Made by a program: the position numbers and the translations under genes
Sequence record: NC_104726.1
Direction: 5' to 3' (one strand)
Length of the DNA stretch: 64,000 bases
Source of the DNA: a phage
The notes under the pieces: generated by a model
What the model was told of the DNA's origin: nothing
Seen by the model: only the letters and a program-made list of their open reading frames with translations
Databases searched by the model: none
In this document: piece by piece, positions 1-64,000 of the stretch
How positions within the stretch are numbered: the first letter of the stretch is position 1
How the letters are laid out: every line of letters starts with the position of its first letter

Positions 1-5
1 TGGTT

Positions 6-410
6 ATGGAAGGGCTTTCCTTTGGATCACGCGGGGATGCCACACGTGAACTGGCTGGGTTGTTTTACGGTCTTGAAGTTATGCTTTGGGATGCTTTGGC
101 TGATTGTGAAAATGACGGCCTGTTTAAGGTCCACACAGTGACACCAACAACTGCCAAAAAGTTTGCTCGTAGTCATCTTCCTGAGGAACTTGCTTTTGAG
201 GAGAAGAAAAAGCTTGACAAAAAGACAGGTAAAGAGCATACTGTGAAGAAACCTGTTACGATGGATAAAAAGTTGATGGTTAAGGCCTGCGAAGTATCTG
301 AACCAGGGTTCCTAGATGGGATCAATTTGGTACAAGGTAAGGCCGATCTCGCAGATGCTTATTGGATAGGCAGGGCGCATCTGGAGGGATTATCGCAAAG
401 CGTAAAATAA
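6..410 (+). CDS. hypothetical protein, possibly 5'-truncated at window edge
   Basis: Track ORF; frame open to the window start; no recognisable motif. Confidence 0.3.
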   Translation: MEGLSFGSRGDATRELAGLFYGLEVMLWDALADCENDGLFKVHTVTPTTAKKFARSHLPEELAFEEKKKLDKKTGKEHTVKKPVTMDKKLMVKACEVSEPGFLDGINLVQGKADLADAYWIGRAHLEGLSQSVK

Positions 411-967
411 GAAAGAAAGCTGTCAAAGCCCCAGTTCATAACGGGTGGTTAAAAGATTCTAAGGACATAGCCAACTTTCGAAAAGAATTGTCAGAGGAGC
501 AAGATGGTCTTGATCCGATCTTGTGCGAGCCACTTCGTAAGCCTTGTCTAGATCATGATCATCTGACTGGTCGTTGCAGGGGTGTTTTGTCTCAGTGCAC
601 TAATACCTTTGAGGGGTATGTGCTTAAATACTGGATGAAATACTGTAACGAGTATACAGATTGCAGTTTATCAGAGGCGTTGCGCCGGATGGCTGACTAT
701 CTGGAGAAAGACTACAGCGACTTCCCGCTCCACAAAAACTACAGAGATGATATGACAAAGTTCTTGAGGAGATGCTCTAAAGCTACGATCATTGCACGAG
801 CAGAATCAGATCTCAATCTTGTCATTAATCCAGAGTGCACCAAGCATGAGGCTATTGAGTTCTACATGCAGGAGTTTATAAAGAAAACTGAGGAGAGAGA
901 TTTCTATGGGGATGAAAAAGGTATTCAATCCTTGCGATTCAGTTCTGATCAGGATGAAATACCGTAA
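362..967 (+). CDS. endonuclease VII-like Holliday-junction resolvase (T4 gp49-like)
   Basis: Motif ...PCLDHDHLTGRCRGVLSQCTNTFEG... resembles the T4 endo VII metal-binding core; no in-frame ATG, TTG at 362; start uncertain, overlaps upstream ORF. Confidence 0.5.
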   Translation: MDRQGASGGIIAKRKIRKKAVKAPVHNGWLKDSKDIANFRKELSEEQDGLDPILCEPLRKPCLDHDHLTGRCRGVLSQCTNTFEGYVLKYWMKYCNEYTDCSLSEALRRMADYLEKDYSDFPLHKNYRDDMTKFLRRCSKATIIARAESDLNLVINPECTKHEAIEFYMQEFIKKTEERDFYGDEKGIQSLRFSSDQDEIP

Positions 968-1127
968 CTGGAAAGGTGTTGTTGCAGATCGCTGCGTTAC
1001 TGAGCCTAATTTATGGTTTGGCTCTACAGAATATCATAAAGAAGAGCAGTGGTTGATGCATGCCTTCGATGTAGACAAGGGCGAATATCGTGACTTCGCT
1101 TTAAAAGACATTCTTCAGTTTTACTAA
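906..1127 (+). CDS. hypothetical small protein
   Basis: Track ORF overlapping the end of the preceding gene; no motif. Confidence 0.2.
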   Translation: MGMKKVFNPCDSVLIRMKYRNWKGVVADRCVTEPNLWFGSTEYHKEEQWLMHAFDVDKGEYRDFALKDILQFY

Positions 1128-1133
1128 GGAATC

Positions 1134-2123
1134 TTGACGATGATGACAAAGTTAACTCTTGAGCAAATTTTAACACTAAAGCAACAGGGATACACTAATA
1201 GACAAATTGCTCGTGAATTTTTAGGCCGTGAGTCACGTGAGAGCTGGATCCGACTACAGCTTAAACGTGCACAAGAGAATATGTCAGAGATTGTAGGAGA
1301 AGCAACGGAGCGCTTCCTTGAAGAGCACAAAGGCGCTAAAGTTTGGGTGTATGATACAGAGACATCCCCAACAAACGGCTGGTTCTTTGGGCACTATAAG
1401 ACCAACATTCAAACCTGTGGTATTGAAGTTATGCCTTATATGCTAACTTTCGCAGGTAAGTGGTTAGACAGTCCTAGTGTGGTTGACTGCGCTCTTCCCG
1501 ATTACAAAATGTGGGATGAGGATATTCACAATGACCTCGAATTGATTCAGGACTTGTGGTATTATCTGGATAAATGTGATGTCGCAGTAGCCCACAATTC
1601 AGGTTTTGACTGTGGGTGGGCAAACCAACGATTTGCATTTCACGGGTTGCCTCCAACAAGCCCATACAAAGAGGTTGACACCCTTAAAATGATCAAGAAG
1701 GCATTCCGTTTGAATGCAAACACTTTGGAGTATGCATGCAAATACTTCCAACTTGCCAGACAGAAACTGATTGACCACACATTTGAAATGTGGATCAAGT
1801 GTGTTCATGGTGATCTTGAGGCGTTTAAACAGATGCGGGAGTACAATGTTGGTGATATCCTATCTCTGGAAGGCCTGTATTTGCTGGCACGCCCGTTTGC
1901 TAAGCAGCACCCCAACATGTCATTGTACTACCAGGATGAGGAGCCAAAAGTTCGTTGCCCACGCTGCGGTGGAGAACACCTTCACGAGGAAGAAGCTTTG
2001 GCGTATACTCAACTGAGTGCATTTAAAACATATCGCTGCGAAGGTTGTGGATCTGTTGTTCGTGACCGTAACAACATCCGTACCAGAGAAGAAATGAAAA
2101 ACACCCTGATTCAGATAATCTAA
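1134..2123 (+). CDS. HTH plus DnaQ/PolB-exo-like 3'-5' exonuclease with C-terminal zinc ribbon
   Basis: Exo motifs VYDTETSP, VAHNSGFD, YNVGDI; C-terminal CPRCGG...CEGCGS; AAGGA RBS 8 nt upstream of ATG. Confidence 0.6.
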   Translation: MTMMTKLTLEQILTLKQQGYTNRQIAREFLGRESRESWIRLQLKRAQENMSEIVGEATERFLEEHKGAKVWVYDTETSPTNGWFFGHYKTNIQTCGIEVMPYMLTFAGKWLDSPSVVDCALPDYKMWDEDIHNDLELIQDLWYYLDKCDVAVAHNSGFDCGWANQRFAFHGLPPTSPYKEVDTLKMIKKAFRLNANTLEYACKYFQLARQKLIDHTFEMWIKCVHGDLEAFKQMREYNVGDILSLEGLYLLARPFAKQHPNMSLYYQDEEPKVRCPRCGGEHLHEEEALAYTQLSAFKTYRCEGCGSVVRDRNNIRTREEMKNTLIQII

Positions 2124-2133
2124 TCAAGTATAG

Positions 2134-2160
2134 GGAGGCTTGCGCCTCCCTTTTCCTTTT
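2134..2160 (+). terminator. rho-independent terminator
   Basis: GGGAGGC..GCCTCCC hairpin followed by TTTTCCTTTT directly after the stop at 2123. Confidence 0.5.
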
Positions 2161-2169
2161 GGAGGCACT

Positions 2170-2988
2170 TTGAGCAAGAAAGAGTCCAACGACAAATATT
2201 ACACAAACCCTGAGTATGCAGAATATCTTGTTGGTAAAGTAAAAGATAAGTATGGAAATTGTGCATACGTTGAGCCTTCTGCTGGAAGGGGTTCTTTTTC
2301 AAAACTATTTTCAGAGATACTGTCTTACGATCTAGTACCAGATCCTGAATTTGAAGGACCAACACCGTGCATTCAGGCAAACTTCTTGGAGGTGCATCCC
2401 AAGGCAGATGTCTTCATAGGTAACCCACCATTTGGCAAGAATTCATCTTTAGCTTGCAAATTCTTTAACCATTGTGCATCATTGCTAGAGCTTGGAGGGG
2501 CTATAGCCTTCATCTTGCCACGGACATTTGAAAAAATATTTTTTGCAAACAAACTGGACATGTCGATGCACCTTGTCTACAGTGAAAGGTGCCCTAAGAA
2601 CTCGTTTCTACTTAATGGCAAACCTTATGACGTGCCGTGTGTTTTCCAAATTTGGGAGAAAAAGGCGTGCAACAGGGATCCTGTAGAGATTGGGGAGAAT
2701 AAGTTATTTTCTTTTAGCACTCCAGATGACTACGACTTCTGTGTAAGACGTGTTGGGTATAATGCTGGAAAAGTATTGGGGGAGGATGACCCAAAATCTG
2801 AAGAATCTACATATTTCATAAAATCTTTAGTTGACGGTGTTGACAGAGTGTTTGCTGAATGCTATTCTTCTTTTCAAGAAGAAGCAGGTAAGACTGCTGG
2901 AATGAAGAGTATAGGCAAGAAAGAACTACAATACATTTTGGAGACCCGGTATGATCAAAAGCATAGACTTGACCAAAGAACTTACTGA
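2170..2988 (+). CDS. DNA N6-adenine (amino) methyltransferase
   Basis: Motifs YYTNPEYA, EPSAGRGSF (SAM binding), GNPPF (catalytic); no ATG before motif I, TTG start 4 nt after GGAGG. Confidence 0.6.
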   Translation: MSKKESNDKYYTNPEYAEYLVGKVKDKYGNCAYVEPSAGRGSFSKLFSEILSYDLVPDPEFEGPTPCIQANFLEVHPKADVFIGNPPFGKNSSLACKFFNHCASLLELGGAIAFILPRTFEKIFFANKLDMSMHLVYSERCPKNSFLLNGKPYDVPCVFQIWEKKACNRDPVEIGENKLFSFSTPDDYDFCVRRVGYNAGKVLGEDDPKSEESTYFIKSLVDGVDRVFAECYSSFQEEAGKTAGMKSIGKKELQYILETRYDQKHRLDQRTY

Positions 2989-3409
2989 TGCAAAAGCTTT
3001 TGGTGAGACAGCGGTACAAAGAGGCCAGGCTATGGGACTGGCACTACCTTTCGTCTTAAAAGAGCACTTTACAGATTTTCAACTTATCAAGGGTGATAAG
3101 GGAATTCTTATCCTGGAGCATAAGTTGAGTAAGAAACGCTATAAAGTTGTTTTTAATTCTAAAGCTCCAACAAAACTGGGATTCAGAACTTACAATCTTA
3201 ACCCATCCTACACTAAGGGTGTAGGAAGAGTAGAACAACAGCATTTCAGTGCCAGAGCTTCTTTAGCCCCTTTGATGCTAAATTTTTCAGGGGTGGCTTT
3301 AGGATACCTTGACAAGAAAAGAGTTCTTCATGTCCGTTTCACAGACTTTGTAACGCTTTTAGCTAACAATGAGGTAGATGAAAAGGGACGTGTAAAAACA
3401 AACTTCTAA
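2951..3409 (+). CDS. hypothetical protein
   Basis: Track ORF, co-oriented; no motif. Confidence 0.35.
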   Translation: MIKSIDLTKELTDAKAFGETAVQRGQAMGLALPFVLKEHFTDFQLIKGDKGILILEHKLSKKRYKVVFNSKAPTKLGFRTYNLNPSYTKGVGRVEQQHFSARASLAPLMLNFSGVALGYLDKKRVLHVRFTDFVTLLANNEVDEKGRVKTNF

Positions 3410-3436
3410 TAACGCATAGTATGATTGGAGACAGCA

Positions 3437-3628
3437 ATGACACTAAAGTTAACAGTTCCAGACAGCTTTTCAGAAAACTTTATCCCAGAAATGATGGATA
3501 AGATGCGATCATTGCTTGATCAGATTGAAGAGGCTGTTTGGGAAGACGATGCTGTAGTGGCTAACGAGCTGGTAGATAAGTGTAAAAGTATTATTGATGC
3601 AGTTGAAGAATACCACGGAGGTTTTTGA
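3437..3628 (+). CDS. hypothetical small acidic protein
   Basis: ATG at 3437 preceded by GGAGA; in frame with track ORF 3425..3628. Confidence 0.35.
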   Translation: MTLKLTVPDSFSENFIPEMMDKMRSLLDQIEEAVWEDDAVVANELVDKCKSIIDAVEEYHGGF

Positions 3629-4242
3629 TGGATATTATTGTTCTTAACGCCCCACCTAGTAGTGGTAAGGATCACATTGCAGATCTCTTGTTGGAAGCTA
3701 TTCCTAACTCACACCATCATGAGGTTAAGGAGATGCTCTTCAGCGTGGCAATTAAGGCAGCTGGTGTAACTCCTCAACTCTGGAATGCACTTTATGACCG
3801 CCACTACAAAGAAGAGCCTTGCCCTTTCTTAATGATAGACGGTAAGCATGTTTCTCCGCGAGAGTGGATGATCCATTGTAGTGAAAATCTGATTAAACCT
3901 ATCTTTGGTGAAGATGCTTTCGGTAAGGCCGCAGTCACATCCTTGAAGAAAGATTTCCCTAAAGGTAAAGGGGTTGTTGTTTACTCCGATGGTGGATTCA
4001 AAGAGGAGCTGGCATGCCTTAGTGAGTACGCATACAGCACAGGTGGAGATCTGTTGTTGTTCCGTATTCACCGTGTCGGATATGACTGGGGAAATGATTC
4101 CAGAACCTATCTAAGTCTGGAAAAGAACGGAATAAAAGGGATTGAGTTCGATGTTGTAAACCCTGAAGGTGCACCTTGGGAGTGTGCATCGGAGATTGTG
4201 TGCAAGTATATTGATGCTAAAGAGGCCCAAGAAGAATGTTAA
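3625..4242 (+). CDS. P-loop dNMP kinase-like protein
   Basis: N-terminal IIVLNAPPSSGKDHIADLL resembles the T4 gp1 dNMP kinase P-loop; GGAGG RBS. Confidence 0.5.
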   Translation: MMDIIVLNAPPSSGKDHIADLLLEAIPNSHHHEVKEMLFSVAIKAAGVTPQLWNALYDRHYKEEPCPFLMIDGKHVSPREWMIHCSENLIKPIFGEDAFGKAAVTSLKKDFPKGKGVVVYSDGGFKEELACLSEYAYSTGGDLLLFRIHRVGYDWGNDSRTYLSLEKNGIKGIEFDVVNPEGAPWECASEIVCKYIDAKEAQEEC

Positions 4243-4829
4243 TCGGAATTGATGTAGATTTGACACTGGTAGATTCAGGAACAGCATGGTGGGAGTGGTT
4301 GGAGCGTTTGTATGGTCCAGCCAGTAAGACAGTCGCTAAACCTTCTAATGGACTGATGTATTACGATCTGTCAAAGTATTGGCCTGATCGCCCCAAAGAA
4401 AACATCATAGGGCCTTTTGATTTCTGGAGTGACCCATTCCTCTACGACTTTCTTAAGCCTGAAGAGGGGGCTATTGAGGTTATGAAAGATTTGGTGGCTC
4501 GTGGTCACAAGCTTGCATTTATCTCGGTATGCAAGAAAGGTCACCTTGCATCTAAATCAAGGTTCTTAAAGCGTTGGACCAGTGATTTTATGGATCTGGA
4601 CGATCACACCCAGGGTCACGGCTTCTACGCCACACATTTCAAAGGAAATGTGGCTGTAGATGTTATAATTGACGACAGGCATGAATACCTCAACCAATTC
4701 GCTTCACGACCTGAAGTTATTAAAATCCTAAAAGATACGCCTTATGAGCAATTCGAGGAGTTAAAGGTCAGTATTGACTATACCGCCAATAGCTGGTATA
4801 AAATAGGAAAGTTTTTAGAAGGTATTTGA
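4236..4829 (+). CDS. HAD-superfamily 5'(3')-deoxyribonucleotidase-like protein
   Basis: HAD motif I IGIDVDLTLVD at N-terminus and DVIIDDRHEY near C-terminus; start overlaps upstream stop. Confidence 0.5.
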   Translation: MLIGIDVDLTLVDSGTAWWEWLERLYGPASKTVAKPSNGLMYYDLSKYWPDRPKENIIGPFDFWSDPFLYDFLKPEEGAIEVMKDLVARGHKLAFISVCKKGHLASKSRFLKRWTSDFMDLDDHTQGHGFYATHFKGNVAVDVIIDDRHEYLNQFASRPEVIKILKDTPYEQFEELKVSIDYTANSWYKIGKFLEGI

Positions 4830-4830
4830 A

Positions 4831-5031
4831 ATGGGCAGATGTTCTAAAGGTGGCGATCCTGTAGTCAGATACGGAGACTGGCTAGAGGTATATAATCTGG
4901 AGGGAAAGCTAGTGTATGCTTCCAGGATCACCCAGGATATGTGCTCTGATATGTTTAACAGGTACCTTGCATTTAAGGCCAACATAAACCCAGACGAAAT
5001 TTCCAAAATTAAAACAAGGAGAGCTAAATAA
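4831..5031 (+). CDS. hypothetical small protein
   Basis: Track ORF, co-oriented. Confidence 0.3.
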   Translation: MGRCSKGGDPVVRYGDWLEVYNLEGKLVYASRITQDMCSDMFNRYLAFKANINPDEISKIKTRRAK

Positions 5032-6014
5032 TGCTAAAACTGTGCACTGCAAAGATTATTGCTGACAGCATTTCCGAGAAAGGTAAGCGTATAACCACTT
5101 TTGAGCTAGAGTATCCTAGAATCATTCACTCTGAACTCATGACACACCGAGTTTTCAGCAGAAACGCCATGTCCTCTCGTGCAGTACCTGTTAACAAAAT
5201 GCTGCAGCAGGTTGTGGAAAATCCTGCAATGCCAGTTCGTTTTGGTGTAAACCAGCGAGGTATGGAGGATGGTGGCGATCACGATCAGAAGATCCGTGTA
5301 GAGTATACTGATCTTGAGTTCTCTCCTGAAGAGTTCTGGAAAGAAGCTGCCAAAAATGCAGCCTGGCATGCAGAGAAGTTCGCACTTGCTGGTTACCATA
5401 AGCAAGTGTGTAACCGCTTAGTGGAGCCTTTTCAACGCATGAAAACAGTTGTAACAAGCACAGAGTGGAATAATTTTTTCCATCTCCGTTGCTGGCACGA
5501 TGCGGATCCTACGATTCAGATGTTGGCTAATTGTATGTGGGAAGCTCTTGTGAATAGCACTCCTGAAATCCTTAAACCAGGGCAATGGCACACTCCATAT
5601 GTAGAGCACGTTTATTTGGACGGAGAGTTTAACTACGCTGTACTTGACACAGAAGGAAAGCTCTGCATTCTCGATACTAAAGAAGCTCTGTCTATCAGTG
5701 CTAGTTGCTGTGCACAAGTATCTTATCGAAATATTGACAGCACGTTTGAAAAGGCAGACAGTGTGGCTAAAAAATTGATTGGTGGGGATCGTATCCATGC
5801 AAGCCCTTACGAGCACCAGGCAACACCTATGGATCACGATAACGCAATGGAACGTTTAAACTACTACCTGTCTTCATGTGAAATCACACAAGACAGCTGT
5901 GTTTGGCAGGAAGGTGTAACCCATCAAGACCGTGATGGTAAATTCTGGTCTGCCAACTTTTGTGGGTGGGTTCAGCACAGACAACTGCTTAATAACCACT
6001 TCGTGAAATGTTAA
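5031..6014 (+). CDS. ThyX-like (flavin-dependent thymidylate synthase family) protein, divergent
   Basis: THRVFSRNAMSS fits the HR-x7-S part of the ThyX RHR-x7-S signature (first R is T); AAGGAG RBS; sits among nucleotide-metabolism genes. Confidence 0.4.
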   Translation: MLKLCTAKIIADSISEKGKRITTFELEYPRIIHSELMTHRVFSRNAMSSRAVPVNKMLQQVVENPAMPVRFGVNQRGMEDGGDHDQKIRVEYTDLEFSPEEFWKEAAKNAAWHAEKFALAGYHKQVCNRLVEPFQRMKTVVTSTEWNNFFHLRCWHDADPTIQMLANCMWEALVNSTPEILKPGQWHTPYVEHVYLDGEFNYAVLDTEGKLCILDTKEALSISASCCAQVSYRNIDSTFEKADSVAKKLIGGDRIHASPYEHQATPMDHDNAMERLNYYLSSCEITQDSCVWQEGVTHQDRDGKFWSANFCGWVQHRQLLNNHFVKC

Positions 6015-6043
6015 TCCTATCACAGCGATAGGTAACTTTTGTG

Positions 6044-6072
6044 TTGACTAATAGTATCAGATAATCTATAAT
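6044..6072 (+). promoter_or_regulatory. sigma70-like promoter (TTGACT-17-TATAAT)
   Basis: -35 at 6044-6049, -10 at 6067-6072. Confidence 0.55.
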
Positions 6073-6100
6073 AATGGCTCACTTTGTTGGTGAGCCAGAA

Positions 6101-6574
6101 ATGGAGACAGATATGAGTAATGTTATGATTCCTAAAAAGACATTTATTTCAGTTACTTTAGATTTCCTAGCTACCGTCCCTGGGTTTAACGTTCGCACAC
6201 GAAACGGTCTCCGAGCTGCACTCTTTGCCGTAGGGTTTGATTTAAAAAGTATTGATGTTCTTCGTGGAAAAAACGTTCGATGCAAAAATAAGCCAACACA
6301 TTATCGAAAGGCAGATGTATTTGCTGGTGTTATGCGTGCAGACTTTAGATACCCGCAAATGTATAACGGTGTAGATATTTTAGATGTGGATAAAGCACCT
6401 GGTGAGGCAATGCTTGTTCAAGATCTCCCGTATGATATCCCAGTAGAGGATCGTGTTAATGTAAGAAAGTATACAAAACAATCTGAAAAGGCTGAAGATA
6501 TTCATATTGTTGATGAACCTTTCAATTTTGAAGATCTGCATCGCCTGGAAAAATTATTCGGTATTGAAAGCTAA
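6101..6574 (+). CDS. hypothetical protein
   Basis: Track ORF 6074..6574; the ATG at 6074 lies within 2 nt of the -10, so a downstream ATG (6101 or 6113) is the likelier start. Confidence 0.35.
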   Translation: METDMSNVMIPKKTFISVTLDFLATVPGFNVRTRNGLRAALFAVGFDLKSIDVLRGKNVRCKNKPTHYRKADVFAGVMRADFRYPQMYNGVDILDVDKAPGEAMLVQDLPYDIPVEDRVNVRKYTKQSEKAEDIHIVDEPFNFEDLHRLEKLFGIES

Positions 6575-6584
6575 GGTGGTGAAG

Positions 6585-6815
6585 ATGAGTCATAACTCCA
6601 AGTGGAAGGATCTTGGTTTTGCAAGTCGGGCAGAATATGTTGGTTGGCTTTGGTTCAACGGCCTGACAAACGATATTAAAATGTATGATGATGTTTATTA
6701 TGACGAGTATACAGGCAAAATTATAAATATCTCTGTAGAAGAGGATACCTTTATCCAGCAAGATACTGATACCTGCCTTGATAAATACGTTAATGAAGTG
6801 GAGGAAGCAAATTGA
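6585..6815 (+). CDS. hypothetical small protein
   Basis: ATG at 6585 after AAGGTGG; in frame with track ORF 6507..6815. Confidence 0.35.
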   Translation: MSHNSKWKDLGFASRAEYVGWLWFNGLTNDIKMYDDVYYDEYTGKIINISVEEDTFIQQDTDTCLDKYVNEVEEAN

Positions 6816-9127
6816 TCACCAAGGTAATTAAAAGCAACGGATGTGAAGTGGCATTCGATCCAGAACGTTTAAATAAGGCAGCTATTTTCGGTGACGACGG
6901 TAACGGCAATTGGTCACATATTGCACTGGATGCATACAAACGACTGTATGATGGATGCACAACCAAAGAAGTTAACCAAGCTATTATAGACTCCTGTGTT
7001 AGCCGTAAAGACGAAGCACATTCCCGTATGGCTGGTCGTGTTCTTATTGGTCAGATTTATAAAGAGGCTTTTGGAGGGTTTACAAAGATCCCTTCCTTAC
7101 CATCATTTTACAACGACATGGTTGAGAAAGGGTATTGGGAGGATATGGGTTATAGCTTTACCGAGTTAAACACTTTAGGCACTGTTATTGATCACAGTAA
7201 AGATCTCGGTTATGGCTATGCAGTCCTTAAACAGTTTCGCGACAAATACGGGATCAAGGATACTCTTAAAGACACCTTGTTTGAATCTCCTCAGATGATG
7301 TTTATGGGGATAGCAATGGCTGTCATGAAGAATATGCCGAAAGAACGTCGTATCAACGATGTTGTAAAATTATACACTTATCTGTCCGACTTAAAGATCA
7401 ATGCCCCGACACCGTACTTAAACGGTCTGCGCACAGGTAAGACAGGGTATGCATCTTGTTGTGTAATAAAAGCTGACGATACAGCAAAATCTATTGGTGT
7501 GGCACGTGAAGTTGCGTACACAATGACGGTTAACCAAGCAGGTATCGGCTACTACTTATCCTCAAGATCTGCAGGCGATGGTGTTCGTGGTAACACTATT
7601 AAACATATGGGTAAGATTCCATATTATCGAGGTATTGATGCTGGGGTTAAGGAGAACAGACAACAATCACGTGGTGGTTCTGCAACAGTATCATTCCTTG
7701 CACTGGACCCGCAGATTGATGAGCTAATCCGTTTGAGAAACCCTATGACTGTTGCTTCAAAAAGAATCAACACCATGGACTACTCCATCGGTATTAATAG
7801 GTCGTTTATCAACCGTGTGGCTAAGAATTTGGATTGGATGCTTGTTTCTTATAAGCACGCGCCTCAACTGCATGAGGGTATCTTCACCATGTCTATGGAG
7901 GAGTTTGATGCAGAGGTTGATCGTATCGCTAAAGATGACAGTATTCCTAAAACATGGATCCGAGCTAGAGATCTTGCTGTTGAGCTGATCACGCAGCGTA
8001 CCGAGGTGGGAAGACTGTACGTATACTGGACAGATGAGATGAATAGACATACACCTTTTAAAGATGTGATCTATTCAAGTAACCTGTGTGCAGAAATAGC
8101 TCTCCCGACAAAAGGCTATTCAGATATGCGTAATATCTTCAAGCACGATGTTGATGATGGCGAAGTTGCATTGTGCTTCCTGTCATCTCTTGTAGCTGGG
8201 AGGGTTACCCCAGAGGAGTATGAGGATGTTGCATACTACACGGTGCTTATGATTGACAATGTTATGGAAATCATGACATATCCGTATGAAAATATGGAGA
8301 GCACTGTTAAAAAACGCAGATCCATCGGGGTTGGCCTTACCAATGTTGCACATTTTATTGCCAGCCACAAGGTTACTTACGGATCTCCTGAAAGTAAACA
8401 GCTTGTTCACGATCTTGCAGAACTTCACAGCTACAGCTTGCATAAGGCAAGTTTACGGTTGGCAAAAGAGCGTGGTGTCTGCGAGTGGATGCATAAGACA
8501 AAATATCCAGAAGGTTGGTTACCAATCGACACCTATAACAAAGAGGTCGATAGCGTGGTGAAAGATCCTTCTCTTAAACAGGATTGGGAAGGGTTACGTA
8601 AAGAGATCATTGAAAATGGTGGGCTACGTAATAGCGTTCTTGAAGCATATATGCCTAATGAAAGCTCTTCGCTGGCAACAAACACCACTAACGGGGTTTA
8701 TCCTGTCCGTGAGCACATTATCTTTAAAAAGTCGCCACAAGGGCAGGTGCTGTTTATCGTTCCTGACTATGATGAGTTGAAAGAGTATTACACTTCGGCT
8801 TGGGATGTTGATACTAACGACATGATCGATATGTATGCTGTGATTCAAAAATTCACAGGTCAGGCAATCAGCGCGGATTTGTACATAGACTACACCAAGT
8901 TGAAAGATGGTAAAATTTCAATGAAGGAGCAGCTAGGGTACCTTATCCGTGCCACTAAATTCGGAATGAAGACATGGTATTATTTAAACTCTAGGGTTGG
9001 TGCTGGCGACTCCTTGGCAGAGGAACTTCATGCCAAGAAACAGGCTGAAGATGAAACCAGAAAGAACTATCCTTTGAATGCAGATAGTTCAGTTGAAGAT
9101 CAGTATTGCGAAAGTTGTGCACTATAA
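6812..9127 (+). CDS. nrdA: class Ia ribonucleotide reductase alpha subunit
   Basis: N-terminal ATP-cone-like VIKSNGCEVAFDPERL, active-site NLCAEIALPT, C-terminal Cys pair CESC; 771 aa; TTG start after GGAGGAAG. Confidence 0.9.
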   Translation: MITKVIKSNGCEVAFDPERLNKAAIFGDDGNGNWSHIALDAYKRLYDGCTTKEVNQAIIDSCVSRKDEAHSRMAGRVLIGQIYKEAFGGFTKIPSLPSFYNDMVEKGYWEDMGYSFTELNTLGTVIDHSKDLGYGYAVLKQFRDKYGIKDTLKDTLFESPQMMFMGIAMAVMKNMPKERRINDVVKLYTYLSDLKINAPTPYLNGLRTGKTGYASCCVIKADDTAKSIGVAREVAYTMTVNQAGIGYYLSSRSAGDGVRGNTIKHMGKIPYYRGIDAGVKENRQQSRGGSATVSFLALDPQIDELIRLRNPMTVASKRINTMDYSIGINRSFINRVAKNLDWMLVSYKHAPQLHEGIFTMSMEEFDAEVDRIAKDDSIPKTWIRARDLAVELITQRTEVGRLYVYWTDEMNRHTPFKDVIYSSNLCAEIALPTKGYSDMRNIFKHDVDDGEVALCFLSSLVAGRVTPEEYEDVAYYTVLMIDNVMEIMTYPYENMESTVKKRRSIGVGLTNVAHFIASHKVTYGSPESKQLVHDLAELHSYSLHKASLRLAKERGVCEWMHKTKYPEGWLPIDTYNKEVDSVVKDPSLKQDWEGLRKEIIENGGLRNSVLEAYMPNESSSLATNTTNGVYPVREHIIFKKSPQGQVLFIVPDYDELKEYYTSAWDVDTNDMIDMYAVIQKFTGQAISADLYIDYTKLKDGKISMKEQLGYLIRATKFGMKTWYYLNSRVGAGDSLAEELHAKKQAEDETRKNYPLNADSSVEDQYCESCAL

Positions 9128-9134
9128 TTTTAAA

Positions 9135-9155
9135 GGGGCTTCGGCCCCATTTTAG
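9135..9155 (+). terminator. terminator-like hairpin
   Basis: GGGGC-TTCG-GCCCC followed by ATTTT between nrdA and nrdB. Confidence 0.4.
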
Positions 9156-9166
9156 AGGTTAGAATA

Positions 9167-10255
9167 ATGGCTGTATTTAATGCTGAGAACACCGCTCATA
9201 AAACTGGTGACTATCCGCTGTTTCTAGGACAGCAAATGGGTATGTACGACTCTATCAACAAAAAATATCCACAACTGTTTGAACTATACAAAAAACAAAA
9301 AGAGCAAGATTGGGCAGAGGATGAAGTGGATTTGTCGCAATCTATTTCAGATTTTGTAACATGCTCAAAGTCAACTTATGACGTGATGGTGCAGACCTTG
9401 ATGTGGCAATGGGAGGCTGATAGCGTTGCGGCAAGATCGATCATCTGCCTCTTTTCACCATTCATCACTAATAGTGAGCTTTTCACTCTATTGATGAAAC
9501 AGTCAGAGATTGAAGTTCTTCACGCACTAACTTACTCAGAGATTGTTAGACAATGCCTCCCCAATGCCCGTGAGATTATAGAAGAGATTCAGGAAAACCA
9601 AAACGTTCTGAGCAGATCCGGCGTTATTGTCAAATACATGCAAGAGCTTGAGGTTATTGGTGCAAAATACCGCCTGGATCCTTCTAGTGTTGAAGAAGAT
9701 ATTGTGCGGAAATGCATTCTTAGAGCGCTTTTTGCACTTTTAGCCCTGGAAAGTATTGAGTTTATTGCAAGTTTTGCATGCACTTTCGCAGTAGCTGAAC
9801 AGGGTATTTTTGTTCAGGTGGCGCAGCTTGTTCAAAAAATCATGCTTGACGAAATGCTACATTCGAAAGGTGATTTTGCCATCATTGATATCTTGCTTAA
9901 CGATCCCGCATGGGAGAAAAGCTTCCTGGAGATAAAAGGGGAGTTAAAAGAGATTCTTGATGAAGTACGAACCAAAGAGTACGGTTGGAGTGACTATATT
10001 TTCAGCGAAGGAAGAGCGATTATAGGTCTTAACTCACCGTTGCTTAAAGAATGGGTTGACTATAACTGCTCACCGATTTATGATTACTACGACATCGACA
10101 AAGACTTTGTGCCGCCAACAAAGGACCCGCTACCGTTTATGCAGGTGTGGATGAAACCTTCATTGCAACAGACGGCGAACCAAGAAATGTCGAACACTGA
10201 CTACCGCGTCAACACAACTGTTAACGACGCTGAAGAAGAAATTTGGGAGTTTTAA
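9167..10255 (+). CDS. nrdB: class Ia ribonucleotide reductase beta subunit
   Basis: 362 aa ORF directly downstream of nrdA with NrdB-like size and position. Confidence 0.8.
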   Translation: MAVFNAENTAHKTGDYPLFLGQQMGMYDSINKKYPQLFELYKKQKEQDWAEDEVDLSQSISDFVTCSKSTYDVMVQTLMWQWEADSVAARSIICLFSPFITNSELFTLLMKQSEIEVLHALTYSEIVRQCLPNAREIIEEIQENQNVLSRSGVIVKYMQELEVIGAKYRLDPSSVEEDIVRKCILRALFALLALESIEFIASFACTFAVAEQGIFVQVAQLVQKIMLDEMLHSKGDFAIIDILLNDPAWEKSFLEIKGELKEILDEVRTKEYGWSDYIFSEGRAIIGLNSPLLKEWVDYNCSPIYDYYDIDKDFVPPTKDPLPFMQVWMKPSLQQTANQEMSNTDYRVNTTVNDAEEEIWEF

Positions 10256-10258
10256 TAT

Positions 10259-10537
10259 ATGAGCTGCGAAAAATCTTTTTTCATCATCATTTACGGTAAG
10301 GATAACTGCCCACATTGTGTCAGAGCAAAAGAATTTGCAATCAGCAAAGGTCTGCCTTTTGTATATAAGACACTTGGCGAGGGCTACACAAAAGAAGAGC
10401 TTATTGAGAAGTGTAGTCCAATCGTCCCCCGAACGTTGCCGCAGATCTTCTTAGAAAGCGATCTTGACAGTATCCATATAGGCGGTGCCGACGATTTCAT
10501 CTCTTTTGTTAAGAATGGTTTTGGAGAGAAAAAGTGA
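10259..10537 (+). CDS. glutaredoxin (NrdH/NrdC-like redoxin)
   Basis: CPHC active site in a 92 aa thioredoxin-fold ORF between nrdB and nrdD. Confidence 0.75.
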   Translation: MSCEKSFFIIIYGKDNCPHCVRAKEFAISKGLPFVYKTLGEGYTKEELIEKCSPIVPRTLPQIFLESDLDSIHIGGADDFISFVKNGFGEKK

Positions 10538-11394
10538 AAGTTGTAAAACGGGACGGTAGAGAAGAGTTCTATAACGGAATTAAGGTGATCAAGGCGGCAG
10601 AGTCCGCCTTACTTGAGTCTGGACATACTGAAGAAGAAGCTTACCGGATCGCTTGTGCGGTTAATGAAGTTGTTGCTAACAATCTGCCAACCGACCAGTG
10701 CACGATCTCTGTAAAAAATATCCATATCCTTGTTGAAGATGCTCTTATGGATATGGGTTTAAAATGTGCAGCCAGAGAATACATCCAGTATAGACAGACA
10801 AGAGATAATAACAGAGAGGCAGGTGGAAAACTGCTTGCAGATATTAGTGGCTTCTTGGATCGAACTTGTGATGAATTTACAAAAGAAAACGCAAATAAGC
10901 CTACTAATCATGTACACACTCATCGCGACCTGCTTGCAGGTATTCTTAGCAAACACCTTGCATCAACACAGATCCTGCCAGACCGTGTCTCCGAAGAGCA
11001 CAATAAAGGCTTCATCCATGTGCATGATCTTGACTACTTGATCAGTCCGTTAACAAACTGTTGCTTGGTAAATTATCCAGATATGTTGGAAAACGGATTC
11101 AACATTGGTAACGCCCATGTCAGTAAGCCGAAGTCAATAGGGGTTGCAACAACAATCCTTAGCCAAATCTCTAGTGCGGTAGCTAGTGCTCAATATGGTG
11201 GTCAGACTATGAGCCATATTGATCATTATCTGGCACAGTATGCTGAAGCGACCTATGAGAAGAACCTTAAATTTTGCCAGGAACATTGGTTGCCAGATGC
11301 TGAAACTGTTGCAATGCAAATGACAGATAAAGACGTGTTTGACAGCATGCAGACGTTGCTTTATCAGATCAACACACTAACCTCGGTAAACGGT
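10534..11394 (+). CDS. nrdD: anaerobic ribonucleotide reductase, exon 1
   Basis: GTG start overlapping upstream stop; N-terminal ATP-cone-like region; frame closes at a stop inside the intron. Confidence 0.85.
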
Positions 11395-11684
11395 TAACAA
11401 ACTGGCCGTTTTAAAACTCTGCTAACCTTAGTATGAGGGGTCAGCTGATCGCTGGCTAACGGGGAACGCTAAGGCGAAAGCTATGCCAATCCCGTGACTA
11501 GCTTCACAAGGAGTGAGGCGGTTGTAACGACTAACCTTTTGGTGTAGGGATTATGGAAGATTCCGAAACGCAGGGGTCTGATTAAGAATCACACGGTGTG
11601 ATTTCAGGCAAGAGATAGTCTGGCCTTGTGGAAACATAAGGGTGGGGACCGCAAACCCCTTTTATCACATTAAGTTTAGGACTG
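11395..11684 (+). other. group I self-splicing intron in nrdD (no ORF)
   Basis: 290 nt between nrdD halves; P-, Q-, R-, S-like elements (AACGGGGAACGC, CAATCCCGTG, GTAACGACTAA, AAGAGATAGTCT) in order; P1 pairing 11388-11394 with 11405-11411 (U-G at splice site); ends in G at 11684. Confidence 0.8.
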
Positions 11685-12914
11685 GATACCTCGGTCTTTG
11701 GTAGAATGATTACCAAAAATTACTTGAAAGTCCACAAAATGGGTCTTGGTGAAGAACGGATCACACCTGTGTTCCCTAAAGTGCTGTTCTTCCTAGAAGA
11801 GGGTGTCAACATGAACCCTGAGGATCCTAACTATGATTTGAAACGATTAGCTCTGGAATGCTGTGCAGAACGTATCTACCCTGACTTCGTATCTGTACCA
11901 CTAAATAGAAAAGTGACAGGCTCGACAGATGGCAAAGTAACGAGCATGGGTTGCCGGAGTTTTCTTAGCAAATACAGTGACTTGGAAACAGGCGAGGAGA
12001 AATATCTTGGCAGATTTAACTTAGGCGTTGTTAGCCTTAACCTACCAATGATTGCGGCAAAAGCTAAGACGGAAGGTGTTGATTTCTTTGCAGTTCTTGA
12101 CGAATACTTGGATCTTGCATACGAGGCTCACCTTGTAAGGGTTAACCGTCTAAAAGGAACAAAGGCAGGGCAGAACCCCATCATGTGGTGTGAAGGAGCT
12201 CTTGCTCGCCTGGATCCTGAAGAGAGTATTGATAAACTCTTCTATGACGGGTACGCTTCCATCAGCATTGGGTATATTGGTGTGTATGAAACCTGTCAGA
12301 TTTTGGGTAGAGAGGGTGACAAGGCTTTAGCTCTTGGAATCCTTCAGCACATGAGAGATGCTTGTGAGCGATACAAGAAGGAAAGTAGACTAGCGTTTAG
12401 CTTGTACGGCACTCCTTCTGAGAGTCTATGCTATAAAGCTGCAACCTGTCTGGATCGTGAATATCCGGAAGTGTTGAAGCACGAGCATGAATATCTCACC
12501 AACAGTTTCCATCAGCCAGTATGGATCAATAGCTCTCCTTTTGATAAGTGGGAGTATGAGGAAGGTTTTGCTATGATCTCCTCCGGTGGCAACATCGGAT
12601 ACGTAGAGACACCTAACCTGAAAAACAACCTTGATGCTTTAGAGGCTCTTGTTGACTTCGGGTATAAACACATTATGTATTTTGGTATTAACCAACCTGT
12701 GGATAAATGTCTCAAGTGTGGTTTCTCTGGTGAGTTCAGTGCAACAGCTAAAGGGTTCTGCTGCCCTGCGTGCGGATGCCACGATGAACAATATATCTCA
12801 GTGATCCGAAGAGTGTCTGGATACCTTTCCAGTCCTAACTCCCGTCCTTACAATAAAGGTAAGCAAGCGGAAGTTATCGAGCGAGTTAAGCACTACGGAA
12901 GTTGTGGTTGCTGA
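11685..12914 (+). CDS. nrdD: anaerobic ribonucleotide reductase, exon 2
   Basis: In-frame continuation DTSVFGRMITKN...; C-terminal zinc ribbon CLKCG...CPACGC and glycyl-radical motif RVSGY. Confidence 0.85.
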   Translation, partial: DTSVFGRMITKNYLKVHKMGLGEERITPVFPKVLFFLEEGVNMNPEDPNYDLKRLALECCAERIYPDFVSVPLNRKVTGSTDGKVTSMGCRSFLSKYSDLETGEEKYLGRFNLGVVSLNLPMIAAKAKTEGVDFFAVLDEYLDLAYEAHLVRVNRLKGTKAGQNPIMWCEGALARLDPEESIDKLFYDGYASISIGYIGVYETCQILGREGDKALALGILQHMRDACERYKKESRLAFSLYGTPSESLCYKAATCLDREYPEVLKHEHEYLTNSFHQPVWINSSPFDKWEYEEGFAMISSGGNIGYVETPNLKNNLDALEALVDFGYKHIMYFGINQPVDKCLKCGFSGEFSATAKGFCCPACGCHDEQYISVIRRVSGYLSSPNSRPYNKGKQAEVIERVKHYGSCGC

Positions 12915-12980
12915 TACTTGACAAAAGCCACAAGGATGTGGCACCCTTAGTTCAAAGACGAGAACTAAGAGGATTCAGCA

Positions 12981-14141
12981 GTGAGAAAACTTACAACCGA
13001 AGATTTTATAGAGGGGGCGAAAGCAGTTCATGGTGATAAATATGATTATTCCAAAGTCAAATATGTGGGTGCACACACCAAGGTTGTAATTATATGCCCT
13101 GAGCATGGAGAATTTAAGAAAACTCTTGGAGATCACCTCCGTAAAAAACAGGGTTGCCCAAAATGTCAGATTGAAGCAGAAAGAGCGGCTTCTGCTGAAA
13201 AATTTAAAGCGGAGGCCGAGGCTAAGTATAATTATAAATATGATTACTCTAAGGTAGAGTATGTAAATGCTAAAACTAAAGTTGTGATTGTTTGTCCTGT
13301 TCACGGCGAGTTTGAGCAAAAGCCTGATAACCATCTCCGCGAGGGGGGTTGCCGTAAGTGTGGAGGAACTGAGAGAAAGACTACTGAAGAGTGGATCGCT
13401 GAGGCAAAAGCGCTTCATGGCGATAAGTATGATTACTCTCTTGTAAATTATAAAACCGGTAATGATAAAGTGGAGATAATCTGTAATACATGTGGTGCTC
13501 ACTTCCCACAAAGACCTCATGACCATGCACCAAGTGGAAAAGGTTGCCCCGAGTGCGGGAAGAAGAAGGTGGCCGAGGTTAGTAGGAAGACGCAGAGAAA
13601 GAAAGCATCTGAGGTAGCTAAAAGGTTTGAGGCAAGAGCCAGAGCTATCCATAAAGATAAATACGATTATTCCGGGGTGGAATATGTTAATAGGGAGACA
13701 GAGGTCACTATCATCTGTCCGATTCACGGGGAGTTCACACAAAAACCGTTTGTCCACATCAACCAAAAAGCTGGCTGTCAAAAATGTGCTAAAGTCGGCT
13801 TCTTATCTCATGAACATGGTAGCCTTTATATCATGGTTGACGATCTGGAAGTACCAACTATGATGAAAATTGGTGTGAGTGTCCGGGTAGATGAACGAAG
13901 AAAAGATGTGTTAAAAAGAGCTAAAAAAGCTGGTGCTAGATTCTCTGATCTACATGTTATAAAAACTTGGGAAGGAACAACAGACGACATGCAAACTTTA
14001 GAAAAAGCTATGCACCAAGCCTTGAGCCAATACAAAATCAACTTCACAGAGAAGTTTGATGGCTGTCGAGAGTTCTTCTACTACAGACCGGAGGTATTCG
14101 AGCTAGTAGAAGAACATTTGAAGAAATTTGCTAATAAATAA
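12981..14141 (+). CDS. T5orf172-type (GIY-YIG-like) nuclease-domain protein with four tandem zinc-ribbon-like repeats; candidate free-standing homing endonuclease
   Basis: Four repeats of GDKYDYS-V-YV---TKV-I-CP-HGEF---P--H----GCPKC; C-terminal LYIMVDD...IKIGVS...EFFYY resembles the T5orf172 domain; GTG start after TAAGAGGA. Confidence 0.6.
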   Translation: MRKLTTEDFIEGAKAVHGDKYDYSKVKYVGAHTKVVIICPEHGEFKKTLGDHLRKKQGCPKCQIEAERAASAEKFKAEAEAKYNYKYDYSKVEYVNAKTKVVIVCPVHGEFEQKPDNHLREGGCRKCGGTERKTTEEWIAEAKALHGDKYDYSLVNYKTGNDKVEIICNTCGAHFPQRPHDHAPSGKGCPECGKKKVAEVSRKTQRKKASEVAKRFEARARAIHKDKYDYSGVEYVNRETEVTIICPIHGEFTQKPFVHINQKAGCQKCAKVGFLSHEHGSLYIMVDDLEVPTMMKIGVSVRVDERRKDVLKRAKKAGARFSDLHVIKTWEGTTDDMQTLEKAMHQALSQYKINFTEKFDGCREFFYYRPEVFELVEEHLKKFANK

Positions 14142-14202
14142 TAACACACAAAGGGCCAGCTTTATTCTAGCCCTTCAGTCCGTTGTAAATTAAGGAGTTG
14201 TT

Positions 14203-14328
14203 ATGTCATCTGGTGGCTTTAAAGTAAAAATTTGTAAACACTGCGGTTGTAAGTGCAATCTTCGTTGGTGCAAGGCACTGGACGATTTTATTTGGCATTG
14301 CCCTAAATGTGATGCGGAGTATCTATGA
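14203..14328 (+). CDS. small zinc-ribbon protein (41 aa)
   Basis: ATG after AAGGAG; CKHCGC...CPKCD; stop overlaps the nrdG ATG (ATGA). Confidence 0.35.
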   Translation: MSSGGFKVKICKHCGCKCNLRWCKALDDFIWHCPKCDAEYL

Positions 14329-14798
14329 ATATTGCCGGATACACAGAAATATCTTACACCGAAGGGCCAGGTATTAGAACTGCCTTATGGGTATCTGGGT
14401 GCCCACACGCTTGCCCTGGTTGCTTTAATCAGGCATTTTGGTCAAAAGATAAGGGGAGAGAGTTTACTGAAGAAGACTTGCAAAAAATCTTGTCAGATTT
14501 AGATAACCCGTCTGTGTGCGGTATCTCTCTGCTGGGTGGAGAACCCTTAGCATACTATAATGAGCCAGATATTATTAGCCTGATGGAGAAAATTAAGGAA
14601 AAATTTGGTGACAAGAAAACTATTCTTGTATATACTGGGTTCACATTTGACCATATCTCTAGTAATGTTCTTAAACTGGCTGATATCATCATTGACGGTA
14701 AGTATGTAAAAGATTTACCAACCAAGAAACCGTTCCGAGGTAGCGATAACCAAAGAATGTTTAAAAAAGTAGCAGGCGGTTGGGTCCAGGTAGACTAG
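14325..14798 (+). CDS. nrdG: anaerobic ribonucleotide reductase activating protein (radical SAM)
   Basis: CPHACPGC radical-SAM cysteine motif near N-terminus; 157 aa. Confidence 0.85.
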   Translation: MNIAGYTEISYTEGPGIRTALWVSGCPHACPGCFNQAFWSKDKGREFTEEDLQKILSDLDNPSVCGISLLGGEPLAYYNEPDIISLMEKIKEKFGDKKTILVYTGFTFDHISSNVLKLADIIIDGKYVKDLPTKKPFRGSDNQRMFKKVAGGWVQVD

Positions 14799-14802
14799 TT
14801 GT

Positions 14803-14831
14803 TGACAAAGCTTTGTTTAGATAGGTATAAT
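14803..14831 (+). promoter_or_regulatory. sigma70-like promoter (TTGACA-17-TATAAT)
   Basis: -35 at 14803-14808, -10 at 14826-14831. Confidence 0.6.
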
Positions 14832-14862
14832 TATCGTAAAATGAAAGCAGAGGAGGTGCCAA

Positions 14863-14976
14863 ATGGCTAAAAAAGCCTTGAAGAAGGCGTACAAGAAAGA
14901 GATTGCGCTTGAGCTTAAGAAAAAACACAAGCGTGAAAAGAAACATCATGAAGATGAAGAGGGGGTGCAACAGTGA
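14863..14976 (+). CDS. small lysine-rich protein (37 aa)
   Basis: ATG 6 nt after AGGAGG; stop overlaps the GTG of the next ORF (GTGA). Confidence 0.3.
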   Translation: MAKKALKKAYKKEIALELKKKHKREKKHHEDEEGVQQ

Positions 14977-15323
14977 CACAAGAACGTATCGATTTGGCTA
15001 ATAAGTTTGTAGATCTCATTTTGCCACGGTTAGTTACTCAACATGCAGATGCTATTTCTACTAATCTTGATGGCTTACGTCTAATGCTGAATCGCACAGA
15101 TGACCCTCGTATTCGGGCTGATTTAGAAGCCTCTGCCAACAAACTGGAAAAGTTCTTGCAAGTAGGTACGCAAGAAGCCTTACACAAGATTATGGTGGAA
15201 GGTTTCTCTAAAGAATTTACCATTAAAGAGCTTAAGGAGCTGATCCACCAAGAAGAGATGAATATCCGAGTTCAGGCTGTTGCAAGCAGCATGGAAGCGG
15301 CTATTGAAAAACTGTTGCAGTAA
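14973..15323 (+). CDS. hypothetical protein
   Basis: Track ORF, translationally coupled to the upstream small ORF. Confidence 0.4.
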   Translation: MTQERIDLANKFVDLILPRLVTQHADAISTNLDGLRLMLNRTDDPRIRADLEASANKLEKFLQVGTQEALHKIMVEGFSKEFTIKELKELIHQEEMNIRVQAVASSMEAAIEKLLQ

Positions 15324-15361
15324 AAGTTCCAGACACATCTCAATCTGAAAGGAGTCCCAAC

Positions 15362-16156
15362 ATGGGTCGAGCTAAAGAAACAAAACGCATGCGTGATGAA
15401 GCTAAAGAGGCTCGCAAATCTGATCGCCTGCGTAAAGCTGCTGAGAAATTTGCTGAAGAACGAGAGCACACAGCTCCAGCTCTCCGACCGATGAATAAAA
15501 AACAAGAGTATTATCTCCACCTTCTTAAAACTAAACAGTTAGTGATCGCAACAGGGCTGTTTGGCACAGGCAAGTCGTTTATGGCTGCAGCTTATGCTGC
15601 AGACCTGCTTCGTAAGAACGAGATTGATAGAATTATTGTTTGCCGCCCAAATGTTGAATGTGGAAGCCATGGCACGGGGTTCAAACCTGGAGGTGTATTA
15701 CAGAAAAACGAACCTTTCTTAAAATCAATTTTAGAAACTCTCAAAAAACGACTCGGACCTGGTGCTTATAGTACGTTATTGGGAGACGGTCAGACTGGGC
15801 GCATCGAGGTGCAAGAGGTTGCAACAATCCGAGGTCGAGATTTCTCTGATCGTTGCATCATCCTAGTTGATGAGTTTCAGTTGACAACCTGTGCAGAGGC
15901 TTTGGCAATTGCCACACGGCTTGGTGAGCATGCACAAATGATTTGCATGGGAGACTTACGACAGAACGATCTCAAAGGCACCTCAGGACTTCAGTGGCTG
16001 ATCGACTTTGTAACGAGGCACGAAATCAACGGTGTTGGTATCGTAGATTTTGACGAGCCAGAAGATGTGGTTCGCTCAGGTATTGGTAGACTGTTTGCAC
16101 TAGGCCTTATGACTGACCGTAATAAAGGTGTGTGGACCCCTGAGGCAGGTTTATAA
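15362..16156 (+). CDS. phoH: PhoH-family ATPase
   Basis: Walker A GLFGTGKSFMAAAYA and Walker B-like IILVDEFQ; GGAG RBS. Confidence 0.8.
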   Translation: MGRAKETKRMRDEAKEARKSDRLRKAAEKFAEEREHTAPALRPMNKKQEYYLHLLKTKQLVIATGLFGTGKSFMAAAYAADLLRKNEIDRIIVCRPNVECGSHGTGFKPGGVLQKNEPFLKSILETLKKRLGPGAYSTLLGDGQTGRIEVQEVATIRGRDFSDRCIILVDEFQLTTCAEALAIATRLGEHAQMICMGDLRQNDLKGTSGLQWLIDFVTRHEINGVGIVDFDEPEDVVRSGIGRLFALGLMTDRNKGVWTPEAGL

Positions 16157-16168
16157 TATATATAGGAG

Positions 16169-16192
16169 AGAGGGTGATATTATTCACCCTCT
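16169..16192 (+). terminator. terminator-like hairpin after phoH
   Basis: AGAGGGTGA-TATTAT-TCACCCTCT, perfect 9 bp stem, followed by ATTTAAG. Confidence 0.35.
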
Positions 16193-16199
16193 ATTTAAG

Positions 16200-17129
16200 A
16201 TGCGTTTAGGAGAACAGTTATCACGAGAAGAAGTGTTTATCAAGAAAGCTACTGATAAGCATGGTGACAAGTATGATTACTCCAAAGTTGTATACAAAAA
16301 CAACACAACACCTGTGAATATAGTGTGCAACAAGTGTGGTACAGTTTTTAGTAAAACTCCTAAGTCTCACCTTATAGGCGCAGGATGCCCAGATTGTAAG
16401 AACAGGGAGTTAAGTGAGAGATTCCGAATGTCTAAGGAGGAGTTTGTAAAAAGGGCAACAGAACTGCACAAGGGGAAGTATGACTACTCTCTTGTAAAAA
16501 GTTTTTCTAACAGGAACGACACTGTTACTATTATTTGCCCCATCCACGGAGAGTTCAAGCAGACAGTTGCAAATCATTTAGCTGGTGGGTGCTACAAGTG
16601 TGGAAAAAGAGCGACAGCTAAAAAGATGAGGAAGTCTAAAGATAGATTCATAGAGGATGCTACTCAACTACACGGAGACATATATGACTATTCAGAAGTG
16701 AAGTATGTGAATACCCACACTCCTGTAACCATTATCTGCAAGTCTTGCGGGTGTAAGTTTCTTCAACAGCCTGCAAACCACCTGTGCGGTAACGGTTGCC
16801 CAGAATGCTCTACTTCAGGATTCAGGCAGAGTACTAAAGAGAGCTGTCTGTACCTTCTTGTTGATGATCTTACCATTCCCACGGTTATAAAAGTTGGGGT
16901 GACTATCAATCTACAGAGCAGACTATACAACATAAGAAGGAACACAAATTTTCCTGTTCACGTGCTTAAAGTATTTACTTTCGAGCAGGGGTGTGCTACC
17001 ATGCAGATTGAAAAATTGGTGCATAAAGTCTTTGCAGATCGCAACTGCCACTTCGAAGGTTTCGACGGGGCAACGGAGTGGTTCTGGTACTCTCATGATA
17101 TTGTAGAGTTTCTAGAAGACAATTGTTGA
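16200..17129 (+). CDS. T5orf172-type nuclease-domain protein with three tandem zinc-ribbon-like repeats (paralog of 12981..14141)
   Basis: Three GDKYDYS...CP-HGEF...GCP-C repeats plus C-terminal LYLLVDD...IKVGVT...EWFWY; ATG at 16200 in frame with track ORF 16128..17129. Confidence 0.55.
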   Translation: MRLGEQLSREEVFIKKATDKHGDKYDYSKVVYKNNTTPVNIVCNKCGTVFSKTPKSHLIGAGCPDCKNRELSERFRMSKEEFVKRATELHKGKYDYSLVKSFSNRNDTVTIICPIHGEFKQTVANHLAGGCYKCGKRATAKKMRKSKDRFIEDATQLHGDIYDYSEVKYVNTHTPVTIICKSCGCKFLQQPANHLCGNGCPECSTSGFRQSTKESCLYLLVDDLTIPTVIKVGVTINLQSRLYNIRRNTNFPVHVLKVFTFEQGCATMQIEKLVHKVFADRNCHFEGFDGATEWFWYSHDIVEFLEDNC

Positions 17130-17154
17130 CAAACAGATAAGCTTTAGGTATTAT
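17126..17154 (+). promoter_or_regulatory. sigma70-like promoter (TTGACA-17-TATTAT)
   Basis: -35 at 17126-17131, -10 at 17149-17154. Confidence 0.55.
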
Positions 17155-17184
17155 TATCGGACAAAACAAGGAGAAGGAGATAGT

Positions 17185-17496
17185 ATGGCTACAATACAAG
17201 AGAGACTGAATAAAATATACTGCCTGTTTGTCTATAACGGCGAGACAATTTTGGCAAATAAAGGATCCAAGAATGTGTGGATCAAGGACAGTGGTGGTAA
17301 TATAATCAACTTAGCGTTGCTACGTGAGCGCCGACACAGATTCTTTATCGAGTCTCGGATTATTGAAAGCAGCACCTGCTACAGAACAGGCGATAAAGTA
17401 ATTGTTGACAATGATACGTGGTATGTGGTAGACTGGCAATCATTGAGCTGTGATGCTTCTGACAATCGTAAGTATTCCCTAGTGATTGCTAAATAA
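17185..17496 (+). CDS. hypothetical protein
   Basis: ATG after AAGGAGAAGGAGA. Confidence 0.45.
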   Translation: MATIQERLNKIYCLFVYNGETILANKGSKNVWIKDSGGNIINLALLRERRHRFFIESRIIESSTCYRTGDKVIVDNDTWYVVDWQSLSCDASDNRKYSLVIAK

Positions 17497-17556
17497 AGGT
17501 AAATGTGAATCAGTTTTAAATAAATAGCTTTCAACTTCCAATATTAAGGATTTCTC

Positions 17557-18606
17557 ATGAATTTAACACCTCGCAGCACCATGGTACACGGCATGAAAGA
17601 AAAACAGAACGGTTTCGAACCTATGAGTAATAAAATGTTTGGTATGCCGGGTGGTATTATGGAAACATACAGCTACCCAACACCTGTTGTTGACCACGTT
17701 CTTTATATCGACGATTTGGAAGACTTACAAGATCATATGTCTCGTCTGCAGACGATCCGTATGGCTCAGCCAGAAGAAAGTATCCGTGTAATCATTAACA
17801 GTCCTGGTGGTTGCGTTCACATTGCTATGGCGTATTTGCAGGCATTCCGCGAGTCTCAGGCAAGCGTTGTTGCACATGCTGAAGGGATGTGCTGCTCTGC
17901 TGGAACAATCTTATGGCTTGGTTGTAAAGAACGTACTGTGGCTCCGGACACAGAGTTTATGTTCCACTACTATCAAGGTGGCACTTATGGTAACGGTGTG
18001 AACATGAATACTCAGGTCAGCTACTGGAAAAAACGTTTTGAACGCCTGATCGAAAAATACTACGGTGGGGTGCTGACAGAAGATGAGATCGCATCCATCA
18101 CAGCTGGTGGCGAAGTGTGGTTGGACGGAGAAGAGCTGGCAGCACGCACTGGAGCTATTATTCTGGATGAAGGCAACATACAACGCATCCAGAACGGACA
18201 AAAACCGAAAAAGCTTCTGGCAAAAGGTGATGAAGAAGGCGTGTTAGGTGAAGCAGGTCTTCCGGAGATTCACCAGTGCACATCTTTAGATGAGTTAGTT
18301 CATGCTGTTGAATCTGCAAAAGCGGGTGGTTCGAAAGGTGATGTTCACACTGTGTTCCTGAATCTGCAGATGGAGAGTGGCGAGACCGTCAGAATTGCCC
18401 TGGGTGAGATTACTTCAGAAGATCTGCAGAGATTCTCTGTCGTTGAACTTCAGGATATTCTGTCTCAATTGAAGACTACTCTGAACGGCGGTGAAGAGGT
18501 TAAGGTGAAAGATAAGACTCGCAAGCGTCTGGTGGACAATATTATTAAAACAGCAAAAGAGCTCAATGAAAAAATCCTGGGTGCAGGAATTGTCGAAGAA
18601 GCTTAA
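17557..18606 (+). CDS. ClpP-like (S14 family) serine protease-domain protein with C-terminal extension
   Basis: IINSPGG, GMCCSAG (Ser) and FHYYQGG (His) resemble ClpP motifs; AAGGA RBS. Confidence 0.55.
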   Translation: MNLTPRSTMVHGMKEKQNGFEPMSNKMFGMPGGIMETYSYPTPVVDHVLYIDDLEDLQDHMSRLQTIRMAQPEESIRVIINSPGGCVHIAMAYLQAFRESQASVVAHAEGMCCSAGTILWLGCKERTVAPDTEFMFHYYQGGTYGNGVNMNTQVSYWKKRFERLIEKYYGGVLTEDEIASITAGGEVWLDGEELAARTGAIILDEGNIQRIQNGQKPKKLLAKGDEEGVLGEAGLPEIHQCTSLDELVHAVESAKAGGSKGDVHTVFLNLQMESGETVRIALGEITSEDLQRFSVVELQDILSQLKTTLNGGEEVKVKDKTRKRLVDNIIKTAKELNEKILGAGIVEEA

Positions 18607-18619
18607 ACATTAATTCTAA

Positions 18620-18642
18620 AGCCCTCTTCGGAGGGCTTTTAT
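18620..18642 (+). terminator. rho-independent terminator
   Basis: AGCCCTC-TTCG-GAGGGCT followed by TTTAT. Confidence 0.55.
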
Positions 18643-18657
18643 GATCTGGAGATTTGC

Positions 18658-19191
18658 ATGACTTGTGCTAGAAAACCTGATGAACAACGTAACGCCTACG
18701 ATGAGTATGTGACACCGGAGTGGTGTGCAGAAGGGCTGTATGACCTTATTCCGTTCCCAGAAGACTGGACCTACTTAGAGCCTTGCAGGAATAGTGCCTC
18801 AGGTGTGTTCTACTCCCGTATGCCGTTAGGATCTGCATGGGGAGAAATACAAGAAGGTGTTGACTATCTGAATACAGAATACAACCATGTTGACTGTATT
18901 ATCACCAACCCACCATACAGCCTGGCTCGTGAGTTTGTAGACAAGGCGTTGAAAGATGCTGACGTAGTTATTATGCTTTTGCGTCTTAATTTTCTGGAAA
19001 GCAAAGCCAGATTTGAATGGTGGCTTGATAATGCACCTACTACTGTGATCACAATATCTAAGCGTCCATCATTTCAATCAAACGGCAGAACTGACGGGCA
19101 AGCATATGCATATTTTGTGTGGGATAAGAAAAACCGTTTAGACTTGCCGCCGTTTATGTGGTTGGCACCCCCAGAGGTAGACCTGAAATGA
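18658..19191 (+). CDS. small phage Dam-type DNA N6-adenine methyltransferase
   Basis: YVTPEW and DCIITNPPYS motifs; 177 aa, typical of small phage Dam-type MTases. Confidence 0.6.
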   Translation: MTCARKPDEQRNAYDEYVTPEWCAEGLYDLIPFPEDWTYLEPCRNSASGVFYSRMPLGSAWGEIQEGVDYLNTEYNHVDCIITNPPYSLAREFVDKALKDADVVIMLLRLNFLESKARFEWWLDNAPTTVITISKRPSFQSNGRTDGQAYAYFVWDKKNRLDLPPFMWLAPPEVDLK

Positions 19192-19472
19192 AAATGAGTG
19201 CTAAGGACAAATTACACCATCTAGCGCTAAAACGCCCTGTAACGCTCCCTGACGAGCTTAACTCCATTTATGATGCGATTGTAGGGGAGATACAAAATAA
19301 AGCGTTAGCAGGCTTTCTGGGGTGCGGATTTTCGATAAATCTACCCTCGCATCTCTCAGATTACTTCCCGCACATTGTTGGAGATTTAAGGGCAGGAGGT
19401 CTGCAGGTAGATGTTGTTGGGATCTCCCCAGAGAAAAATAATACGGTTGCCTACTTGACAGTAACCTGGTAG
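19188..19472 (+). CDS. hypothetical protein
   Basis: ATG at 19188 after GAGG; in frame with track ORF 19158..19472. Confidence 0.35.
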   Translation: MKMSAKDKLHHLALKRPVTLPDELNSIYDAIVGEIQNKALAGFLGCGFSINLPSHLSDYFPHIVGDLRAGGLQVDVVGISPEKNNTVAYLTVTW

Positions 19473-19483
19473 TTGTGTATTGT
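19455..19483 (+). promoter_or_regulatory. sigma70-like promoter candidate (TTGACA-17-TATTGT)
   Basis: -35 at 19455-19460, -10 at 19478-19483. Confidence 0.4.
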
Positions 19484-19508
19484 TGTTTTCAACAAGAGGG
19501 GGTCATTT

Positions 19509-19748
19509 ATGTACAAGTCATTTTCAATCTACTCAAGACAGGCGAAACACTACACAGAGATCCTGATCACTCAGAAAAAATCTGTGGAAGGTGAGTGGGA
19601 ATATCACCATAAAATGTTGCGTCCAGACTGGGTTTTTGATAGACTTATTGCTATGATCCCTCTCGGAGAAGTATACCCTCTGACAGCCCATCGCGATGCT
19701 TGGGATTTAATTGATTACATAGATTCATTTAAGGAGCCTAGATTATGA
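19509..19748 (+). CDS. hypothetical protein
   Basis: ATG after AGAGGGGG; in frame with track ORF 19473..19748. Confidence 0.35.
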   Translation: MYKSFSIYSRQAKHYTEILITQKKSVEGEWEYHHKMLRPDWVFDRLIAMIPLGEVYPLTAHRDAWDLIDYIDSFKEPRL

Positions 19749-20143
19749 AGATTGAGATTACTAAAGAAGGTAAGAAAGTGTCCGGCAACTATGCAACAGT
19801 AATTCGGGATTTAATGTTTGAAGCCACCAAGATCGGTACATCTAAAGTTGGTCAAACTGTTAGTGTGAAAAGTAATATCTCCACAGGAGAGAAGGTATTC
19901 ATTGTGGTCAAAGGGCAGGATCCCGTGGAAGGAACAGTGGGCCGAGGTGGCTACCTGTGCATTTCTGAAGAGCCGCGTATGTTAGTGGCTGACGCTACTA
20001 TGGGTGGGAAACGTGTGTGCGAGGCGGATGAGGTAATGATTATCCAACCTGTTGATCCAGATGACCCAGCAACTTGGGTGGTAGGAAATGAAATCTTCTC
20101 TTTAGAAGAGTTATCCTTCCCAGCACCGCGCTCTGTTCAGTAA
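19745..20143 (+). CDS. hypothetical protein
   Basis: Track ORF; GGAG RBS. Confidence 0.45.
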   Translation: MKIEITKEGKKVSGNYATVIRDLMFEATKIGTSKVGQTVSVKSNISTGEKVFIVVKGQDPVEGTVGRGGYLCISEEPRMLVADATMGGKRVCEADEVMIIQPVDPDDPATWVVGNEIFSLEELSFPAPRSVQ

Positions 20144-20180
20144 TAATTTATCTTACCAGGGACGGTAGGTAGGAGGTAGC

Positions 20181-20414
20181 ATGAAAGTTAAATTTCTTAC
20201 AGATTTAGGGTACCCTTCCTTGGTTGACTGTGTCGGTAAAATTGTGGAAGCAAAACGGCTATCTGCAAACGAGAATGTTGTCCTGGTTAAAGGGAAGGAT
20301 TTACTAGCTGCAGGTGCAGAGTCTGGCAGGATCTCTCCTGATTATATGTATTACCTATCTTTAAGTAATCTGCCAGAGCGAGGCGGTAAAGGCCTTGAAG
20401 TTGTGGAGGAGTGA
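20181..20414 (+). CDS. small acidic protein, MKVK...VVEE family
   Basis: MKVKFL start, KGKDLLAAGA core, C-terminal LEVVEE; GGAGG RBS. Confidence 0.5.
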   Translation: MKVKFLTDLGYPSLVDCVGKIVEAKRLSANENVVLVKGKDLLAAGAESGRISPDYMYYLSLSNLPERGGKGLEVVEE

Positions 20415-20419
20415 CAGGT

Positions 20420-20944
20420 ATGCTTCTGATTAACTGGGAAGACCTCTATGGGGACAAAGACCCTGTTGCGTTTGTTGATCGTAGGTGGAGATACACTGAA
20501 GAACAACTGGCGGCAAAAAATTTAACTGCAAAACGCAGAAAGATCATCCAGTGCAAGTACAAATACGCACAGTTTGCTGCAAAAGTGTCTCCACAAATCG
20601 AGAGCTTTGTGCTTAAATTGTATGACGAGTACCTCAAATTCAAATTGGATTTTGTGCAGGTGTACCGTGCACAGGTACGACCAGATACCAACATATGTAG
20701 ATGGAAGGTTGTTTGTGAAGGTAAAGATTTGCCGCTCAGCTTGACAATTGAGTGGCGTTATGGGTATCATGAGTGTGGTCTGTATGATATTTGGGATGTC
20801 ATTGTAGATCCTGCTAAGCATCTGAACACAGAGGAGCTGGAATATATCAATAAGGTTATTCTCGATATGTTTTTCAGCTACACACATGAAAACTCTGAGA
20901 AAGAACGGGATAATTTTCTTGACACCCTCAGCGACCATTTGTAG
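20420..20944 (+). CDS. hypothetical protein
   Basis: ATG 10 nt after GGAGG; in frame with track ORF 20411..20944. Confidence 0.45.
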   Translation: MLLINWEDLYGDKDPVAFVDRRWRYTEEQLAAKNLTAKRRKIIQCKYKYAQFAAKVSPQIESFVLKLYDEYLKFKLDFVQVYRAQVRPDTNICRWKVVCEGKDLPLSLTIEWRYGYHECGLYDIWDVIVDPAKHLNTEELEYINKVILDMFFSYTHENSEKERDNFLDTLSDHL

Positions 20945-20947
20945 TAT
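20919..20947 (+). promoter_or_regulatory. sigma70-like promoter (TTGACA-17-TAGTAT)
   Basis: -35 at 20919-20924, -10 at 20942-20947. Confidence 0.5.
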
Positions 20948-20974
20948 ACAATTTAACCTACAAAGGGAGGACCA

Positions 20975-21202
20975 ATGAGTATAAATGTTGTGCTAATAGG
21001 TTACCTGGTAATGTCCGTTATAACAGCGGTATTCTTGACAGGTGTATGCATCGTGTCCAGACGAAGGGTGAAGTTTGATGATTTTATCACCATCATCACT
21101 GCTGCACCTTTTTGGCCTGTTGTTATCTTCATCGTAATAATGTGCCTAGTTGATTACTACAAGAATATCAGGAAGGAGAGTAGGGATGGAGACCGCACCT
21201 AA
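20975..21202 (+). CDS. small membrane protein (two predicted TM segments)
   Basis: Hydrophobic stretches; AGGGAGG RBS. Confidence 0.45.
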   Translation: MSINVVLIGYLVMSVITAVFLTGVCIVSRRRVKFDDFITIITAAPFWPVVIFIVIMCLVDYYKNIRKESRDGDRT

Positions 21203-21338
21203 AACTATCTATACTGTTCTTAAAGAGATTGCGTTCTACGCAGATCTTAGCCAGGCACCTTTATGGGAAAAGAGCATGTATTTAAAATGGTGCGTTAATT
21301 TAGGGAGACCTTCCAGTGTTTCAAGCCATGTTTATTGA
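21186..21338 (+). CDS. hypothetical small protein
   Basis: ATG after AGGAAGGAGAG; in frame with track ORF 21150..21338. Confidence 0.3.
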   Translation: METAPKTIYTVLKEIAFYADLSQAPLWEKSMYLKWCVNLGRPSSVSSHVY

Positions 21339-21421
21339 GATGCTATCTGGGATATTGTTACTAGTAGCCATCTTAGGTGGTGCAGTTCTGATGTATAACT
21401 ATCTTGAAAAAGGAGACAGCA

Positions 21422-21607
21422 ATGGTAAAAAATAAATCTTTAGAGCAGGCTGAAAACCTTCTCCACGAGCTGGTAAAGGAGTGGAAAGTTGAATACTCAG
21501 ATTTTAATGCACGAGAGGGTGAAGATTATTGGCCTACGGAGCGCTCAGAGGGCGAATGGTATCAAGATTTTATAGAGTGGTTATATCAGACGTGCGATGA
21601 GGGGTGA
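21422..21607 (+). CDS. hypothetical small acidic protein
   Basis: ATG after AAAGGAGA; in frame with track ORF 21404..21607. Confidence 0.4.
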   Translation: MVKNKSLEQAENLLHELVKEWKVEYSDFNAREGEDYWPTERSEGEWYQDFIEWLYQTCDEG

Positions 21608-21609
21608 CG

Positions 21610-22074
21610 ATGTTTGTTAAATATGTAAAAACGTGCCTCAACAGTCTTGGCAGAGAGCATTGGTACACCTTGCTTGAAAAAGGGGAAATTTTAACAAAAT
21701 CTGGAAAGATAACTTTGATACCTCTTGATAGTAAAGGTAAAGACCCGTCACGACTTGTTATAGATGATTACGTTACAGGTGTGACGTTCGAGGTCTCTGT
21801 GGAGAGGTTAATACGCAGAGCTGGCGGCCCTTATGACCGAAGAGAGTATGTTTTCGATTCCGTTACAGAGATGGGGGAGCATCCGTCTTTAATGTTCAGG
21901 ATGGTAATCAGAGATATGAGGTCATCTATAGATAGGATCGTAAAGGACATTAAGGAACCTTTTAGAGTAAAAGTTAAGAAGTTTTTCGATTCTAAGATTA
22001 ACATACTCGCCGTTGCACTAGGTGTAGTTCAACTTCTGTTAATTTTGCACTATTTTGAACTACTATTTAAGTAG
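21610..22074 (+). CDS. hypothetical protein with C-terminal hydrophobic anchor
   Basis: ATG after GAGGGG; C-terminal INILAVALGVVQLLLIL. Confidence 0.45.
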   Translation: MFVKYVKTCLNSLGREHWYTLLEKGEILTKSGKITLIPLDSKGKDPSRLVIDDYVTGVTFEVSVERLIRRAGGPYDRREYVFDSVTEMGEHPSLMFRMVIRDMRSSIDRIVKDIKEPFRVKVKKFFDSKINILAVALGVVQLLLILHYFELLFK

Positions 22075-22136
22075 TAGTTGAGATATGGCACAAAGGATGT
22101 GCCATAGTGAAATAAACTAAGAAAGAGGTAGAGAGA

Positions 22137-22484
22137 ATGCCAAAGATTAAAACGTTATTACTGTGGGTAGCTGTTTTAGCTTTTATAGGGTACTGGACTT
22201 GGGAAACTGAATTAAAAGATATCGGATATACCAGTCTTGAGAGCAAGGCGTGCATTGGCATAACCGATGCGTTCAGGCAAAATGCTATGGATCACGAATG
22301 TGTTGATGCAGATATAGATGAGAAACTGTCTAAGGACAAAGATTTTTACCATGGGCATGCTTTACTTGATAGTGGTGACACTGTAGAGTTCTGGTCGTGG
22401 TTTCGTGAAGATGGAACAATAAAAACAGCAGTAAAGATCTCTAACAAAGAGTTAATGCTGTTGCAGCAAAAGGAGGCTCAATGA
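22137..22484 (+). CDS. hypothetical protein with N-terminal signal/anchor
   Basis: N-terminal LLLWVAVLAFIGYW; RBS AGAGGTAGAGAG. Confidence 0.45.
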   Translation: MPKIKTLLLWVAVLAFIGYWTWETELKDIGYTSLESKACIGITDAFRQNAMDHECVDADIDEKLSKDKDFYHGHALLDSGDTVEFWSWFREDGTIKTAVKISNKELMLLQQKEAQ

Positions 22485-22768
22485 TCTGGATATCCTATGC
22501 TGATGGCACCATGCTGTATACTGCAGGTACTAGGTATGAAGTTCAGGAGGACGATAAAAAATTTATCGTAAAAACATTTGACAAGGACGACAACCTTTTG
22601 TTAGAATTGACTTACAAGGTTGGGGAGGTATCTAGCATCCAGTTGGATTGTGGTCATAAAGATAATCCACTCAAAAAACCTGGAGTAGGTAAGGCTTCAG
22701 AAGAACGTCTGTCTCGTATTGCAGAAAGCGTTTCTCCCCAAAAATCTAAGAAGAGGACTAGAAAATGA
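22481..22768 (+). CDS. hypothetical protein
   Basis: Track ORF, overlapping start-stop with neighbours. Confidence 0.4.
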   Translation: MIWISYADGTMLYTAGTRYEVQEDDKKFIVKTFDKDDNLLLELTYKVGEVSSIQLDCGHKDNPLKKPGVGKASEERLSRIAESVSPQKSKKRTRK

Positions 22769-22959
22769 AAAACTTACGTTTTAACACTTATTACTACAAC
22801 ACATTGAATGATTTGTATTATATTGTTCGAAGTAAAAGTCCTGAAACAGTCCTATTCTGCCGCGAACCTTTCAAAGGGGAGGAAGTAGAGTCTGAGATGA
22901 ATGTTAGCCAGATCACCTCTTTGTTGCTCTCAGGCGCAATGGAAGAAGCAATATTCTAA
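22765..22959 (+). CDS. hypothetical small protein
   Basis: Track ORF, ATGA overlap with upstream gene. Confidence 0.35.
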   Translation: MKNLRFNTYYYNTLNDLYYIVRSKSPETVLFCREPFKGEEVESEMNVSQITSLLLSGAMEEAIF

Positions 22960-22977
22960 ACCAGGCAGGAGGGTTTT

Positions 22978-23166
22978 ATGAAGCACTATTGCCTGTCTGG
23001 TAGAATGGGTGCAGATTGTGATTGGGTTTTCTTAAAACTTGTCAGCATTCGAGAGTTCATCCCAGAGGAAGAGCAAGAAAGCGAGCTGATGTCATGGATC
23101 AACCATTACGGTAACACTTTTCGGCATGTTAAGGTAGAAGAGTTGCCAAGCGAGGCTGAATTATGA
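22978..23166 (+). CDS. hypothetical small protein
   Basis: Track ORF; AGGAGGG RBS. Confidence 0.35.
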   Translation: MKHYCLSGRMGADCDWVFLKLVSIREFIPEEEQESELMSWINHYGNTFRHVKVEELPSEAEL

Positions 23167-23459
23167 AACTTTTTGAGTGGTTTAAAAAGTTTAAATATAA
23201 AGCTGTAGCCATCGTGCCGTGGTCCATTCAGTGGGTTGATGAAGGTGGTCTACCGATACCTGGTGACAAAGATACTGGGTACTGGATTATGATGGAGAAC
23301 GGGTTTGGAAAGCGAAAGTATACGTGCACAAACTCTACTCGATCTGCACTTAATAGAGTGCCCGGTTACAAACTTATGGTTGTGTGGAAAATGTCAGGCG
23401 TGCCTCCAGCCAATGCTCAATTTCTTACTGACAATCCGACCACGGTAGAGGGAGATTGA
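23163..23459 (+). CDS. hypothetical protein
   Basis: Track ORF, coupled to neighbours. Confidence 0.4.
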   Translation: MKLFEWFKKFKYKAVAIVPWSIQWVDEGGLPIPGDKDTGYWIMMENGFGKRKYTCTNSTRSALNRVPGYKLMVVWKMSGVPPANAQFLTDNPTTVEGD

Positions 23460-23461
23460 TA

Positions 23462-23743
23462 ATGAAAAAGATTAACAGTAGTGAAGTAGAGTTTAAACTT
23501 GTCGGAAAAGGCACTTACTGGGAAGTTCGTCAAAAGGTATATTTGTTCGGTCTTATTCCCTACTGGTCTAAATTCTACTGGGGAGCTAACGAGTTGGGAA
23601 GATATGCCACCAAATCAATGGCACTTATTGGTATAGCAGAGTACATTGCAGCCCGAGACAGGGTTGGAACCACTTATTACTACACTGCTGACGATATTCG
23701 TAACAGTGTTTACGTCCCACAACCACCTGATGGAGACCGTTGA
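23462..23743 (+). CDS. hypothetical protein
   Basis: ATG after GGAGGGAG; in frame with track ORF 23456..23743. Confidence 0.4.
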   Translation: MKKINSSEVEFKLVGKGTYWEVRQKVYLFGLIPYWSKFYWGANELGRYATKSMALIGIAEYIAARDRVGTTYYYTADDIRNSVYVPQPPDGDR

Positions 23744-23967
23744 TGAAAGTTAAAGTTTTAGATTCAAGCTTCTATATTGGTCAGGAGCCTTTAGTAGGAA
23801 AAGTGTTTACTGCTGTCCCTAACGAAGATTACCCTGACCTTTTAAAAATAAAAGGAGCAGATCTTATTGCCGCTGGTGCATCTCAGGAATGCTTTGACAG
23901 TCAGTGGACCTATAACTTTGCCCTAGGTGAGGATGTAGAGGTAGTGGAGGACGATCATGAAGGTTAA
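23743..23967 (+). CDS. small acidic protein, MKVK...VVEE family
   Basis: MKVKVL start, KGADLIAAGA core, C-terminal VEVVED. Confidence 0.5.
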   Translation: MKVKVLDSSFYIGQEPLVGKVFTAVPNEDYPDLLKIKGADLIAAGASQECFDSQWTYNFALGEDVEVVEDDHEG

Positions 23968-24211
23968 AATTCTTGATTCTAACGTCTACTTGGGACAATC
24001 CTTCCTGAATGGAAAGGTCGTTCCTGCGGTATACTTTGAAGGGTTGCCGTGGGATGATCCTGTGCGGCAACATCACAGTTATGTAGGCCACAACGTGGTG
24101 TTTATCTTGGGATCAGACCTGATCACCGCTGGTGCACCTGAATATTATTTCGGGGAAGAGTCCTACTATGCCTTTGGGGTAGGGTCAGATGCAGATATTG
24201 TAGAGCTGTGA
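23957..24211 (+). CDS. small acidic protein, MKVK...VVEE family
   Basis: MKVKIL start, GSDLITAGA core, C-terminal DIVEL. Confidence 0.5.
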   Translation: MKVKILDSNVYLGQSFLNGKVVPAVYFEGLPWDDPVRQHHSYVGHNVVFILGSDLITAGAPEYYFGEESYYAFGVGSDADIVEL

Positions 24212-24223
24212 TGGGTAACCGTT

Positions 24224-24622
24224 GTGAAAAATAAACTGTTTAAAGTTACAATGAAAATTCGCGGGGCTTGGAGCGTAAAGCAAGGGCGTATTCCAGAATT
24301 TGAGAAAGACTTCTACGTAGTCTCCACCTCGGAGGAGGCTGCATGCTGGCAGGCTGGCTATGCCTATGCAAGAACCTGGTACGAAGGATACCAGACTGGG
24401 GGCTATGACGGAGAAATTATCAGCAAGGGTGTAGAAGAAATTAATGTGTTGACAAGTGAAAAAGTTTTTGTTATAGTGCATCCAGATTCCAGAGTGAAGC
24501 ATTACTGGAATGCCAGAACAAAAACTTGGACACCGTTTGCAGATTCTGCTACGCCACTTTTAAACCAGAAAGCTCTTGACTCTGCCCCAAGTTATGGGGT
24601 TGTTGAAGAAAAGCTAAACTGA
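24224..24622 (+). CDS. hypothetical protein (paralog of 26434..26829)
   Basis: Shares VIVHPDSRVKHYWNARTKTWTPF-like block with 26434..26829; GTG start. Confidence 0.45.
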   Translation: MKNKLFKVTMKIRGAWSVKQGRIPEFEKDFYVVSTSEEAACWQAGYAYARTWYEGYQTGGYDGEIISKGVEEINVLTSEKVFVIVHPDSRVKHYWNARTKTWTPFADSATPLLNQKALDSAPSYGVVEEKLN

Positions 24623-24639
24623 AACAGTGAGGTGTCACC

Positions 24640-24930
24640 ATGATGGATTTAATTCTAAATATTGATAACGCAGGAGAGTTTAAAGACGATGGTGTAACAA
24701 GCATGGACAAACCCTGCTCTGCTAAGGTTGACTCAAAATGGACCTACAAGTTTGACGGAGAGACCTTCGCAAATGATGAGAAGGTTGTAGATGCTGCAGC
24801 CATTTTAAACGCTCTAGGGTACGACCCTGTGAATTCTTTGATCAAGGATCCTGTTGAGTTTGCAGAGTATGTTCGAAAAATGGCAGATCTTGCTGTGGAT
24901 ATTTTAAAAACTATCGACAACAAGCTGTAA
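24640..24930 (+). CDS. hypothetical acidic protein
   Basis: Track ORF; GAGGTG RBS. Confidence 0.4.
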   Translation: MMDLILNIDNAGEFKDDGVTSMDKPCSAKVDSKWTYKFDGETFANDEKVVDAAAILNALGYDPVNSLIKDPVEFAEYVRKMADLAVDILKTIDNKL

Positions 24931-24936
24931 AAACTG

Positions 24937-24965
24937 TTGACACAACGCTTCAGATTTAGTATCAT
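24937..24965 (+). promoter_or_regulatory. sigma70-like promoter (TTGACA-17-TATCAT)
   Basis: -35 at 24937-24942, -10 at 24960-24965, about 50 nt upstream of the HPF gene. Confidence 0.55.
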
Positions 24966-25014
24966 TGTTTTCAAAGAGAGATAGTTATTCCCTCTTCCTT
25001 AAAAGGAACACGTT

Positions 25015-25335
25015 ATGCAAATTGAAATCACTGGCAACAATGTAGAAATCACAGAAGGTATGGTATCTTTTATTTCCCGCAAAATGTCCAAGCTGGAGCG
25101 TTTACATCCCTCTGTTAACTATGCACGTGTGAGTGTAAAAGTTGAAAATGATCACCAGGAAGTTATGGCGTTCATTTTTGACAATTCTGGAAAAGAAGTT
25201 ATTGCCAAGGCTAAAGGCAGTGATGCTTACGAGGCAACTGACCGTATGGTAGATGTTGCAGCACGTCAGCTGGCTAAATGCGGTGGAAAGAAAGGTAAGG
25301 GGAAAGGCAAAGTAAAGATTGACTTTGGAGAATGA
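25015..25335 (+). CDS. hpf: ribosome hibernation promoting factor / RaiA-family protein
   Basis: MQIEITGNNVEITEGM...VKVEN...AKAKGSDAYEATDRMVDVAARQLAK closely matches bacterial HPF/YfiA (MQLNITGNNVEITEAL...AEGQDMYAAIDGLIDKLARQL); AAAGGA RBS. Confidence 0.85.
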   Translation: MQIEITGNNVEITEGMVSFISRKMSKLERLHPSVNYARVSVKVENDHQEVMAFIFDNSGKEVIAKAKGSDAYEATDRMVDVAARQLAKCGGKKGKGKGKVKIDFGE

Positions 25336-25344
25336 GGTGCTACA

Positions 25345-25446
25345 ATGGGTGTGATTAAGAAATTAGTCCCAAATGTAGAGATTGCATGCTTTGAAATTAT
25401 GTTTGCAATCGCAGTTGTAGTTAATGTGTTAGGTTACGGCTATTAA
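25345..25446 (+). CDS. small hydrophobic peptide (33 aa)
   Basis: ATG after GAGGTG; single predicted TM helix; below the track length cutoff. Confidence 0.3.
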   Translation: MGVIKKLVPNVEIACFEIMFAIAVVVNVLGYGY

Positions 25447-25472
25447 TATCAAATAATTGAGGAGACCTCTAA

Positions 25473-25742
25473 ATGAAAATTAAATTATTCCAAACTGAGC
25501 TGGCAGACAAAAATTGTGGACTGGTTGAAGGCATGATTGTTGAAGCACAACCAGTGGACTATATGAAGGTGGTTCGTGATGCCCTAGGTGAAGGTTTTGA
25601 TCTGATGGAGCCAGCTCTGCGAGAAGATGTTATCGAGATGGCTAAAAAGCACACACCTGAAGGTTTGGTGGTGTTTGTTGCACCGGGTAACGGAGAAGAG
25701 TTGATTGTAACTCCTGATGTGTATGAGATTGTAGAGGAATAA
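25473..25742 (+). CDS. small acidic protein, MKIK...IVEE family
   Basis: MKIKLF start, C-terminal YEIVEE; GAGGAG RBS. Confidence 0.45.
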   Translation: MKIKLFQTELADKNCGLVEGMIVEAQPVDYMKVVRDALGEGFDLMEPALREDVIEMAKKHTPEGLVVFVAPGNGEELIVTPDVYEIVEE

Positions 25743-25761
25743 TCCTGCTTGGATTAGCATA

Positions 25762-25795
25762 CTTCCTCGCTAAGGAAGATTTGTAATTATTTGTG
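25762..25795 (+). terminator. terminator-like hairpin
   Basis: CTTCC-TCGCTAA-GGAAG followed by a T-rich tract. Confidence 0.4.
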
Positions 25796-25833
25796 GGAAA
25801 GGAGTCCCAATCTCTTACCAGAGGTGATACTAT

Positions 25834-26097
25834 ATGATTGTTTATTTTAAAACTTCAGGTGGATACCCTGATTCTCAAAGCTTGATCGGAAAAACGTGCA
25901 CAGCATACTCACCTCTTGATGAGGAGGTAAGCGATATTTTACGAAATATGTATCGGATTGACCCCCAAGAAGCCTTTGATCAAAACCTTGTATTTGTCAA
26001 GGGCTCAGATATGAAGTCTTTGGGAGCATTCCCTGAAGCAGATGATGATGCCGTTTATTCGTTCATGACTCCTTTTGAAGCTATGGTTGTTGGGTGA
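25834..26097 (+). CDS. small acidic protein, related to the MKVK family
   Basis: LVFVKGSDMKSLGA core aligns with the family motif. Confidence 0.45.
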   Translation: MIVYFKTSGGYPDSQSLIGKTCTAYSPLDEEVSDILRNMYRIDPQEAFDQNLVFVKGSDMKSLGAFPEADDDAVYSFMTPFEAMVVG

Positions 26098-26101
26098 TAA
26101 T

Positions 26102-26434
26102 ATGAAAGTACGCTTTATTGGTGAAACAATTCCTGTGCATCTCCGGTCGCCTGAGGATTCTGCAGATCTTGCATCTCAAAAGGCGAGAGGTTATGATAAG
26201 AAAGTAACCTCAACCGATGTAGTGCTTGAGGCTACTAGTCTACCTGACCCTGCTGCATTCTTTAATCATTATGGGTACTATTTCAGCAATCTGATGAATA
26301 TCGGTGAGCTTGTGTTTATTAGTGGTGGAGAAATTGTTAGCAAGCTTGGCGGCGATCCGGATATCTTTCATGAAACCTGTCCTTTTGCATTTGTGGTAGG
26401 TTCAGATGTGGAAGTTATTGAGGAGGTGCGGTAA
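26102..26434 (+). CDS. small acidic protein, MKVR...VIEE family
   Basis: MKVRFI start, C-terminal GSDVEVIEE; in frame with track ORF 26075..26434. Confidence 0.45.
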   Translation: MKVRFIGETIPVHLRSPEDSADLASQKARGYDKKVTSTDVVLEATSLPDPAAFFNHYGYYFSNLMNIGELVFISGGEIVSKLGGDPDIFHETCPFAFVVGSDVEVIEEVR

Positions 26435-26829
26435 TGGTAAGCCTATACCGTGTTGAGTATAGCTCAGATACTGTATACAACGTAAGAAGCAAAGATCGCA
26501 GCGACAGAGTGCAAGAAATGTATGTTCTTGCCGACAGTCCGTTATCTGCAGCGTTCAAGGCAGGGGCTCTTGCATCTCGTTGGAAATTTGAAGGTGGATC
26601 TTTCTATGAAGAAACCCTTGAAGATTCTGTTGTTATTTCTTCTGTAGAGGTTTCAGATGACTACGAAGGGAAAAAGTTCGTAATGCGGCACCCACACAGC
26701 AACATTGCGTACTACTGGGATGTTCTGAACAACGAGTGGACCCCAGATCTTCAGAAGGCTACTGTGCTAACACCGTTTTTGGCAGATAAGTTCCCACCAG
26801 AAGGTAATTTATCCGCACTGTTTCAGTAA
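26434..26829 (+). CDS. hypothetical protein (paralog of 24224..24622)
   Basis: Shares FVMRHPHSNIAYYWDVLNNEWTPD block. Confidence 0.45.
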   Translation: MVSLYRVEYSSDTVYNVRSKDRSDRVQEMYVLADSPLSAAFKAGALASRWKFEGGSFYEETLEDSVVISSVEVSDDYEGKKFVMRHPHSNIAYYWDVLNNEWTPDLQKATVLTPFLADKFPPEGNLSALFQ

Positions 26830-26847
26830 TTTTCTTGCACACAGGTG

Positions 26848-26876
26848 TTGACAACGCCAACCCTGTGTGAAATAAT
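26848..26876 (+). promoter_or_regulatory. sigma70-like promoter (TTGACA-17-AATAAT) flanked by an 8 bp inverted repeat
   Basis: -35 at 26848-26853; CACACAGG (26838-26845) and CCTGTGTG (26862-26869) flank the -35 and spacer. Confidence 0.5.
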
Positions 26877-26908
26877 ACCTTCATCTTAACAAGACAGGGG
26901 ACCGATTG

Positions 26909-27166
26909 ATGAAGATTAAATTGAAAAACCTTGAAACGGCAGAGATTCAGGACGGTGTTGATTTCCGTTCTAAAGATGGTGACATCTTAGAGGTAAATAT
27001 TCCAACCTACGAGCTGATTAAAGGTTTTGGCAACGTTCCGGAAGAGGATATTACAGAAATTCTTATGATGTTGATTCTTGACGGAACTGTGTTTGTAGGT
27101 GAAGGTGAGAACGCTATTGCAATCCCAGGCCATTTTTATGAAGTAGTTGACGAAGAGGTGCTGTAA
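26909..27166 (+). CDS. small acidic protein, MKIK...VVDEE family
   Basis: MKIKLK start, C-terminal YEVVDEE. Confidence 0.45.
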   Translation: MKIKLKNLETAEIQDGVDFRSKDGDILEVNIPTYELIKGFGNVPEEDITEILMMLILDGTVFVGEGENAIAIPGHFYEVVDEEVL

Positions 27167-27517
27167 ATGAAAGTAGAAATTACCGGTTTTGATGTGAATG
27201 TGGTTCCGGAAGATATTTTAGCTAAACTTCCAGAAGGTTTTGGTAACGGCGTTGTGGTGGATGCTGTTCCTCCTACCAAAGACATTCTGCTGCAGTATGG
27301 TGTAGCAGAGGAAGATGTCGATAAAGTTCTTACAATGATGGCAATCGATCGTGTTGTCGTTGTTAAAGGTCTCGATAATTTTGAGAGTGATCCCCTGATT
27401 ATTCGTGGAGATGACTACAAAATCATCGATAATGAAGGCCAAGAGTTCTATGAACCTTGTGCAGAAGATATTCTTAACTTATTACTGGAAGCAGGTACCG
27501 AAGAGGAGGACGAATAA
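27167..27517 (+). CDS. hypothetical acidic protein
   Basis: Track ORF, ATGA overlaps. Confidence 0.45.
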   Translation: MKVEITGFDVNVVPEDILAKLPEGFGNGVVVDAVPPTKDILLQYGVAEEDVDKVLTMMAIDRVVVVKGLDNFESDPLIIRGDDYKIIDNEGQEFYEPCAEDILNLLLEAGTEEEDE

Positions 27518-27846
27518 TGAAGATTGACCCGTTACTGAAGGCTCGTGCAGAAAAAGCGTACACCATTAAGCTGACCAACCTGGTTCCTACTTGTCATCCA
27601 GATGTAGGTTGGCCTGAAGGTCTGGTAGAGGGGACTGTAACAGCTGCATACCTCCCTAACATCAAATACCTTATGGAAATCTTGGAGCTGGATGAGGAAA
27701 CGGCAGAAGAGTTACAGTTGGACATGAAACAAAGTGGGACTCTGGTTATTCACGGGTGGTATAATACTAAAGACGCAGAAGACCCTCTTGTAACTTCTAA
27801 TCTGGCATATGAAATCTTAGGACCTTTGAACCTGGGGGAAGACTAA
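27517..27846 (+). CDS. hypothetical acidic protein
   Basis: Track ORF, coupled. Confidence 0.45.
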   Translation: MKIDPLLKARAEKAYTIKLTNLVPTCHPDVGWPEGLVEGTVTAAYLPNIKYLMEILELDEETAEELQLDMKQSGTLVIHGWYNTKDAEDPLVTSNLAYEILGPLNLGED

Positions 27847-28133
27847 TGAAAGATCTGGTTAAGATTAAGATTAAAGATACCAACGGCGAACTCAGCCATT
27901 TTGGAATTAATGATGGTGACGAGCTGATCGCACACCTGCCTACCAAGGAAGTTGTAAGCAAAGCAGTTGCCGGAGAAGAAGATGCAATGCAGGCTGCAGG
28001 TGTGGATGAAAACTATGTAGCCATGTGCATGTGCCGAGACCAGGTTGTTCTGTATAAAGCGTATCGACCAAACGGAGCCACGGAGTGGCTTGTATTCCGA
28101 CCCGAAGGATATGAAATCTTAGAGGCACTATGA
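27846..28133 (+). CDS. hypothetical acidic protein
   Basis: Track ORF, coupled; C-terminal YEILEAL. Confidence 0.45.
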   Translation: MKDLVKIKIKDTNGELSHFGINDGDELIAHLPTKEVVSKAVAGEEDAMQAAGVDENYVAMCMCRDQVVLYKAYRPNGATEWLVFRPEGYEILEAL

Positions 28134-28222
28134 TAAATCTTGCCAAGGTTGCAACGGCACTGTTAATTATTTGCTGGTCAGTAACCTTAACACTGTGTCT
28201 TGTATTTCGGTAAGGTGCTTAT

Positions 28223-28486
28223 ATGAACATCCTGATGTGGGTTGTAGCAGTGGCGTTTGTTGCATGTTTTTGCTGCTGGGTTGCGGTGAGGATTTCTGTA
28301 GCTACCCTTCGGAAGTTGGGGTTCTCAGAGTGGGATATTAATATCCTTTCTTTTCGCAATGAAACAATCTCAGCCGCCCTGCTCTGTAAGAAATTCAAGT
28401 GGGAACCTTGCGAGGTCATGAACTATCTAAGAACGGGAGATATCCCTGAAAGATTTAAAAAAGTTCTTGACGACAAGGATAAATGA
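28223..28486 (+). CDS. small membrane protein
   Basis: N-terminal WVVAVAFVACFCCWVAV. Confidence 0.4.
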   Translation: MNILMWVVAVAFVACFCCWVAVRISVATLRKLGFSEWDINILSFRNETISAALLCKKFKWEPCEVMNYLRTGDIPERFKKVLDDKDK

Positions 28487-28514
28487 TAGTATAGTGACTA
28501 ACAAGAGGTGAGGA

Positions 28515-28655
28515 ATGACTGATTTTACTGAAGCTTTAATGATGGCCTTGTCTGTTTTAGCGCTATCGGTGTGTTTTGGGGCGTTATTCACATCTCTGGT
28601 TAAAGTTTTACATACAGTATTATTACCCAAGGAGCGCAGTAATGACGAAGATTGA
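28515..28655 (+). CDS. small membrane peptide (46 aa)
   Basis: ATG after AGGTGAGG; hydrophobic core; overlaps start of next gene. Confidence 0.3.
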   Translation: MTDFTEALMMALSVLALSVCFGALFTSLVKVLHTVLLPKERSNDED

Positions 28656-28893
28656 CTTAAATGCTGGAGACCATGTTGTTGTCAAATGCATCGGAGATTA
28701 TCTTGGATTCACAATCGGCAATACTTACGAGGCGGTAGTGGCGAAGGTTTACCATGATAAAGTCCTCAGTCTTGTATTTGACTGCGATGATGATGGGGAT
28801 GACCGATACGTCTGTGAGGTGCTGGCACGAGACGATAGTGAAGACCAGAAATTCCTGGTTATTGAACTGAACGGTATTTTTGTAGAACGTTAA
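28642..28893 (+). CDS. hypothetical protein
   Basis: ATG after AAGGAG; in frame with track ORF 28576..28893. Confidence 0.45.
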   Translation: MTKIDLNAGDHVVVKCIGDYLGFTIGNTYEAVVAKVYHDKVLSLVFDCDDDGDDRYVCEVLARDDSEDQKFLVIELNGIFVER

Positions 28894-28921
28894 TTTAAAA
28901 CAACATAAGGAGACTCTCACT

Positions 28922-29227
28922 ATGGCTAAATCTAAAGTTGAACTGTTCACCTCTCTTCCTTCTGACACTGCAGAGCGTGATCGCCTTCGCAAAACAATCG
29001 AAGAACTGGTAGAACTCCAACTTCAGATTAAAGATCTGAAAGATGCCATTAAGGATATCATTCTCGTTGAGAAGCAGGATCACCTGTATTCTCCTAAATT
29101 CATCAAATCTCTGGTGGCTACCGAGTTCGATATTCGCTATGAGGCTGAAAAACGTCGCGCTAAAATCGAAGAAGAGGTTGAGCACATGTCTGAGGCAGAC
29201 ATTCTGTTCAAACGCTCTGTAGAATAA
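28922..29227 (+). CDS. hypothetical coiled-coil protein
   Basis: AAGGAGA RBS; charged helical sequence. Confidence 0.45.
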   Translation: MAKSKVELFTSLPSDTAERDRLRKTIEELVELQLQIKDLKDAIKDIILVEKQDHLYSPKFIKSLVATEFDIRYEAEKRRAKIEEEVEHMSEADILFKRSVE

Positions 29228-29233
29228 TGACAA

Positions 29234-29259
29234 AGAGGGGGGCTTGGGCCCCTCTTTTT
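29234..29259 (+). terminator. rho-independent terminator
   Basis: AGAGGGG...CCCCTCT stem followed by TTTTACT. Confidence 0.5.
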
Positions 29260-29282
29260 ACTATCTATGAAGGAGATTTGAG

Positions 29283-29609
29283 ATGGGTATACCGATTACT
29301 GTAAAAGAGCTAAATGAACGTGATGCAGGTGGTCTATGGCCTGCACGAAAAATCCGCTGCGTCTATATGAAAGAGAATCTTGAACATCTTGATCAACAGA
29401 TAAAGGTCGGCGATATTTTCGAGGTCTTCTATTCCAATCGGCGCAACTGGGAAACCATTCAGCCTTCTGGTTTTGTTCTTGCCAAACTTGACACTGGAGA
29501 AGTGATTATCCCTGGGTTGGATATTGTCTTCGAAATTATCCAAGAGTGGGATCCGGATAAGATTAGATACGAAGAATTATTCGGTAAAGGTATTATCAAA
29601 CCTGTGTGA
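29283..29609 (+). CDS. hypothetical protein
   Basis: GAAGGAGA RBS. Confidence 0.45.
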   Translation: MGIPITVKELNERDAGGLWPARKIRCVYMKENLEHLDQQIKVGDIFEVFYSNRRNWETIQPSGFVLAKLDTGEVIIPGLDIVFEIIQEWDPDKIRYEELFGKGIIKPV

Positions 29610-29617
29610 GGTGGATT

Positions 29618-29920
29618 ATGTCTACAAAGGCGGCTAAATACTCCTATATGCCATCAACCTCTGCAGAGGTAGACTTTAGTTTCGATGTGTTTCCACTGTT
29701 TGAGGTGATTCTGGCATACCCAACAATACTATCTACTCCTGAATCACTTGTACCTGTTAAGTTGCAGAACGCTATGCATTCTATGCACTACAACAATAAT
29801 AAATGTAGGCACAGATGGTGTCAGGACGAGGAAAAAGATTTGGATAGTTTGAGGGATTTTGACAGTCACCTTTTGACACCTTTCAGCTACTCCAACCTTG
29901 ATAAGCCCTCATGGGTATAG
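29618..29920 (+). CDS. hypothetical protein
   Basis: ATG after GTGAGGTGG; in frame with track ORF 29606..29920. Confidence 0.4.
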   Translation: MSTKAAKYSYMPSTSAEVDFSFDVFPLFEVILAYPTILSTPESLVPVKLQNAMHSMHYNNNKCRHRWCQDEEKDLDSLRDFDSHLLTPFSYSNLDKPSWV

Positions 29921-29945
29921 CAAAATATCAAATTTAAGACACCTA

Positions 29946-29971
29946 GGACGCTCTGTGGCGTCCTTTTCTTT
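29946..29971 (+). terminator. rho-independent terminator
   Basis: GGACGC-TCTGTG-GCGTCC followed by TTTTCTTT. Confidence 0.55.
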
Positions 29972-30133
29972 ATCTGGTGCACGATTGCATACCTTGGACA
30001 GATAATCTCGTTACAGAGCGTTTAAGAGCTTTCTACAAACAAGTCTCTCTTTCGAGCGTAGCGAGAACGCACGTCCGTTTTGACCAAAATCACCATACGC
30101 TCGGATTTTAACCAAACCCTCGCGGCGTTTCTG

Positions 30134-30162
30134 TTGACACATTGCCGCTCCAGTGATAGTAT
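30134..30162 (+). promoter_or_regulatory. sigma70-like promoter (TTGACA-17-TAGTAT) overlapping a DnaA-box-like GTATCCACA
   Basis: -35 at 30134-30139, -10 at 30157-30162; TATCCACA at 30160-30167. Confidence 0.55.
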
Positions 30163-30182
30163 CCACACATCGTTTGGAGAAT

Positions 30183-30284
30183 ATGGGATACACAATGAAA
30201 ACATTGTCAGAGGTTTTGGTGGTGATCCTGATGATCATTACGTCCATAGTGGCTGTTGCCGGAATACTCACGGGTGGAACATGA
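30183..30284 (+). CDS. small membrane peptide (33 aa)
   Basis: Hydrophobic VLVVILMIITSIVAVAGIL; stop overlaps the next ATG (ATGA); below the track length cutoff. Confidence 0.3.
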   Translation: MGYTMKTLSEVLVVILMIITSIVAVAGILTGGT

Positions 30285-30493
30285 TCAACACACATGCATC
30301 TGAAGAGACATCCGAAGGAGTGACCATATGTCCCTTGGATGAGCCAGTTAAAGAGGAAAACTTAGATTCTGAGGACTATTCATCTTCGTCCCAGACAGAT
30401 CCTGAGGCTGATGACCTAACGTGGGAAGACATCGTAGACATCTGGTTCTCCATTATGCCTGAGCACGAAGAGTTCAGAGGTGGTAGACTATGA
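30281..30493 (+). CDS. small acidic protein
   Basis: ATG at 30281 in frame with track ORF 30080..30493, whose upstream part overlaps the promoter. Confidence 0.4.
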   Translation: MINTHASEETSEGVTICPLDEPVKEENLDSEDYSSSSQTDPEADDLTWEDIVDIWFSIMPEHEEFRGGRL

Positions 30494-30613
30494 AGCACCG
30501 AGCCCACACAGGTTCCTCATGCTAAAGCATGGCCTGAAGAGGCAAACGTGCATAATTCCTGTGCATTGTGACGTATAAAACCCGTTCACACTCTCATTTC
30601 CAGAGGAGATTTC

Positions 30614-30829
30614 ATGAAGATAGAAATATTTGGTGGAGCTGACAACACTCGTGGCCTGATTTACCTTGAATTCGATGAATCATACCTGCCAGAGGTGTTA
30701 AATATAGGCTCTGTTGCTGAGGCTTTGGGAGTAAACCCTAAAGAACTCCACTCTTGTGCTGAGATCGATGGTTGGGAAGAGACCATGAACATTGATTTCA
30801 GTGAAGTAGAGGATGAACCGCTTGACTGA
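30614..30829 (+). CDS. small acidic protein
   Basis: GAGGAG RBS; last + strand gene before the non-coding region. Confidence 0.4.
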   Translation: MKIEIFGGADNTRGLIYLEFDESYLPEVLNIGSVAEALGVNPKELHSCAEIDGWEETMNIDFSEVEDEPLD

Positions 30830-31670
30830 CACACAATTAGCTGCCCGGCTAAAGTGCTGGAAGCACCTATAACACATCTTTCAACTAAATTTCCTACCAC
30901 CACAATCACTTACCTCCCACACATGACTGTTTGCTTGTTTAGTGAGCAGTCATGCCTTGACATTCTTGCCTATCCTGATAAAATTAAGTTCTTCTCTTTT
31001 CTTTTACCGAGTAATTCGGGTTTTCTGTTCTCTTCGGTTTGAAGGGGTATGGAGATACACCTGAGTGAACAGGGTGAACAACCGAACATTTGGCTATGGC
31101 ATTAGCATGGCGAAGCGGACGGGTGACGAAAGAGGGGCCGGAGGACACCAGTCACTGCCATATGATATATGGGTGATAACCTGAAGAGTCTGAATAAGTG
31201 TTTAAGTACCAGTCAGAGGAAAAGGTGAATGGTAGCCGAAGGGGGAGGGGGGTTTCTTGTATCTTTAATTTGTATATTATGTATACACTCGTAAACCAAT
31301 CTCATCTGAATCTGTTTACCACACAAAGTAGATAGGGACAAATATCACCTATTAAACTTGAATTATTTATAGAAAATACCACAACACCACTTAAGTCTTT
31401 GATTTTACACACAAATCCTACAGATATTCAACCTCTATATTTAACATATTCATAACATATTCCATACTCTACCTGTCTGATCAATTTACCCAACCACATC
31501 CTCCATATTTTCCCTGTCTGTACTACCCCTGCCCCGCCGGGAGTCCCGTCATATCTGGCTTTCCAGCAAATATCACACCCACAAATATCATTACCTGAAG
31601 AGGGTTTCATCCCATAATACCTGCCTTACCTGAAGAGCGCTTCATATACCCCGTAAATTTTTTAATTGAC

Positions 31671-31700
31671 CCCCTCCCCGCCGCCGGAGGGGTCGGCTTT
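31671..31700 (+). terminator. GC-rich hairpin, terminator-like
   Basis: CCCCTCC-CCGCCGCC-GGAGGGG followed by TCGGCTTTT. Confidence 0.3.
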
Positions 31701-32289
31701 TCCCACACAGGCCTGAAGAGTCAGCCAGAAATATCTGAACAGGTCCAGTTATACCACGATTTTGACCTGACCGACAGGAGTGCTGCCAGGCGGACGAAAT
31801 GGGAATCATTCTCATTCTTATAACAATTCTCAAATATCGAGGCAGTGAGGCAAATTAATAGGTGAGGCCGTTCACACAATGGCACAACATTTGCAACCTA
31901 TCTTGTGGGAGTGAATGAGAATACCTATCATTGTGAGAATAGTTATCATTACGGGCAATTTAACATAATACCCATTATGCGCACCACTGGCGATCCATAC
32001 AGGGATTGATAACATGAGTTACCGTTTACGCACATAACAATTATATTTCTTACTATTTGTGTGGGATATAGTTAGCAGCCAATAGATTAGATATTAACCT
32101 GCGGACTTCTGACCGTCCAGACGTCTAAACGCCCACACAACAAGGGTTATACATACACAACTGAATGTAAACAGGGCCGCAAAAATGCTACCATACCAGT
32201 TTGTAAATTTTCATGCAGCACTTGACAAAGAGGAGAAAAACTTGTCTGACACCTTATACACTTTCGACACAATAACGACTGTTATTATT

Positions 32290-32640
32290 TCATGTTTCAC
32301 TGTTCACGTATAGATTGTTCCCGCATAGACTGTTTACGCCTGGATAGTTTACACCTTAACTGTTTACACAGATAGGATAAGCCATGACATTCGTTTGCAT
32401 GAAAACAATTAGCAAGTTAACAATTAACAAGTTAATAATATATGACATAATATAAAAGCAGGGCAACTATTAGCAGATCTATAGTTGCCTTGCTTGTTAT
32501 GTCATGATTAACTGAATACAAGGCAACTATGATCTGATTAATAGATTGCAGACAAACTATCACGGGGGTGATGGTTACTGCTTTTATATTATGTCGCGAC
32601 TCCGTCGCGCCATGCCATTCGTTTGCATAGTTGCCTTATT
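32290..32640. repeat. iteron and nested-palindrome cluster in the non-coding region
   Basis: TGTTTAC-like iterons every 14-16 bp (32294-32368); GGCAACTAT/ATAGTTGCC inverted pairs; 18 bp inverted repeat 32444-32461 vs 32579-32596; direct repeat CCATTCGTTTGCAT at 32388 and 32614. Confidence 0.5.
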
Positions 32641-33242
32641 GTTACGAATAAAACAATTGCATTGTTAATGATTTCTTATCTTTCTCTTAGTCATCTAATG
32701 ATTACAGTCAGTATAGTTATGTACAGTAAACATTAGACGACTAAAGATTTCTCTGTTTATTATAACTTACCATTACAATTTCGGACTGTTTACCAAGAAT
32801 GTTGACACATAAGCTGATTTATGTTATGCAGTTTACACGAATAATTATTTTATGCAGGTATTGACTATTCCGTTATTCTATGGTTGGAATAAATACTTAG
32901 CAGACTATAGAATGGTGAGCGTACGTAAATTCTGAGATCTGGCGGCTATAGTTATACTCGATTTTTCACGTAGAACACGCTTTTGTGGTTGTGTAAGTGT
33001 ATGACTTATAAAGATTTTTAGTTGTTGACAAGACACTGAAGATATGCATCAGGTTAAATTTTGTGCAATAGCTGCATTACGTGCACTTTTGGGAGAGAAA
33101 ACGGGTAAAAATGGGCCTGCTACCACACAATGAAAGATTATGCAATAGTTATTTTCCATGTATATTTGTACAGTATGTGGAATTGATGGCTAGTCAATTA
33201 TTCCACTTGCCAGGTAGGGCCGTTTATGGTAGGAGAAGAGCA

Positions 33243-33270
33243 GACAAAAAGAAAGGGGCCTTTAAGCCCC
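33243..33270 (-). terminator. rho-independent terminator for the leftward gene array
   Basis: On the minus strand GGGGC...GCCCC hairpin followed by TTTCTTTTTGT, just downstream of the stop at 33291. Confidence 0.5.
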
Positions 33271-33290
33271 TTGATAATTCAGTTAAGAAA

Positions 33291-33710
33291 TTATAATGAT
33301 TCGTATATTTCAAAAATCCGATTTGCCAGGTCGTTACGGTAGCGGAATTTTTCCTCACGTTTGATCATCAGATCTTTAAAGCCATATTCTTTAAGCACTT
33401 CATTAACTTTATGGCGGCATACCTTCATATTATCTTGAGCGTCACCAATAAACTTGTTGCTGTGGTGCATTGCTTTAATTTCTTCTTCCAGGACCAGGGC
33501 AACCACCCGGACCGGATCAAGCTGGTAGGCGGTAACATCGATGCGGCATTGTAGACGGCTTTTAACGTCTGCCACCGGATATACTGCAACCTCTTCCCCG
33601 TCAACATTGACAATAACTAGTTTACCATCGATTTCGAATCCTTTCGCCGCCGGACCGTGACAAAAAGCGTTATCAAAGCTATATGCCGGATTATTAGATT
33701 TAATGTTCAT
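33291..33710 (-). CDS. hypothetical protein
   Basis: Track ORF; last gene of the minus-strand array. Confidence 0.4.
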   Translation of the reverse strand: MNIKSNNPAYSFDNAFCHGPAAKGFEIDGKLVIVNVDGEEVAVYPVADVKSRLQCRIDVTAYQLDPVRVVALVLEEEIKAMHHSNKFIGDAQDNMKVCRHKVNEVLKEYGFKDLMIKREEKFRYRNDLANRIFEIYESL

Positions 33711-33854
33711 GGTGTTTTTACCTCTTAGTTAATTTTCTTACAACTTCCCTTCAAAAAGAATATAGCAAAACTGCCGATCCTTGTCAACCAAGGATAGCAT
33801 AATTTTTATGTGATCAAGGGGCTTTATTGCCCCCTGATCGTGCAACTTGTTGTA

Positions 33855-34118
33855 TTATTTGTTGCTCATCCAGTTTTCCCAGGCTGCCTGATAATCTGCC
33901 TCACTGCGGCGGATCTCTTCTTGCTCTTCAAGTCGGATCTCTTCTTCCAGGTACCCCAGTATATCGGCTTTTTTGGTCTGGCGTAACATCCAATCATCTT
34001 TTTTACGGGTAAAGATCTTATATGCTTTCTCGCAAACCTCTTTTTTGCTACCTTTTTGGACTTCAAGAACTTTGTAGGCCATGTACTGAACTAGTTTGAG
34101 CTGATCAAGACGTTTCAT
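33855..34118 (-). CDS. hypothetical charged protein
   Basis: Track ORF, co-oriented. Confidence 0.4.
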   Translation of the reverse strand: MKRLDQLKLVQYMAYKVLEVQKGSKKEVCEKAYKIFTRKKDDWMLRQTKKADILGYLEEEIRLEEQEEIRRSEADYQAAWENWMSNK

Positions 34119-34178
34119 GATGTTTACCTCTTTATGCGGTTCTGATTAGTGGGCCTTTTGGCCCGTGTCATTATCTTA

Positions 34179-34451
34179 TTACTTATGGCGGCAGAATTCA
34201 AGCGTTTTTAATTGATAATCTTCCTCAGCCTGGAGTACGACCGCCTCGATCATTTCGTTGGCATTGTTAAAGCCATAACCTTTAGCGAAATCATCCGCGC
34301 CACCTTCGTGATCATGTTCTGCGTTCATCGCTTCCACAAAATGGAATTCAAGATTATTGAGGTAAGGGCTTGATGTTCCGTCCTCTTTTTCGATGAGATC
34401 CCAAATAGCATTAAAACGTGATTCGACTTCTTGATTAATCCAGCTTGACAT
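34179..34451 (-). CDS. hypothetical acidic protein
   Basis: Track ORF, co-oriented. Confidence 0.4.
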   Translation of the reverse strand: MSSWINQEVESRFNAIWDLIEKEDGTSSPYLNNLEFHFVEAMNAEHDHEGGADDFAKGYGFNNANEMIEAVVLQAEEDYQLKTLEFCRHK

Positions 34452-34661
34452 AATGTTTTCCTCCCTTCTGGTTGTTGTGTGGGCACTTTTGCCCCTTCAA
34501 GATAATGTTACCCCACCCCCTGGCAGATGTCAACGGTTTTTATAGTTCTTATATGATAGGCAGGCCCGGTGATTGTCTCCCCCCGTCGCCAGGTGCCTGC
34601 CGTGTAATAAGTATAACAAAAAACAGGACCATTGCAAGCCCTGTTTTGTAGTTTATAAATA

Positions 34662-34853
34662 TTATATTTTTTCGCCTATGTAGTCCGGTCGGTTTTTCTC
34701 TGTCATGCGCTTAAGCAATTCTTGCATGTTGCTTATGGCTTGTAGTGTATCCTCTTCAAGGGATGAATCAAGATAATCAGGATCATTCTTCACCTTGCAA
34801 TGATTATGATAACGCAGTACCGCCAGTACTTTTTTAACTTCTTCCGCTGTCAT
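34662..34853 (-). CDS. hypothetical small protein
   Basis: Track ORF, co-oriented. Confidence 0.35.
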   Translation of the reverse strand: MTAEEVKKVLAVLRYHNHCKVKNDPDYLDSSLEEDTLQAISNMQELLKRMTEKNRPDYIGEKI

Positions 34854-34998
34854 TATCGCGCCTAAAACAATGAGTTAATATATAACACCAGATCGCTGAC
34901 TACCAGGACAACATTAATCAGCACATACCTAACCATAAAGGGAAAGATCGCCAACATTGCCGCCACGATCCCCATGGTAATAATTATCTTTCTCATGG

Positions 34999-35283
34999 TT
35001 AACGGTTCACGTAAGTTTTCCCGTTCACGGTTATGGGCAGATCCTCCAGGTCTGGATCTTCCTTAAGGTCGCGAGCAAGCTCACCGCACCGGATACCCTC
35101 GAATCCGTAGTACTCTGTTGTGCCGTCCTTAAAAGTTTTAGCGGCAAGGCATAAGCGATAAGTAACCCCGATTTGATTGACGGCATGAATATCCGTTAGA
35201 TTAACCTCTTTTGCCAGCTCTTTAGCCATTACAGGCGCATTAAGTCCAACAACCAGGGTAACCACTGCGATCATCTTTTTCAT
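34999..35283 (-). CDS. secreted or periplasmic small protein (signal peptide)
   Basis: N-terminal MKKMIAVVTLVVGLNAPVMA signal-peptide-like. Confidence 0.45.
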   Translation of the reverse strand: MKKMIAVVTLVVGLNAPVMAKELAKEVNLTDIHAVNQIGVTYRLCLAAKTFKDGTTEYYGFEGIRCGELARDLKEDPDLEDLPITVNGKTYVNR

Positions 35284-35374
35284 TGTGTCTATCCTCTTTC
35301 TGCTACGTTTAAGGCGGCGGTAACCGCCTGTTTATGCTTTGTTGGTTAATTTTCAGGTATCTGTGTAAATTAAA

Positions 35375-35590
35375 CTATGCTGTACGCTCAACTATAACAA
35401 CGGTTTGGGGGATCTCCCCTTCCACCACTAGTAAGGCCTTTTTCTGCGTGATAGATATCTTTACCCGTTGCAGCGTGGCGGTGAAGTCTTTCATTTCGTC
35501 ACGCGGTGTTTTAGTGCAGTACCAGATCTCAGGCTTGCCGATCTGTAAGTTGCGTAAAAATTCCGTTTTGCCTGTTTTGTTAGTGATCAT
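35375..35590 (-). CDS. hypothetical small protein
   Basis: Track ORF, co-oriented. Confidence 0.35.
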   Translation of the reverse strand: MITNKTGKTEFLRNLQIGKPEIWYCTKTPRDEMKDFTATLQRVKISITQKKALLVVEGEIPQTVVIVERTA

Positions 35591-35781
35591 TTGCCAACCT
35601 CACCCGATACCGTTGGAAGACAAGATCATATTAGACATGGTTGCAATCAGGCCAATACCCAGGGCAATAACCAAGATCACTGCATCGATTAATTTCTGTT
35701 TCATGGTGTTTATTCTCTTCTGTTAGTAACCTTATTCATGGGGCCGCTACCACAGCCCCAGGGTAAGGCAGCTATGTGCTT

Positions 35782-36108
35782 TTAGTGTTTCATTCCAACC
35801 ATCGCGGCACGGATCGCCGTAGTGCTGTACTTGAAGCCGTCCGGGGTCTTATCTTGTCCGGTTAGCTCCAGAAAAAGCATCATATCCCGCGCCGCATCAT
35901 TACGATTAGCATTGGCGTTAATAAAGCCTTGGGCCAACCGGTACAATGACTCATCGTTATTAATCCAAAGGCTTACATTCCAATGAGTTTTGTTTTTGTA
36001 ACCGTTATAACCTTTATTGCTTTTCATGATGTTTACCTCTTCTTTGTTCCAGGTGGCGGACCATTCCACCGCCTTATGTATTATGCTTTGTAAGATGGCT
36101 GTTGTCAA
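35782..36108 (-). CDS. hypothetical protein
   Basis: Track ORF; true start may be internal. Confidence 0.35.
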   Translation of the reverse strand: MTTAILQSIIHKAVEWSATWNKEEVNIMKSNKGYNGYKNKTHWNVSLWINNDESLYRLAQGFINANANRNDAARDMMLFLELTGQDKTPDGFKYSTTAIRAAMVGMKH

Positions 36109-36369
36109 ACTATTTTAACGATAATCATCGTACGCTTTATTAACCTGGCGGATATAACATTCAAAAGCCAGATCAATAGATTTATATTCACGGATATACT
36201 CACCATAGGAAACCACATACATTTCTATAGCTTCCTCATATGCGAGGAGAATAGAATCTAAGCCTACGATCTCAGTCTTTGCAATAATAGCCATGATTTT
36301 TATCCTCTTTGTAGTTGGTGGGGTTCGTTGCCCCCTCTGATTTATATATTACAGTCTTATATGGTCATG

Positions 36370-36603
36370 TCAACTATTTTCAAAAAATTTTTCTGCTGTG
36401 ATATTCTTCCCGGTAGGGTTCGCTACTTTCAAAATTTTATCATGCACTGGACGCCCAAAAGAATAAGCGCCGTACACAGTAAACCAATAATCGCCGTCAG
36501 GTTGTACTATTACTGCCGCATATGGTACGCCTTTTTCGTTTTTGCTGACAAAATAGATCACGTTGCCATTAATAGCCTCGGCGCGTTTAATTTGTTCCAT
36601 CAT
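36370..36603 (-). CDS. hypothetical small protein
   Basis: Track ORF, co-oriented. Confidence 0.4.
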   Translation of the reverse strand: MMEQIKRAEAINGNVIYFVSKNEKGVPYAAVIVQPDGDYWFTVYGAYSFGRPVHDKILKVANPTGKNITAEKFFENS

Positions 36604-36658
36604 GATGATTTGCCTCTCTTTATTTTCATAATTGGGGGCCTTTTCGGCCCCGCCAGGT

Positions 36659-36943
36659 TTATTTATTGATAGCGTGCAGCGGGAAAGCTACGCCAGGTTG
36701 ATAAATAACCTTTACAACCTCATCAGGACAAAAGAAGTTGCAGAACTCACCGCAATAGGCCTCATCCTCTTTCAACTCTTCATCAACATACTCAAAAAAG
36801 TAGTCGATGCTTGGATAATCCTGGCCGTGATTATAGTCAACCATCGTTAATAATAACTCTTGATCATTCCGTAGGATGTGCATACCCGCTTTTAAGTATT
36901 TTGCTTCCATTTCTACTACATCGCCAGCGGTAATAATAGCCAT
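36659..36943 (-). CDS. hypothetical acidic protein
   Basis: Track ORF, co-oriented. Confidence 0.4.
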   Translation of the reverse strand: MAIITAGDVVEMEAKYLKAGMHILRNDQELLLTMVDYNHGQDYPSIDYFFEYVDEELKEDEAYCGEFCNFFCPDEVVKVIYQPGVAFPLHAINK

Positions 36944-37145
36944 GATTTTAACTCCTATCTATCTGGTCAACGATTGGGGGCCTCCCCCTCGACAACTCTT
37001 ATTATCCATATTGTCGGGAATGATGCAAGTACTTCTTTAAAAATTTTTTAAGCGCCCCGTATGCCGTTGTAACGCCAAAATAATAAAGGCCATGCAACCG
37101 CATGGCCTTTATGTGATTATATTGCTGCAGGCCCTGCTAGGGGCC

Positions 37146-37496
37146 TTATTTTGCATTCTTGCCTGTATTGCCGCCACGGTACCAGCGTTTGCGGTGAAAA
37201 TGGTAATAATCACCCTCGGCATTAAACATCAGATGATTTTCAATAACCAGCTTACGAAGGTGGGCCGGATCTTGTTCCATTCTTGCCAGATTCCGGCGGC
37301 TGTTACGTAAGCGTATAAATTCCATATTCAGGCCGTTGATTGCAGCATGGATGTCAAAGTAACCGCCTTTGAGACGTTCACGCATGGCGTTAAGCTCAAC
37401 ACAATATACAGATTTCTCACAAATCAAGGCATTAGCTAGGGCGCGGACCTGGGCAAGGGGGTTAAGCTCATTAAGGTAATATAGTTTGACTTTCAT
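37146..37496 (-). CDS. hypothetical protein
   Basis: Track ORF, co-oriented. Confidence 0.4.
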   Translation of the reverse strand: MKVKLYYLNELNPLAQVRALANALICEKSVYCVELNAMRERLKGGYFDIHAAINGLNMEFIRLRNSRRNLARMEQDPAHLRKLVIENHLMFNAEGDYYHFHRKRWYRGGNTGKNAK

Positions 37497-37513
37497 AAAA
37501 TCGCCTGCTGAAA

Positions 37514-37822
37514 TTAGTTTGAGAAAACATCGTTCACAATAGCGATCACAATGCCGCCCACCTTGTCACGGTCAACAATGCACAAATCACCATGGATCAT
37601 GCGGTAGTCTGGATGATCTTTCACAGAATAGTCAATAAGTGTTTTCTTGTCGTCCAGCTTCGTAACTTCCATTCTCATAACGATATGAGAATCATCAAAG
37701 GCATTATTCCGAAAAGTCATAGCCTGACCGCCAGGGCACCCGGTGATCTCCACTTCCACACCATCTACGATCTGACCATCAAAGAAATAAAGATTATTAG
37801 CCTGGATAAACATGTCTATCAC
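37514..37822 (-). CDS. hypothetical protein
   Basis: Track ORF; AAGGAG-like RBS. Confidence 0.4.
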   Translation of the reverse strand: MIDMFIQANNLYFFDGQIVDGVEVEITGCPGGQAMTFRNNAFDDSHIVMRMEVTKLDDKKTLIDYSVKDHPDYRMIHGDLCIVDRDKVGGIVIAIVNDVFSN

Positions 37823-37858
37823 TCCTTGTTAACTGCGTAGTATTTTAACAGGGTTTAA

Positions 37859-37894
37859 ATTTACTTTATTGATGGCCCTGGAGTCAAGGCCATC
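37859..37894 (-). promoter_or_regulatory. recurrent dyad-symmetric intergenic element, copy 1 (promoter/operator candidate)
   Basis: Minus strand GATGGCC-TTGACTCCAG-GGCCATC with TTGACT in the loop, then AATAAAGTAAAT; about 40 nt upstream of the 37822 start. Confidence 0.35.
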
Positions 37895-37906
37895 TAAAAA
37901 TAAATT

Positions 37907-38107
37907 TTACAGGCCTACAATCTCTTTGATTCGTTTTACTGCTGCCTCAGCGCCTTGGGGGTAGAAATTATGGTAACCGATCACGCGAGTGATACTAATC
38001 GCAGTTTGATGATCTTCATAATAGCCCTTGAAGATTTCTTGACCGTCAATCAGCACGGCAATTTTTTCTTCTTTTTTGAAGTTAATAACGCGGATATTGT
38101 TGCTCAT
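37907..38107 (-). CDS. hypothetical small protein
   Basis: Track ORF, co-oriented. Confidence 0.35.
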   Translation of the reverse strand: MSNNIRVINFKKEEKIAVLIDGQEIFKGYYEDHQTAISITRVIGYHNFYPQGAEAAVKRIKEIVGL

Positions 38108-38587
38108 TTTGTTTCTCCTTTCTGGTTTTTGTGTTGGTGGGGATTAGCTCCCCGTTGATTATTATTATCCATATTTCGGACCGGATTGCAACACCCCGGA
38201 AGAAAAATTTTTTGAAAAAGTTAGGCCCCCAGGGATCGGGGGCCGTTATCAGTTACTTACAGCGATAAAATACATCCCTACGCCTAACAATATTTCAAGG
38301 GCGATGATCTCAAGCCATACCATAACCCGGCGCACCTTATCGGTGCGGGGCTTATCCTTGGTTGTCATCGTCTCCCCCTTTCATCCTGGTAGTAGTGACG
38401 TGGTTTACAATGGCCCCCAGGAGTACCATCACCACGCACATCACAAGAAAAATTATCTCTGTCGTTGTTCGATCCATTGTTATAAAATTCCTTAAGATCA
38501 GGCCTGAAAATAAAGCGTTCGTTATTGAATCCATCACGCCAGGCGGCTGGCTTCAAATCTTCATCAAAGGGATTAATTAACGTGGTA

Positions 38588-38992
38588 TTATTTAAACGGC
38601 TGGCCCACATATTTTCTATTCCTCTCAAATAGGCGATCCGCCTCAGTTAAACAAATCTCATGGGCGTGATCTCTGGTTTTAGCTTCATCGAAAACCTGTT
38701 GTGCAAGGCTGCAGCGTAGGGAGACTGGAAGATCACTATAATAGGCGTTGACAAATGTTTGCGCGTCATACAGGTCGGAAAATACTTTACCCTTTCTATT
38801 ATCGCCTTTGTCAACAATTGCAAGGATAACAAGTACAATAGTTGCAACCACCCCCAGGAAAATAGATATAATAAACCATAAAAAGGCGGATCTACCCATC
38901 TTGCCAGCGATCCAGGCGTTAAACAAGGCAACTAATACGGCCAAAATAATAAATTCCATTCTATGTACCTCTTTTGCAGTTCTGTTTAACAA
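38588..38992 (-). CDS. membrane protein (two predicted TM helices)
   Basis: Hydrophobic N-terminal half; true start may be the internal MEFIILAV. Confidence 0.4.
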   Translation of the reverse strand: MLNRTAKEVHRMEFIILAVLVALFNAWIAGKMGRSAFLWFIISIFLGVVATIVLVILAIVDKGDNRKGKVFSDLYDAQTFVNAYYSDLPVSLRCSLAQQVFDEAKTRDHAHEICLTEADRLFERNRKYVGQPFK

Positions 38993-39023
38993 TAAGGCGG
39001 CAAATATGCCGCCTGTTACCTGA

Positions 39024-39404
39024 TTAAAAATTATCGCCGTAAATCTTTCCGCTTTCTGCCCACACCACCACGCGGGGCATACTATCCCACACGTCTTGTT
39101 TTAGATTGAGCGCGTGCAATTCTTCAGTGGTGCCCATACCAGGCACGGGCTGATTGTATACTGCAAAACGACCACCTGCATAATCATAGGCCAGGGTTAA
39201 ATCACACTGAATCATCTTTTTGATCATGGCGTTGAGCATAGCGTTAGCCGCATACTGGTCACGTTTTAAAGGCAACTCTTTGATTAGTTTGCGATAGTTT
39301 TCAATGTGATCGCACACTGTTTCACGTGGAAGATCTTTCATATCCTCGCGAAAGGTAACCAGGTTAAACATAACGGTGTCAATAGCTTTAGTAGTGTTTT
39401 TCAT
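39024..39404 (-). CDS. hypothetical protein
   Basis: Track ORF, co-oriented. Confidence 0.4.
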   Translation of the reverse strand: MKNTTKAIDTVMFNLVTFREDMKDLPRETVCDHIENYRKLIKELPLKRDQYAANAMLNAMIKKMIQCDLTLAYDYAGGRFAVYNQPVPGMGTTEELHALNLKQDVWDSMPRVVVWAESGKIYGDNF

Positions 39405-39494
39405 AATGTTTTCCTCTTTGTTTTGTGTGGGGCAAACGTCTTGCCCCCCTTGAGTTTTAATATAGCAGGTTTTTAGATTATTGCAACACTTTAT

Positions 39495-40118
39495 TTATGA
39501 AAAACTCATCTCTCCATATTCATCCACATCAAACCGCCAATCATTGGCCTCAATAAGGCCGATCAGGTTTTCGGTAGTGAACTGTTCTAGATAGGCCTCC
39601 TCCAGGTCTACGTAAACCTTGCGGGATAGCTCCCGTACCGTCTCGGTGATCAGCTCTTCCAGGTCTTCCACTTTGTTTTCTTGTTTGGCGGTCAGATCTA
39701 GCCAGGTGGTATCAATGTATCCGCTTACAGTGTTTTCATGGCTGTAATGGCTGTACTTGTCGCGTTCAACACTGGCTGATAACTCGCCATCGTGCATTGT
39801 GCCGAACAAGTGACGAATTGATCGGAACTTGGTCAGGGCCTTTACTTTACGCAAAAATTTTTCTAAATCCACGTTTTCAGCACTGATTGACGCGCCGTCA
39901 CCCTGGCACCAAAAGCCGGACCAATGTACTTTGGTATCTTCAAGGCCGTACTCTGGAAAGATATATTCTTTGTAGTGTTCAATTACACTTTCTGCAAAAA
40001 AGTCATCCCCGCTGTGTTCTTCTCTTTCGCGTACCATTTCAATGGCTTTTTCTTTTTGTTCGTCGGTCAGCACGTCGAAAGATAAATTGTAACCTGTGGT
40101 AATGTTAACGGTGGTCAT
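39495..40118 (-). CDS. hypothetical acidic protein
   Basis: Track ORF (207 aa); HWSGFWCQGDGASI motif, family not recognised. Confidence 0.45.
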   Translation of the reverse strand: MTTVNITTGYNLSFDVLTDEQKEKAIEMVREREEHSGDDFFAESVIEHYKEYIFPEYGLEDTKVHWSGFWCQGDGASISAENVDLEKFLRKVKALTKFRSIRHLFGTMHDGELSASVERDKYSHYSHENTVSGYIDTTWLDLTAKQENKVEDLEELITETVRELSRKVYVDLEEAYLEQFTTENLIGLIEANDWRFDVDEYGEMSFS

Positions 40119-40192
40119 GATATTTTCTCCTGTTTTCTTTGTTAGTGGCGGTAAGTTTTCCCGCCTGTGTGTTTAATTATACTTATTGAGAT

Positions 40193-40453
40193 TTACTTGT
40201 CAACACTATTTTTTAAATTATTGTGGCGCAAAATGTTTAAAATCTCCTCAACGTCATCAACACGGCGGCAATTTTTAAACGCTACCAATTGCCCCATGAT
40301 TTTAATCACTGGGCGGCCTTGCCAGTGCCCCTGGAGAAAGCGCGCCTTGACTTTATCGGTGGAACTATCACGCCACCAAATGGCCTTGTTGTTGCAGTAG
40401 TAAAAATTATTCAGGACAACATCAACTTTATCAAAATTTTTTAATTTACGCAT
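40193..40453 (-). CDS. hypothetical small protein
   Basis: Track ORF, co-oriented. Confidence 0.35.
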   Translation of the reverse strand: MRKLKNFDKVDVVLNNFYYCNNKAIWWRDSSTDKVKARFLQGHWQGRPVIKIMGQLVAFKNCRRVDDVEEILNILRHNNLKNSVDK

Positions 40454-40694
40454 GGCGTTTACGCCTTTCTCTCTTTGATGTGGTTAGTATAGCTAACCTG
40501 TTTAAGATGTCAAGCTTTAAATAAAATCACTGTCAATGATATTTTTAACGCCATAAAACGGCCCTAAGCGATGTTTTCAGGTTAAAGGGGGGCGATTGCA
40601 TAGGTGGGGCCTTTTTGGCGCTTACAGGGCCAACCAGGGGCGCTATTCGTAGGATAGAAATAAAAAGCCCCGCACAATGGCGGGGCGTTGGTTG

Positions 40695-40916
40695 TTATTT
40701 GTCTTTATGGCGGTATCGTTCTGCCTGTCGTTCACGTTCCAAAAGTAGGCCAGGCAATTTACGATCATAATGATTTCGCCAGATCTTTCCAAATCTTTTT
40801 GGCTTATTCAGTTTATTGTTACGCTGGCGTCGTTCCGGCAGCTCTTCGGAATCATGAGATCGCTTTACAATCTTCTCAAAATTAATCTTCATATATTCCC
40901 CCCTTGCTAACTTCAA
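40695..40916 (-). CDS. hypothetical basic small protein
   Basis: Track ORF; arginine/lysine-rich. Confidence 0.3.
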   Translation of the reverse strand: MKLARGEYMKINFEKIVKRSHDSEELPERRQRNNKLNKPKRFGKIWRNHYDRKLPGLLLERERQAERYRHKDK

Positions 40917-41253
40917 TATTGGCCTGAATCGCCCGGATACGCCGTTTTATAACCTCCTGATCCTTGCAATCATATCCCCAAAAGTCTACGATTTTTGCGC
41001 CTCCAGCCTTTAGGCGGTATAGTGTTTCTTGCATCTTGTAAGCCGGGATCGGTCGCGGTGTTACCTGGTCTCCTTTCTCATCCTTGTACTTGATAATATA
41101 GTCTTCATTGTCGTTGAATACCCAAAATGGGTATTCTGTGAGCGCGTTGCTCTCTTTCTCGTTTTTAGATTGGATCTTGTTTACAATTAAAGCCGTAGCA
41201 ATAGCGCCAATAATAAAACTAGCCCCGCTGATCATGTTACTTTCTCCTTTCAT
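40882..41253 (-). CDS. membrane-anchored protein
   Basis: N-terminal hydrophobic segment ISGASFIIGAIATALIV. Confidence 0.4.
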   Translation of the reverse strand: MKGESNMISGASFIIGAIATALIVNKIQSKNEKESNALTEYPFWVFNDNEDYIIKYKDEKGDQVTPRPIPAYKMQETLYRLKAGGAKIVDFWGYDCKDQEVIKRRIRAIQANIEVSKGGIYED

Positions 41254-41311
41254 GGTGTTAATAAACTATCTTTATAGATGGCCCTGCCACCAGGGCCACC
41301 GAAAAAACAGC

Positions 41312-41557
41312 TTATTTGACAATACCGACAAAACAGATCCCACCTTCCCCAACATAGGCGATGTCGGTAACCTTATAATTGGTTAAGATCTGCTTATTTA
41401 GTTCATTAATAAAATCGGTCATCGCGTTGGTGTAGTTGTCTTCCATGTCTAGGGAATAATCCCAGGTGTAAACCTTTTTACGTCCGAAGCCTTTTACCAT
41501 GATACGGGCGCTTTTGGTGTTGGTAGGGGCGTAATATTTGGTAATTAGTGCGGCCAT
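41312..41557 (-). CDS. hypothetical small protein
   Basis: Track ORF, co-oriented. Confidence 0.35.
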   Translation of the reverse strand: MAALITKYYAPTNTKSARIMVKGFGRKKVYTWDYSLDMEDNYTNAMTDFINELNKQILTNYKVTDIAYVGEGGICFVGIVK

Positions 41558-41598
41558 GGTTTTAACTCCTATGCATTAGTTCAGTGTTAACAGTATAA

Positions 41599-41635
41599 AG
41601 TTTACTTTATTGATGGCCCTGGTGTCAAGGCCATC
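41599..41635 (-). promoter_or_regulatory. recurrent dyad-symmetric intergenic element, copy 2
   Basis: GATGGCCCTGGTGTCAAGGCCATC at 41612-41635 with the same flanks as copies 1 and 3. Confidence 0.35.
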
Positions 41636-41646
41636 TAAAAATAATC

Positions 41647-41988
41647 TTACTCGTTTTCTTCCAGCTCCGCAAGCTCTTCTTTTGCTTCTTCCAACTCTGT
41701 CTGTAATTCCTGGTATTCTTCATCGTCCTCAATATCCAGGCTGTCGATGTAGTCGCTAAATCCGCAGCGGTAAGCGATAGGATCTAGCTCCTTGAGGATA
41801 CGCGACGGAAGAAAAGAAATGTTTCCGATCATAATTTCGCCGTAGATCTCGTCTAACCATTCATCATAGTTTTCGTCGTACTTGTCCTCGTCGATTTCAA
41901 AGTTATCGATCTTGTTCTCAAGGTCTGCGATCTGTTTTTTCAGCGCGGCGATCTGCATAGCTTTATCTGCGGCGGTCATAGTAGTCAT
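41647..41988 (-). CDS. hypothetical acidic coiled-coil protein
   Basis: Track ORF; very acidic C-terminus. Confidence 0.4.
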   Translation of the reverse strand: MTTMTAADKAMQIAALKKQIADLENKIDNFEIDEDKYDENYDEWLDEIYGEIMIGNISFLPSRILKELDPIAYRCGFSDYIDSLDIEDDEEYQELQTELEEAKEELAELEENE

Positions 41989-42218
41989 GGTGTTTTCTCC
42001 TTTTGTGTGTTCTGGGAAGTTTTCCCGTTTATGTGGTTAGTATACTGATCTAAGTTAGCTTGTCAATTAAAAGTTTAAGAAAAATTTTGCGATACCGTTG
42101 GCGCTACCCATCAACATTTGCGCCAGGATGTAACCAATGATGCAAACGATAATAGTTACCTTTGTGTGCTGGCGTGTAGTACTCATCTTTAAGCCCCCTT
42201 TCCGCTCAACTGTGGTTA

Positions 42219-42254
42219 GTTTACTTTATTGATGGCCCTGGAGTCAAGGCCATC
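42219..42254 (-). promoter_or_regulatory. recurrent dyad-symmetric intergenic element, copy 3
   Basis: GATGGCCCTGGAGTCAAGGCCATC at 42231-42254, identical to copy 1. Confidence 0.35.
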
Positions 42255-42265
42255 TAAAAATAAAC

Positions 42266-42661
42266 TCAGTAAGTTTTCAGTACTTTCCCGTCCAATCTGT
42301 CAAGCTGGATCTCGATAGCTGCAGAAAACCTATTATAAACCACATCGCCCATGGAGTCCAGCCAATCTATGACGTTATACACCTGCTCTTTATTCTTGCA
42401 AGTCCGGATCCGTTTCATTACGTAAGACGGATCAATATTAGTGCTCTCGTTGTTGTGGTCATGCGCCTGGCCTGCTGCATTAGCTATAGATTTTACAACC
42501 ACCTGAAAGGGCTTTAAGGTGCCTTTTGCGTTCATCTCACGCGCTTTTGCGGCGCGGTTGTTATATGTTACACAACGGCGGCAAATGTTGACCAAATGCA
42601 TATCAATAATTTTTTCATCGTTTGCCAGTTCGTTCATGATGCGGCGTACGTTCTTATTCAT
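42266..42661 (-). CDS. hypothetical protein
   Basis: Track ORF, co-oriented. Confidence 0.4.
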   Translation of the reverse strand: MNKNVRRIMNELANDEKIIDMHLVNICRRCVTYNNRAAKAREMNAKGTLKPFQVVVKSIANAAGQAHDHNNESTNIDPSYVMKRIRTCKNKEQVYNVIDWLDSMGDVVYNRFSAAIEIQLDRLDGKVLKTY

Positions 42662-42745
42662 GATCTTTTTCCTTTGTGTTGGCGGGAAACATTCCCGCCT
42701 TTTGTGTCTAGTTTACTTTAATTTTGCAGCGTGTCAATAATTTTT

Positions 42746-43144
42746 TTATTCGTGGGCACATGTTACAATGTGCTTTTTATAGCCTAGGTGGTTAGCAAGT
42801 GCCGACAAAAACTCTTCTTCATAGATCCAGCCGTTGGCAGTGATCCCCATAGCATTTAATGCGCTCTCAAGTGCTGCGTTAGCTTTATCATAACCGTGAC
42901 CGCTCGCCTTGCCGCCAGTATAACCGTACTTATTGTTCTTGTTGTCGTGCATCCAAAAAACGCAGTAGTTAGTGTTACCGCTGGCGGCGGCATAGTACCG
43001 GATCTCCGCTACTTCGTGCAAATTATTATCATCGTCCAGGCCAACCAGATTATAAGCCTTGTAAAATCCACGATCACGGCGGCAGTTCTTGACATCAGAA
43101 AAAGAGAAGTCGGCATTATCAAAATTAAAGGTAGTGGTTTTCAT
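42746..43144 (-). CDS. hypothetical protein
   Basis: Track ORF, co-oriented. Confidence 0.4.
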   Translation of the reverse strand: MKTTTFNFDNADFSFSDVKNCRRDRGFYKAYNLVGLDDDNNLHEVAEIRYYAAASGNTNYCVFWMHDNKNNKYGYTGGKASGHGYDKANAALESALNAMGITANGWIYEEEFLSALANHLGYKKHIVTCAHE

Positions 43145-43207
43145 GATTTTATCCTCTTAGTGTCTTTTGCGATTTCAGTATATTTTGTGTCAGACCATAT
43201 GTCAACA

Positions 43208-43405
43208 TTATTTTTTATTAAACCAGTGGTTGATCTGACCTTTTGTCAGGGCGCAACGGTTAAGCTGTTGCAGGGTATAGCTATGACCGCGACGAAATTT
43301 ATAAAGGCCTTGCCCGTTGTTGATGGTTACATCCACCCGGCAAATCACTTGATTGGTGACCACCTGGCGAGTGTTGCGACGTACTTTAATTCCGTAGGCG
43401 TTCAT
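43208..43405 (-). CDS. hypothetical small basic protein
   Basis: Track ORF, co-oriented. Confidence 0.3.
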   Translation of the reverse strand: MNAYGIKVRRNTRQVVTNQVICRVDVTINNGQGLYKFRRGHSYTLQQLNRCALTKGQINHWFNKK

Positions 43406-43483
43406 GATTTTTTATCCTCTCTGTTAATTGGTGTGGTGTTGTTCACCTTGCGAGGATAAGAATAACAAGAACTGTCCGAGCTG

Positions 43484-43666
43484 TCAACCATTAGTTAAAA
43501 TTATTTTTGGGTAGAATTCTCCAGCCGCCGCCCCTGCCAGGTTAACCATCATTTTTTCGTACTCTTCTTTATGTTCCAACGCTCCCGCCATAGCCTTTTC
43601 AACCAGGGCGATAGCCTCAGCGTCATTAATAGCTACATTTTCCAGGGGGATCATATTACCTTCCAT
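43484..43666 (-). CDS. hypothetical small protein
   Basis: GAGGAGG RBS 8 nt upstream on the minus strand. Confidence 0.35.
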   Translation of the reverse strand: MEGNMIPLENVAINDAEAIALVEKAMAGALEHKEEYEKMMVNLAGAAAGEFYPKIILTNG

Positions 43667-43696
43667 TTTTGTACCTCCTCTTCAATTGTTACCTAT

Positions 43697-43725
43697 CCTA
43701 TAGCATAGGCCCACCAGGTTTGCAA
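43697..43725 (-). promoter_or_regulatory. sigma70-like promoter candidate for the leftward array (TTGCAA-17-TATAGG)
   Basis: Minus-strand -35 at 43720-43725, -10 at 43697-43702, about 30 nt upstream of the 43666 start. Confidence 0.3.
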
Positions 43726-43879
43726 GCCTTCATTATCTCCTACCTGGTCAGTTAGGCCCTGCCAGGCTGGCCCCGCCAGGTTGCAGCGGTCAGCGCATCA
43801 GGTTAGAATTTTTTTTTTGAAAAGTGTTGACAGCGGCCCCGCCAGGTGGCAAAATATACCTATCGAAAGGACGGCAGGC

Positions 43880-44100
43880 ACCGGTGACGGGGGAGACAAC
43901 CACCGGGGATGGGCGCTGCATGAAATGAGAACGATTATCATTATCGTCTAAAAATTTATGCAAAAACTTCTTGCTTTCTTTGTCCTGTGTGTTACTATAA
44001 TAACAAGCCGGGGCAGTAGGGGCCGGGAGACAATCACCGGGCCTGCCCGTTATTCTGCAAACGAGAATGATTATCATTCAAAATTCTAAATGAGAACTCC
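43880..44100. repeat. two GC-rich direct repeats with an operator-like palindrome
   Basis: GGGAGACAACCACCGGGG...AAATGAGAACGATTATCATT (43891-43942) vs GGGAGACAATCACCGGG...AAACGAGAATGATTATCATT (44024-44079); palindrome GAATGAT-T-ATCATTC at 44064-44078. Confidence 0.45.
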
Positions 44101-44189
44101 TCGCATTTAATAAATTTAATTAGCACGCTAATTACCCTCCGTAACAATTTCCTATAAAATAGTATCCACTAAAATATTCCCATATAGAA

Positions 44190-44640
44190 ATTTTAAAAAT
44201 CCATTTCTGAAAACGAAAAATCGATTTCGTCCCCAAAAATTTCAGGCCAAGAGCCGGAGCGATTTCCAGAAAATCCGATTCAGAAAACGAAAAACAGATC
44301 AAGTACTGAGAAATTTATCGAGAAAAATTTTCAGAAAATCCAAGCCCTGAAATGAAAAGTAGATCGAGTACCTGGAAAGCTGCACCGCAACTTCAAGATA
44401 GTGGTTAGATTGTTACCATAGAAGGTCAAGGGTAAGTGGAGGAAGTTCTAGTAGAGGGAGGTTAGCATGTGTGGGAAATCTATAATGGTGGCCTGGAATA
44501 TGGTGCAAACGATAGGATGAGTTATTCAGCTTGTCGCGCCTACTCTGAAAAATCCATTTTAGTTTTCGATCCATTTTCTGATTTTCTAAGAATTTTAAAA
44601 TATCTGGCCCGGTGAAATATCAAAAGGAGGAAATCCATTT
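44190..44640. repeat. degenerate tandem repeats of about 65-72 bp, each with a GATC
   Basis: Three adjacent copies of AGAAAATCC...CTGAAAACGAAAAA..GATC.AGTAC (44196, 44268, 44333) plus AAATCCATTTTAG remnants at 44540 and 44611. Confidence 0.45.
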
Positions 44641-44683
44641 TAGAAATCCCCCTTATACTTGATATGCCAGGAATTTTCAAGTA

Positions 44684-45013
44684 TCAGCTGTCTTTGTTTT
44701 TAGGTTTGTACATGCGCAGAGGTATGGTCTTTGTAACATTCCATTTCCTCAACCCTTCCCAGCTCCAGTTGTGGGCGTGATACCCGGTTATGCATGCACT
44801 GCTGGCGTGATCATAAGCATAAGAGAACGCTATGTGCACCAGGTGGGGCCAGTCCTTCCACGGCTGTGGACCGTAAGCCTTTCTCCAACACCGACACAAA
44901 CTAATTGTCTCAAGAATAGGGAGAATAACAATTCCATATACCACCACCAGAATGGTCAGTGCAATGATTGTCAGGAACACATACCCTGCAGTTGAAATGA
45001 TGATCTCTGTCAT
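44684..45013 (-). CDS. membrane protein
   Basis: N-terminal hydrophobic helices. Confidence 0.4.
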   Translation of the reverse strand: MTEIIISTAGYVFLTIIALTILVVVYGIVILPILETISLCRCWRKAYGPQPWKDWPHLVHIAFSYAYDHASSACITGYHAHNWSWEGLRKWNVTKTIPLRMYKPKNKDS

Positions 45014-45213
45014 TTGTCGTCCCCTTTCTTACGAATATAGATGTGAGAGCCTGCCTGTATATAAATTTCTCGACCATCCTCTGCAAAGATATGAAATACA
45101 CGATCACCTTCGTACTCGATACGAGATATCTTCATAATGGTCTTTCCACCTGGGATACGGATCTCGTCCCCCACAGCGATGTTCCATGCAGATTTAAGCT
45201 TAAACATCTGCAC
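45010..45213 (-). CDS. hypothetical small protein
   Basis: Track ORF, ATGA-type overlap. Confidence 0.35.
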   Translation of the reverse strand: MQMFKLKSAWNIAVGDEIRIPGGKTIMKISRIEYEGDRVFHIFAEDGREIYIQAGSHIYIRKKGDDK

Positions 45214-45445
45214 CCTCCTTTGGGAACTTGAACTCTGGCATAGCCATATACGCTACAACAGGGTTGTGATCAAAGTAGAACTGACCGTTAATTATCCCGG
45301 TTTTGTCCACATAGTTACCAGATCCTGCAAGAACAACCTCGCAAGCTCCGAAATCCACATTGCCATCCTCATCAGCCATGGCTACGATATACTTTCCAAG
45401 AGGCATGTTTTTAACGCCGTCTACAAATGTCCACTCTGTGTTCAT
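45200..45445 (-). CDS. hypothetical small protein
   Basis: Track ORF, co-oriented. Confidence 0.35.
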   Translation of the reverse strand: MNTEWTFVDGVKNMPLGKYIVAMADEDGNVDFGACEVVLAGSGNYVDKTGIINGQFYFDHNPVVAYMAMPEFKFPKEGADV

Positions 45446-45454
45446 ACTTTACCC

Positions 45455-45787
45455 TTAAGGTAGCCAGTAAACAATCTCGCCTTTCAGCTTCATATCGTTT
45501 CCAACATAAATTTCCCAGCCATCCATCTTAGCAACTGTAGGCCCAAAGTCATCCGCACCCCTTACCTCTTTCCAGGCTCCGTAGTCAGGTTGCCAGATAT
45601 AGAATCCACCTTCTTTGTCCCATGCTCCGTACACTACGTTTAACAGGTTTCCCATTGCAACAATGGTGGGCCGTGGGAATAATACATCTACAGATGCGCC
45701 ACAATTTCGGGTATCTTTTAAGTTGCAATCCCAAAAGATGTCTGCCAGTGTGGCGGCGATAGCTTTACGTCTTTCCAAAGTTACCAT
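45455..45787 (-). CDS. hypothetical protein
   Basis: Track ORF, co-oriented. Confidence 0.4.
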   Translation of the reverse strand: MVTLERRKAIAATLADIFWDCNLKDTRNCGASVDVLFPRPTIVAMGNLLNVVYGAWDKEGGFYIWQPDYGAWKEVRGADDFGPTVAKMDGWEIYVGNDMKLKGEIVYWLP

Positions 45788-45797
45788 GGCACGATAC

Positions 45798-45989
45798 TCA
45801 CTTGTTGTTAAGAAGTTCTAAAACTTTCTGTTTTACTTTATCAAGATCTGTTGATTCAAAAACTGTGCGATATCCCCAACTTTGCCCGTAGGAGTGACTG
45901 CAATCCCCGTAGCACCATTGCTCAATTTGATAGTATTCAAGGAAGGGGTGCTGTCTAACTATGATACCATCCCGGTTAAAAATTACCAT
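45798..45989 (-). CDS. hypothetical small protein
   Basis: Track ORF, co-oriented. Confidence 0.3.
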   Translation of the reverse strand: MVIFNRDGIIVRQHPFLEYYQIEQWCYGDCSHSYGQSWGYRTVFESTDLDKVKQKVLELLNNK

Positions 45990-46052
45990 AATACATCACT
46001 CTCTGTTAGTTTATGCATATATTATACACTGCAGTTTTCAGATGTCAATCTT

Positions 46053-46304
46053 TTACAGGTTACTCCAGTATAATCGGCATTTACATTTTGGGCAATGAGG
46101 TTCTTTTATGTAATAACCATCAGTCTTTGGAACACTTTTTGGTGCAGTTTTAAGATTGTACCGAGTAAAACACCGGAAGCAGGTTACCTCTCCAACCTGT
46201 TGATCGTTTATCCACTCGCCAGAGTAAAGCTCTCTCTTGTTTCTCATAATTCTCTCCCAAATCCTCTGCAATCTTATACCAAAATCTCCAGCCAGAAAGC
46301 ACAC
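46053..46304 (-). CDS. small zinc-ribbon protein
   Basis: CFRC...CPKCKC cysteine pairs. Confidence 0.35.
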   Translation of the reverse strand: MCFLAGDFGIRLQRIWERIMRNKRELYSGEWINDQQVGEVTCFRCFTRYNLKTAPKSVPKTDGYYIKEPHCPKCKCRLYWSNL

Positions 46305-46498
46305 GGGAACATTTTGATGATTGAATCTTTACCTGGTTCAGTAGTTCTTTTTCCGTATGGTAGGTAGAAATACACTCCTGCAGATTCGAACACAGCCCCT
46401 TCGGTCGTATCTATCACAGCCAGAATTAAGATTTTAGTCTCCACAGCGCTCTCCTCTCTTAGTCGTTGTGGAAACTATATCACCTCAGAAGATGGTCG

Positions 46499-46957
46499 TC
46501 AACACTTTTTATACTCTACTACAACCACATCAATATCTGCAGTTGCAAGATTAATTACATCTTCTACGTGTTCCCACTTTAGACCGCCAATACCGCATCC
46601 GATTTTAGGAATGTAGAACGGCAATGACACACCTTTGAATACCTCGTTGACTCGCTCAAAACCTTTCATTATTGAGAAGTATTCAGCATTGGGCCCTGGG
46701 TAGAACTGGGTATACAGGTTGATTCCATATACGACCCTGTTCTTGGCAAAATGCTCCCAACAAGAAAACATACCCAGCTTGTCCAGATTACCATAGGCAG
46801 TCTCTTTGTCGGCTGCCAGTGCTTGAGGGAACTCACGGGCAATATCTTTCGCTATGCCTGCACCCATTGTATGAAAGCAGTTACAACCGTGGATCAGGTG
46901 ACCAGCACCGCTCTTAAAAAGGGAGATTAAATCTCCACCTACAGTATCAATAATCAC
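46499..46957 (-). CDS. macrodomain protein (ADP-ribose binding/processing)
   Basis: HGCNCFHTMGAGIAKDIAREFP and IGCGIGGLKWEHV resemble the two macrodomain glycine-rich motifs. Confidence 0.55.
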   Translation of the reverse strand: MIIDTVGGDLISLFKSGAGHLIHGCNCFHTMGAGIAKDIAREFPQALAADKETAYGNLDKLGMFSCWEHFAKNRVVYGINLYTQFYPGPNAEYFSIMKGFERVNEVFKGVSLPFYIPKIGCGIGGLKWEHVEDVINLATADIDVVVVEYKKC

Positions 46958-47372
46958 GGTATGTCAGCTCCTCTTCCGCAATTTCAAAAAACTCATCCCA
47001 ACCTTGTGGCATATTTGAGTTGCCGAAGTGGCTTTCATAGTAAAGGTTCTCACCACTTGGGAGATAGAAATCTGTTACCTCGTAGAATCCACAATCGTCG
47101 CACTCGCCTTCTTCAAACTTGGCCTCAACCTTAATACCTAGGAAGGTGAAAAGTTTATGGATATCTTCAGTTTCGAACTCCCAGCAGATATTGTTTTCCG
47201 CATCGGTGTAGAACTGGATCAGCAGACCATTATCCAGTTTACCAAAATATTCTGTGAAGTAACTACCTTCCCAGAAATCTTTATGACAAATAATATCCAT
47301 GCGCTTGCCCATGATAAAGGTGTGGGCGTTTTGGGCATCGTCACGAATCAGTTTTGGCATTTCATAGATCAT
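46947..47372 (-). CDS. hypothetical acidic protein
   Basis: Track ORF, overlaps neighbour. Confidence 0.4.
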   Translation of the reverse strand: MIYEMPKLIRDDAQNAHTFIMGKRMDIICHKDFWEGSYFTEYFGKLDNGLLIQFYTDAENNICWEFETEDIHKLFTFLGIKVEAKFEEGECDDCGFYEVTDFYLPSGENLYYESHFGNSNMPQGWDEFFEIAEEELTYRDY

Positions 47373-47440
47373 CTTAGTTCTCCGGGTTCAACAGGTGGTG
47401 GTGCTACAGGAAGATCATAAAACATGGCTATCACAGTCTC

Positions 47441-47638
47441 TTACACAGGAATTGCTTCAAATAGACCGTTATCTATACCGTCCTTCAGATAGAGATTATA
47501 TTCTATGTCGGTATCTGTATAAAGGGCAGCATCCAGCATTCTATCTGTGAGTCCATCCATTGGGTGGAGAAACCACCACCCACGCCAGTCAAAGTAACAG
47601 CCTGGTGCATCTTCTCTTACACGGATTCGATAAATCAT
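47441..47638 (-). CDS. hypothetical small protein
   Basis: Track ORF, co-oriented. Confidence 0.3.
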   Translation of the reverse strand: MIYRIRVREDAPGCYFDWRGWWFLHPMDGLTDRMLDAALYTDTDIEYNLYLKDGIDNGLFEAIPV

Positions 47639-47734
47639 GGGCAGTGGTCTCCTGTTAGTTATACATCCCAGTTTTCTTCGTTCATCGCGTCCTCCCGTTT
47701 TATGAAGTTATAATTGCACACCTTTCAACCTGTG

Positions 47735-48151
47735 TCAACAGAAAACTTCAACAAATTCTTCCACAGTTTTAATGTCATGGGAAAAAGGTTTACGGCTATA
47801 ACGGGCAATAGCACTATCAACCACCGCCCGATACTCAAGATCTTCAGAATATTTCATGAAGCATTGCAGCGTCTCTGGGCAGATAGCTAAATAGCTCCAC
47901 CACCCTTCTTCAGATTGGTAGTCGAATCCCATACTTTCCAACCATGAAGCATATACTCCTGCACCCTCAAGCCAGTGAGTATTTTCATCCAGAAACTTGT
48001 TAATAGACATGTGAGCTTCTAAGCATTTATCCAGCTCTTTTCCGTTAACCAGCCACGCACTGACCGTGGCGCATCCAAGGTCTACAGATTGAGTTGACAG
48101 GTTGTATTGGTCATAGTTCTCAGGTTTAACAATGATATCTTCTAATGTCAT
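47735..48151 (-). CDS. hypothetical protein
   Basis: AAGGAGA RBS on the minus strand. Confidence 0.4.
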   Translation of the reverse strand: MTLEDIIVKPENYDQYNLSTQSVDLGCATVSAWLVNGKELDKCLEAHMSINKFLDENTHWLEGAGVYASWLESMGFDYQSEEGWWSYLAICPETLQCFMKYSEDLEYRAVVDSAIARYSRKPFSHDIKTVEEFVEVFC

Positions 48152-48170
48152 TTTTCAGATCTCCTTATAC

Positions 48171-48198
48171 AAAAATGCCCCACCCTTTCGGGCAGGGC
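48171..48198 (-). terminator. rho-independent terminator (element also found at 59792..59818)
   Basis: Minus strand GCCCTGCCC-GAAA-GGGTGGGGC followed by ATTTTTG. Confidence 0.5.
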
Positions 48199-48213
48199 TA
48201 TGTTAACTAGGTG

Positions 48214-48837
48214 CTAAAAGTATTCGTAGAGGTATCCATCGGGGGCTGGAATTTTTTCATGAATGTAGTAATCAACACATATTCCGGTTTCTCTTCTACA
48301 AGAATTGTGGGATACCCATTCTTTAAGAACGTTTCCATTCATGTCCAGCCTCCTTACATTTTTACACCGTCTACCGCTGGTGCTTCTATGCAATAGAATA
48401 TCCTCCGTCTGCTTGTCTTTATTTTCTCCCCAGGTCGTTAAACGGATATTATCAAAAGAGTACCCTTTGAAATCATCTATCCTGTCACAAGAAGGCTTTT
48501 TCCTTTTGTCGTATCCGCTGGCTACCCACTGATCATACAACTCTTTGTAACCGTTCAGGTATAGCCACTCCTTAAACTCTTTTTTGGTGTAAGTCGGAGG
48601 CGGGTGACCTCTTTGCTTGCTGTTGCACTTTTGAGCCTTGTACAGCACGCGTATTACACCTTTTTCTGAAGAGTCGTGGGAAAATTGGTCAGCCTCCCTG
48701 CTGGCCTTCTTGCAACACTCTTTGCACTTATTAAGATGACCGTCAGACATCTTTGGGTGTTTGTAGAACTCGGAGAGGTTTTTCACCTCTCCGCACTTGA
48801 TGCACCTCTTACAATGCGTGGATTCTACTTTTGCCAT
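48214..48837 (-). CDS. HNH_3-like endonuclease-fold protein with zinc finger; first His of the motif replaced by Arg
   Basis: [23 protein letters not shown] aligns to the HNH_3 pattern (DHIDGN...NLRLVT..EN); N-terminal CKRCIKCG; start taken at MAKVESTHC. Confidence 0.45.
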
Positions 48838-50080
48838 ATTGCAAACCCACCGGAGCGAAAGGTATGTCATCACAGAACTCATACTGTGCTGGATTCTGAT
48901 CCATTGGGTCATCTTCCTCATCATTTACAGGAGGAGCGTCTACAGTGTTTTGCTGTGGAGCTGCTTCCTGTTTGGCAGCCTGAGGTTCTTGATGGTCAGT
49001 GGACTCAGCACCGTTCTTGATCCAATCGTACAACGGCTCAGCCAGATTAGTCAAGACATCTTTTGCTTCTGCAGTAATTGCCGCTGCAAAATCATCAACT
49101 TTCGTTTTCTTGTCAATACGGCGACAAGCGTTCAACACCGCATTACCGACACTGGCACCTACTTCATCTTCAGTTCGGTTGGTGGCTTGAGCATACTCTT
49201 TCTTAAGCTCAATAGTGACTACGTGTAGTGTTTTAGCCACTCCTAGTGGGTCGTCTACCTTAAACCCGCGATCCAGGATGATTTGCAACGCATTGATGCT
49301 ATGCCCCGTTTCCACACCGATAGGGTCGTAAGAGGATTTACGCTTGCCACCAGAGCCTTGAGTACCGTTCTCTGCCTTAGGAGGATAGGCTTTGAAACCA
49401 CTGATAATGTTTCCGGTGTCTTTGTCAACAATGGCTGCAACACGACCACCTACCACCAGGTCTTTAAGCTGCTCATCAGTTACAACCATAGCACCTTCGC
49501 CAATCTTGTGGTCATTAACAGTAACCACGTTGCCAACAATCTGAGTCACATCACCATAGATGCGTAAAACGTCCTGATTGGCATTCTGCTGAGGTTTCTG
49601 CTTCTGGCCTTGTGATTGTGCACCTTGTTGCTGTTTTTGCTGCTGAGTCGCTGCTGGAGCCTCTCCTGCACCCAGCTTAACCATCTTAGCCAGTGAGCCT
49701 TTGTAGTAGGTCTTACCGTTATGCTCGTTTGCCTTCAAAGGGATATTTACGATCCATCCTGGCGTTACGGTTTCCCACTTGTCATCAATTTTAACAGAGA
49801 CAGAGTCTTGATGACCCGGTTTAAGCAGCTTATCGCCCATACTGATCCAAACTTCTTCACCACCTTGAAGTAGGTTATCAGAGGAATCCAGTTCAGAAAT
49901 CAGTAAAGAGATGGTGTGGCTGGACTCAATTTTCTTACCTTGCCACACAGTGGTTTTAATACCTGTTGTAGGATCAGCACCTTTGATAGGCTTGATGCTG
50001 ACGCGTTTAATCATGCCGTGAGCCAGTAAAACAGTTTCACGCGGATTCATCGGGTTAGCGAATTGTTGAATAACGCTCAT
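48809..50080 (-). CDS. putative ssDNA-binding protein
   Basis: Gln/Ala-rich linker and acidic tail ...[23 protein letters not shown] like the bacterial SSB C-terminal DDIPF; position next to replication genes. Confidence 0.4.
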
Positions 50081-50445
50081 TCTTTGTCTCCTTGTTCTTC
50101 GTTAGTGTTTGCCGTGTGTGCAAACCCTGCTTGAATTAATTTGTCCTGAACTTGAGCCAACAGGCCCATTGCAAAACTTGTGGTCCCAGAGAGGGCCATC
50201 AACATATCTCGTTGTTGAGCTACCCAACCTAAGGCATAGTCCAAACGACGATATTTTTCTTCTTCACGCAGAGCCTGAAATAATTGTTCAGCCTCCGGTT
50301 GTTGTGTGAGCTCCTGAAGTCTTCCCATGAAAGAAGAAAGCACTAGCAAAAGAGACACTTGATCTTTACTTAACCCTAAGAAAAATTCTTGAGGTTGTTC
50401 TTGCTCGTTCATCGCAACCGACTCTTGATCGTTCATTTGTTCCAT
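50077..50445 (-). CDS. hypothetical protein
   Basis: Track ORF, overlapping stop-start. Confidence 0.4.
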   Translation of the reverse strand: MEQMNDQESVAMNEQEQPQEFFLGLSKDQVSLLLVLSSFMGRLQELTQQPEAEQLFQALREEEKYRRLDYALGWVAQQRDMLMALSGTTSFAMGLLAQVQDKLIQAGFAHTANTNEEQGDKE

Positions 50446-50528
50446 TATGGAATCTCCGATTTTATTTGAACAACATAGAAGGAGACACTATTTTAGCATC
50501 CCCTTCTGTAAATTACAATAGGTATTTG

Positions 50529-50774
50529 TTAGCCAATCACTTCGAAAGTTCCCCAATTCCCGTCCAGCAGGCAGGTGATCGGATCCCCATCGTCGTCAAA
50601 GATTTCAAAGTTTTCAGCATCCAGGATGTGGCCCTCGAACACAATACTTTCGTCGCCACCGCCAGAGATAACAGCATATTCCTTGCCTTGAGTCAAGTTT
50701 TGACACCCTTTGCCACCAAAACCTACTTCAACACAACGTACTTTCTGTCCTGCGCGAGCAACTGCTTCAGTCAT
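50529..50774 (-). CDS. hypothetical small protein
   Basis: Track ORF, co-oriented. Confidence 0.35.
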   Translation of the reverse strand: MTEAVARAGQKVRCVEVGFGGKGCQNLTQGKEYAVISGGGDESIVFEGHILDAENFEIFDDDGDPITCLLDGNWGTFEVIG

Positions 50775-50791
50775 CTTAAGGTCTCCTGATA

Positions 50792-51112
50792 TTAATCGTC
50801 AAGTTCAAAATAGATTTTAACAGCTTCATCAAAGATTGGAATCCCGATGTTGTTGATAAGCTGCCAAACTACCATATCTTTACCTGGGTCTGGGAGAATG
50901 TCAACCTTTCTCCATGCGCTGTATATCCAGTTTGGACCACCTTCTGCACTAACTGGCAGATTTTCACCAGCCTCCTGCAGATACTTATACAGCAAAAGAT
51001 ATTCTGGATACTCTAGAACACTGTCCTCTGTAGTATATAGCAGTTCACGGTATACTTTTAAGAACCCTGCTGGGGTGATGTTTTCAGTCTTCATTTGCTG
51101 CTTCTCCTGCAT
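50792..51112 (-). CDS. hypothetical protein
   Basis: Track ORF, co-oriented. Confidence 0.35.
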   Translation of the reverse strand: MQEKQQMKTENITPAGFLKVYRELLYTTEDSVLEYPEYLLLYKYLQEAGENLPVSAEGGPNWIYSAWRKVDILPDPGKDMVVWQLINNIGIPIFDEAVKIYFELDD

Positions 51113-51476
51113 TCATCAGATCTGCCATAGCGTCACCCACGAAGAGAACAACCACATCGTTGACCGCGTCAGCATCATCTTTGTTGACGTTGCTGAATTT
51201 AGGACACACAGCAATAATCATATAGACACCGTTACCAACCTGAACTGTCCGTGTGGTGCACATCATGGCTGTATTTGTACCTTCTTTGAAAGCGAATCCT
51301 TGAAGACGCTCCTCCAAAGTGTTACCGGTAGATTTCAGAAGCGCCAGCTCGTCCAAGGCATAGATGATATCTCCGGAAGTTAGTGTTGCCTTGCCATCAG
51401 ACACCATAATCACTCCATCAGCACCGTCAAGCTTAGAGGCTTCAAAGATATCGATATCCCAAATATTTTTCATCAC
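51084..51476 (-). CDS. hypothetical protein
   Basis: Track ORF, co-oriented. Confidence 0.35.
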   Translation of the reverse strand: MMKNIWDIDIFEASKLDGADGVIMVSDGKATLTSGDIIYALDELALLKSTGNTLEERLQGFAFKEGTNTAMMCTTRTVQVGNGVYMIIAVCPKFSNVNKDDADAVNDVVVLFVGDAMADLMNAGEAANED

Positions 51477-51793
51477 GCTTCCTCGTCGTCTAAGGAGTTG
51501 AAGATTTCACCGAAATATTCTAAGACTTCTAGCTCTCGTGTGGTGCAGAAAACACAGTCACCGTTGTCATCCTCGATAACGGCCTCTTTACCCAGCACAT
51601 CTACTTCAAGTTTATCGTTCAACAGGACGGCCCCTGTGTAAACTTTGTCAGCTGTGCAGTCCCGAAAAGCAGAGTCCTTCTCTAGATAGTCTGGCTTAAC
51701 CTTGGCTTTAATTCGTTGATATTGTTTGGTCATTGCTGTGGTCCCCTTTCGTTTTGATAGGACCATTGTATTAGGTCCTATCGCTGTTGTCAA
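51473..51793 (-). CDS. hypothetical protein (tandem paralog of 51797..52051)
   Basis: Shares KPDYLEKDSAFRDCT and DDNGDCVFCT blocks with the neighbour. Confidence 0.4.
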   Translation of the reverse strand: MTTAIGPNTMVLSKRKGTTAMTKQYQRIKAKVKPDYLEKDSAFRDCTADKVYTGAVLLNDKLEVDVLGKEAVIEDDNGDCVFCTTRELEVLEYFGEIFNSLDDEEA

Positions 51794-51796
51794 GTA

Positions 51797-52051
51797 TTAA
51801 TGTTCAGTTTTTACAAAAACTACTTCGTTAACAGTGCACCAGACAGAGTCTCCTTCATCATCTTTAAAGGTAAGGCACTGTGCTGAGTTTTCCAGCTCAT
51901 CAAGCTCTTCTTGTGATAGAGGGGCCCCTTCTTCCAAAAGGGCTTTTACCAAAGGGTTCTCACAAAACTCTGCTTCATAAGTAGCGCCAAGTGTGCAATC
52001 TTTAAAAGCTCGGTCGTTTGCAACGCATTCTGGTTTCAACATGATTTTCAT
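51797..52051 (-). CDS. hypothetical protein (tandem paralog of 51473..51793)
   Basis: KPECVANDRAFKDCT and DDEGDSVWCT blocks. Confidence 0.4.
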   Translation of the reverse strand: MKIMLKPECVANDRAFKDCTLGATYEAEFCENPLVKALLEEGAPLSQEELDELENSAQCLTFKDDEGDSVWCTVNEVVFVKTEH

Positions 52052-52127
52052 CTTAGAGGTCTCCTTAATTATTTAACAATCAATACTCTGTTTGTGAGGA
52101 GTATCTTACATCTAACCTTACTTCTTG

Positions 52128-52526
52128 TCAACGACTATTTTCAATCAGCCACACAGGGTCTAGGTAAATTTGTTGGCGTGTTGCCCAATGACAAACTTCA
52201 TTGTACATCTGAATCTCTTTGTCCGTCAGTTCACGAATAGGCTCATCTATACCCTCATTTTTGTGGTAATCCCAGTCGGCATCGATCTCCCACAACCACG
52301 ACTTGTTGTCACCACGCTTACGCACACAGAAGTCACCGGGACGGCCTGCCAATGCATTTAAGAACTCGTTCTCCGCTCGCTCCTGAAGAATACTAAGGAG
52401 CAAAACGTTGGAGCATGACCGTAAAATATGCTTCAGCTCACAATCATCAATCTCAACTTCAATACGTTGTTTGACTGTGTGGGTACCTTTTACTAACATC
52501 CTACCTCCTCTAAACGAACTCTGCAA
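52128..52526 (-). CDS. hypothetical protein
   Basis: Track ORF, co-oriented. Confidence 0.4.
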   Translation of the reverse strand: MQSSFRGGRMLVKGTHTVKQRIEVEIDDCELKHILRSCSNVLLLSILQERAENEFLNALAGRPGDFCVRKRGDNKSWLWEIDADWDYHKNEGIDEPIRELTDKEIQMYNEVCHWATRQQIYLDPVWLIENSR

Positions 52527-52704
52527 GAGTTGTGTTGTTCACTGCACCGCAGTAAATGGAGTATCCCAGCCCATTAGAGTGCAGAAACCACGGCGTGCCG
52601 AAATTATCTTTCACGTAGACATCGCCGTTGTTTGTAAAGGGCCAATATTCTTCACCAAGGGTAAAATACCTATTCATACCTTCAGCAAGATACTTTACTT
52701 TCAT
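52510..52704 (-). CDS. hypothetical small protein (paralog group with 52701 and 52925)
   Basis: FTLGEEY...G.PWFL pattern shared with the next two genes. Confidence 0.3.
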   Translation of the reverse strand: MKVKYLAEGMNRYFTLGEEYWPFTNNGDVYVKDNFGTPWFLHSNGLGYSIYCGAVNNTTLAEFV

Positions 52705-52928
52705 AGGTCCTCTTCAACAACTACAAACTTGGCAAGCAAAGTGGTTCCGTAGATATGATACTCACCGTTTGCCAGGTGAGAGATATACCAGTCAACCCCT
52801 TCCTCGTCTTTAATCATTTTGTTTGCACGAGCTTTATCGTAATAAACCTCGTAGGTCTTTCCTTCTTTAAAGAATGACATGTCTGTCATCTTTTCTTCTA
52901 CAAAGGTGGCTTTAACCAAAGTCGTCAT
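52701..52928 (-). CDS. hypothetical small protein (paralog group)
   Basis: FFKEGKTYEV...GVDWYISHL pattern. Confidence 0.35.
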   Translation of the reverse strand: MTTLVKATFVEEKMTDMSFFKEGKTYEVYYDKARANKMIKDEEGVDWYISHLANGEYHIYGTTLLAKFVVVEEDL

Positions 52929-53242
52929 TGATCGGTCTCCTTCTTGTTAAGTCTGAATACTGCAATAATAGCATTCCCAAGGTGCAGTGTCAAGTCATTT
53001 CCAAGATACCACAGCATCCCACGGTCATCTTTAATGAAAGGGTAACAATCTGGTGCCTTCCAGACATTGTACACTTTCCCAACCTGAAAGAAATCAGGCC
53101 CTGTTGGGATTTTGGTGCCAGGCCACACTTGAGATACCTGAACACACTCCACCTGCATAATAACAGGGATAGTCATGGATGTAAATGTTTTTGTTGGTTC
53201 TACTACCATAAAAGTCTCCTCTTTGCTCAACAACACTTCCAT
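52925..53242 (-). CDS. hypothetical protein (paralog group)
   Basis: FFQVGKVYNV...GMLWYLGNDL pattern; start taken at the internal Met to avoid overlap with the polymerase exon 2. Confidence 0.35.
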   Translation of the reverse strand: MEVLLSKEETFMVVEPTKTFTSMTIPVIMQVECVQVSQVWPGTKIPTGPDFFQVGKVYNVWKAPDCYPFIKDDRGMLWYLGNDLTLHLGNAIIAVFRLNKKETDQ

Positions 53243-53258
53243 GTGTTGATAGTTTACA

Positions 53259-53612
53259 TTAGTGACAATCACCCCAATTACGACCACACAAGTATTCACC
53301 TGTGATCTGGAACGGGACGCCCATCATTTTAGAAGCTTGCCAGAAGCAATGCACCACCATTTCACCCACAGGGCTCCAGATAAGTTCAAGCTTTCCGTCA
53401 TCATTCAGGATAGGATCGTACACCGTGTTTCCGTCTCTGTCAACCACTTCGTTTCCGTCCTCATCCTTGCGTGCCTTTTTGTACTTATGACCGTCGAACA
53501 CATGAAGTTTGGCCTCCTGCTCTGCCTTAAATGCTTCCAGTTCTTCGATTGTGTCGAAGGTGTACACAGTCTTATACTTCGGTGTGTCAGGGACTTGAAG
53601 TTGGTACTCATC
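53259..53612 (-). CDS. family A DNA polymerase, exon 2 (motif C and C-terminus)
   Basis: Begins DEYQLQV (completes the HDE motif when joined to exon 1); C-terminal ...VPFQITGEYLCGRNWGDCH resembles the Pol I terminus ...VPLLVEVGSGENWDQAH; intron upstream ends in G. Confidence 0.7.
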   Translation of the reverse strand, partial: DEYQLQVPDTPKYKTVYTFDTIEELEAFKAEQEAKLHVFDGHKYKKARKDEDGNEVVDRDGNTVYDPILNDDGKLELIWSPVGEMVVHCFWQASKMMGVPFQITGEYLCGRNWGDCH

Positions 53613-54514
53613 CAATAGTTCAGGTAGGTCGTTAAGCTACCCCGCACCATTACGTGCACAGCCATACAGTTTCCTGTATGGATCGGACTATCTCACTACC
53701 TTGTTACCAAGGCACCTCCCATTTCGACCGCACTTGCTGGCCTACTCTACTCGCTTCTTCGCACCAATTTATGTTGGCGCTATGCTTTCGATAGTCTCTG
53801 AACGTTACTACCAGGTGTAGTTTTTAGAGATATGTTTCCACTGTCTTCTTTGCTTTATGGCTCTGACCGTCTCATAAGGGTACCCAAGATCCCTAATCTC
53901 GCATTGTCGTAGACCACTCTGTAACAGTTCGCAAATCTCCGTTACCTCATCCTCGGTCAGCACAGCGTTGGCATTATACTCACCGACTGGCCTTACTCTG
54001 AGGTCATTATCATAAGCGTGTTTGATATTTCCCCCAGGGGTGGTCCATTCAAGGTTCCAGTATGCATTGTTGTATTTGTTTCCGTCCTTATGGTTCACCC
54101 ATGTGAGCCTTTCAGGATCAGGGTTTGATACAAAGCATTCGGCAACCAAGTGGTGGACACCTTTTGTGCACTGCTTCCCTTCGATGAACATGGTTACGCA
54201 AAGGTAACCTCGACCATTATCAAAACAAAACATTGTTGTATGATCACGTTTCGATAAAGGTATTGTTCCATCATCAAACACGGTATATCCGTGATAATCA
54301 ACTGATCTAGCCATTTTAACTACACCCCTTTAGTCTTCGCTGCGGATTAGCATATTGAGCTTTTACCATGTTTAGGTGTAAAAGTCAACTTAGCCTTCCC
54401 GTCAATTAAAGAGGTTTTCGACGTGCATCACTGCACGAAGCCACAATGTTATTTATGGTAATAGATAATACGACGGACACCTTCATCGTACCACCCACGC
54501 TTCACCATTTGGTG
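53613..54514 (-). other. group I intron in the DNA polymerase gene carrying an HNH endonuclease ORF
   Basis: On the minus strand: P-like AATTGACGGGAAGG (54406-54393), Q-like TAATCCGCAGCG (54349-54338), ORF, R-like GTTCAGAGACTATCG (53803-53784), S-like GAGATAGTCC (53694-53680); terminal G at 53613; exact 5' junction uncertain by one codon. Confidence 0.7.
53808..54314 (-). CDS. intron-encoded HNH homing endonuclease
   Basis: HHLVAECF...VNHKDGNKYNNAYWNLEWTTPGGN is a canonical HNH_3 motif; lies between the Q and R intron elements. Confidence 0.8.
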   Translation of the reverse strand: MARSVDYHGYTVFDDGTIPLSKRDHTTMFCFDNGRGYLCVTMFIEGKQCTKGVHHLVAECFVSNPDPERLTWVNHKDGNKYNNAYWNLEWTTPGGNIKHAYDNDLRVRPVGEYNANAVLTEDEVTEICELLQSGLRQCEIRDLGYPYETVRAIKQRRQWKHISKNYTW

Positions 54515-56878
54515 GTGCATGAGTATCCCAACTAAGTCACACAACGATGCACCACCATTCTGTTGGTATGCATTAAGTAAAGAGTGTTTAGATCGGGTCC
54601 AGATAGCATGACCATCAAAAGAGTAGATAAACTTCTTACCCGTTGCTTCCCAGAATTTCTCCAGATCTTCTTTACGCCCCTTAAGACCAGGGTTGGCATC
54701 CCAGAGTGCATCGATTACCCTTTGTCCCAACTCTGGAGAGATGTCCAGCATATCTGCAACTTTATCTTTTTGTGCCCCATACATAACCCCATACGTGATA
54801 GGTTTACCGTCGTTACGAGACACCTCTCTACCTGCTACTTTTGTATATGCCTCAGCATTGTTTTGGTGTGCGTCCCCGTTACTTACAACATCGTAATACA
54901 GGCCGTTGTCGAACTCAAAGGCACCCCAAGCCCCGATAAGCTGCTCTAAGTTGGACCCGTCAATACCGATCTCAAAGTATCCTGGAGGAACACCCCACAG
55001 ACTACGCATCTCTTTACCCATAACCACTTTAGGAGATGGTTTAGGCATGTTTGCACAAATGCTGTGTTTCTGTCTGGAAGTGTTTGTTAATCCGGAGCTT
55101 TTAGCAGGAAGCTTATGGTCAATCTTCAAGCGTGGGTGATTAAGAAGACCAGTATCAACCTTATCCTCCTTGATTGGATCAAGGACCGATCTGCGGTTTC
55201 GCAATGATAACCACAAGACGATATCTTTAGCCATCTCTCCGTTCAATTTTTCAAGATTCGGACATAGGTGTCCAAACGTATCTTTCAGTTGCGGAGAAGT
55301 AATAAGTGCCCTAGCTTTTCTACGTATTTTCCCGAATACTTCCTTTTTAATCCTTTCGGAGTTAGGAAAGCTTCGGAACTTGTGTACTGTTGTCTGAAAC
55401 TTAGCATCAGTTTTGTTCCAGAAGTTGATAATTAGGTCACAATACTCTGACTCTAAAAGCTCGTCCATATATGCATATACTCGTGCATCAACATCTGCAT
55501 CAGGTAAAGCTTTCTTCTTGCTGTCTTTAGTTACATCTTTAGTTCTCCACATTGTTGGGAGCCAACCAGCACTGATTAGGTATCGCTTGATGTCGTCCTG
55601 ATTGCTGATTTTCATAGGTATCTTGCAGTCAGGCATTCGCTTCTGCTGCAGATCACTTATTGCCTGATCCATCAGCTCTTTAGGTAAGGGTTGTGGTGTG
55701 GAGGTGCCCTTAATATAGCCTCTCAAGAAATCAGCCATCTTATCGGGGTCTTTGCAGCCCATCTCTTCACACCATTTTATCCCCATCTTGCTGACATCTC
55801 CTGTAGAGGTAAATGCTCGCTTAGGCGGGGCTTTGAACTCTAAAGCACTCATGTCCACAGGGTAGCCAAGCTTGTCTTTTAACCATTTCCAACCATTATT
55901 GGAGATTGTCCCATCCTGGTTAAACGGCTTTTCAGGGAACTTAGGCCGCTGAGACATTGATAACTCTTTTAAAGGAAGTTGTGGTTCAACACGATCAGCG
56001 ATCTCTTTCATCCACGCATCGCAGCGGTCACGTAAAGCAATAGCCCCATCTATGTCGAAATACACACCCTGTCGAGCCTGCAGCTCCATCAGGAAATGCT
56101 GCAGCATGCCTCGGCGTAATGCATTCTTCCAGGTAATCTTCTTGAACCCTTTCGGCTTCTCTTTGGCTGGATCGTACATAAAGTTCTGCATGTCAGATTT
56201 GCCGTAGAATACACCTTTTGATTCCGCTACCAGCTCTTTCCAGAGCAGCTCCTGGATGATAACGTCCTCGAATACACGATCAACATACTTCCACAGAGGT
56301 AAATTTCTCCAGTCATCAATTTTAACCTTCTGGTTTCCTAAAGCGTACCCCCACGCCATTAGGCCATGAGGACCTACCTGCTGCATACGTTTTGTAACAG
56401 GATTGTATACAGAATCAGGGCATCCTTTAGGTAACGGTCTGTCGGGCCATAGTATACGACTCATTGGCAGAGTGTCGAACAGGTTCACCTGATGATTATT
56501 GATTGTCCCCATACACTTGGGATCACGGAACATATCAAAATGAATACCAGACAGCTTCTCCATCAAGATAAAGTCATAACTAAAACAGTTGTGACAACTT
56601 AATGATGTGGGTGACCAATCGGAGTTCCCGGTTAACCACCATTCAAGCTGGCTGAAATCCGCAATACGGACAGAGCAGCTAGGATAGATATCTTGCTTTG
56701 CCAGCATAAATTGTTTTGCTTTTTCAACCTCCTCTTCACTGTAATGAGATCTATCATTGATAGGCAAAAACAACATAAAATTATTTTTATTCAACTCTTT
56801 AAACAGGCCACAATGGTAGTAAAGATCTTCCTCGTCCAGAAGACCTGAGGCCTCAAAGTCAAAATTCCACATACTCAT
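54515..56878 (-). CDS. family A DNA polymerase, exon 1 (3'-5' exo and polymerase motifs A/B)
   Basis: N-terminal FDFEASGL (exo I); motif B ...KPITYGVMYGAQ; frame runs on 21 codons into the intron after ...GILMH; AAGGAGA RBS. Confidence 0.85.
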
Positions 56879-56940
56879 AGTATAAACGTTCTCCTTAAAG
56901 GGGAGGCGGTTGTACTACCCCTCCCACTCTTTGTTAAACA

Positions 56941-59019
56941 TTAAAAAGGCGTTTCATCATCCTCAAAACCAGGGACCGGGTCAGAGGATGGATCATCGTA
57001 CTGGAGGTCTTCCTGCGTGTCAACAGGCTTAACAGTAGGAGTTACAACCTTATCAGCCACAACCTTGCCCATAGGTGTTTCTACAACTGCATGCTCCTGA
57101 TCCTCAAACATAGCCTGAGGTCTCCAAACAACCTCCCCACCTTCTCCGTCTGTAAACATTTGCATTTCTTTGTCCCAGTACCAATTACTGGCATCATGGA
57201 ACTTACCTGTGTGCGGGTCCATAACCAAAGTGTCAGCAATACCTAGAGTTTTTGCTGGACGGTTTTTAAGACCTACCAGACGGACACGTCCACGAGAACG
57301 ATCCACCATTTCTTCGGCCTCGACACCTATGACTACCCAACTCAACTGTTCAAGCCCCGCCGATCCTCGCAAATTCTCTTTTCGCACAGGATACCAGAAA
57401 GGTAACGGGTTACCATCCTTGTCCTTAGGAGGCACAATCTCTGTACGTTTGAGGTGAGCGATCACCAAGATAAACACGTTAAACTGCTTACAAAACGCAG
57501 CCAGCTGAGTCATAGCCATGTCCAGTTCTTTTCGCTCATCCTTAACATTAAGCCCTGAAATTACCATGGACAGGTGATCCAGCACAATATAACGGCAATG
57601 GTACAGGCAAACCATTTGCTTAAGCTTGGTAATCAACTCGTCCACCGGAATAGATCCGAAATGTTTGAACACTTTGATTTTTCCAGCTTTTGCCCATGAT
57701 TGGTGAATCTCTGCGTGTTCTTGATCAGTTAAAAACTGGCTAGGATCTTCAACAAACTCTTTAACATCAAACCCTAACTGGTTTGCATACAAGGAGTTAA
57801 TTGCTTCCTCTGGGTCCTCCTCAAGATGGATCATACATAGACGATCATCCTCTTCATAGTCATCAGCCTTCGGGCATGTCGGGTCCATTAGGTATCTTGC
57901 AATACAATGTTCCAGTTTTTTAGCTACAGTTGTTTTACCGCCCCCTGATGGCCCTGTAAGCATTACGAGTGTCCCTTTGTGCAAGCCTTTTAGCATTTTT
58001 TGCAGTTTTGGGAACTCTGCGCTGATATCTACCCCGTTGGAAGTCTTTTTCCGCAAAGACTCGATAGAGAAGTCTTCTAAATCCGACACAGCATCAGGCA
58101 CATATTTAACAGGGTGCCGGAACATGTTGACAATATCTTCCAGCTTTTTAGCCTTCAGCATGTCACGGATATCTTTTACCCCGTCAGGGTCATTTACTTC
58201 ACCAGGGTATTCTACGTGGTAAACGTTATCAGCCATCAAAAATGCTGCGATATTGTGCGTGGCCTCAACACCTTTAATGACGTGTTTTTGCTTCTCTACC
58301 TCGTTAGCTGCATCGTTATCCATTGCCAGCACAACTGTTCCATAGCTACGGATAAACTTCTCATTGTTTGCAAAAGTATCTACTGCGTTTGCACATCCAC
58401 AGTTAATTCCAACAAAAGGCAGGCAGGGTTTTCCTGCCAGATCACCACCGTTGATAACTGCGTCGATCCCGTCCTGGACCTCTTTAGCCCACTGCTTCAC
58501 CTTTGCCGGGGCTTTAGCGTTGGTGAGAATCCCTTTTACTTGTATCTGATATGCAGCCTGCCATGCTGCAATAACATCACCTTCTCCCTCACAAACGTTA
58601 ATCTGCTTACGGTTGTTGGAAGATGCACACAGCTTTTGACCAAACATCTGGGAGTTGGCCTTTACGATGCCAACAACGGAGAAGTGGCCCCTTTGTTCTT
58701 TAGGAATAGTCCAGTCACGCTTTTTGAAACCGGACAGATTTCCGTAGCGGTCGTAATATGGGAAATATGTTGCAGTGACTGTCACACCGTCTTCTTGTGA
58801 CAATGCTGATCGCACACCAAAATATTGTGCAGCCATCAGACCGATATTTTGTTGTGGGACAGGGACAATTTTAGTATTTTCTAAAACAGTCTCTACAGTT
58901 TCAACCTCTTTTTCATCACGATAGTCTCGTTTCACACTTCCCCCACTTTTATACTTAGTTGCTTTCGGGTTTGGCTCACCGAAACGGTTGTATGCAGATG
59001 CCATAAATTTACTTCCCAT
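56941..59019 (-). CDS. primase-helicase (TOPRIM primase fused to DnaB-like helicase)
   Basis: TOPRIM-like VCEGEGDVIAAW and LAMDNDAANE; Walker A GPSGGGKTT and Walker B IVLDHL; AAGGAG RBS. Confidence 0.8.
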   Translation of the reverse strand: MGSKFMASAYNRFGEPNPKATKYKSGGSVKRDYRDEKEVETVETVLENTKIVPVPQQNIGLMAAQYFGVRSALSQEDGVTVTATYFPYYDRYGNLSGFKKRDWTIPKEQRGHFSVVGIVKANSQMFGQKLCASSNNRKQINVCEGEGDVIAAWQAAYQIQVKGILTNAKAPAKVKQWAKEVQDGIDAVINGGDLAGKPCLPFVGINCGCANAVDTFANNEKFIRSYGTVVLAMDNDAANEVEKQKHVIKGVEATHNIAAFLMADNVYHVEYPGEVNDPDGVKDIRDMLKAKKLEDIVNMFRHPVKYVPDAVSDLEDFSIESLRKKTSNGVDISAEFPKLQKMLKGLHKGTLVMLTGPSGGGKTTVAKKLEHCIARYLMDPTCPKADDYEEDDRLCMIHLEEDPEEAINSLYANQLGFDVKEFVEDPSQFLTDQEHAEIHQSWAKAGKIKVFKHFGSIPVDELITKLKQMVCLYHCRYIVLDHLSMVISGLNVKDERKELDMAMTQLAAFCKQFNVFILVIAHLKRTEIVPPKDKDGNPLPFWYPVRKENLRGSAGLEQLSWVVIGVEAEEMVDRSRGRVRLVGLKNRPAKTLGIADTLVMDPHTGKFHDASNWYWDKEMQMFTDGEGGEVVWRPQAMFEDQEHAVVETPMGKVVADKVVTPTVKPVDTQEDLQYDDPSSDPVPGFEDDETPF

Positions 59020-59773
59020 TAATTCTGCTCCTTACTACAGGCTCGTTTGCTAAGAATACGGCTTTTGCCCAGCCACGTGGCGTGAGGCTTCGGATCATCT
59101 TCGTTCTTGCACTCTTTCCACCCAGCTTGGCGTGTTGCATGGAATACCCGCTAACCGCGTCAACTATTTGCGGGACAGGTTTTGTGGCCGGGATTATAAA
59201 TCCATTGCCTATCCAGCCGCAAGTTATTTTTGGATAGGCATCACGTGGAGCTATAAATTCAGGAAACCAGGGGTTTACATCATCCTCCGGTAAATACCCA
59301 CCATAATCCGAAGGATGAAAACGGTAATCAGGTTTTCGCCACAGTGTGGACATAACCCCTACAGGATTCTCTACATGCCACGGGCAATCGTAAATCTCTC
59401 CCAACTCTTCCGCAACCCGAGCATCCTTTACAGCATTAATTTGGATCAAAGGATCCTTAGCCAGCTTTTTCTTAAAATGTGCAGCACCTGATACCGCTAA
59501 ATGCGTGCACGGAGGAAATGCAAGAATAAAGTCTGGAGCTGGATACATGCAAAAAGTTTCCTGAGGGAACCATGGGTCAATCCAATAATCCACATAGTGA
59601 ATGTTAGGATGATCGGTTATCACCTCTGCATAACTGCCGTGGTCAGCACCTTCTGCATTAAAGCACAGGCACAGGTACCCAGCTTTTGCCCAGTCAATAA
59701 CTGCACCACCAGACCCGTCAAATAGACTCCACACAACACCTTTGTGGTAGTGTTCTTTGTAGATGAATTTCAA
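59009..59773 (-). CDS. DNA cytosine-5 methyltransferase (compact)
   Basis: Motif I LFDGSGGA, motif IV FPPCTHLAVSG, motif VI HVENPVGV; TTG start 7 nt after AGGAGA (track start 59803 lies inside the hairpin). Confidence 0.55.
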   Translation of the reverse strand: MKFIYKEHYHKGVVWSLFDGSGGAVIDWAKAGYLCLCFNAEGADHGSYAEVITDHPNIHYVDYWIDPWFPQETFCMYPAPDFILAFPPCTHLAVSGAAHFKKKLAKDPLIQINAVKDARVAEELGEIYDCPWHVENPVGVMSTLWRKPDYRFHPSDYGGYLPEDDVNPWFPEFIAPRDAYPKITCGWIGNGFIIPATKPVPQIVDAVSGYSMQHAKLGGKSARTKMIRSLTPRGWAKAVFLANEPVVRSRINGK

Positions 59774-59791
59774 TTTGCTGTCTCCTAATGC

Positions 59792-59818
59792 AAAAAGCCC
59801 CACCCTTTCGGGCAGGGC
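59792..59818 (-). terminator. rho-independent terminator (same hairpin as at 48171..48198)
   Basis: Minus strand GCCCTGCCC-GAAA-GGGTGGGGC followed by TTTTTGC. Confidence 0.5.
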
Positions 59819-59824
59819 CTAGTG

Positions 59825-60307
59825 TTAAACCCGGATACCTATTGTATACTCGGTGGATACCAATGTCAAATCTAAATTTAAAATTTCTTGCATCTCATAA
59901 TATGCGTCCAGGGTTAGGTACATTTCCCCATCCTTTTCTACATACTTGTCCAAGTGCTTGAGGCATTTCGGATAACTATCAAGTGCAGCTTTCAGGCACT
60001 CAAACTCTGTGCTGTTTATGAATCCTTCCATCTTGGCTACCCGTTCTGGGGTAATGATAGCACTGTAGTGAGATTTAGCTTCCTGAATGCAATGGGTCCA
60101 AGCATCAACCTTCTCTTCGAAAAGTCCAAAGAACTTCTTTTTGGTGAGCTTCAGATTCTTTAAGTGCTTAAGCACTCGGTTGCCGATTACAGCCACATCA
60201 CGAAACTTAAGAATCACTTTGTCGATATCCTCGCGACCTATTTTCACAAAACAGGCCTTACACATTTCAGGGGAGGAATAACCAACTTTCCACATAAAAT
60301 CTGACAT
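59825..60307 (-). CDS. hypothetical protein
   Basis: Track ORF, co-oriented. Confidence 0.4.
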   Translation of the reverse strand: MSDFMWKVGYSSPEMCKACFVKIGREDIDKVILKFRDVAVIGNRVLKHLKNLKLTKKKFFGLFEEKVDAWTHCIQEAKSHYSAIITPERVAKMEGFINSTEFECLKAALDSYPKCLKHLDKYVEKDGEMYLTLDAYYEMQEILNLDLTLVSTEYTIGIRV

Positions 60308-60319
60308 ACCACCTTCTCC

Positions 60320-60715
60320 TTATTCCTTAAAAGCTATGATATCATAGGAACTTGCAGATGATTCTGGTGAAGAATGACTCCAGTCCAGGTCATCAGAATA
60401 GTCAGCGTACTGTGCGCCACTACGCAGTTTGTATTTTACCCACTTACCTGGTGCAGGGTTTTCACCACCTTCCCATACTTCCCAGCCTTCTGGCAGGCCG
60501 TCCTGAGCGTAGTCATCCACCTCACTAATGATCTTAGGGTTTGGCACCAAGATCCCCGCAGGCTCTTCCTTCCGGATAAGTGTCCACACAGCGTATGTGT
60601 CTGAGCAGGCGCATGATAGCAAAGTATATCCACTATTCAGAACTTCTGCAAGCTCTTTTTCAGCATCTTCCAATTTGGTTAAGTGGTATTGGATAATCTT
60701 CACACCTGTAATCAT
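60320..60715 (-). CDS. hypothetical protein
   Basis: Track ORF, co-oriented. Confidence 0.4.
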   Translation of the reverse strand: MITGVKIIQYHLTKLEDAEKELAEVLNSGYTLLSCACSDTYAVWTLIRKEEPAGILVPNPKIISEVDDYAQDGLPEGWEVWEGGENPAPGKWVKYKLRSGAQYADYSDDLDWSHSSPESSASSYDIIAFKE

Positions 60716-61017
60716 CAGAAACCTCCCACTTCTTCAGCAAATGCAGCTGCTGTCGTCGCTGCATCCAGATAGGACTCTAGTTCACGGGCTGCACGTTTGT
60801 AAATTGAGTGGCGCATATCGTTTGGCAGTTGGTGGAAGTCCACCTCTTCACCGTTGTGGTAAACACGCACATCGGTAATTTGTCTAAACCCGTAATAGTC
60901 AACATCAGAGTCACGGCACTCCGAGTCTGGCAACTGGACAACTGCCTGAGCTTCCACAGTAAACATATCGTCAAGTTCGAAATCGATTTCAAAAGTGTAT
61001 GGTTTATAACGTTTCAT
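60715..61017 (-). CDS. hypothetical protein
   Basis: Track ORF, start-stop overlap. Confidence 0.35.
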   Translation of the reverse strand: MKRYKPYTFEIDFELDDMFTVEAQAVVQLPDSECRDSDVDYYGFRQITDVRVYHNGEEVDFHQLPNDMRHSIYKRAARELESYLDAATTAAAFAEEVGGF

Positions 61018-61077
61018 CGTTTAGTGCTTCCTTAGTTTTTGTGGGGAGGAGTGCCTCCCCTTTATACTCACATCTTA

Positions 61078-61419
61078 CTACTCAAGGTCTTCAGAGTCAA
61101 GCTCAAAAAGAATCAAACTGTGCATGCCTGCAGAGAGATCAACACACCCTGCAACAATAAGGGTTTGATAGTAAGGTTCAGCACCCTCAATGTCTTCGTT
61201 AAAATCCACAACAAGGTAGTCACCTTTGTTAAAGGTGTATTTGTCCGATGTAAACGCAAAACCTGCCCAGTCCCCTACTGCAGGATCTTTATCGGTCACC
61301 TTTGTTAGCAGTAGATCTTTTTCACGAGATCTTTTAGTAAAATCGTGAATCACAACATCCTTCTCTTCAGGAGTTGGATTGCCGCACACGTAGTTAACGA
61401 TATTTCTCCACAAACTCAT
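61078..61419 (-). CDS. hypothetical protein
   Basis: Track ORF, overlaps the helicase stop. Confidence 0.35.
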   Translation of the reverse strand: MSLWRNIVNYVCGNPTPEEKDVVIHDFTKRSREKDLLLTKVTDKDPAVGDWAGFAFTSDKYTFNKGDYLVVDFNEDIEGAEPYYQTLIVAGCVDLSAGMHSLILFELDSEDLE

Positions 61420-62786
61420 ACGTCCCCCTCTTCTGCTCTGGTTTCAAAATCTTTCCTGACAATTTTGTCTAAGTCAGGGAATGTTGTATTGTAAAACTCT
61501 ACGACTCGCGGGTCAACAATAATGTCAACTTCTCTTAGTGGACGCAACAAGTTTATTCCTTGTATTGTCTTAACTCTACTCAAAGCGACATACGTCATCC
61601 CAGGAGAGAAAGCTCCGTTCTTTCCAAGGTCTAGGTTGTAACAATCTAGTGTAAGTCCTTGACTTTTATGAGATGTTACGGCGTACCCAGATTTCAGAGG
61701 AAGTTGCCTGTATGACCCAATCACTACCCTCTCTATAAACTTCTCCATCTTCCTTTCTGCAATGTTGTATCTCTGAGATGGCTTATACTCGTTATTCTCC
61801 CACAACCTCTGCTCTATGTCAACCTGTGTTCCATCTTCAAGCTCTACCACCACCGCCTTGTTCTTAAATTTAACAATTGTGGCACGTGTTCCGTTAACAT
61901 AATAAGGTACTTTGTGCGTCGGGTCAACATCGTTGGCGGTTATCATAACTTTCATGCCAATTTTCAACTTCATCTCCTGCTCAACTGGCAGGGTGGAGGG
62001 AAACTTACCCTTCATTTCACCAGTGTATACCTTCTCTGGGGCGTTGATGGCATCATAGAACCTTCTGTTCACTTCCTCTGCTTGTTTGTTGGTGGCGCAA
62101 ATTGTGAGAGCGTCTGTTGGTACACCTCCTTTGTAACAGCGAGCATTAAGTTCTGCTACAACCTCTTTTATGCGACGACCCTCACGAACACAGTTGAGCA
62201 TTGTAGCAAATCGAATAGACTCCTGTCGGAACTGATCTATTAGGGCTATGTTGTGGAGGTCAAGCTCTTTCCAAGATTCGGTATAGCAACACAGGTCCGT
62301 ATGGTAGAAGTTGAAGTAGGCTTCCTTCTCCATAGAAGAGACAACAGGAGGTGCCTGGTAAAAATCGCCAAACAATATGACCTGTATGCCTCCGAAAGGT
62401 TTGTCATTTTTTCGAAGGAAGCGGAGTTTCCTATCCATCTCTATAAACTTATCAGCACGGATCATAGAGATTTCATCGATAATTAGGATGGTAAATGCCT
62501 TGCTTTTCAAAGGCTTTGCTGTTTTTGCCCTTATTGCGGTCCAGTCTGACTCCATGCTCACACCTGCTGCAAGATCGAAGGTTCGGTGTGCTGTTGCTCC
62601 ATTAACGTTTAAAGCGGCTACCCCTGTCGGGGCAACCGTTATGCAAGAGTCTCCATACATCGACTGGATCATGTTGATGAGATACGTCTTCCCACAACCT
62701 GCAGGTCCTGAAACGAAGACATTCTCACCGCTCATGATTGCAACGAGGGCAGCATCTGTGCCTACATCATACTGCCCTTTTTCCAT
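61416..62786 (-). CDS. PIF1/Dda/RecD-like SF1B DNA helicase
   Basis: Walker A GPAGCGKT, Walker B IIDEISM, FGDFYQAPPV, C-terminal VTSHKSQGLTLD. Confidence 0.75.
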   Translation of the reverse strand: MEKGQYDVGTDAALVAIMSGENVFVSGPAGCGKTYLINMIQSMYGDSCITVAPTGVAALNVNGATAHRTFDLAAGVSMESDWTAIRAKTAKPLKSKAFTILIIDEISMIRADKFIEMDRKLRFLRKNDKPFGGIQVILFGDFYQAPPVVSSMEKEAYFNFYHTDLCCYTESWKELDLHNIALIDQFRQESIRFATMLNCVREGRRIKEVVAELNARCYKGGVPTDALTICATNKQAEEVNRRFYDAINAPEKVYTGEMKGKFPSTLPVEQEMKLKIGMKVMITANDVDPTHKVPYYVNGTRATIVKFKNKAVVVELEDGTQVDIEQRLWENNEYKPSQRYNIAERKMEKFIERVVIGSYRQLPLKSGYAVTSHKSQGLTLDCYNLDLGKNGAFSPGMTYVALSRVKTIQGINLLRPLREVDIIVDPRVVEFYNTTFPDLDKIVRKDFETRAEEGDV

Positions 62787-63991
62787 TACGCCTCCTCGTA
62801 AAGAATGTCGATAGTGTTACCGTCACGATCAACTACATATTCAATAGGGTCTCCATCTTTGCGTGCTTCCGGAGCTACCACAATCTCATAGCGGCATGCA
62901 CGGCACTTGGCGCTATTGTGTTGGTATGGCACACTAACCACATCTGCAGGGTCAACCATGACAGTCATTACAGTGCCGTAGCTCTTTGCATACTCTTTGC
63001 TGGCGCAGTGTAAGCCATAGGAGCACGCAGCTTCCGGATCATCCTCTACAAAGTTACGAGGCATGGATACAAAAGCACCCTGGTATTGTGGAACTTTACC
63101 ACTGTGCCAATCTACCCACTTGCTGCCGTTAAACTGAACCCCTTTGTAGCAAATGATTCGACCATCTTCTGCAATCTGGATATCGTTGGCCTGCATAAAA
63201 TCGTAGAGCATGTTTACAGATTTTGCAGAAGGATTGCGTAGCAGGCGAACGAGGAATTTCACATAGCGGTCATCCAGCGTTCCGTCTGCATAATCTTTCT
63301 CAATTTTCTTTGCAATGGTGGATCGCATCTCTACACCGTAGTAGTAGAGCTTACCATCTTTCATGATCAGGTTGTCTGCAAGTGTGGTGAACTCATTCTT
63401 GCGTTCCAGCCAGACAAGGATTTCACCAATTGCCTCATCATATTCCTGAACAGAGATATGGTCGAAGACTTTCTGGTAAACTTCCTCACTTTCGCTGCGG
63501 CGAATTTCAAAAATGCCTTCGTTGCAGGTGATCTGGAGGAGTTCCTCACAAATAACTACTAAAGGCTCGATGCTTCGAGTCTGTTGCTGAGACACACTGC
63601 TCACCACCTCCAGCACCGGGTCTTTGACTTCTACTAAAGGTTCTTCTGACTTGATTGCCACCCCAGTGAACCCCACACCGTGAACAACACACAGTGGGTA
63701 TACCACGCCCCAACGTTTAACGGAACCTTCGCCTAAGTCTAAGATCATGGCGTACTTACCATTATCTTCCAGCCCATATCGAAATAGACGGGCCTCTTCA
63801 CGGGTTTCAAAATCCTCACGGGTGTAGCAGACGCTGTCACGGTCAGGATCGAACAACTCTGGGGCACCAACTGCCAGTGTCCAGGTTGTGTCGCCTTTCT
63901 CAATGGCACATGTGAAACCCTTCTTCTCAAGTTCTGCACGGCGGTCGCGTGCTTCTTTACGAGTTTTGAAGTGTTCGTAGATGAAAATCAT
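62786..63991 (-). CDS. hypothetical protein (401 aa)
   Basis: Track ORF; start near the window edge; no motif recognised. Confidence 0.4.
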   Translation of the reverse strand: MIFIYEHFKTRKEARDRRAELEKKGFTCAIEKGDTTWTLAVGAPELFDPDRDSVCYTREDFETREEARLFRYGLEDNGKYAMILDLGEGSVKRWGVVYPLCVVHGVGFTGVAIKSEEPLVEVKDPVLEVVSSVSQQQTRSIEPLVVICEELLQITCNEGIFEIRRSESEEVYQKVFDHISVQEYDEAIGEILVWLERKNEFTTLADNLIMKDGKLYYYGVEMRSTIAKKIEKDYADGTLDDRYVKFLVRLLRNPSAKSVNMLYDFMQANDIQIAEDGRIICYKGVQFNGSKWVDWHSGKVPQYQGAFVSMPRNFVEDDPEAACSYGLHCASKEYAKSYGTVMTVMVDPADVVSVPYQHNSAKCRACRYEIVVAPEARKDGDPIEYVVDRDGNTIDILYEEA

Positions 63992-64000
63992 AACTGTCTC

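Follow-up and report, generated by a model that had tools for sequence, protein, structure and literature searches.

Between two blocks of minus-strand genes, the rV5-like E. coli phages of the genus Vequintavirus carry a conserved, gene-free island that is best explained as a control region of the phage chromosome, neither a gene nor a leftover. In the window (the whole 64-kb stretch of NC_104726.1 that was analysed, which is 99.4% identical to phage PDX), this island of about 1 kb extends from the start of one minus-strand ORF at 43666 to the stop of another at 44684 (Table 1). Its left half (43827-44105) is made up of two tandem copies of a unit that faces rightward, opposite to the flanking genes. 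Each unit contains a predicted sigma-70-type promoter on the plus strand, a G-rich leader of ~55-65 nt and a palindrome that, judged by its sequence, would be bound by Fur, the iron sensor of the host (Fur box). The right half contains three tandem repeat units followed by shorter repeated motifs. The explanation favoured here, tentatively and at somewhat less than an even chance, is that the island acts in cis, with host Fur gating rightward transcription into a protein-binding repeat array. The island may tie the phage programme to the iron status of the host.

The island is kept better than the genes that adjoin it. Among 14 Vequintavirus genomes, 78-94% of alignment columns are invariant in the island core (~43800-44300), compared with ~25% in flanking coding sequence. 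The layout is found again in other genera of the Vequintavirinae and in Phapecoctavirus, where the genes flanking the island change between genera while the island stays, and the repeats, whose absence from relatives had been named as part of a refutation, were present in every relative examined. Similarity across genera starts exactly at the -35 element of the second promoter (blastn query position 301, corresponding to window position 43970) and stops after the boxes. No similarity to 43960-44140 was detected in E. coli chromosomes or plasmids, and the module was therefore not recently taken from the host. The left spacer is variable; at 43700-43749, the same 14 genomes agree in only 2% of columns. 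Within this spacer, TTGCAA at 43720-43725 aligns by eye with the -35 element of a promoter in other genera.

As the original prediction had stated, the region between the two minus-strand blocks is non-coding: the sequence and the ORF list reveal no plausible gene between 43666 and 44684, and no tRNA or tmRNA was found. Hidden small protein genes, such as a 95-aa minus-strand ORF (43790-44077) or a 43-aa plus-strand ORF (43958-44089), are very improbable. While ORFs of 43-95 aa exist and hypothetical proteins appear here in the GenBank records of FFH2, ECML-10 and rV5, annotation varies by record, with none in phage navn or in the first half of the ECP2309 island. The 95-aa ORF has no Pfam match, and conservation is uniform over codon positions and exceeds that of real genes nearby. 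An invariant motif differs by 2 nt in length between genera (GAGACAAACACC versus GAGTACAAAACACC), and the frames differ too; a protein-coding gene was rejected because no reading frame is conserved in relatives.

Table 1. Features of the gene-free island, in window positions of NC_104726.1.
Feature	Position	Strand	Description
Variable left spacer	43667-43764		Immediately upstream of the minus-strand ORF that starts at 43666; degenerate GGCCCNSCCAGG copies (repeat family D2)
GC-rich block	43765-43851	+	Two exact GGCCCCGCCAGGT motifs; conserved from ~43765 onward
T10 tract	43809-43818	+	Upstream of P1; relatives differ in its length
Predicted promoter P1	43827-43855	+	TTGACA (43827-43832), 17-nt spacer, CAAAAT preceded by TG; predicted start ~43862
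Leader copy 1	43862-43925	+	G-rich; invariant GGGAGACAACCACCGGG at 43891-43907
Putative Fur box 1	43926-43945		GAGAACGATTATCATTATC; 17/19 to Fur consensus, 12/14 to TGATAAT-N-ATTATCA
Predicted promoter P2	43971-44001	+	TTGCTT (43971-43976), 16-nt spacer, TACTAT (43993-43998) preceded by TG, overlapping TATAAT (43996-44001); predicted start ~44007
Leader copy 2	44007-44061	+	G-rich; invariant GGGAGACAATCACCGGG at 44025-44041, then TGCCCGTTATTCTGCAAA
Putative Fur box 2	44062-44081		GAGAATGATTATCATTCAA; 15/19; contains CGAGAAT-G-ATTATCA (12/14)
Degenerate third box	44091-44105		TGAGAACTCCTCGCA; 29 bp past box 2; repeat family D3
Palindrome TAATTAGC-AC-GCTAATTA	44117-44134		18 bp; nearly invariant within Vequintavirus; similar TTAGTTAGCAGGCTAATTA in the relative L132
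Three tandem repeat units	44188-44378		Starts at 44188, 44262 and 44327; spacing 74 and 65 nt; 65-73% identity
Hypervariable segment	44385-44544		22-34% invariant columns (14 Vequintavirus genomes)
Conserved right-hand block	44545-44643		AAAATCCATTTTAG (44549), GATCCATTTTC (44568), AAATATC (44598, 44615), GAAATCCATTTTAG (44630)

Phages of this group are reported to lack an RNA polymerase of their own and to use sigma-70-type promoters (PMC7344957; PMC3606486). The T10 tract and TTGACA named in the original prediction are both in place and belong to the surroundings of P1, which matches the consensus at 10 of 12 positions in a promoter scan, is nearly invariant across the 14 Vequintavirus genomes and by eye resembles the CTTGCAAACGGCCCCGGCCTGGGATATAT promoter of phage Mydo. 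Exact copies of GGCCCCGCCAGGT occupy 43769-43781 and 43835-43847, the second of them inside the P1 spacer, and degenerate copies occur at 43530, 43708 and 43755; the divergent relative L132 likewise has the motif twice. The -35 element of P2 is weak, and this promoter falls under the threshold of the consensus promoter scan. Its arrangement of -35 element, spacer and -10 element is kept in nine other phages, with 90% of columns invariant within the genus, and the promoter layout is retained in Seunavirus, Mydovirus, Certrevirus, Henunavirus and Phapecoctavirus. By number alone, promoter-like sites are not above expectation (4 in the region versus 3.8 in shuffles). The sequence shows the layout of the promoters, and P1 and P2 may fire in the infected cell.

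Downstream of each predicted start lies one of the two GC-rich copies that the original prediction had described (43891-43942 and 44024-44079). Their relationship is borne out: they are 66% identical over ~65 nt, an alignment score reached by none of 2,000 shuffles, and share the near-perfect blocks GGGAGACAAYCACCGGG (16/17) and AAAYGAGAAYGATTATCATT (18/20). The invariant motif of the leader is AGACAAYCACC, and across genera the leader keeps AGACAAWCACC and TGCCYG-YATTC. That both the promoters and the ~55-nt leader after them are conserved speaks for a small RNA locus, one of the candidates of the original prediction. P1 and P2 would then each give rise to an RNA that acts in trans on host or phage targets, whether a Fur-responsive regulator or a longer product extending across the repeats. 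A small RNA gene should have a promoter of its own, and at the level of sequence one is available here in the 10/12 match of P1 and the conserved layout of P2. Moreover, other genera hold a separate RNA candidate with its own promoter in the same island; the structure proposed for it is 92.8% paired, 4 pairs show compensatory changes, and none of 500 shuffles attained its covariation score. In the window, however, the promoters are the part of this proposal that stood, and an RNA acting in trans is improbable. There is no plus-strand intrinsic terminator in 43300-45100, no Rfam match for the window at the gathering threshold and only chance-level matches for the island at E <=10; a search of six relatives at E <=0.1 likewise returned nothing. 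RNAalifold finds no helix or covariation in the leader, just the invariant palindrome, and close relatives exchange GGCCTG for GGGGTG without a compensating change. Folding of single sequences gave nothing remarkable (z-scores, -1.8 and -2.2). Helices drawn by hand in the leader (GCGGG/CCYGY and CCGG/CCGG) were discarded, as their register is not constant across genera and the 3ʹ block swaps are uncompensated. Furthermore, the palindromes are centred on a single base and conserved in sequence, and so fit a DNA site for a dimeric protein and not an RNA hairpin. The resemblance to RyhB, PrrF and HrrF is that of a short non-coding unit with its own predicted promoter and a linked Fur box. In those loci, the box lies over the promoter and the RNA ends at a terminator, whereas in the island the box follows the leader, with no terminator, no support for a structure and no similarity to E. 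coli.

The palindrome GAATGAT-T-ATCATTC, correctly placed by the original prediction, is found at 44065-44079 and lies inside the second putative Fur box, the core of which is invariant in all aligned phages. Compared with the enterobacterial consensus forms GATAATGATAATCATTATC and TGATAAT-N-ATTATCA, the island boxes belong to the same sequence class. They match at 15-17 of 19 positions and at 12-13 of 14 on the 7-1-7 motif, equal to or above the validated E. coli Fur operator regions of fepA-fes, fepD-entS, fepB-entC, ryhB and fhuA (13-16/19 and 11-13/14), and share the half-site ATTCTCATT with the ryhB and fhuA operators. When up to 3 mismatches to the 19-mer consensus are allowed, box 1 is the sole match in the 64-kb window, where 0.02 is expected by chance. 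The 7-1-7 pattern has 10 matches in the window versus 1.42 expected, six of them in two gene-free regions. A score of 15/19 alone is not rare, as three sites reach it in the 64-kb window, two of them outside the island.

The exact 19-mer found in relatives of the phage, from which the window's own boxes each deviate at a few positions, served as the search pattern for bacterial loci. It occurs at at least 120 such loci, 111 of which are outside long ORFs, and the ORFs beside it are enriched in TonB-receptor Plug domains (9), FUR (7), iron-type binding proteins (6) and ZnuA (5), as well as FeoB and FTR1. These comparisons identify the palindrome, on sequence grounds, as a probable Fur box. The window does not encode a Fur homologue, and a search of Vequintavirinae records revealed none either. 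The first analysis had not recognised the palindrome as a Fur box and had also missed P2, the GGCCCCGCCAGGT motif and the 18-bp palindrome at 44117-44134; the last of these may be bound by a protein dimer.

The boxes of the island lie neither over a promoter nor within the first ~20 nt of a transcript, where a Fur operator would be expected, but have their centres at ~+62 (P2) to +75 (P1) from the predicted starts; in this they differ from the boxes of ryhB, fepA-fes, fepD-entS, fepB-entC and fhuA. In most Fur operators the site covers the promoter, whereas these boxes are ~60-70 bp downstream of the predicted starts; a roadblock role for Fur is therefore an inference, in which Fur would bind in the infected cell and gate read-through. 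A more usual arrangement, a Fur box within a promoter spacer, could be recovered if box 2 sat in a Fur-repressed leftward promoter that drives the genes left of the island. On the minus strand, TTGAAT (complement 44076-44081) and CAGAAT (complement 44052-44057) are indeed separated by an 18-bp spacer around box 2, the flanking hexamers ATTCAA/ATTCTG are conserved in most genera, and the hypervariable sequence at 43700-43750, upstream of the left gene block, contains no evident conserved promoter. Yet such a promoter would match at only 8 of 12 positions with an 18-bp spacer; its critical -10 A is lost in Mydo and CB7, and its -35 element is lost in Phapecoctavirus. Comparable hexamers are absent at copy 1, so the arrangement is conceivable for copy 2 only; the hexamers may instead be part of an extended Fur site, and the strongly conserved upstream elements (-35, GTAAA repeats) point rightward. 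A leftward promoter is accordingly a poor prospect, a little below even the decoy role considered next.

Fur boxes might also serve no local purpose. As phage DNA multiplies, its boxes could absorb host Fur and de-repress host iron uptake for iron-requiring phage enzymes, the same effect that is exploited by the plasmid-based Fur titration assay, in which multicopy boxes can de-repress the Fur regulon (PMC2189734). High-quality boxes do occur in arrays of one to four at 29-bp spacing whose number varies by genus; the spacing that separates box 2 from the third box recurs in GAP31 (2 boxes), ESCO13 (4) and CB7 (3, with a fourth 37 bp further). Four more Fur-like boxes are located at 31800-31948, in the other gene-free region. 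The relatives' exact 19-mer is additionally present in more than 120 unrelated viral contigs, nearly always intergenic, where it adjoins genes unrelated to iron; the adjoining ORFs mostly specify small proteins without a Pfam match. An apparent promoter link of these viral boxes, from a lax scan that scored 119 of 128, was set aside, since the scan lacked a control and an AT-rich box is expected to give chance matches. Fur is an abundant protein, and each genome has only a handful of strong boxes. In every genus, moreover, the first box holds an invariant position relative to promoter and leader, which suggests a local role, and a decoy is quite improbable as the whole explanation. In the favoured account, the boxes control transcription where they stand.

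That transcription would run into the repeat array. The original prediction had three adjacent degenerate repeats here, each with a GATC site. The repeats are confirmed as units of 65-74 bp that are AT-rich (35% G+C) and each contain an A-tract/T-tract, an AAAATCC motif and a TCGAG(A/T)ACC-like end; GATC is present in only two of them (44297 and 44362), the first having ATCGAT at 44220 instead. Tandem Repeats Finder missed the long degenerate repeats and reported a 12-nt fragment alone. Exactly three units of 62-67 nt, spaced 67-69 and then 74-76 nt apart, are found in GAP31, PVP-SE1, Mydo and Hena1, representatives of four other genera. Within the genus, 52-82% of columns in the array are invariant, and GATCGAGTACC has no exact match elsewhere in the window. 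The emphasis on GATC and its methylation did not hold up: the 1,017 nt of the island have 3 GATC sites while the window averages 5.2 per kb, so GATC does not characterise the region. The Hena1 units contain no GATC. An element controlled by GATC/Dam was rejected, since GATC sites do not cluster and one repeat lacks the site. The repeats are likewise not a CRISPR array, as had been said at the outset, being 52-74 nt long, degenerate (65-73% identity), adjacent and without spacers.

Beyond the array and the hypervariable segment, conservation rises again, with 92% of columns invariant at 44550-44599 (14 Vequintavirus genomes). The AAATCCATTTTAG remnants described earlier are part of this block, although they start at 44549 and 44630 and not at 44540 and 44611. 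Equivalent AAAACCATTT and CAAATATC repeats are seen by eye in GAP31, PVP-SE1, Mydo and CB7. In Phapecoctavirus, repeats of a different sequence occupy the same place, as would be expected of sites that co-evolve with a binding protein encoded by the phage. While the conserved three-unit array is apparent from the alignments, its function can be suggested only: the right half (44188-44643) most likely binds a phage protein. Taken as a regulatory array, the island answers to the original description, being non-coding, highly conserved and provided with many promoter-like and operator-like sites.

What the array does may be related to replication. In the strictest form of this idea, the island is a replication origin in which the repeats bind a phage initiator, the tandem promoters activate or prime replication, possibly through R-loops formed by transcripts of the G-rich leader, and the Fur boxes are accessory sites for a host factor. 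This overlaps with the favoured explanation but makes the origin the primary claim. The origin of rV5 has been left undefined (PMC3606486), and several properties of the island would suit one. There is an array of at least three direct repeats, with unit number and spacing kept across genera and tracts of A and T in each unit; at least two predicted tandem promoters read into it against the direction of the flanking genes; and the G+C content at 44086-44378 is 30-35%, although no distinct unwinding element is definable there. The island has been kept while the flanking genes differ between genera, and the genes for DNA polymerase and primase/helicase are ~9 kb away in the same leftward-transcribed arm. 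On the other hand, DnaA and IHF sites are absent from the island in the window and none is conserved in relatives, and a search of the flanking genes, whose products have no assigned function, revealed no recognisable initiator gene overlapping the island or near it. GC skew merely follows gene orientation, both in the window and as published (PMC3606486). At 31.1-33.1 kb, a larger gene-free region that contains 15-bp tandem repeats is a rival candidate of at least equal merit. The units are also far longer than classical iterons, which are typically 17-22 bp. An origin in the strict sense is rather unlikely; the array of three units fits one, as do the tandem promoters that face AT-rich DNA, and such a role is possible.

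The primary origin of T7 comprises two tandem promoters followed by AT-rich DNA, and oriF and oriG of T4 each combine a promoter with an unwinding element. The tandem promoters of the island similarly appear to read into an AT-rich, gene-free stretch, and, as would suit a promoter-dependent origin, the phage encodes a DNA polymerase of the family-A type together with a primase/helicase, and depends on the RNA polymerase of its host (PMC7344957). Unlike the origins of T7 and T4, to which it is likened from sequence, the island adds long repeat units and Fur boxes. Lambda ori and the oriR and pac sites of phage P1 represent iteron origins and GATC-rich sites, with iterons of ~19 bp. The island shares with iteron origins the direct-repeat array with A-tracts beside AT-rich DNA, but its units are 65-74 bp, and it has no adjacent initiator gene, no DnaA or IHF sites and no GATC cluster. 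The pseudo-ToxI element of the Pectobacterium phage phiTE (Certrevirus) is likewise a repeated non-coding element in a related phage. Those repeats are at another locus, however; the island adjoins homologues of phiTE_078/079, and neither the island nor the phiTE-sized contig L143 has significant similarity to ToxI.

Host Fur operators on phage DNA have precedents in temperate phages. The Stx1 promoter carries a host Fur box, as does the sitABCD cargo operon of lambdoid coliphages (PMC6969025). In those phages as apparently in the island, a host Fur operator would place phage-borne transcription under host iron control. The temperate-phage boxes control cargo or virulence genes, whereas those of the island belong to a core region that has no genes and is kept across subfamilies of lytic phages. 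They also differ from enterobacterial boxes in belonging to gene-free DNA of a strictly lytic phage, with no iron-related gene nearby and with arrays at 29-bp spacing in relatives. Full-text searches on Fur and phages in the paper library used returned no description of Fur boxes that link iron sensing to phage in this way, and searches on transcriptomes, origins or Fur boxes of the rV5 group likewise yielded nothing relevant.

Under the favoured explanation, the host sigma-70 polymerase would start at P1 and P2 and read rightward. With iron plentiful, Fur-Fe2+ would occupy the boxes ~60 bp past each start and block or limit transcription into the repeat array; with iron scarce, transcription would read through the boxes. 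Its entry into the array would switch on a function that the DNA exerts in cis, the likeliest being the initiation of replication, by analogy with promoter-dependent phage origins. A wider proposal can be made, although it is doubtful: that strictly lytic enterobacterial phages, and many unrelated ones, carry genuine host Fur operators in core control regions free of genes, with which they read iron or titrate Fur, so as to time transcription into an array that starts replication. More than 120 viral contigs unrelated to these phages have the exact Fur-box sequence between genes, so the connection of phage with iron sensing may be general. If the proposal is true, lytic phage programmes would widely receive an input, so far overlooked, from iron sensing by Fur.

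In therapy and biocontrol, rV5-like phages and their relatives are frequent candidates for use against E. coli, Klebsiella, Salmonella, Cronobacter and Pectobacterium. These hosts often live where iron is scarce, as in the gut, in blood or in plant tissue. The island provides a concrete candidate for the replication origin of the rV5 group. Iron availability could alter how well these phages replicate if the iron sensor of the host acts on the non-coding DNA that they conserve most.

The phage belongs to Vequintavirus, the genus of rV5-like lytic myoviruses of E. coli. Its genes lie on the plus strand left of ~30 kb and on the minus strand from 33 kb to the end of the window. The minus-strand arm is broken by a gene-free island at 43667-44683, with the DNA polymerase and primase/helicase genes located ~9 kb upstream in the direction of transcription. 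Across the island and its flanks, Escherichia phage PDX is 99.4% identical to the window, and FFH2, rV5, BASEL collection phages, and many other members are 86-98% identical. At 43400-44900, 96-99% identity is also found in 17 GenBank MG0656xx records titled "Campylobacter phage" (host C. jejuni), which are unannotated; these records look mislabelled or contaminated. The relative WalterGehring has a DNA polymerase gene (L314 25220-28839, corresponding to window ~53236-56855) annotated as two segments joined around an internal homing endonuclease gene, with a second endonuclease gene after it. Further right, at ~59.7-63.1 kb of the window, are putative Dcm-like and N6-adenine methyltransferase genes.

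Judged by alignment, the noncoding core of the island is more strongly constrained than the adjacent genes. This is evident from the island of 14 Vequintavirus genomes, in which 78-94% of columns are invariant in the core (~43800-44300) and 92% at 44550-44599, compared with ~25% in flanking coding sequence. Beside the core lie two hypervariable segments (43700-43750 and 44385-44545; 2-34% invariant columns). The left one is the immediate upstream sequence of a conserved small gene (43484-43666), which means that no conserved promoter dedicated to this gene is evident. By sensitive blastn, window 43970-44123 is also conserved (71-88%) in Seunavirus (GAP31, PVP-SE1, 4MG), Mydovirus and related Klebsiella phages, Certrevirus (CB7), Henunavirus (Hena1), and, in a different subfamily, Phapecoctavirus (ESCO13, anhysbys, ZCKP1). 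Conservation in relatives, on which the original prediction depended, holds: the loci compared, which comprise those genera, further viral-contig and metagenome relatives, and the divergent locus L132, all have the same overall layout. Immediate neighbour genes vary from genus to genus; thus, the island is kept while its neighbours change.

The left half of the island contains two promoter-leader units, both directed rightward, opposite to all flanking genes. Phages of this group reportedly encode no RNA polymerase and rely on sigma-70-like promoters (PMC7344957; PMC3606486). The cross-genus alignment starts at a plus-strand sigma-70-type promoter (-35 CTTGC/TTGAC, 16-17 nt spacer, -10 TATTAT/TATAAT), after which comes a G-rich leader that contains AGACAAWCACC, which is invariant, and TGCCYG-YATTC, which is conserved; the invariant AAATGAGAATGATTATCATTCAA follows these. 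This module is the P2 unit; the P1 unit is present in Vequintavirus and absent from the other genera. The T10 tract, the TTGACA, and the two GC-rich copies of the original prediction are all present where it placed them (Table), and the alignment score of the copies, 66% identical across ~65 nt, was reached by 0 of 2000 shuffles. Promoters P1 and P2 are very probably real. In Seunavirus, Mydovirus, Certrevirus, and Phapecoctavirus, a direct repeat, GTAAA-N5-GTAAA, lies just upstream of the module -35; it is absent from the window's island, and its sole match in the window is at 14224. This repeat presumably matches the CpxR-P recognition consensus and, if so, would bring another host stress regulator into the module. 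In a 347-kb, jumbo-phage-sized IMG/VR contig (L045 1230-1300), an extended -10 promoter is followed directly by the 3' half of the module (CACC..CTGCCTGCTATTCCACTAATGAGAATGATTATCATTCAC), so the module may extend beyond Vequintavirinae and Phapecoctavirus.

Positions of features in the island, in the larger gene-free region, and at loci of relatives
Feature	Position	Strand	Remark
T10 tract	43809-43818		island
P1 unit	promoter 43827-43855 + 43862-43945	+	second copy; TTGACA at 43827
GC-rich copies	43891-43942; 44024-44079		island
Box 1	43927-43945		Fur-box palindrome after P1 leader
P2 unit	promoter 43971-44001 + 44007-44081	+	cross-genus unit
Box 2	44063-44081		Fur-box palindrome after P2 leader
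GAATGAT-T-ATCATTC	44065-44079		palindrome
Degenerate third box	44091		29 bp past box 2
Three adjacent degenerate repeats	44188-44378		spacing 74, 65 nt
AAATCCATTTTAG copies	44549; 44630		start positions
GTAAA-N5-GTAAA	L007 1417-1434; L008 1418-1435; L010 1425-1442; L004 1472-1489		loci of relatives, own coordinates
RNA candidate	L004 1385-1460; L008 1320-1405; L010 1325-1410; L006 1375-1455; L007 1320-1405		loci of relatives, own coordinates
Four Fur-like boxes	31800; 31818; 31916; 31934		gene-free region 31150-33080; two pairs 18 bp apart
CAAATATCA repeats	31339; 31567; 31582		gene-free region 31150-33080
15-bp tandem repeats	32299-32369; 32404-32439		gene-free region 31150-33080

Each unit ends in a palindrome that is, by sequence, a Fur box, and the palindrome reported in the original prediction was found again within box 2. 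Box 1 matches the Fur consensus at 17/19 positions and is the sole match in the window within 3 mismatches (0.02 expected by chance). Box 2 scores 15/19, and in relatives its core (TGAGAAT-G-ATTATCA) agrees with the 7-1-7 Fur motif at 13/14 positions. For a positive control, fepA-fes, fepD-entS, fepB-entC, ryhB, and fhuA, five validated operator regions of E. coli K-12, were scored and reach 13-16/19 and 11-13/14; on these scores, the phage boxes are at least as good. The exact 19-mer of relatives, AATGAGAATGATTMTCATT, occurs at at least 120 bacterial loci in several phyla. Among the matches listed, 111/120 lie outside long ORFs, and the 150 adjoining ORFs are enriched for TonB-dependent receptors, FUR-family regulators, iron-type binding proteins, ZnuA, FeoB, and FTR1. 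With these neighbours, the 19-mer bears the signature expected of a genuine Fur-family operator. The degenerate 7-1-7 pattern has 10 matches in the window versus 1.42 expected, with 2 in the island and 4 at 31800-31948, within the second large gene-free region. In relatives, boxes form arrays of 1 to 4 with regular 29-bp spacing, which the window's third box repeats. The phage encodes no Fur homologue, and the host protein probably binds the boxes. Alternatively, the boxes could act as a decoy that titrates Fur and de-represses host iron uptake. Temperate phages are known to carry Fur boxes at cargo genes such as the sit operon (PMC6969025); a full-text literature search combining Fur and phage gave no record of such boxes in core noncoding DNA of lytic phages.

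While the island boxes resemble Fur operators in sequence, they differ in position, lying downstream of the predicted start rather than over the promoter. Searched as AATGARAATGATTMTCATT, the 19-mer also occurs in at least 120 very diverse, unrelated viral contigs (IMG/VR, L012-L131), against a rough chance expectation of 2 to ~20 depending on base composition and based on an assumed collection size. Among the matches listed, 124/128 distinct boxes lie outside long ORFs, and in 12/29 pairs with a strong promoter, the box starts 10-14 nt past the -10, where operators classically lie; because many among the 12 look related, they are not independent. One contig group has the box 10-14 nt past a near-consensus TTGACA-17-TAAAAT promoter. 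Viral-contig boxes are often arrayed, as in L114, with three copies 30 nt apart. Adjacent ORFs among the matches listed encode mostly small proteins without a Pfam match; apart from a single ZnuA metal-uptake protein, they are not iron genes, and one has a Tad2-like anti-defence domain. A further, less likely alternative is a Fur-repressed leftward promoter, for which the minus strand around box 2 offers TTGAAT, an 18-nt spacer, and CAGAAT.

The island could instead hold hidden small genes or a noncoding RNA. The first alternative is ruled out, and the original prediction's noncoding assignment upheld, by annotation of small ORFs that is inconsistent between GenBank records, by the lack of any family match for them, and by a 2-nt length difference and differing reading frames across genera. 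Read as codons, the Fur box (44067-44093 and its equivalent in relatives) gives a short ORF (MRMIIIQ..., ~10 codons in several genera); this ORF has no convincing ribosome-binding site and is probably a by-product of AT-rich box sequence. As to RNA, the island has no Rfam match, RNAalifold predicts a single hairpin in the leader, the invariant palindrome, a GGCCTG/GGGGTG block is swapped between close relatives without compensating change on the opposite side, and no plus-strand intrinsic terminator occurs within 43300-45100. With RNA structure thus unsupported, the conserved leader motifs would function as sites on the DNA or else through single-stranded RNA sequence. Since the palindromes have a single-base centre and conserved sequence, a DNA site for a dimeric protein seems a better fit than an RNA hairpin. 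Identity as a tRNA or Rfam RNA, or as a phiTE pseudo-ToxI locus, was likewise rejected, and the island is, as originally stated, not a CRISPR array.

A separate RNA candidate of ~90 nt, with its own sigma-70-type promoter, is conserved in other genera just upstream of the Fur-box module; by eye, P1 is similar to that promoter. It contains a CGCC/GGCG hairpin, a variable-length hairpin (ACCGGGC/GCCTGGT), and a possible pseudoknot of loop CCCC with GGGG, jointly changed to CCAA/TTGG in three phages. As proposed, the fold is 92.8% paired with compensatory changes in 4 pairs, and its covariation score was reached by 0 of 500 shuffles; no Rfam family matches the candidate. Only a degraded remnant (~43755-43808) seems to be left in the window.

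The right half carries the three adjacent degenerate repeats of the original prediction, which are real; GATC, claimed for each, occurs in two, the first having ATCGAT. Emphasis on GATC was misplaced, as the island has 3 sites in 1017 nt, rarer than the window's 5.2 per kb, and identity as a GATC-controlled site was rejected. The AAATCCATTTTAG copies also start at positions other than those first reported. As a set, the repeats are conserved: exactly three units of 62-67 nt, spaced 67-69 then 74-76 nt start to start, occur in each of GAP31, PVP-SE1, Mydo, and Hena1. Every unit has an A-tract that runs into a T-tract (AAAAATTTTTT in relatives), also contains AAAATCC or AAAAATACG, and ends in a GATCGAG(A/T)ACC-like sequence. 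In Hena1 this end is CTCAAGTC, without GATC, a further argument against a methylation role. GATCGAGTACC has no other exact match in the 64-kb window; therefore, they do not represent a general class of promoter. To the right of the units, AAAAYCCATTT and (C/G)AAATATC motifs recur, in the window as well as in relatives. DnaA and IHF sites are absent. Phapecoctavirus has repeats of different sequence at the equivalent position, a pattern that would be expected of a phage-encoded protein co-evolving with its sites; the promoter and Fur box would stay fixed as the array diverges because they depend on host proteins. The three-unit array is likely to bind a protein.

Taken as a whole, the following proposal is tentative. 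In the infected cell, host polymerase would initiate at P1 and P2 and transcribe rightward, and iron-loaded Fur, ~60 bp downstream of the starts, would restrict read-through into the repeat array. Transcription into the array would in turn govern a cis-acting DNA function, most plausibly replication initiation, by analogy with the promoter-dependent origins of T7 and T4. Against this mechanism stands the box position; against it and against a strict replication origin alike, no initiator gene is known, and a rival origin candidate lies at 31.1-33.1 kb. This larger gene-free region (31150-33080), at the convergence of the plus- and minus-strand gene blocks, also has several inverted repeats and is at least as good a candidate as the island. 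The rV5 genome map shows a single "non-coding" box, and the origin could not be defined (PMC3606486); from the reported positions of GC-skew change, we infer that the box on the map corresponds to the 31-33 kb region. That the island is itself a replication origin is rather unlikely. The original finding is real, and what sets it apart is extreme conservation and Fur operators, not GATC. The island may represent a host transcription-factor operator within a phage control region, possibly an origin.

What the first reader, a model, noticed from the sequence alone, without database searches (positions are those of the whole stretch)
46499..46957. Phage-encoded macrodomain protein
The product carries the two glycine-rich macrodomain signatures (HGCNCFHTMGAGIAKDIAREFP and GCGIGGLKWEHV). 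Macrodomains bind or hydrolyse ADP-ribose adducts, so a phage copy may reverse host ADP-ribosylation-based defences or process NAD-derived signals.
Basis: partly seen in the sequence, partly recalled or inferred. Interest (0 to 1): 0.55.

Follow-up and report, generated by a model that had tools for sequence, protein, structure and literature searches.

The report
Phage Tk.4/AdfM-type macrodomain gene
This is a real, intact macrodomain gene of an rV5-like E. coli phage, an orthologue of phage T4 Tk.4 (AdfM), which most likely strips ADP-ribose off phage DNA to defeat the bacterial DarTG2 defence; the family and its role are already described, so the finding is correct but ordinary.

Summary
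The ORF at 46499-46957 (minus strand, 152 aa, GTG start) exists as described and carries both quoted motifs. It is a macrodomain by four tests:
- Pfam Macro scores above its gathering cutoff.
- PHROG 335 matches at E 1e-59.
- A family profile matches PDB macrodomains at E about 1e-14.
- The AlphaFold2 model (pLDDT 95) matches TARG1, DarG, Poa1p and SCO6735.

The window is a Vequintavirus (rV5-like coliphage), and the gene is rv5_gp204, annotated "tk.4". It is 39% identical over its full length to T4 Tk.4. A 2025 preprint named T4 Tk.4 AdfM, because deleting it makes T4 sensitive to DarTG2.

One nuance emerged. Where DarG, TARG1 and PhiKZ AdfM have their catalytic lysine, this clade has a nearly invariant glutamine (Q84). 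Streptomyces SCO6735 has the same substitution, yet it cleaves thymidine-linked ADP-ribose from DNA and needs that Gln to do so.

The Vequintavirus copy itself has never been tested. Novelty: already known. Interest is low to moderate.

The parts
46499..46957 (-). Coding sequence of a 152-aa single-domain macrodomain protein (Tk.4/AdfM type); GTG start at 46955-46957, stop at 46499-46501
   Evidence: ORF. Pfam Macro above its gathering cutoff. PHROG 335 at E 1e-59. 39% identity and E 2e-43 to T4 Tk.4. AF2 pLDDT 95.3. Foldseek hits to TARG1, DarG, Poa1p and SCO6735. Equals rv5_gp204 'tk.4'.
46968..46975 (-). Shine-Dalgarno sequence AAGAGGAG, 10 nt upstream of the GTG start
   Evidence: Read directly from the sequence. 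It supports the long GTG-initiated form over the internal ATG used in the MiataMamis annotation.
46826..46891 (-). Codons 23-44: macrodomain loop 1 (H23-G-C-N26-C ... M31-G-A-G34), which binds the distal ribose and phosphate
   Evidence: H23 in 142 of 148 and N26 in 147 of 148 diverse representatives. They align to SCO6735 H24/N27 and DarG N22. DarG N22A strongly reduces activity (PMC5179494).
46706..46708 (-). Codon for Q84 (CAG), at the position of the catalytic Lys of DarG (K80) and TARG1 (K84), and of the essential Gln85 of SCO6735
   Evidence: HMMER alignments to MtbDarG, TARG1, SCO6735 and BT1257. Q in 78 of 78 and in 147 of 148 family members. SCO6735 Q85A/E is inactive (PMC9411070).
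46565..46600 (-). Codons 120-131: macrodomain loop 2 (G120-C-G122-I-G-G125-L-K-W128), the diphosphate-binding glycine-rich loop
   Evidence: G120 and G122 are invariant and G125 nearly so. They align to DarG G117/G119/G121, which contact ADP-ribose. The position of TARG1 D125 is G124 here.
47710..47738 (-). Candidate sigma-70-type promoter (TTGACA-17-AATTAT with TG). It may drive the three-gene unit 47441-47638, 46947-47372 and 46499-46957. This is inferred only.
   Evidence: Consensus scan. A terminator-like hairpin lies just upstream at 48177-48198. The gene lies in a long minus-strand block of small early-type genes with annotated sigma-70 promoters in rV5.

Best explanation
The gene encodes a stand-alone ADP-ribosylglycohydrolase of the ALC1-like (TARG1/DarG/SCO6735) macrodomain class. 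It is the Vequintavirus orthologue of T4 Tk.4 (AdfM).

The most likely mechanism has four steps.
1. The gene is expressed from the early, host-promoter-driven gene block (inferred).
2. The protein binds ADP-ribose attached to thymidine in single-stranded phage DNA, which is the lesion made by the DarT2 toxin of DarTG2 systems.
3. It hydrolyses the ribose-base bond.
4. Phage DNA replication can then continue, so the protein acts as an 'orphan antitoxin'.

Catalysis probably does not use the lysine of DarG and TARG1. It probably uses the lysine-independent route proposed for SCO6735, in which Gln (Q84 here), with H23 and N26, positions the substrate and an activated water.

Shown here: the ORF, the macrodomain fold and ligand loops, orthology to T4 Tk.4, and the Gln substitution. 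Taken from the literature: the T4 knockout phenotype and SCO6735 biochemistry. Inferred: the same substrate and role in this phage.
For: Macrodomain identity.

In both PADLOC and NCBIfam, DarG is the only family matched, and only over its macrodomain part (E 1.5e-13 and 1.8e-12).

Orthology to T4 Tk.4:
- 39% identity, E 2e-43, end-to-end alignment.
- Same best PHROG.
- rV5 annotates the gene as tk.4.
- It is the only macrodomain gene in the window.

T4 tk.4 was the single significant HIDEN-SEQ hit on a DarTG2 host, and a clean deletion sensitised T4 to DarTG2. It is non-essential otherwise.

Q84, H23 and N26 are nearly invariant across 148 diverse relatives. They align with SCO6735 Q85, H24 and N27. 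SCO6735 hydrolyses dT-ADP-ribose on DNA, protects against DarT, and is dead as Q85A/E.

Purifying selection: dN/dS 0.11-0.19. The gene is conserved across more than 100 Vequintavirus records.

A different phage macrodomain, PhiKZ gp104, has been shown biochemically to remove DarT2 marks, so the strategy is established.
Against: No experiment exists on the Vequintavirus protein.

Identity to T4 Tk.4 is only 39%, and the T4 evidence is genetic, from one preprint, with no biochemistry for any Tk.4-type enzyme.

Macrodomains of this class are promiscuous. SCO6735 and TARG1 also act on protein Glu-ADP-ribose, and Poa1p acts on ADP-ribose-1''-phosphate. Substrate therefore cannot be read from sequence.

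SCO6735's DNA-facing lysines K34 and K89 are not conserved here: they correspond to A33 and G88.

Similarity to DarG is modest (47-49 bits against 133-138 bits for PhiKZ AdfM).

No gene neighbour gives functional context. All neighbours belong to unknown PHROGs.
Confidence: 0.65

Rival explanations
1. The protein is a broader or different eraser. It removes ADP-ribose from another target, such as proteins, RNA or another DNA base. The modification could be placed by a different host ADP-ribosylating defence or toxin, or by the host's or phage's own ADP-ribosyltransferases. DarT2 would not be the main target in this phage.
For: Enzymes of this class are promiscuous: SCO6735 also de-modifies PARP1-type protein substrates, and TARG1 is a protein glutamate-ADP-ribose hydrolase. 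Identity to the tested T4 protein is only 39%. An Asp (D50) invariant in this clade has no counterpart in DarG, SCO6735 or TARG1 and is unexplained.
Against: In T4 the orthologue scored specifically on DarTG2. No ADP-ribosyltransferase domain was found among the neighbours or the larger unannotated ORFs scanned in this window. DarG is the only defence-related family matched.
Confidence: 0.2
2. The protein is a metabolic 'phosphatase' or deacetylase, as many database labels say. It would be a Poa1p-like ADP-ribose-1''-phosphate phosphatase or a YmdB-like O-acetyl-ADP-ribose deacetylase, clearing small NAD-derived metabolites rather than macromolecular adducts.
For: Annotations read 'phosphatase', 'Poa1p-like' or 'O-acetyl-ADP-ribose deacetylase'. 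Poa1p structures are among the top sequence and fold matches. H23 aligns with the His of Poa1p's IHSCNC motif; I infer this is the H23 mutated in PDB entry 6lfs.
Against: These labels derive from the generic A1pp motif, not from assays. No tRNA-splicing or sirtuin context that would make such metabolites is evident in the window. The T4 orthologue's only known phenotype is defence-specific, and it is dispensable in standard growth. Poa1p is no closer than DarG, TARG1 or SCO6735 (47 bits against 55-58 bits).
Confidence: 0.08
3. The protein is a non-catalytic binder. It would sequester ADP-ribose-derived immune signals, or bind and block DarT directly, without hydrolysis.
For: The catalytic lysine of DarG and TARG1 is absent. 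Catalytically dead SCO6735 Q85A still inhibits DarT by interaction. Phage AdfB counters DarT through likely direct interaction.
Against: The Gln that replaces the lysine is itself essential for catalysis in SCO6735 and is nearly invariant here, as are H23 and N26. That pattern points to a conserved active site rather than a decayed one. The 152-aa protein has no extra domain like the DarT-binding C-terminal domain of DarG.
Confidence: 0.05

Closest known systems
Phage T4 Tk.4 = AdfM (anti-DarT factor Macrodomain), HIDEN-SEQ preprint, bioRxiv 10.1101/2025.11.20.689424
   Same: Single-domain protein of about 150 aa. 39% identity over the whole length. Same best PHROG. Same H-x-x-N, T-Q and G-x-G-x-x-G motifs. 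Located in an early or accessory gene region, and non-essential in T4.
   Different: Different phage subfamily (Vequintavirinae versus Tevenvirinae) and different neighbours: T4 tk.4 sits between tk.3 and vs. Function is shown only for T4, and only genetically.
Streptomyces coelicolor SCO6735 (PDB 5e3b), an orphan macrodomain hydrolase of thymidine-linked DNA ADP-ribosylation (PMC9411070)
   Same: Stand-alone ALC1-like macrodomain without a DarT partner. Gln at the DarG/TARG1 lysine position, and conserved His and Asn in loop 1. Profile match at E 2e-14 and a fold match.
   Different: Bacterial, not phage. Only about 22% identity in the Foldseek alignment. SCO6735 K34 and K89 are not conserved. 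SCO6735 has the motif 'GQHG' where this clade has 'YTQF'.
DarG antitoxin macrodomain of DarTG2 (T. aquaticus 5m31/5m3e, M. tuberculosis 5m3i; NCBIfam NF048014; PADLOC DarG)
   Same: Same fold class and ligand loops. DarG is the only family hit in PADLOC and NCBIfam. Top PDB sequence hit. Same presumed substrate.
   Different: Catalytic K80 is replaced by Q84. There is no C-terminal DarT-binding domain and no adjacent darT. The score is 47 bits against the 250-bit equivalog cutoff.
Chimallivirus AdfM (PhiKZ gp104), Cell Rep 2026, PMC13309987
   Same: A phage-encoded stand-alone macrodomain that counters DarTG2. Same best PHROG 335.
   Different: Only 22% identity, pairwise E 7e-5. PhiKZ AdfM is DarG-type, with N23 and K78, and scores 133-138 bits on the DarG models against 47-49 bits here. 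It is imported into the phage nucleus. It represents a separate lineage or acquisition.
Human TARG1/OARD1 (PDB 4j5r/4j5s) and yeast Poa1p (6lfq-6lfu)
   Same: Best Foldseek matches, with TM about 0.70-0.78. Same ALC1-like macrodomain class.
   Different: The TARG1 Lys84/Asp125 dyad corresponds to Q84/G124 here. These are eukaryotic enzymes acting on a protein substrate or on a small phosphorylated metabolite.

Membership tests
Macrodomain (Pfam PF01661) | Profile HMM score at or above the curated gathering cutoff | tested here: met
   25.9 bits against a cutoff of 22, E 1e-5. Most close homologues carry precomputed PF01661.
Macrodomain (Pfam PF01661) | Three-layer alpha/beta/alpha fold with a central mixed beta-sheet | tested here: met
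   AF2 model with pLDDT 95.3, pTM 0.90, and alternating strands and helices. Foldseek probability 1.00 to TARG1, DarG, Poa1p, SCO6735, and coronavirus and alphavirus macrodomains.
Macrodomain (Pfam PF01661) | Two ADP-ribose-binding loops: loop 1 with Asn plus G-x-G, and a glycine-rich loop 2 | tested here: met
   N26 and G32-A-G34, and G120-x-G122-x-x-G125, are (nearly) invariant. They align with the DarG residues that contact ADP-ribose.
Macrodomain (Pfam PF01661) | Binds or hydrolyses ADP-ribose derivatives | not testable with these tools
   Needs ITC or hydrolase assays.
T4 Tk.4 / AdfM family | Full-length homology to T4 Tk.4 with the same domain architecture | tested here: met
   39% identity, E 2e-43, residues 1-150 against 1-152. 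Both have phrog_335 as best family. It is the sole hit of T4 Tk.4 in the window.
T4 Tk.4 / AdfM family | Required for phage growth on DarTG2-expressing hosts | not testable with these tools
   Shown only for T4. No data for any Vequintavirus were found.
DarG antitoxin (NCBIfam NF048014 / PADLOC DarG) | Catalytic lysine (TaqDarG K80) | tested here: not met
   Q84 occupies that column in alignments to MtbDarG and TARG1. Q is found in 147 of 148 relatives.
DarG antitoxin (NCBIfam NF048014 / PADLOC DarG) | Two-domain protein of about 330 aa with a C-terminal DarT-binding domain; equivalog score of at least 250 bits | tested here: not met
   The protein is 152 aa. It matches only positions 8-144 of 338, at 47.2 bits; PADLOC positions 9-143 of 329.
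DarG antitoxin (NCBIfam NF048014 / PADLOC DarG) | Encoded next to a darT toxin gene | tested here: not met
   Ten flanking ORFs have no Pfam toxin or ART domain and all belong to phage PHROGs of unknown function. The context is a lytic phage genome.
SCO6735-type (lysine-independent) DNA dT-ADP-ribose hydrolases | Gln at the DarG/TARG1 lysine position, plus His and Asn in loop 1 (SCO6735 Q85, H24, N27) | tested here: met
   Q84, H23 and N26 align with these residues. For their importance in SCO6735.
SCO6735-type (lysine-independent) DNA dT-ADP-ribose hydrolases | Basic residues K34 and K89 flanking the cleft | tested here: not met
   They correspond to A33 and G88 here.
TARG1/OARD1 | Lys84/Asp125 catalytic dyad | tested here: not met
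   The aligned residues are Q84 and G124.
Poa1p-like ADP-ribose-1''-phosphate phosphatase (source of the 'phosphatase' label) | Poa1p active-site residues and Appr-1''-p phosphatase activity | tested here: inconclusive
   H23 aligns with the His of the Poa1p 'IHSCNC' motif, and there is a fold match. The central region was not aligned by sequence, the Poa1p structure paper is not in the library, and activity cannot be tested.
Chimallivirus AdfM (PhiKZ gp104 type) | DarG-like active site N23 and K78; close similarity to DarG2 | tested here: not met
   The Asn is present but the Lys is not. 22% identity to gp104. DarG model scores are 47-49 bits against 133-138 bits for gp104.

The most novel reading that the evidence does not exclude
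Tk.4-type phage macrodomains are defined by an H-x-x-N ... D50 ... T-Q ... G-x-G-x-x-G signature and lack the DarG/TARG1 lysine. They may be a mechanistically distinct, lysine-independent branch of counter-defence erasers. Their substrate range could be broader than, or different from, DarT2-modified thymidine: other ADP-ribosylated bases, RNA or proteins. In that case the Vequintavirus copy would protect against an ADP-ribosylating defence other than, or in addition to, DarTG2.
Probability: 0.15. Interest if true: 0.5.

Novelty: already known. Interest (0 to 1): 0.25.

Why it matters
The finding confirms that rV5-like therapeutic-candidate coliphages carry a probable anti-DarTG2 gene. This bears on host-range prediction, because DarTG systems occur in E. 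coli and in clinical isolates of other species.

The useful new detail is that the whole Tk.4/AdfM clade has Gln instead of the catalytic Lys of DarG. There are 4,829 cluster representatives at E <= 1e-3, and Gln is present in 147 of the 148 best representatives aligned. This links the clade mechanistically to SCO6735 rather than to DarG. It also means two proteins that both carry the name 'AdfM', T4 Tk.4 and PhiKZ gp104, are different enzyme types.

The work also flags a recurrent mis-annotation: 'phosphatase' labels, and a truncated start in MiataMamis.

Tried and rejected
1. Partner gene. The upstream 141-aa ORF (46947-47372) overlaps the macrodomain gene by 11 nt. It has no Pfam hit and belongs to an unknown PHROG. 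In the rV5 record its RB49 homologue (NP_891635) and RB49 Tk.4 (NP_891662) have accession numbers 27 apart, which suggests they are not adjacent there. I did not check RB49 directly. No evidence of functional coupling.

2. Companion NADAR (AdfN) or ADP-ribosyltransferase. Some Vequintavirinae have AdfN. Pfam scans of 26 ORFs in the window found none. The scan was not exhaustive, and only 64 kb of the roughly 136-kb genome is visible.

3. ICP1 AdfB as a possible relative. Rejected: the paper describes it as acting through likely direct interaction with DarT and does not describe it as a macrodomain.

4. Membership in DarG proper. Rejected: the catalytic Lys, the C-terminal domain and the darT neighbour are all absent.

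5. Data on Vequintavirinae versus DarTG2, or on the Bas54 orthologue, in the HIDEN-SEQ paper and supplements. Nothing specific found.

6. The Poa1p structure paper, to compare active sites. It is not in the library.

7. A bacterial clade member from Pelagimonas, checked for a darT neighbour. It is a stand-alone gene among housekeeping genes.

Full report
**Observation**

The window has an ORF at 46499..46957 on the minus strand, 152 aa, starting with GTG. A strong Shine-Dalgarno sequence (AAGAGGAG) lies 10 nt upstream of the GTG.

The same GTG and the first 30 codons are conserved in phages rV5 and MiataMamis. Pairwise dN/dS among the three is 0.11-0.19, although the counts are small. The alignment with T4 Tk.4 starts at residue 1 of both proteins. 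The ORF is therefore a real gene under purifying selection, and the long form is the correct one. The MiataMamis record annotates it from an internal ATG (369 nt), which would remove the first strand and the H23/N26 motif.

**What it is**

Four lines of evidence agree that it is a macrodomain.
- Pfam Macro (PF01661) is the only Pfam hit and clears its gathering score: 25.9 against 22 bits.
- PHROG 335 matches at E 1.2e-59 over the whole protein.
- A profile built from 78 homologues (A1) hits solved macrodomains: BT1257, SCO6735, M. tuberculosis DarG and human TARG1 at E 1e-14 to 1e-13, and yeast Poa1p at 2e-11.
- An AlphaFold2 model from that alignment is confident (pLDDT 95.3, pTM 0.90). Its best Foldseek matches in the PDB are TARG1, T. 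aquaticus and M. tuberculosis DarG, Poa1p, the T. africanus DarTG complex, BT1257 and SCO6735. All have probability 1.00 and TM about 0.7-0.78. Viral MacroD-type macrodomains rank further down.

The protein therefore belongs to the ALC1-like (TARG1/DarG) class of macrodomains. In PADLOC and in NCBIfam the only family it matches is DarG. The match covers only the macrodomain part and lies far below the equivalog cutoff: 47-49 bits against 250.

**Genome context**

The 6 kb around the gene are 94-98% identical to more than 100 rV5-like phages (Vequintavirus; best match MiataMamis at 98%). In the rV5 reference genome the gene is rv5_gp204, annotated 'tk.4, phosphatase; similar to RB49 Tk.4'. Other records call it 'macro domain protein'.

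It sits in a long minus-strand block of small genes of unknown function, with annotated sigma-70 promoters in rV5. A consensus-like promoter lies at 47738-47710 and a terminator-like hairpin at 48198-48177 upstream of it. Early, host-polymerase-driven expression is thus plausible but only inferred.

The ten flanking ORFs have no informative domains, with two exceptions: a phage zinc-binding domain (46056-46304) and an endonuclease VII-like protein (48217-48924). tblastn finds only one macrodomain gene in the window.

**Distribution**

tblastn finds homologues in 2,737 of 50,697 phage records, and T4-like phages carry a copy next to vs. A search of 1.84 billion cluster representatives finds 4,829 relatives at E <= 1e-3 and 1,443 at E <= 1e-10. 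The 150 best are mostly single-domain proteins of about 150 aa. A bacterial member (Pelagimonas) is a stand-alone chromosomal gene without a darT neighbour.

**Link to known function**

The window protein is 39% identical to T4 Tk.4 over the full length, E 2e-43. A 2025 preprint (bioRxiv 10.1101/2025.11.20.689424) reports three results for tk.4:
- It was the single significant transposon-sequencing hit when T4 infected a DarTG2-expressing host.
- A clean deletion sensitised T4 to DarTG2.
- The protein resembles the DarG macrodomain.

The authors named it AdfM and proposed that it removes ADP-ribose from DNA. tk.4 is otherwise non-essential, with 45 of 46 TA sites disrupted.

Independently, a Cell Reports 2026 paper (PMC13309987) showed biochemically that a chimallivirus macrodomain, PhiKZ gp104, removes DarT2-made ADP-ribose from DNA. 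That protein was also named AdfM. Earlier work had noted that T4 lacking AdfA and AdfN is still DarTG2-resistant, implying another factor. I found no biochemical study of any Tk.4-type protein and no test of a Vequintavirus against DarTG2.

**Active-site nuance**

In HMMER alignments to M. tuberculosis DarG and to TARG1, the window's 'YTQF' aligns with 'PTKK' and 'ITKK'. Q84 thus occupies the position of the catalytic lysine, DarG K80 and TARG1 K84. The TARG1 partner D125 corresponds to G124. DarG K80A is inactive (PMC5179494).

The same column is Gln in SCO6735 and BT1257. For SCO6735 it was shown that:
- the enzyme cleaves thymidine-linked ADP-ribose from DNA and protects against DarT;
- Gln85 is at the lysine position;
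- Q85A and Q85E abolish activity;
- a water-mediated mechanism is proposed (PMC9411070).

In the Tk.4 clade, Q84 is present in 78 of 78 close homologues and in 147 of 148 diverse representatives. H23 is present in 142 of 148 and N26 in 147 of 148. T4 Tk.4 has the same 'NLYTQF'.

PhiKZ AdfM, in contrast, has the DarG-type N23 and K78. It is only 22% identical to the window protein and scores 133-138 bits on the DarG models. The two 'AdfM' proteins are therefore different enzyme types that PHROG 335 lumps together.

SCO6735's K34 and K89 are not conserved here (A33 and G88). The clade has its own invariant D50 of unknown role.

**Most likely mechanism**

The protein is most likely an orphan antitoxin-like DNA de-ADP-ribosylase. 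It would bind ADP-ribosyl-thymidine on single-stranded phage DNA, made by DarT2, and hydrolyse it by a lysine-independent route that depends on the conserved Gln. This would restore replication.

I put this at about 0.65. The remainder goes to three rivals: a different or broader ADP-ribose substrate (0.2), a small-metabolite 'phosphatase' or deacetylase role as the database labels suggest (0.08), and a non-catalytic binder (0.05). That it is a functional macrodomain is close to certain.

**Novelty and verdict**

The gene has been annotated as a Tk.4/macro-domain homologue since the rV5 genome was published. The family is very large, and its counter-defence role has been reported for the T4 orthologue. 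The finding is therefore already known.

This analysis adds three things: the assignment of the Vequintavirus gene to the Gln-type (SCO6735-like) branch rather than the DarG or PhiKZ-AdfM Lys-type branch, the correction of a truncated start in a close relative, and an explicit experimental plan. Interest: 0.25.

**Side observations**

Relative to MiataMamis, the window has a 257-bp insertion inside nrdD (11394-11650) that splits the gene into two ORFs. The insertion matches the Rfam group I intron model end to end, but below the gathering score: 29.8 bits against 50, E 8e-6 in a local search. It also folds better than shuffled sequence, z = -3.6.

Two paralogous T5orf172/DUF723 homing-endonuclease-like genes (12981-14141 and 16128-17129) are also extra relative to MiataMamis. 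There are no tRNAs and no Rfam hits at gathering score in the window.

Noticed in passing
window 11394-11650 (+), inside nrdD (ORFs 10534-11397 and 11706-12914): A 257-bp insertion relative to MiataMamis splits the anaerobic ribonucleotide reductase gene. It matches the Rfam group I intron model RF00028 over the full model (1-253), but at 29.8 bits, below the gathering score of 50 (E 8e-6 in a 451-nt search). Its MFE z-score is -3.6. It is probably a small ORF-less group I intron.
   Followed up: partly
window 12981-14141 (+) and 16128-17129 (+): Two paralogous ORFs carry T5orf172/MUG113 (GIY-YIG-like) plus DUF723/DUF4379 zinc-finger domains, so they look like homing endonucleases. Both lie where MiataMamis has no corresponding sequence: one between nrdD and nrdG, the other after phoH.
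   Followed up: partly
L003 (MiataMamis) 46500-46868, corresponding to window 46499-46867: The closest relative annotates the macrodomain gene from an internal ATG (122 aa, 'phosphatase'). This cuts off the first strand and the H23/N26 motif. The GTG start, its Shine-Dalgarno sequence and the first 30 codons are conserved, so that annotation is probably truncated.
   Followed up: yes
window 44000-50000, compared with GenBank MG0656xx records: Sixteen records named 'Campylobacter phage' (host C. jejuni) matched. The five listed are 94.6-96.6% identical over 6 kb to this rV5-like coliphage region. The names or hosts are probably wrong, or the preparations were contaminated.
   Followed up: no
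window 46808-46810 (-), codon D50 of the macrodomain: Asp50 is invariant in 78 of 78 close homologues, and is Asp or Glu in 148 of 148 diverse clade members. It has no conserved counterpart in the DarG, SCO6735, BT1257 or TARG1 alignments, and its role is unknown.
   Followed up: no
window 46947-47372 (-): A 141-aa ORF (phrog_8157, no Pfam hit) overlaps the start of the macrodomain gene by 11 nt, which suggests translational coupling. In the rV5 record its RB49 homologue and RB49 Tk.4 have accession numbers 27 apart, suggesting they are not adjacent there; this was not checked directly.
   Followed up: partly
H18 (Escherichia phage UPWr_E1, 168 kb, T4-like) 163175-163627: A T4-like phage carries a copy 69% identical to the window protein, far closer than T4's own Tk.4 (39%). 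This suggests lateral exchange of this gene between Vequintavirinae and some Straboviridae.
   Followed up: no
window 48214-48924 (-) and 48809-50080 (-): The endonuclease VII-like ORF (phrog_1035), as listed from its first ATG, overlaps the 3' end of the upstream 423-aa gene by about 116 nt. rV5 annotates a shorter 207-aa form, so the true start is probably internal.
   Followed up: no

Follow-up and report, generated by a model that had tools for sequence, protein, structure and literature searches.

The window analysed here, a 64,000-nt stretch of sequence record NC_104726.1, comes from a Vequintavirus (rV5-like) that infects E. coli. Its minus strand holds three ORFs that had been listed in a first-pass annotation: one of 809 aa at 54449..56878, one of 168 aa at 53808..54314, and a third, at 53259..53615, with the translation (M)DEYQLQV...GRNWGDCH. 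The locus is almost certainly a family A DNA polymerase gene whose motif C is interrupted by a mobile group I intron with an HNH endonuclease gene inside it. The first-pass annotation had arrived at this headline reading, and it now finds support in a covariance-model match, covariation, a gap-free match to an uninterrupted allele, identity to a GenBank protein and alignment with the T7 enzyme.

Exon 1 of the polymerase gene (54455..56878, minus strand) has 808 codons and ends in ...RRIIYYH, with CAU as its final codon (...UAC CAU). Unspliced, it continues through one intron codon (AAA) and meets a UAA stop (54451..54449), where the 809-aa entry of the ORF list ends. This ORF was thought to lack motif C, and it does, since its match to Pfam DNA_pol_A stops at profile position 261 of 381. 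Exon 2 (53259..53612, minus strand; 117 codons and a stop, DEYQLQV...GEYLCGRNWGDCH) encodes the motif C carboxylates D and E, and its frame matches the C-terminal third, to the end, of the phage DNA polymerase profile phrog_8888 (E=4.5e-58), confirming its earlier assignment as the polymerase C-terminus. Joining the exons lengthens the DNA_pol_A match from profile position 261 to 348, at a score (32.6 bits, E=5.6e-8) slightly below the 34.3 cut-off. Exo motif I and motifs A and B of exon 1 align to T7 DNA polymerase, and residues 633-813 of the spliced protein align to T7 residues 468-658, with GIDGSNLE, RNDGKPITYGVMYGA and YYHDEYQ as motifs A, B and C. Motif C of the spliced product, YYHDEYQL, is aligned to T7 WVHDEIQV. 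The T7 comparison, which had been suggested as a check on the joined protein, places the splice junction between the H and the DE of motif C, at T7 H653|D654. Splicing thus brings motifs A, B and C and the catalytic Asp and Glu together in one polypeptide of the family A (T7-type) kind.

The boundaries of the intron are fixed by comparison with intron-less alleles. The last 200 nt of exon 1 match the intron-less CarlMeissner allele as far as 54455, and exon 2 is joined directly to exon 1 in CarlMeissner, Murica, MiataMamis and ECP32. The two exons add up to 2778 nt, the length of the uninterrupted CarlMeissner gene, and the spliced protein matches the CarlMeissner polymerase gap-free (891/926 identical), with IIYYH|DEYQLQV in both. 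In all 13 alleles examined (13/13), the encoded residues flanking the splice site are identical. The ligated exons form a continuous reading frame with a 925-aa product, and the predicted spliced RNA reads ...UAUUACCAU|GAUGAGUAC... across the junction (also given as ...UAUUACCAU|GAUGAGUACCAA). The junction first proposed, GILMH|DEYQLQV, has to be moved 60 nt (20 codons) farther downstream, to IIYYH|DEYQLQV, well outside the uncertainty of about one codon that had been allowed for it. A junction at GILMH would lose 20 residues (HQMVKRGWYDEGVRRIIYYH) that are kept in every intron-less homologue and can be aligned to T7 polymerase. Because the true exon end (54455) lies 20 codons past GILMH, the 5' exon does end in U, contrary to the first description; the U of its terminal CAU pairs with a G of the internal guide.

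The group I intron occupies 53613..54454 on the minus strand and measures 842 nt, somewhat less than the roughly 900 nt estimated earlier. It starts AAAUAACAUUGUGG and ends ...GAACUAUUG; its 3' end, ...CUAUUG, has the terminal G (53613) of a group I intron. The Rfam group I model RF00028 matches 54464..53663 (-) over model positions 1-253 with 41.2 bits (E=1.1e-8 for the local search, 4.2e-7 for the whole window), and this is the sole Rfam hit in the window at E<=0.001. The full-length match, with the ORF inside P6, bears out the suggestion of a group I core with an ORF between the Q and R elements. In the proposed RF00028 check the full model is matched in E-value mode, and a default Rfam scan of the window at the gathering threshold (50 bits) gives no match. 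ORF-free copies exceed this cut-off, with 75.6 bits for HMD-6, which has the same backbone, and 64.7 bits for rV5 and RudolfGeigy, and the window copy probably scores below gathering because of the 510-nt ORF insertion in P6a. Taken alone, the gathering-level negative would have misled, as the intron is visible only in E-value mode. An intein is ruled out by the UAA that the frame meets two codons into the insert, and a chance match by the E-values and the covariation.

P1 (54441..54458, minus strand, as are all helices below) is formed by exon CCAU and intron AA, which pair with the guide UUGUGG (54446..54441), leaving the exon-final U at 54455 in the U·G wobble typical of group I 5' splice sites. 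All six pairs, including the U·G, are invariant in 14/14 homologues, and the MFE fold also recovers P1. A P10 helix is predicted as well, in which CAUU (54448..54445) could pair with the first four bases of exon 2, GAUG. The 5' half of the ribozyme core, from P2 to the 5' strand of P6 (54335..54436 in the helix map), consists of P2 (54436..54423) with a GNRA loop, the 5' strand of P3 (54415..54409), the 5' strand of P4, which is the P element (54404..54398), P5/P5a/P5b (54395..54349), the 3' strand of P4, which is the Q element (54346..54341), and the 5' strand of P6 (54340..54338).

The HNH homing endonuclease gene (53808..54314, minus strand; 168 aa) lies within the P6a loop and has a Shine-Dalgarno-like AAGGGG 5' of its AUG. 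Its annotation as an HNH endonuclease holds: the ORF matches phrog_59 (HNH endonuclease, E=9e-38) and, over residues 12-100 (VHHLVA...VNHKDGNKYNN...NLEW), the structure of I-HmuI (PDB 1U3E, E=4.5e-6), with a score of 17.7 bits against Pfam HNH_3 (cut-off 24.8). From the catalytic motif and the family match, the product appears to be an I-HmuI-like HNH enzyme, and the ORF also resembles a large family of phage HNH proteins. The identical sequence is found on 74 contigs, and UniRef names it 'Homing endonuclease, Vequintavirus'. The ORF is bordered by a P6a/P6b stem read from the sequence, whose 5' strand ACUAAAGGGGUGUAG (54320..54334) pairs with 53820..53807. The 3' strand CUACACCUGGUAGU (53807..53820) overlaps the 3' end of the endonuclease ORF (final codons and UAG stop). 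The 5' strand includes the ribosome-binding site of the endonuclease gene, and the pairing may sequester it. Equivalent stems border the ORFs in KpnK54, A5-4 and PBES02, whereas copies without the homing endonuclease gene (HEG) have short hairpins instead.

The 3' half of the ribozyme (53613..53804 in the helix map) begins with the 3' strand of P6 (53804..53802) and the 5' strand of P7, which is the R element CAGAGACUA (53800..53792). These are followed by a P7.1 region (53791..53746), a GUA linker (53745..53743), P7.2 (GGCC...GGUC, 53742..53726), the 3' strand of P3 (53720..53714), P8 with a GNRA loop (53713..53698) and the 3' strand of P7, which is the S element UAGUCCG (53690..53684). P9 with a GAAA loop (53681..53662), P9.1 (53657..53644) and P9.2 (53642..53622) complete the structure. 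P7.1 is a simple GNRA hairpin in rV5 and has an extended form in the window, while the GUA linker before P7.2 is invariant in the homologue set, and P7.2 is 100% paired with two covarying pairs. P7.1 and P7.2 between P7 and the 3' strand of P3, linked by G-U-A, are the hallmark given for subgroup IA2 (PMC3428280), and by this hallmark the architecture appears IA2-like.

Covariation supports the fold. Fourteen homologues from Vequintavirus, Avunavirus, Certrevirus and Klebsiella and Vibrio phages were compared as ORF-trimmed sequences over 84 modelled pairs. Of the cells, 94.0% are paired, compared with 35-39% in controls with slid partners, the structure having been derived partly from the window sequence and the unslid register being favoured for that reason. 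Changes on both sides occur in 35 pairs (2-9 in the slid controls), a value equalled in 0/500 shuffles. Compensatory changes are found in P2 (5/5 pairs), P3 (2) and P4/P5 (2), and in the 3' half in P7 (2), P7.2 (2), P8 (5), P9 (5), P9.1 (1) and P9.2 (3). The 3'-half helices are 95-100% paired across the set, and P5a/P5b only 71%. The conserved P3-P8 core is thus present, with the P, Q, R and S elements in order, a P3/P7 pseudoknot, and covariation in P3, P4, P7 and P8.

Splicing of this intron would follow the usual group I pathway. The polymerase gene would be transcribed as a single pre-mRNA, in which the intron RNA would fold into the P1-P9.2 ribozyme. An external guanosine would attack after the exon-final U (54455), held in the U·G pair of P1, and the released 3'-OH of exon 1 would then attack after the terminal G of the intron (53613). 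In-frame ligation of the exons would give a T7-type DNA polymerase of 925 aa whose active site, ...YYHDEYQ..., is uninterrupted, and an unspliced message, ending two codons into the intron, would give a polymerase without the motif C carboxylates. That the RNA is catalytically active in this phage is probable by analogy with the Pectobacterium phage CB7 intron, which has the same junction and is spliced in infected cells. The 168-aa HNH enzyme may cut or nick the intron-less polymerase alleles of co-infecting relatives, and repair would then copy the intron into the cut allele.

The locus is polymorphic among relatives. In about 120 related records it holds an intron with HEG, an intron without HEG (276 or 328 nt) or no intron, and at least five states occur at the one fixed site, two of them being different HEG-less backbones (328 nt and 276 nt). 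HEG-less copies are present in rV5, RudolfGeigy, HMD-6 and SYGMH1, among others, and are common in the genus. Homing would account for the coexistence of all three kinds of allele within the genus. The intron-less alleles are themselves of two types: Murica and MiataMamis have the same flanks as intron-bearing alleles (target GATGAGTACCAA), and CarlMeissner and ECP32 carry four silent third-position changes in the first four codons of exon 2 (GAC GAA TAT CAG; target GACGAATATCAG). It is possible, though we hold this only tentatively and consider it rather unlikely, that the locus is a live snapshot of the homing cycle with the signature of an arms race, mixed infections having selected the CarlMeissner-type allele as a target that resists the endonuclease. 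If so, the I-HmuI-like enzyme would work as a nickase, and the phage that carries it would have an edge in competition with co-infecting relatives. I-HmuI and I-HmuII give SPO1 and SP82 such an advantage.

The same abundance of HEG-less derivatives is expected of the degeneration phase of a homing cycle, and could mean that the window's intron is a decaying relic, with poor or cofactor-dependent splicing, a dead endonuclease and vertical inheritance in place of active homing. This appears very unlikely, as the endonuclease ORF is intact and unchanged on all 74 contigs, its HNH residues align to those of the active I-HmuI, and compensatory changes maintain the pairing of the ribozyme helices. 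Removal of the intron must also still take place, given that the phage presumably cannot do without its polymerase.

Another reading leaves the insertion in the RNA, so that the polymerase would consist of two chains, of 809 aa and about 117 aa, that come together post-translationally. A precedent for such an arrangement is NrdA of Aeromonas phage Aeh1, whose gene is interrupted by the endonuclease gene mobE, and many GenBank records, such as those of APECc02, FV3, CM1 and Mangalyan, list the locus as two separate 'DNA polymerase' CDSs. The CB7 paper (PMC7344957) also describes one unspliced HNH-associated insertion, which lies in another gene. Yet the downstream piece has at best a UUG start, with no Shine-Dalgarno-like sequence in ...GACCUACCUGAACUAUUG, and the catalytic Asp and Glu of motif C would be parted from motifs A and B. 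A complete, covarying group I core, with its U·G 5' site and its terminal G falling exactly at the borders seen in the intron-less alleles, also speaks against it, as does the splicing of the CB7 homologue at this junction. A two-chain polymerase is therefore highly improbable, and a spliced group I intron remains our reading of the locus.

The feature is real, was correctly read in outline and is already known. Phage AlexBoehm (Bas56, MZ501048) is 98.7% identical in DNA at this locus and has the same intron with essentially no difference, and its polymerase CDS is annotated as a two-piece join around a 'putative homing endonuclease'. The window's spliced protein is the AlexBoehm protein QXV75624.1, letter for letter. 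The intron boundaries in the BASEL collection, to which AlexBoehm belongs, were placed through comparative genomics (PMC8594841). The same intron is copied in FV3, APECc02, CM1 and other Vequintavirus genomes, and a literature search found no publication on the ribozyme structure, a splicing test or RNA data for any Vequintavirus copy. The rV5 genome paper mentions introns only in the terminase gene, gives the polymerase as 775 aa and holds no prior description of the polymerase intron (PMC3606486). The gain for biology is small, since the intron is of a classical kind and a correct joined annotation exists in the 98.7%-identical phage. The rV5 reference genome and many other Vequintavirus records show the polymerase as two genes or place spurious ORFs over the intron, and the practical value lies in annotation, where the exact splice sites would correct these records. 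Intron gain, endonuclease loss and the resistance of target sites could also be studied conveniently on the natural series of alleles in the genus.

Intron CB7_50 interrupts the polymerase gene of Pectobacterium phage vB_PatM_CB7 (Certrevirus, Vequintavirinae) at the junction seen in the window (IIYYH|DEYQLEV; Rfam 46.6 bits), with ribozyme 5' and 3' sequences recognisably homologous to those of the window (AAGUAACAUUGUGGCUU..., ...GAUAUAGUCCGAUCC...). It differs in being 687 nt long, in carrying a different and shorter HNH gene (384 nt) that starts further upstream in the ribozyme, and in sharing its gene with a second intron farther upstream. Its splicing in infected cells was established by RT-PCR and Sanger sequencing (PMC7344957, Table 3).

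The podoviruses phiI (AY769989) and W31 (AY769990), whose polymerase is much closer to the T7 type, carry introns of similar architecture, described in 2004. They are summarised as IA2 introns with P7.1/P7.2 linked by G-U-A and an HNH ORF in P6a, located at site 881 of E. coli Pol I (PMC3428280). We equate that site with the His of H-D-E in motif C, which would match the window's junction (T7 H653|D654). Klebsiella phage Roth32, reached through protein hits of the endonuclease, was considered as a T7-like carrier of the same intron and rejected: its polymerase intron with an HNH gene (weak Rfam score, 26.3 bits) lies upstream of motif A and, being at a different site, says nothing on the motif C site.

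Phage DNA polymerase genes have been known since SPO1 to harbour mobile group I introns that carry HNH endonucleases. The polymerase introns of SPO1, SP82 and Bastille are group I and encode the nicking enzymes I-HmuI, I-HmuII and I-BasI, which belong to the same HNH protein family as the window's endonuclease. These introns reside in phages of Gram-positive bacteria, and as far as compared their ribozyme sequence is unrelated to that of the window. The insertion site also differs from the window's, being site 674 in the fingers subdomain (PMC3428280).

The polymerase of this Vequintavirus (rV5-like) coliphage is encoded on the minus strand in two pieces, downstream of a T7 gp4-like primase/helicase with DnaB_C and AAA_25 domains (59019..56941). 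The first, an 809-aa ORF (56878..54449), matches Pfam DNA_pol_A only over profile positions 137-261 of 381, and so lacks motif C and the C-terminus. The missing piece lies about 0.9 kb further on, as a 118-aa frame starting (M)DEYQLQV (53615..53259, minus) that resembles the C-terminal end of the phage DNA polymerase family phrog_8888 (E=4.5e-58). Between them is an endonuclease-like ORF of 168 aa (54314..53808, minus). The first-pass annotation described all three elements and read them as a family A polymerase split at motif C by a group I intron carrying an HNH endonuclease. The feature is real and this headline reading is correct, with errors in the junction and in a remark on the 5' exon.

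Exon 1 ends ...CGU AUU AUC UAU UAC CAU, followed by AAA UAA. The sequence CCAU|AA at this border pairs with UUGUGG 7-12 nt downstream, and the U·G wobble of P1 falls on the U of CAU (54455), contrary to the remark that the 5' exon does not end in U. At its 3' border the intron finishes in ...CUAUUG (G at 53613), immediately before GAU GAG UAC; it is 842 nt long, not about 900. The exons (2424 and 354 nt) sum to 2778 nt, or 925 codons, and the polymerase of the intron-less phage CarlMeissner is one 2778-nt CDS. The spliced protein aligns to it with zero gaps (891/926 identical), both reading LCDLVGILMHHQMVKRGWYDEGVRRIIYYHDEYQLQVPDT at the junction. This gap-free alignment with intron-less relatives settles the junction and, with the P1 pairing, places the originally proposed GILMH|DEYQLQV 20 codons too far upstream.

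The spliced protein aligns with T7 DNA polymerase (2AJQ, 6N7W) residues 468 to 658, through motif A (GIDGSNLE; T7 GIDASGLE), motif B (RNDGKPITYGVMYGA; T7 RDNAKTFIYGFLYGA) and, at the end of the alignment, motif C (YYHDEYQL; T7 WVHDEIQV). The intron therefore lies between the His and Asp-Glu codons, at T7 H653|D654, which bears out the split at motif C. With splicing, the DNA_pol_A match reaches profile position 348 instead of 261. Translation of an unspliced message would end two codons inside the intron, and its product would lack the motif C carboxylates.

Every residue of the spliced protein agrees with GenBank QXV75624.1, 'DNA polymerase [Escherichia phage AlexBoehm]'. AlexBoehm (Bas56 of the BASEL collection) shares 98.7% identity with the window along 3.7 kb, and its polymerase CDS is annotated as a two-piece join around a 'putative homing endonuclease'; the BASEL authors used comparative genomics to set intron boundaries (PMC8594841). 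The rV5 genome paper reports introns solely in the terminase and a polymerase of 775 aa (PMC3606486), so the type-phage literature missed the intron, whereas later GenBank annotation did not. rV5 (NC_011041) has an ORF-less group I intron of 276 nt at the same site (2744..3019 in its locus, L005; Rfam 64.7 bits). Its record splits the gene into two 'DNA polymerase' CDSs, with the small hypothetical ORF226 and ORF227 overlying the intron.

In a default scan at gathering thresholds, neither RF00028 nor any other Rfam family was found in the window. In E-value mode, RF00028 gives a minus-strand match along the full model (1-253) at 54464..53663, with 41.2 bits against a gathering cut-off of 50 bits (E=1.1e-8), and is the sole Rfam match at E<=0.001 across 64 kb. 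ORF-less copies pass the gathering score (HMD-6, 75.6 bits; rV5 and RudolfGeigy, 64.7; Aya, 60.8), so the ORF insertion is most likely the sole cause of the shortfall. The alignment has a U·G pair within P1, Q, R and S elements (AAUCCGCAGC, GUUCAGAGACUA and GAGAUAGUCC) and, in P6, a 510-nt insertion containing the endonuclease ORF.

Fourteen introns were aligned with ORFs trimmed from P6, and the mapped fold, of the standard group I type, comprises P1, P2, P3, P4, P5/5a/5b, P6, P7, P7.1a, P7.2, P8, P9, P9.1 and P9.2, with a P3/P7 pseudoknot. Part of this structure came from the window sequence itself, a bias towards the unslid register; in that register 94.0% of cells hold standard pairs (35-39% when slid by 1-3 columns), 35/84 pairs are changed on both sides (2-9 slid) and the covariation score is 0.325 (0.05-0.08 slid), each value being reached by 0/500 shuffles. 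The double changes between distinct backbones are many and do not depend on the register bias. All P2 pairs show compensatory change, P3, P7, P7.2, P8, P9, P9.1 and P9.2 covary, and P1 is invariant, including its U·G. An invariant GUA before P7.2 and a P7.1 element upstream fit the subgroup IA2 criterion quoted in PMC3428280. The MFE fold of the HMD-6 copy, which lacks the homing endonuclease ORF, independently recovers P1, P2, P3, P6a, P8, P9, P9.1 and P9.2 (z=-2.7).

The 168-aa protein is related to phrog_59, HNH endonuclease (E=9e-38), and aligns through VHHLVA...VNHKDGNKYNN...NLEW with I-HmuI (1U3E, E=4.5e-6), the structure-solved nicking homing endonuclease of the SPO1 polymerase intron, suggesting a putative homing endonuclease. 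Both matches support its earlier description as an HNH ORF; Pfam HNH_3 scores 17.7, under its cut-off of 24.8. Relatives occur in 1504 phage records (tblastn), and the exact sequence on 74 contigs, with the UniRef name 'Homing endonuclease', Vequintavirus. The ribosome-binding region of the ORF (ACUAAAGGGGUGUAG, 54334..54320) can pair with its last codons and stop (CUACACCUGGUAGU, 53820..53807), so a folded ribozyme would presumably mask the site where endonuclease translation starts. A decaying, immobile intron is very unlikely overall, although the homing function may be lost; its removal would be needed even then, since the phage presumably cannot do without this polymerase.

Several allele states appear among 120 matching phage records. 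AlexBoehm, FV3, APECc02, CM1 and others have the 842-843 nt intron with the endonuclease gene; HMD-6 and SYGMH1 have 328 nt of the same backbone, a 15-nt hairpin replacing the ORF. The ORF-less 276-nt form of rV5, RudolfGeigy and Aya differs in P2, P5, P6, P7, P7.1, P8 and P9, and CarlMeissner, Murica, V18, MiataMamis and ECP32 have no intron. The first four codons of exon 2 (53601..53612) are GATGAGTACCAA in Murica, MiataMamis and all intron-bearing alleles, and GACGAATATCAG in CarlMeissner and ECP32. These four consecutive silent third-position changes directly follow the insertion site on its 3' side and may mark a variant or resistant target of the endonuclease, or else the border of a co-conversion tract. 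Under the name 'Campylobacter phage', GenBank has sixteen records (MG065635, MG065644, MG065690 and 13 more) that are 91-92% identical to the window polymerase locus and carry the same intron variants; their stated host, Campylobacter jejuni, looks odd for rV5-like coliphages.

Far outside the genus, homologous introns occupy the same junction in Av-05 and 18-1-2 (Avunavirus, VIYYH|DEIQVQV), Klebsiella K54_rec6 and KP12, A5-4, Cronobacter PBES02, Pectobacterium CB7 (Certrevirus) and Vibrio phages K412 and 10AMN (ILSYH|DEFTVEC). Published RT-PCR with Sanger sequencing from infected cells demonstrated splicing of the CB7 intron (CB7_50), which lies between CB7_51 and CB7_49 (PMC7344957). Many records annotate the locus as if the insertion stayed unspliced and the polymerase were two subunits, but this is a very improbable reading, given the intact covarying ribozyme precisely at allele-defined borders, the downstream piece without a plausible start signal, and the splicing of the homologous CB7 intron.

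Polymerase exon 1 is 3399 nt, against 2430, in Mangalyan (locus L002, 519..3917) and 241Ecol014PP (L009, 319..3717), with an extra 323 aa in frame after ...NGDAH (window protein residue 671). The insert starts CYSGDTQIL, ends ...VAVCGN, then C, and weakly matches Hint_2 (E=7e-5); it looks like an intein in an already intron-bearing gene, and is absent from the window. Av-05 (L007, 2583..3300 and 4762..5400), K54_rec6 (L011, 2325..3040 and 4479..5141) and CB7 (L013), other Vequintavirinae, have a second group I intron (Rfam 39-47 bits) further upstream in the polymerase gene, which has its own, different HNH gene, and a further HNH gene adjoins the polymerase 3' end. In this subfamily, homing elements have a hotspot at the polymerase locus. 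Elsewhere in the window, about 31886..33080 (1.2 kb) has zero ORFs of at least 50 aa on both strands and a G+C of 0.35-0.37 (about 0.43-0.46 nearby); plus-strand genes from the left and minus-strand genes from the right meet there, and it corresponds to the unannotated AlexBoehm gap 90469..92994 if the genomes are collinear. No tRNA genes were found in the window. The T7-like Klebsiella phage Roth32 has a polymerase intron (L025, 2390..3054) whose insertion point (...TNTFR|) differs, lying upstream of motif A. It scores weakly for Rfam group I (26.3 bits), and its HNH-like ORF has the annotation 'zinc-binding loop region of homing endonuclease'.

PMC3428280 lists three insertion sites for introns in the family A polymerase genes of phages. 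In E. coli numbering these are 674 (SPO1, SP82, Bastille, Pf-WMP3), 676 (phiL7) and 881 (T7-like phiI and W31; Bonocora and Shub 2004), and the phiI and W31 introns are given as IA2 with an HNH ORF within P6a. Pol I residues H881-D882-E883 are the motif C triad. On this numbering, the window intron has the site and architecture described for the phiI/W31 introns. It is already annotated publicly, and is of a classical, experimentally characterised kind.
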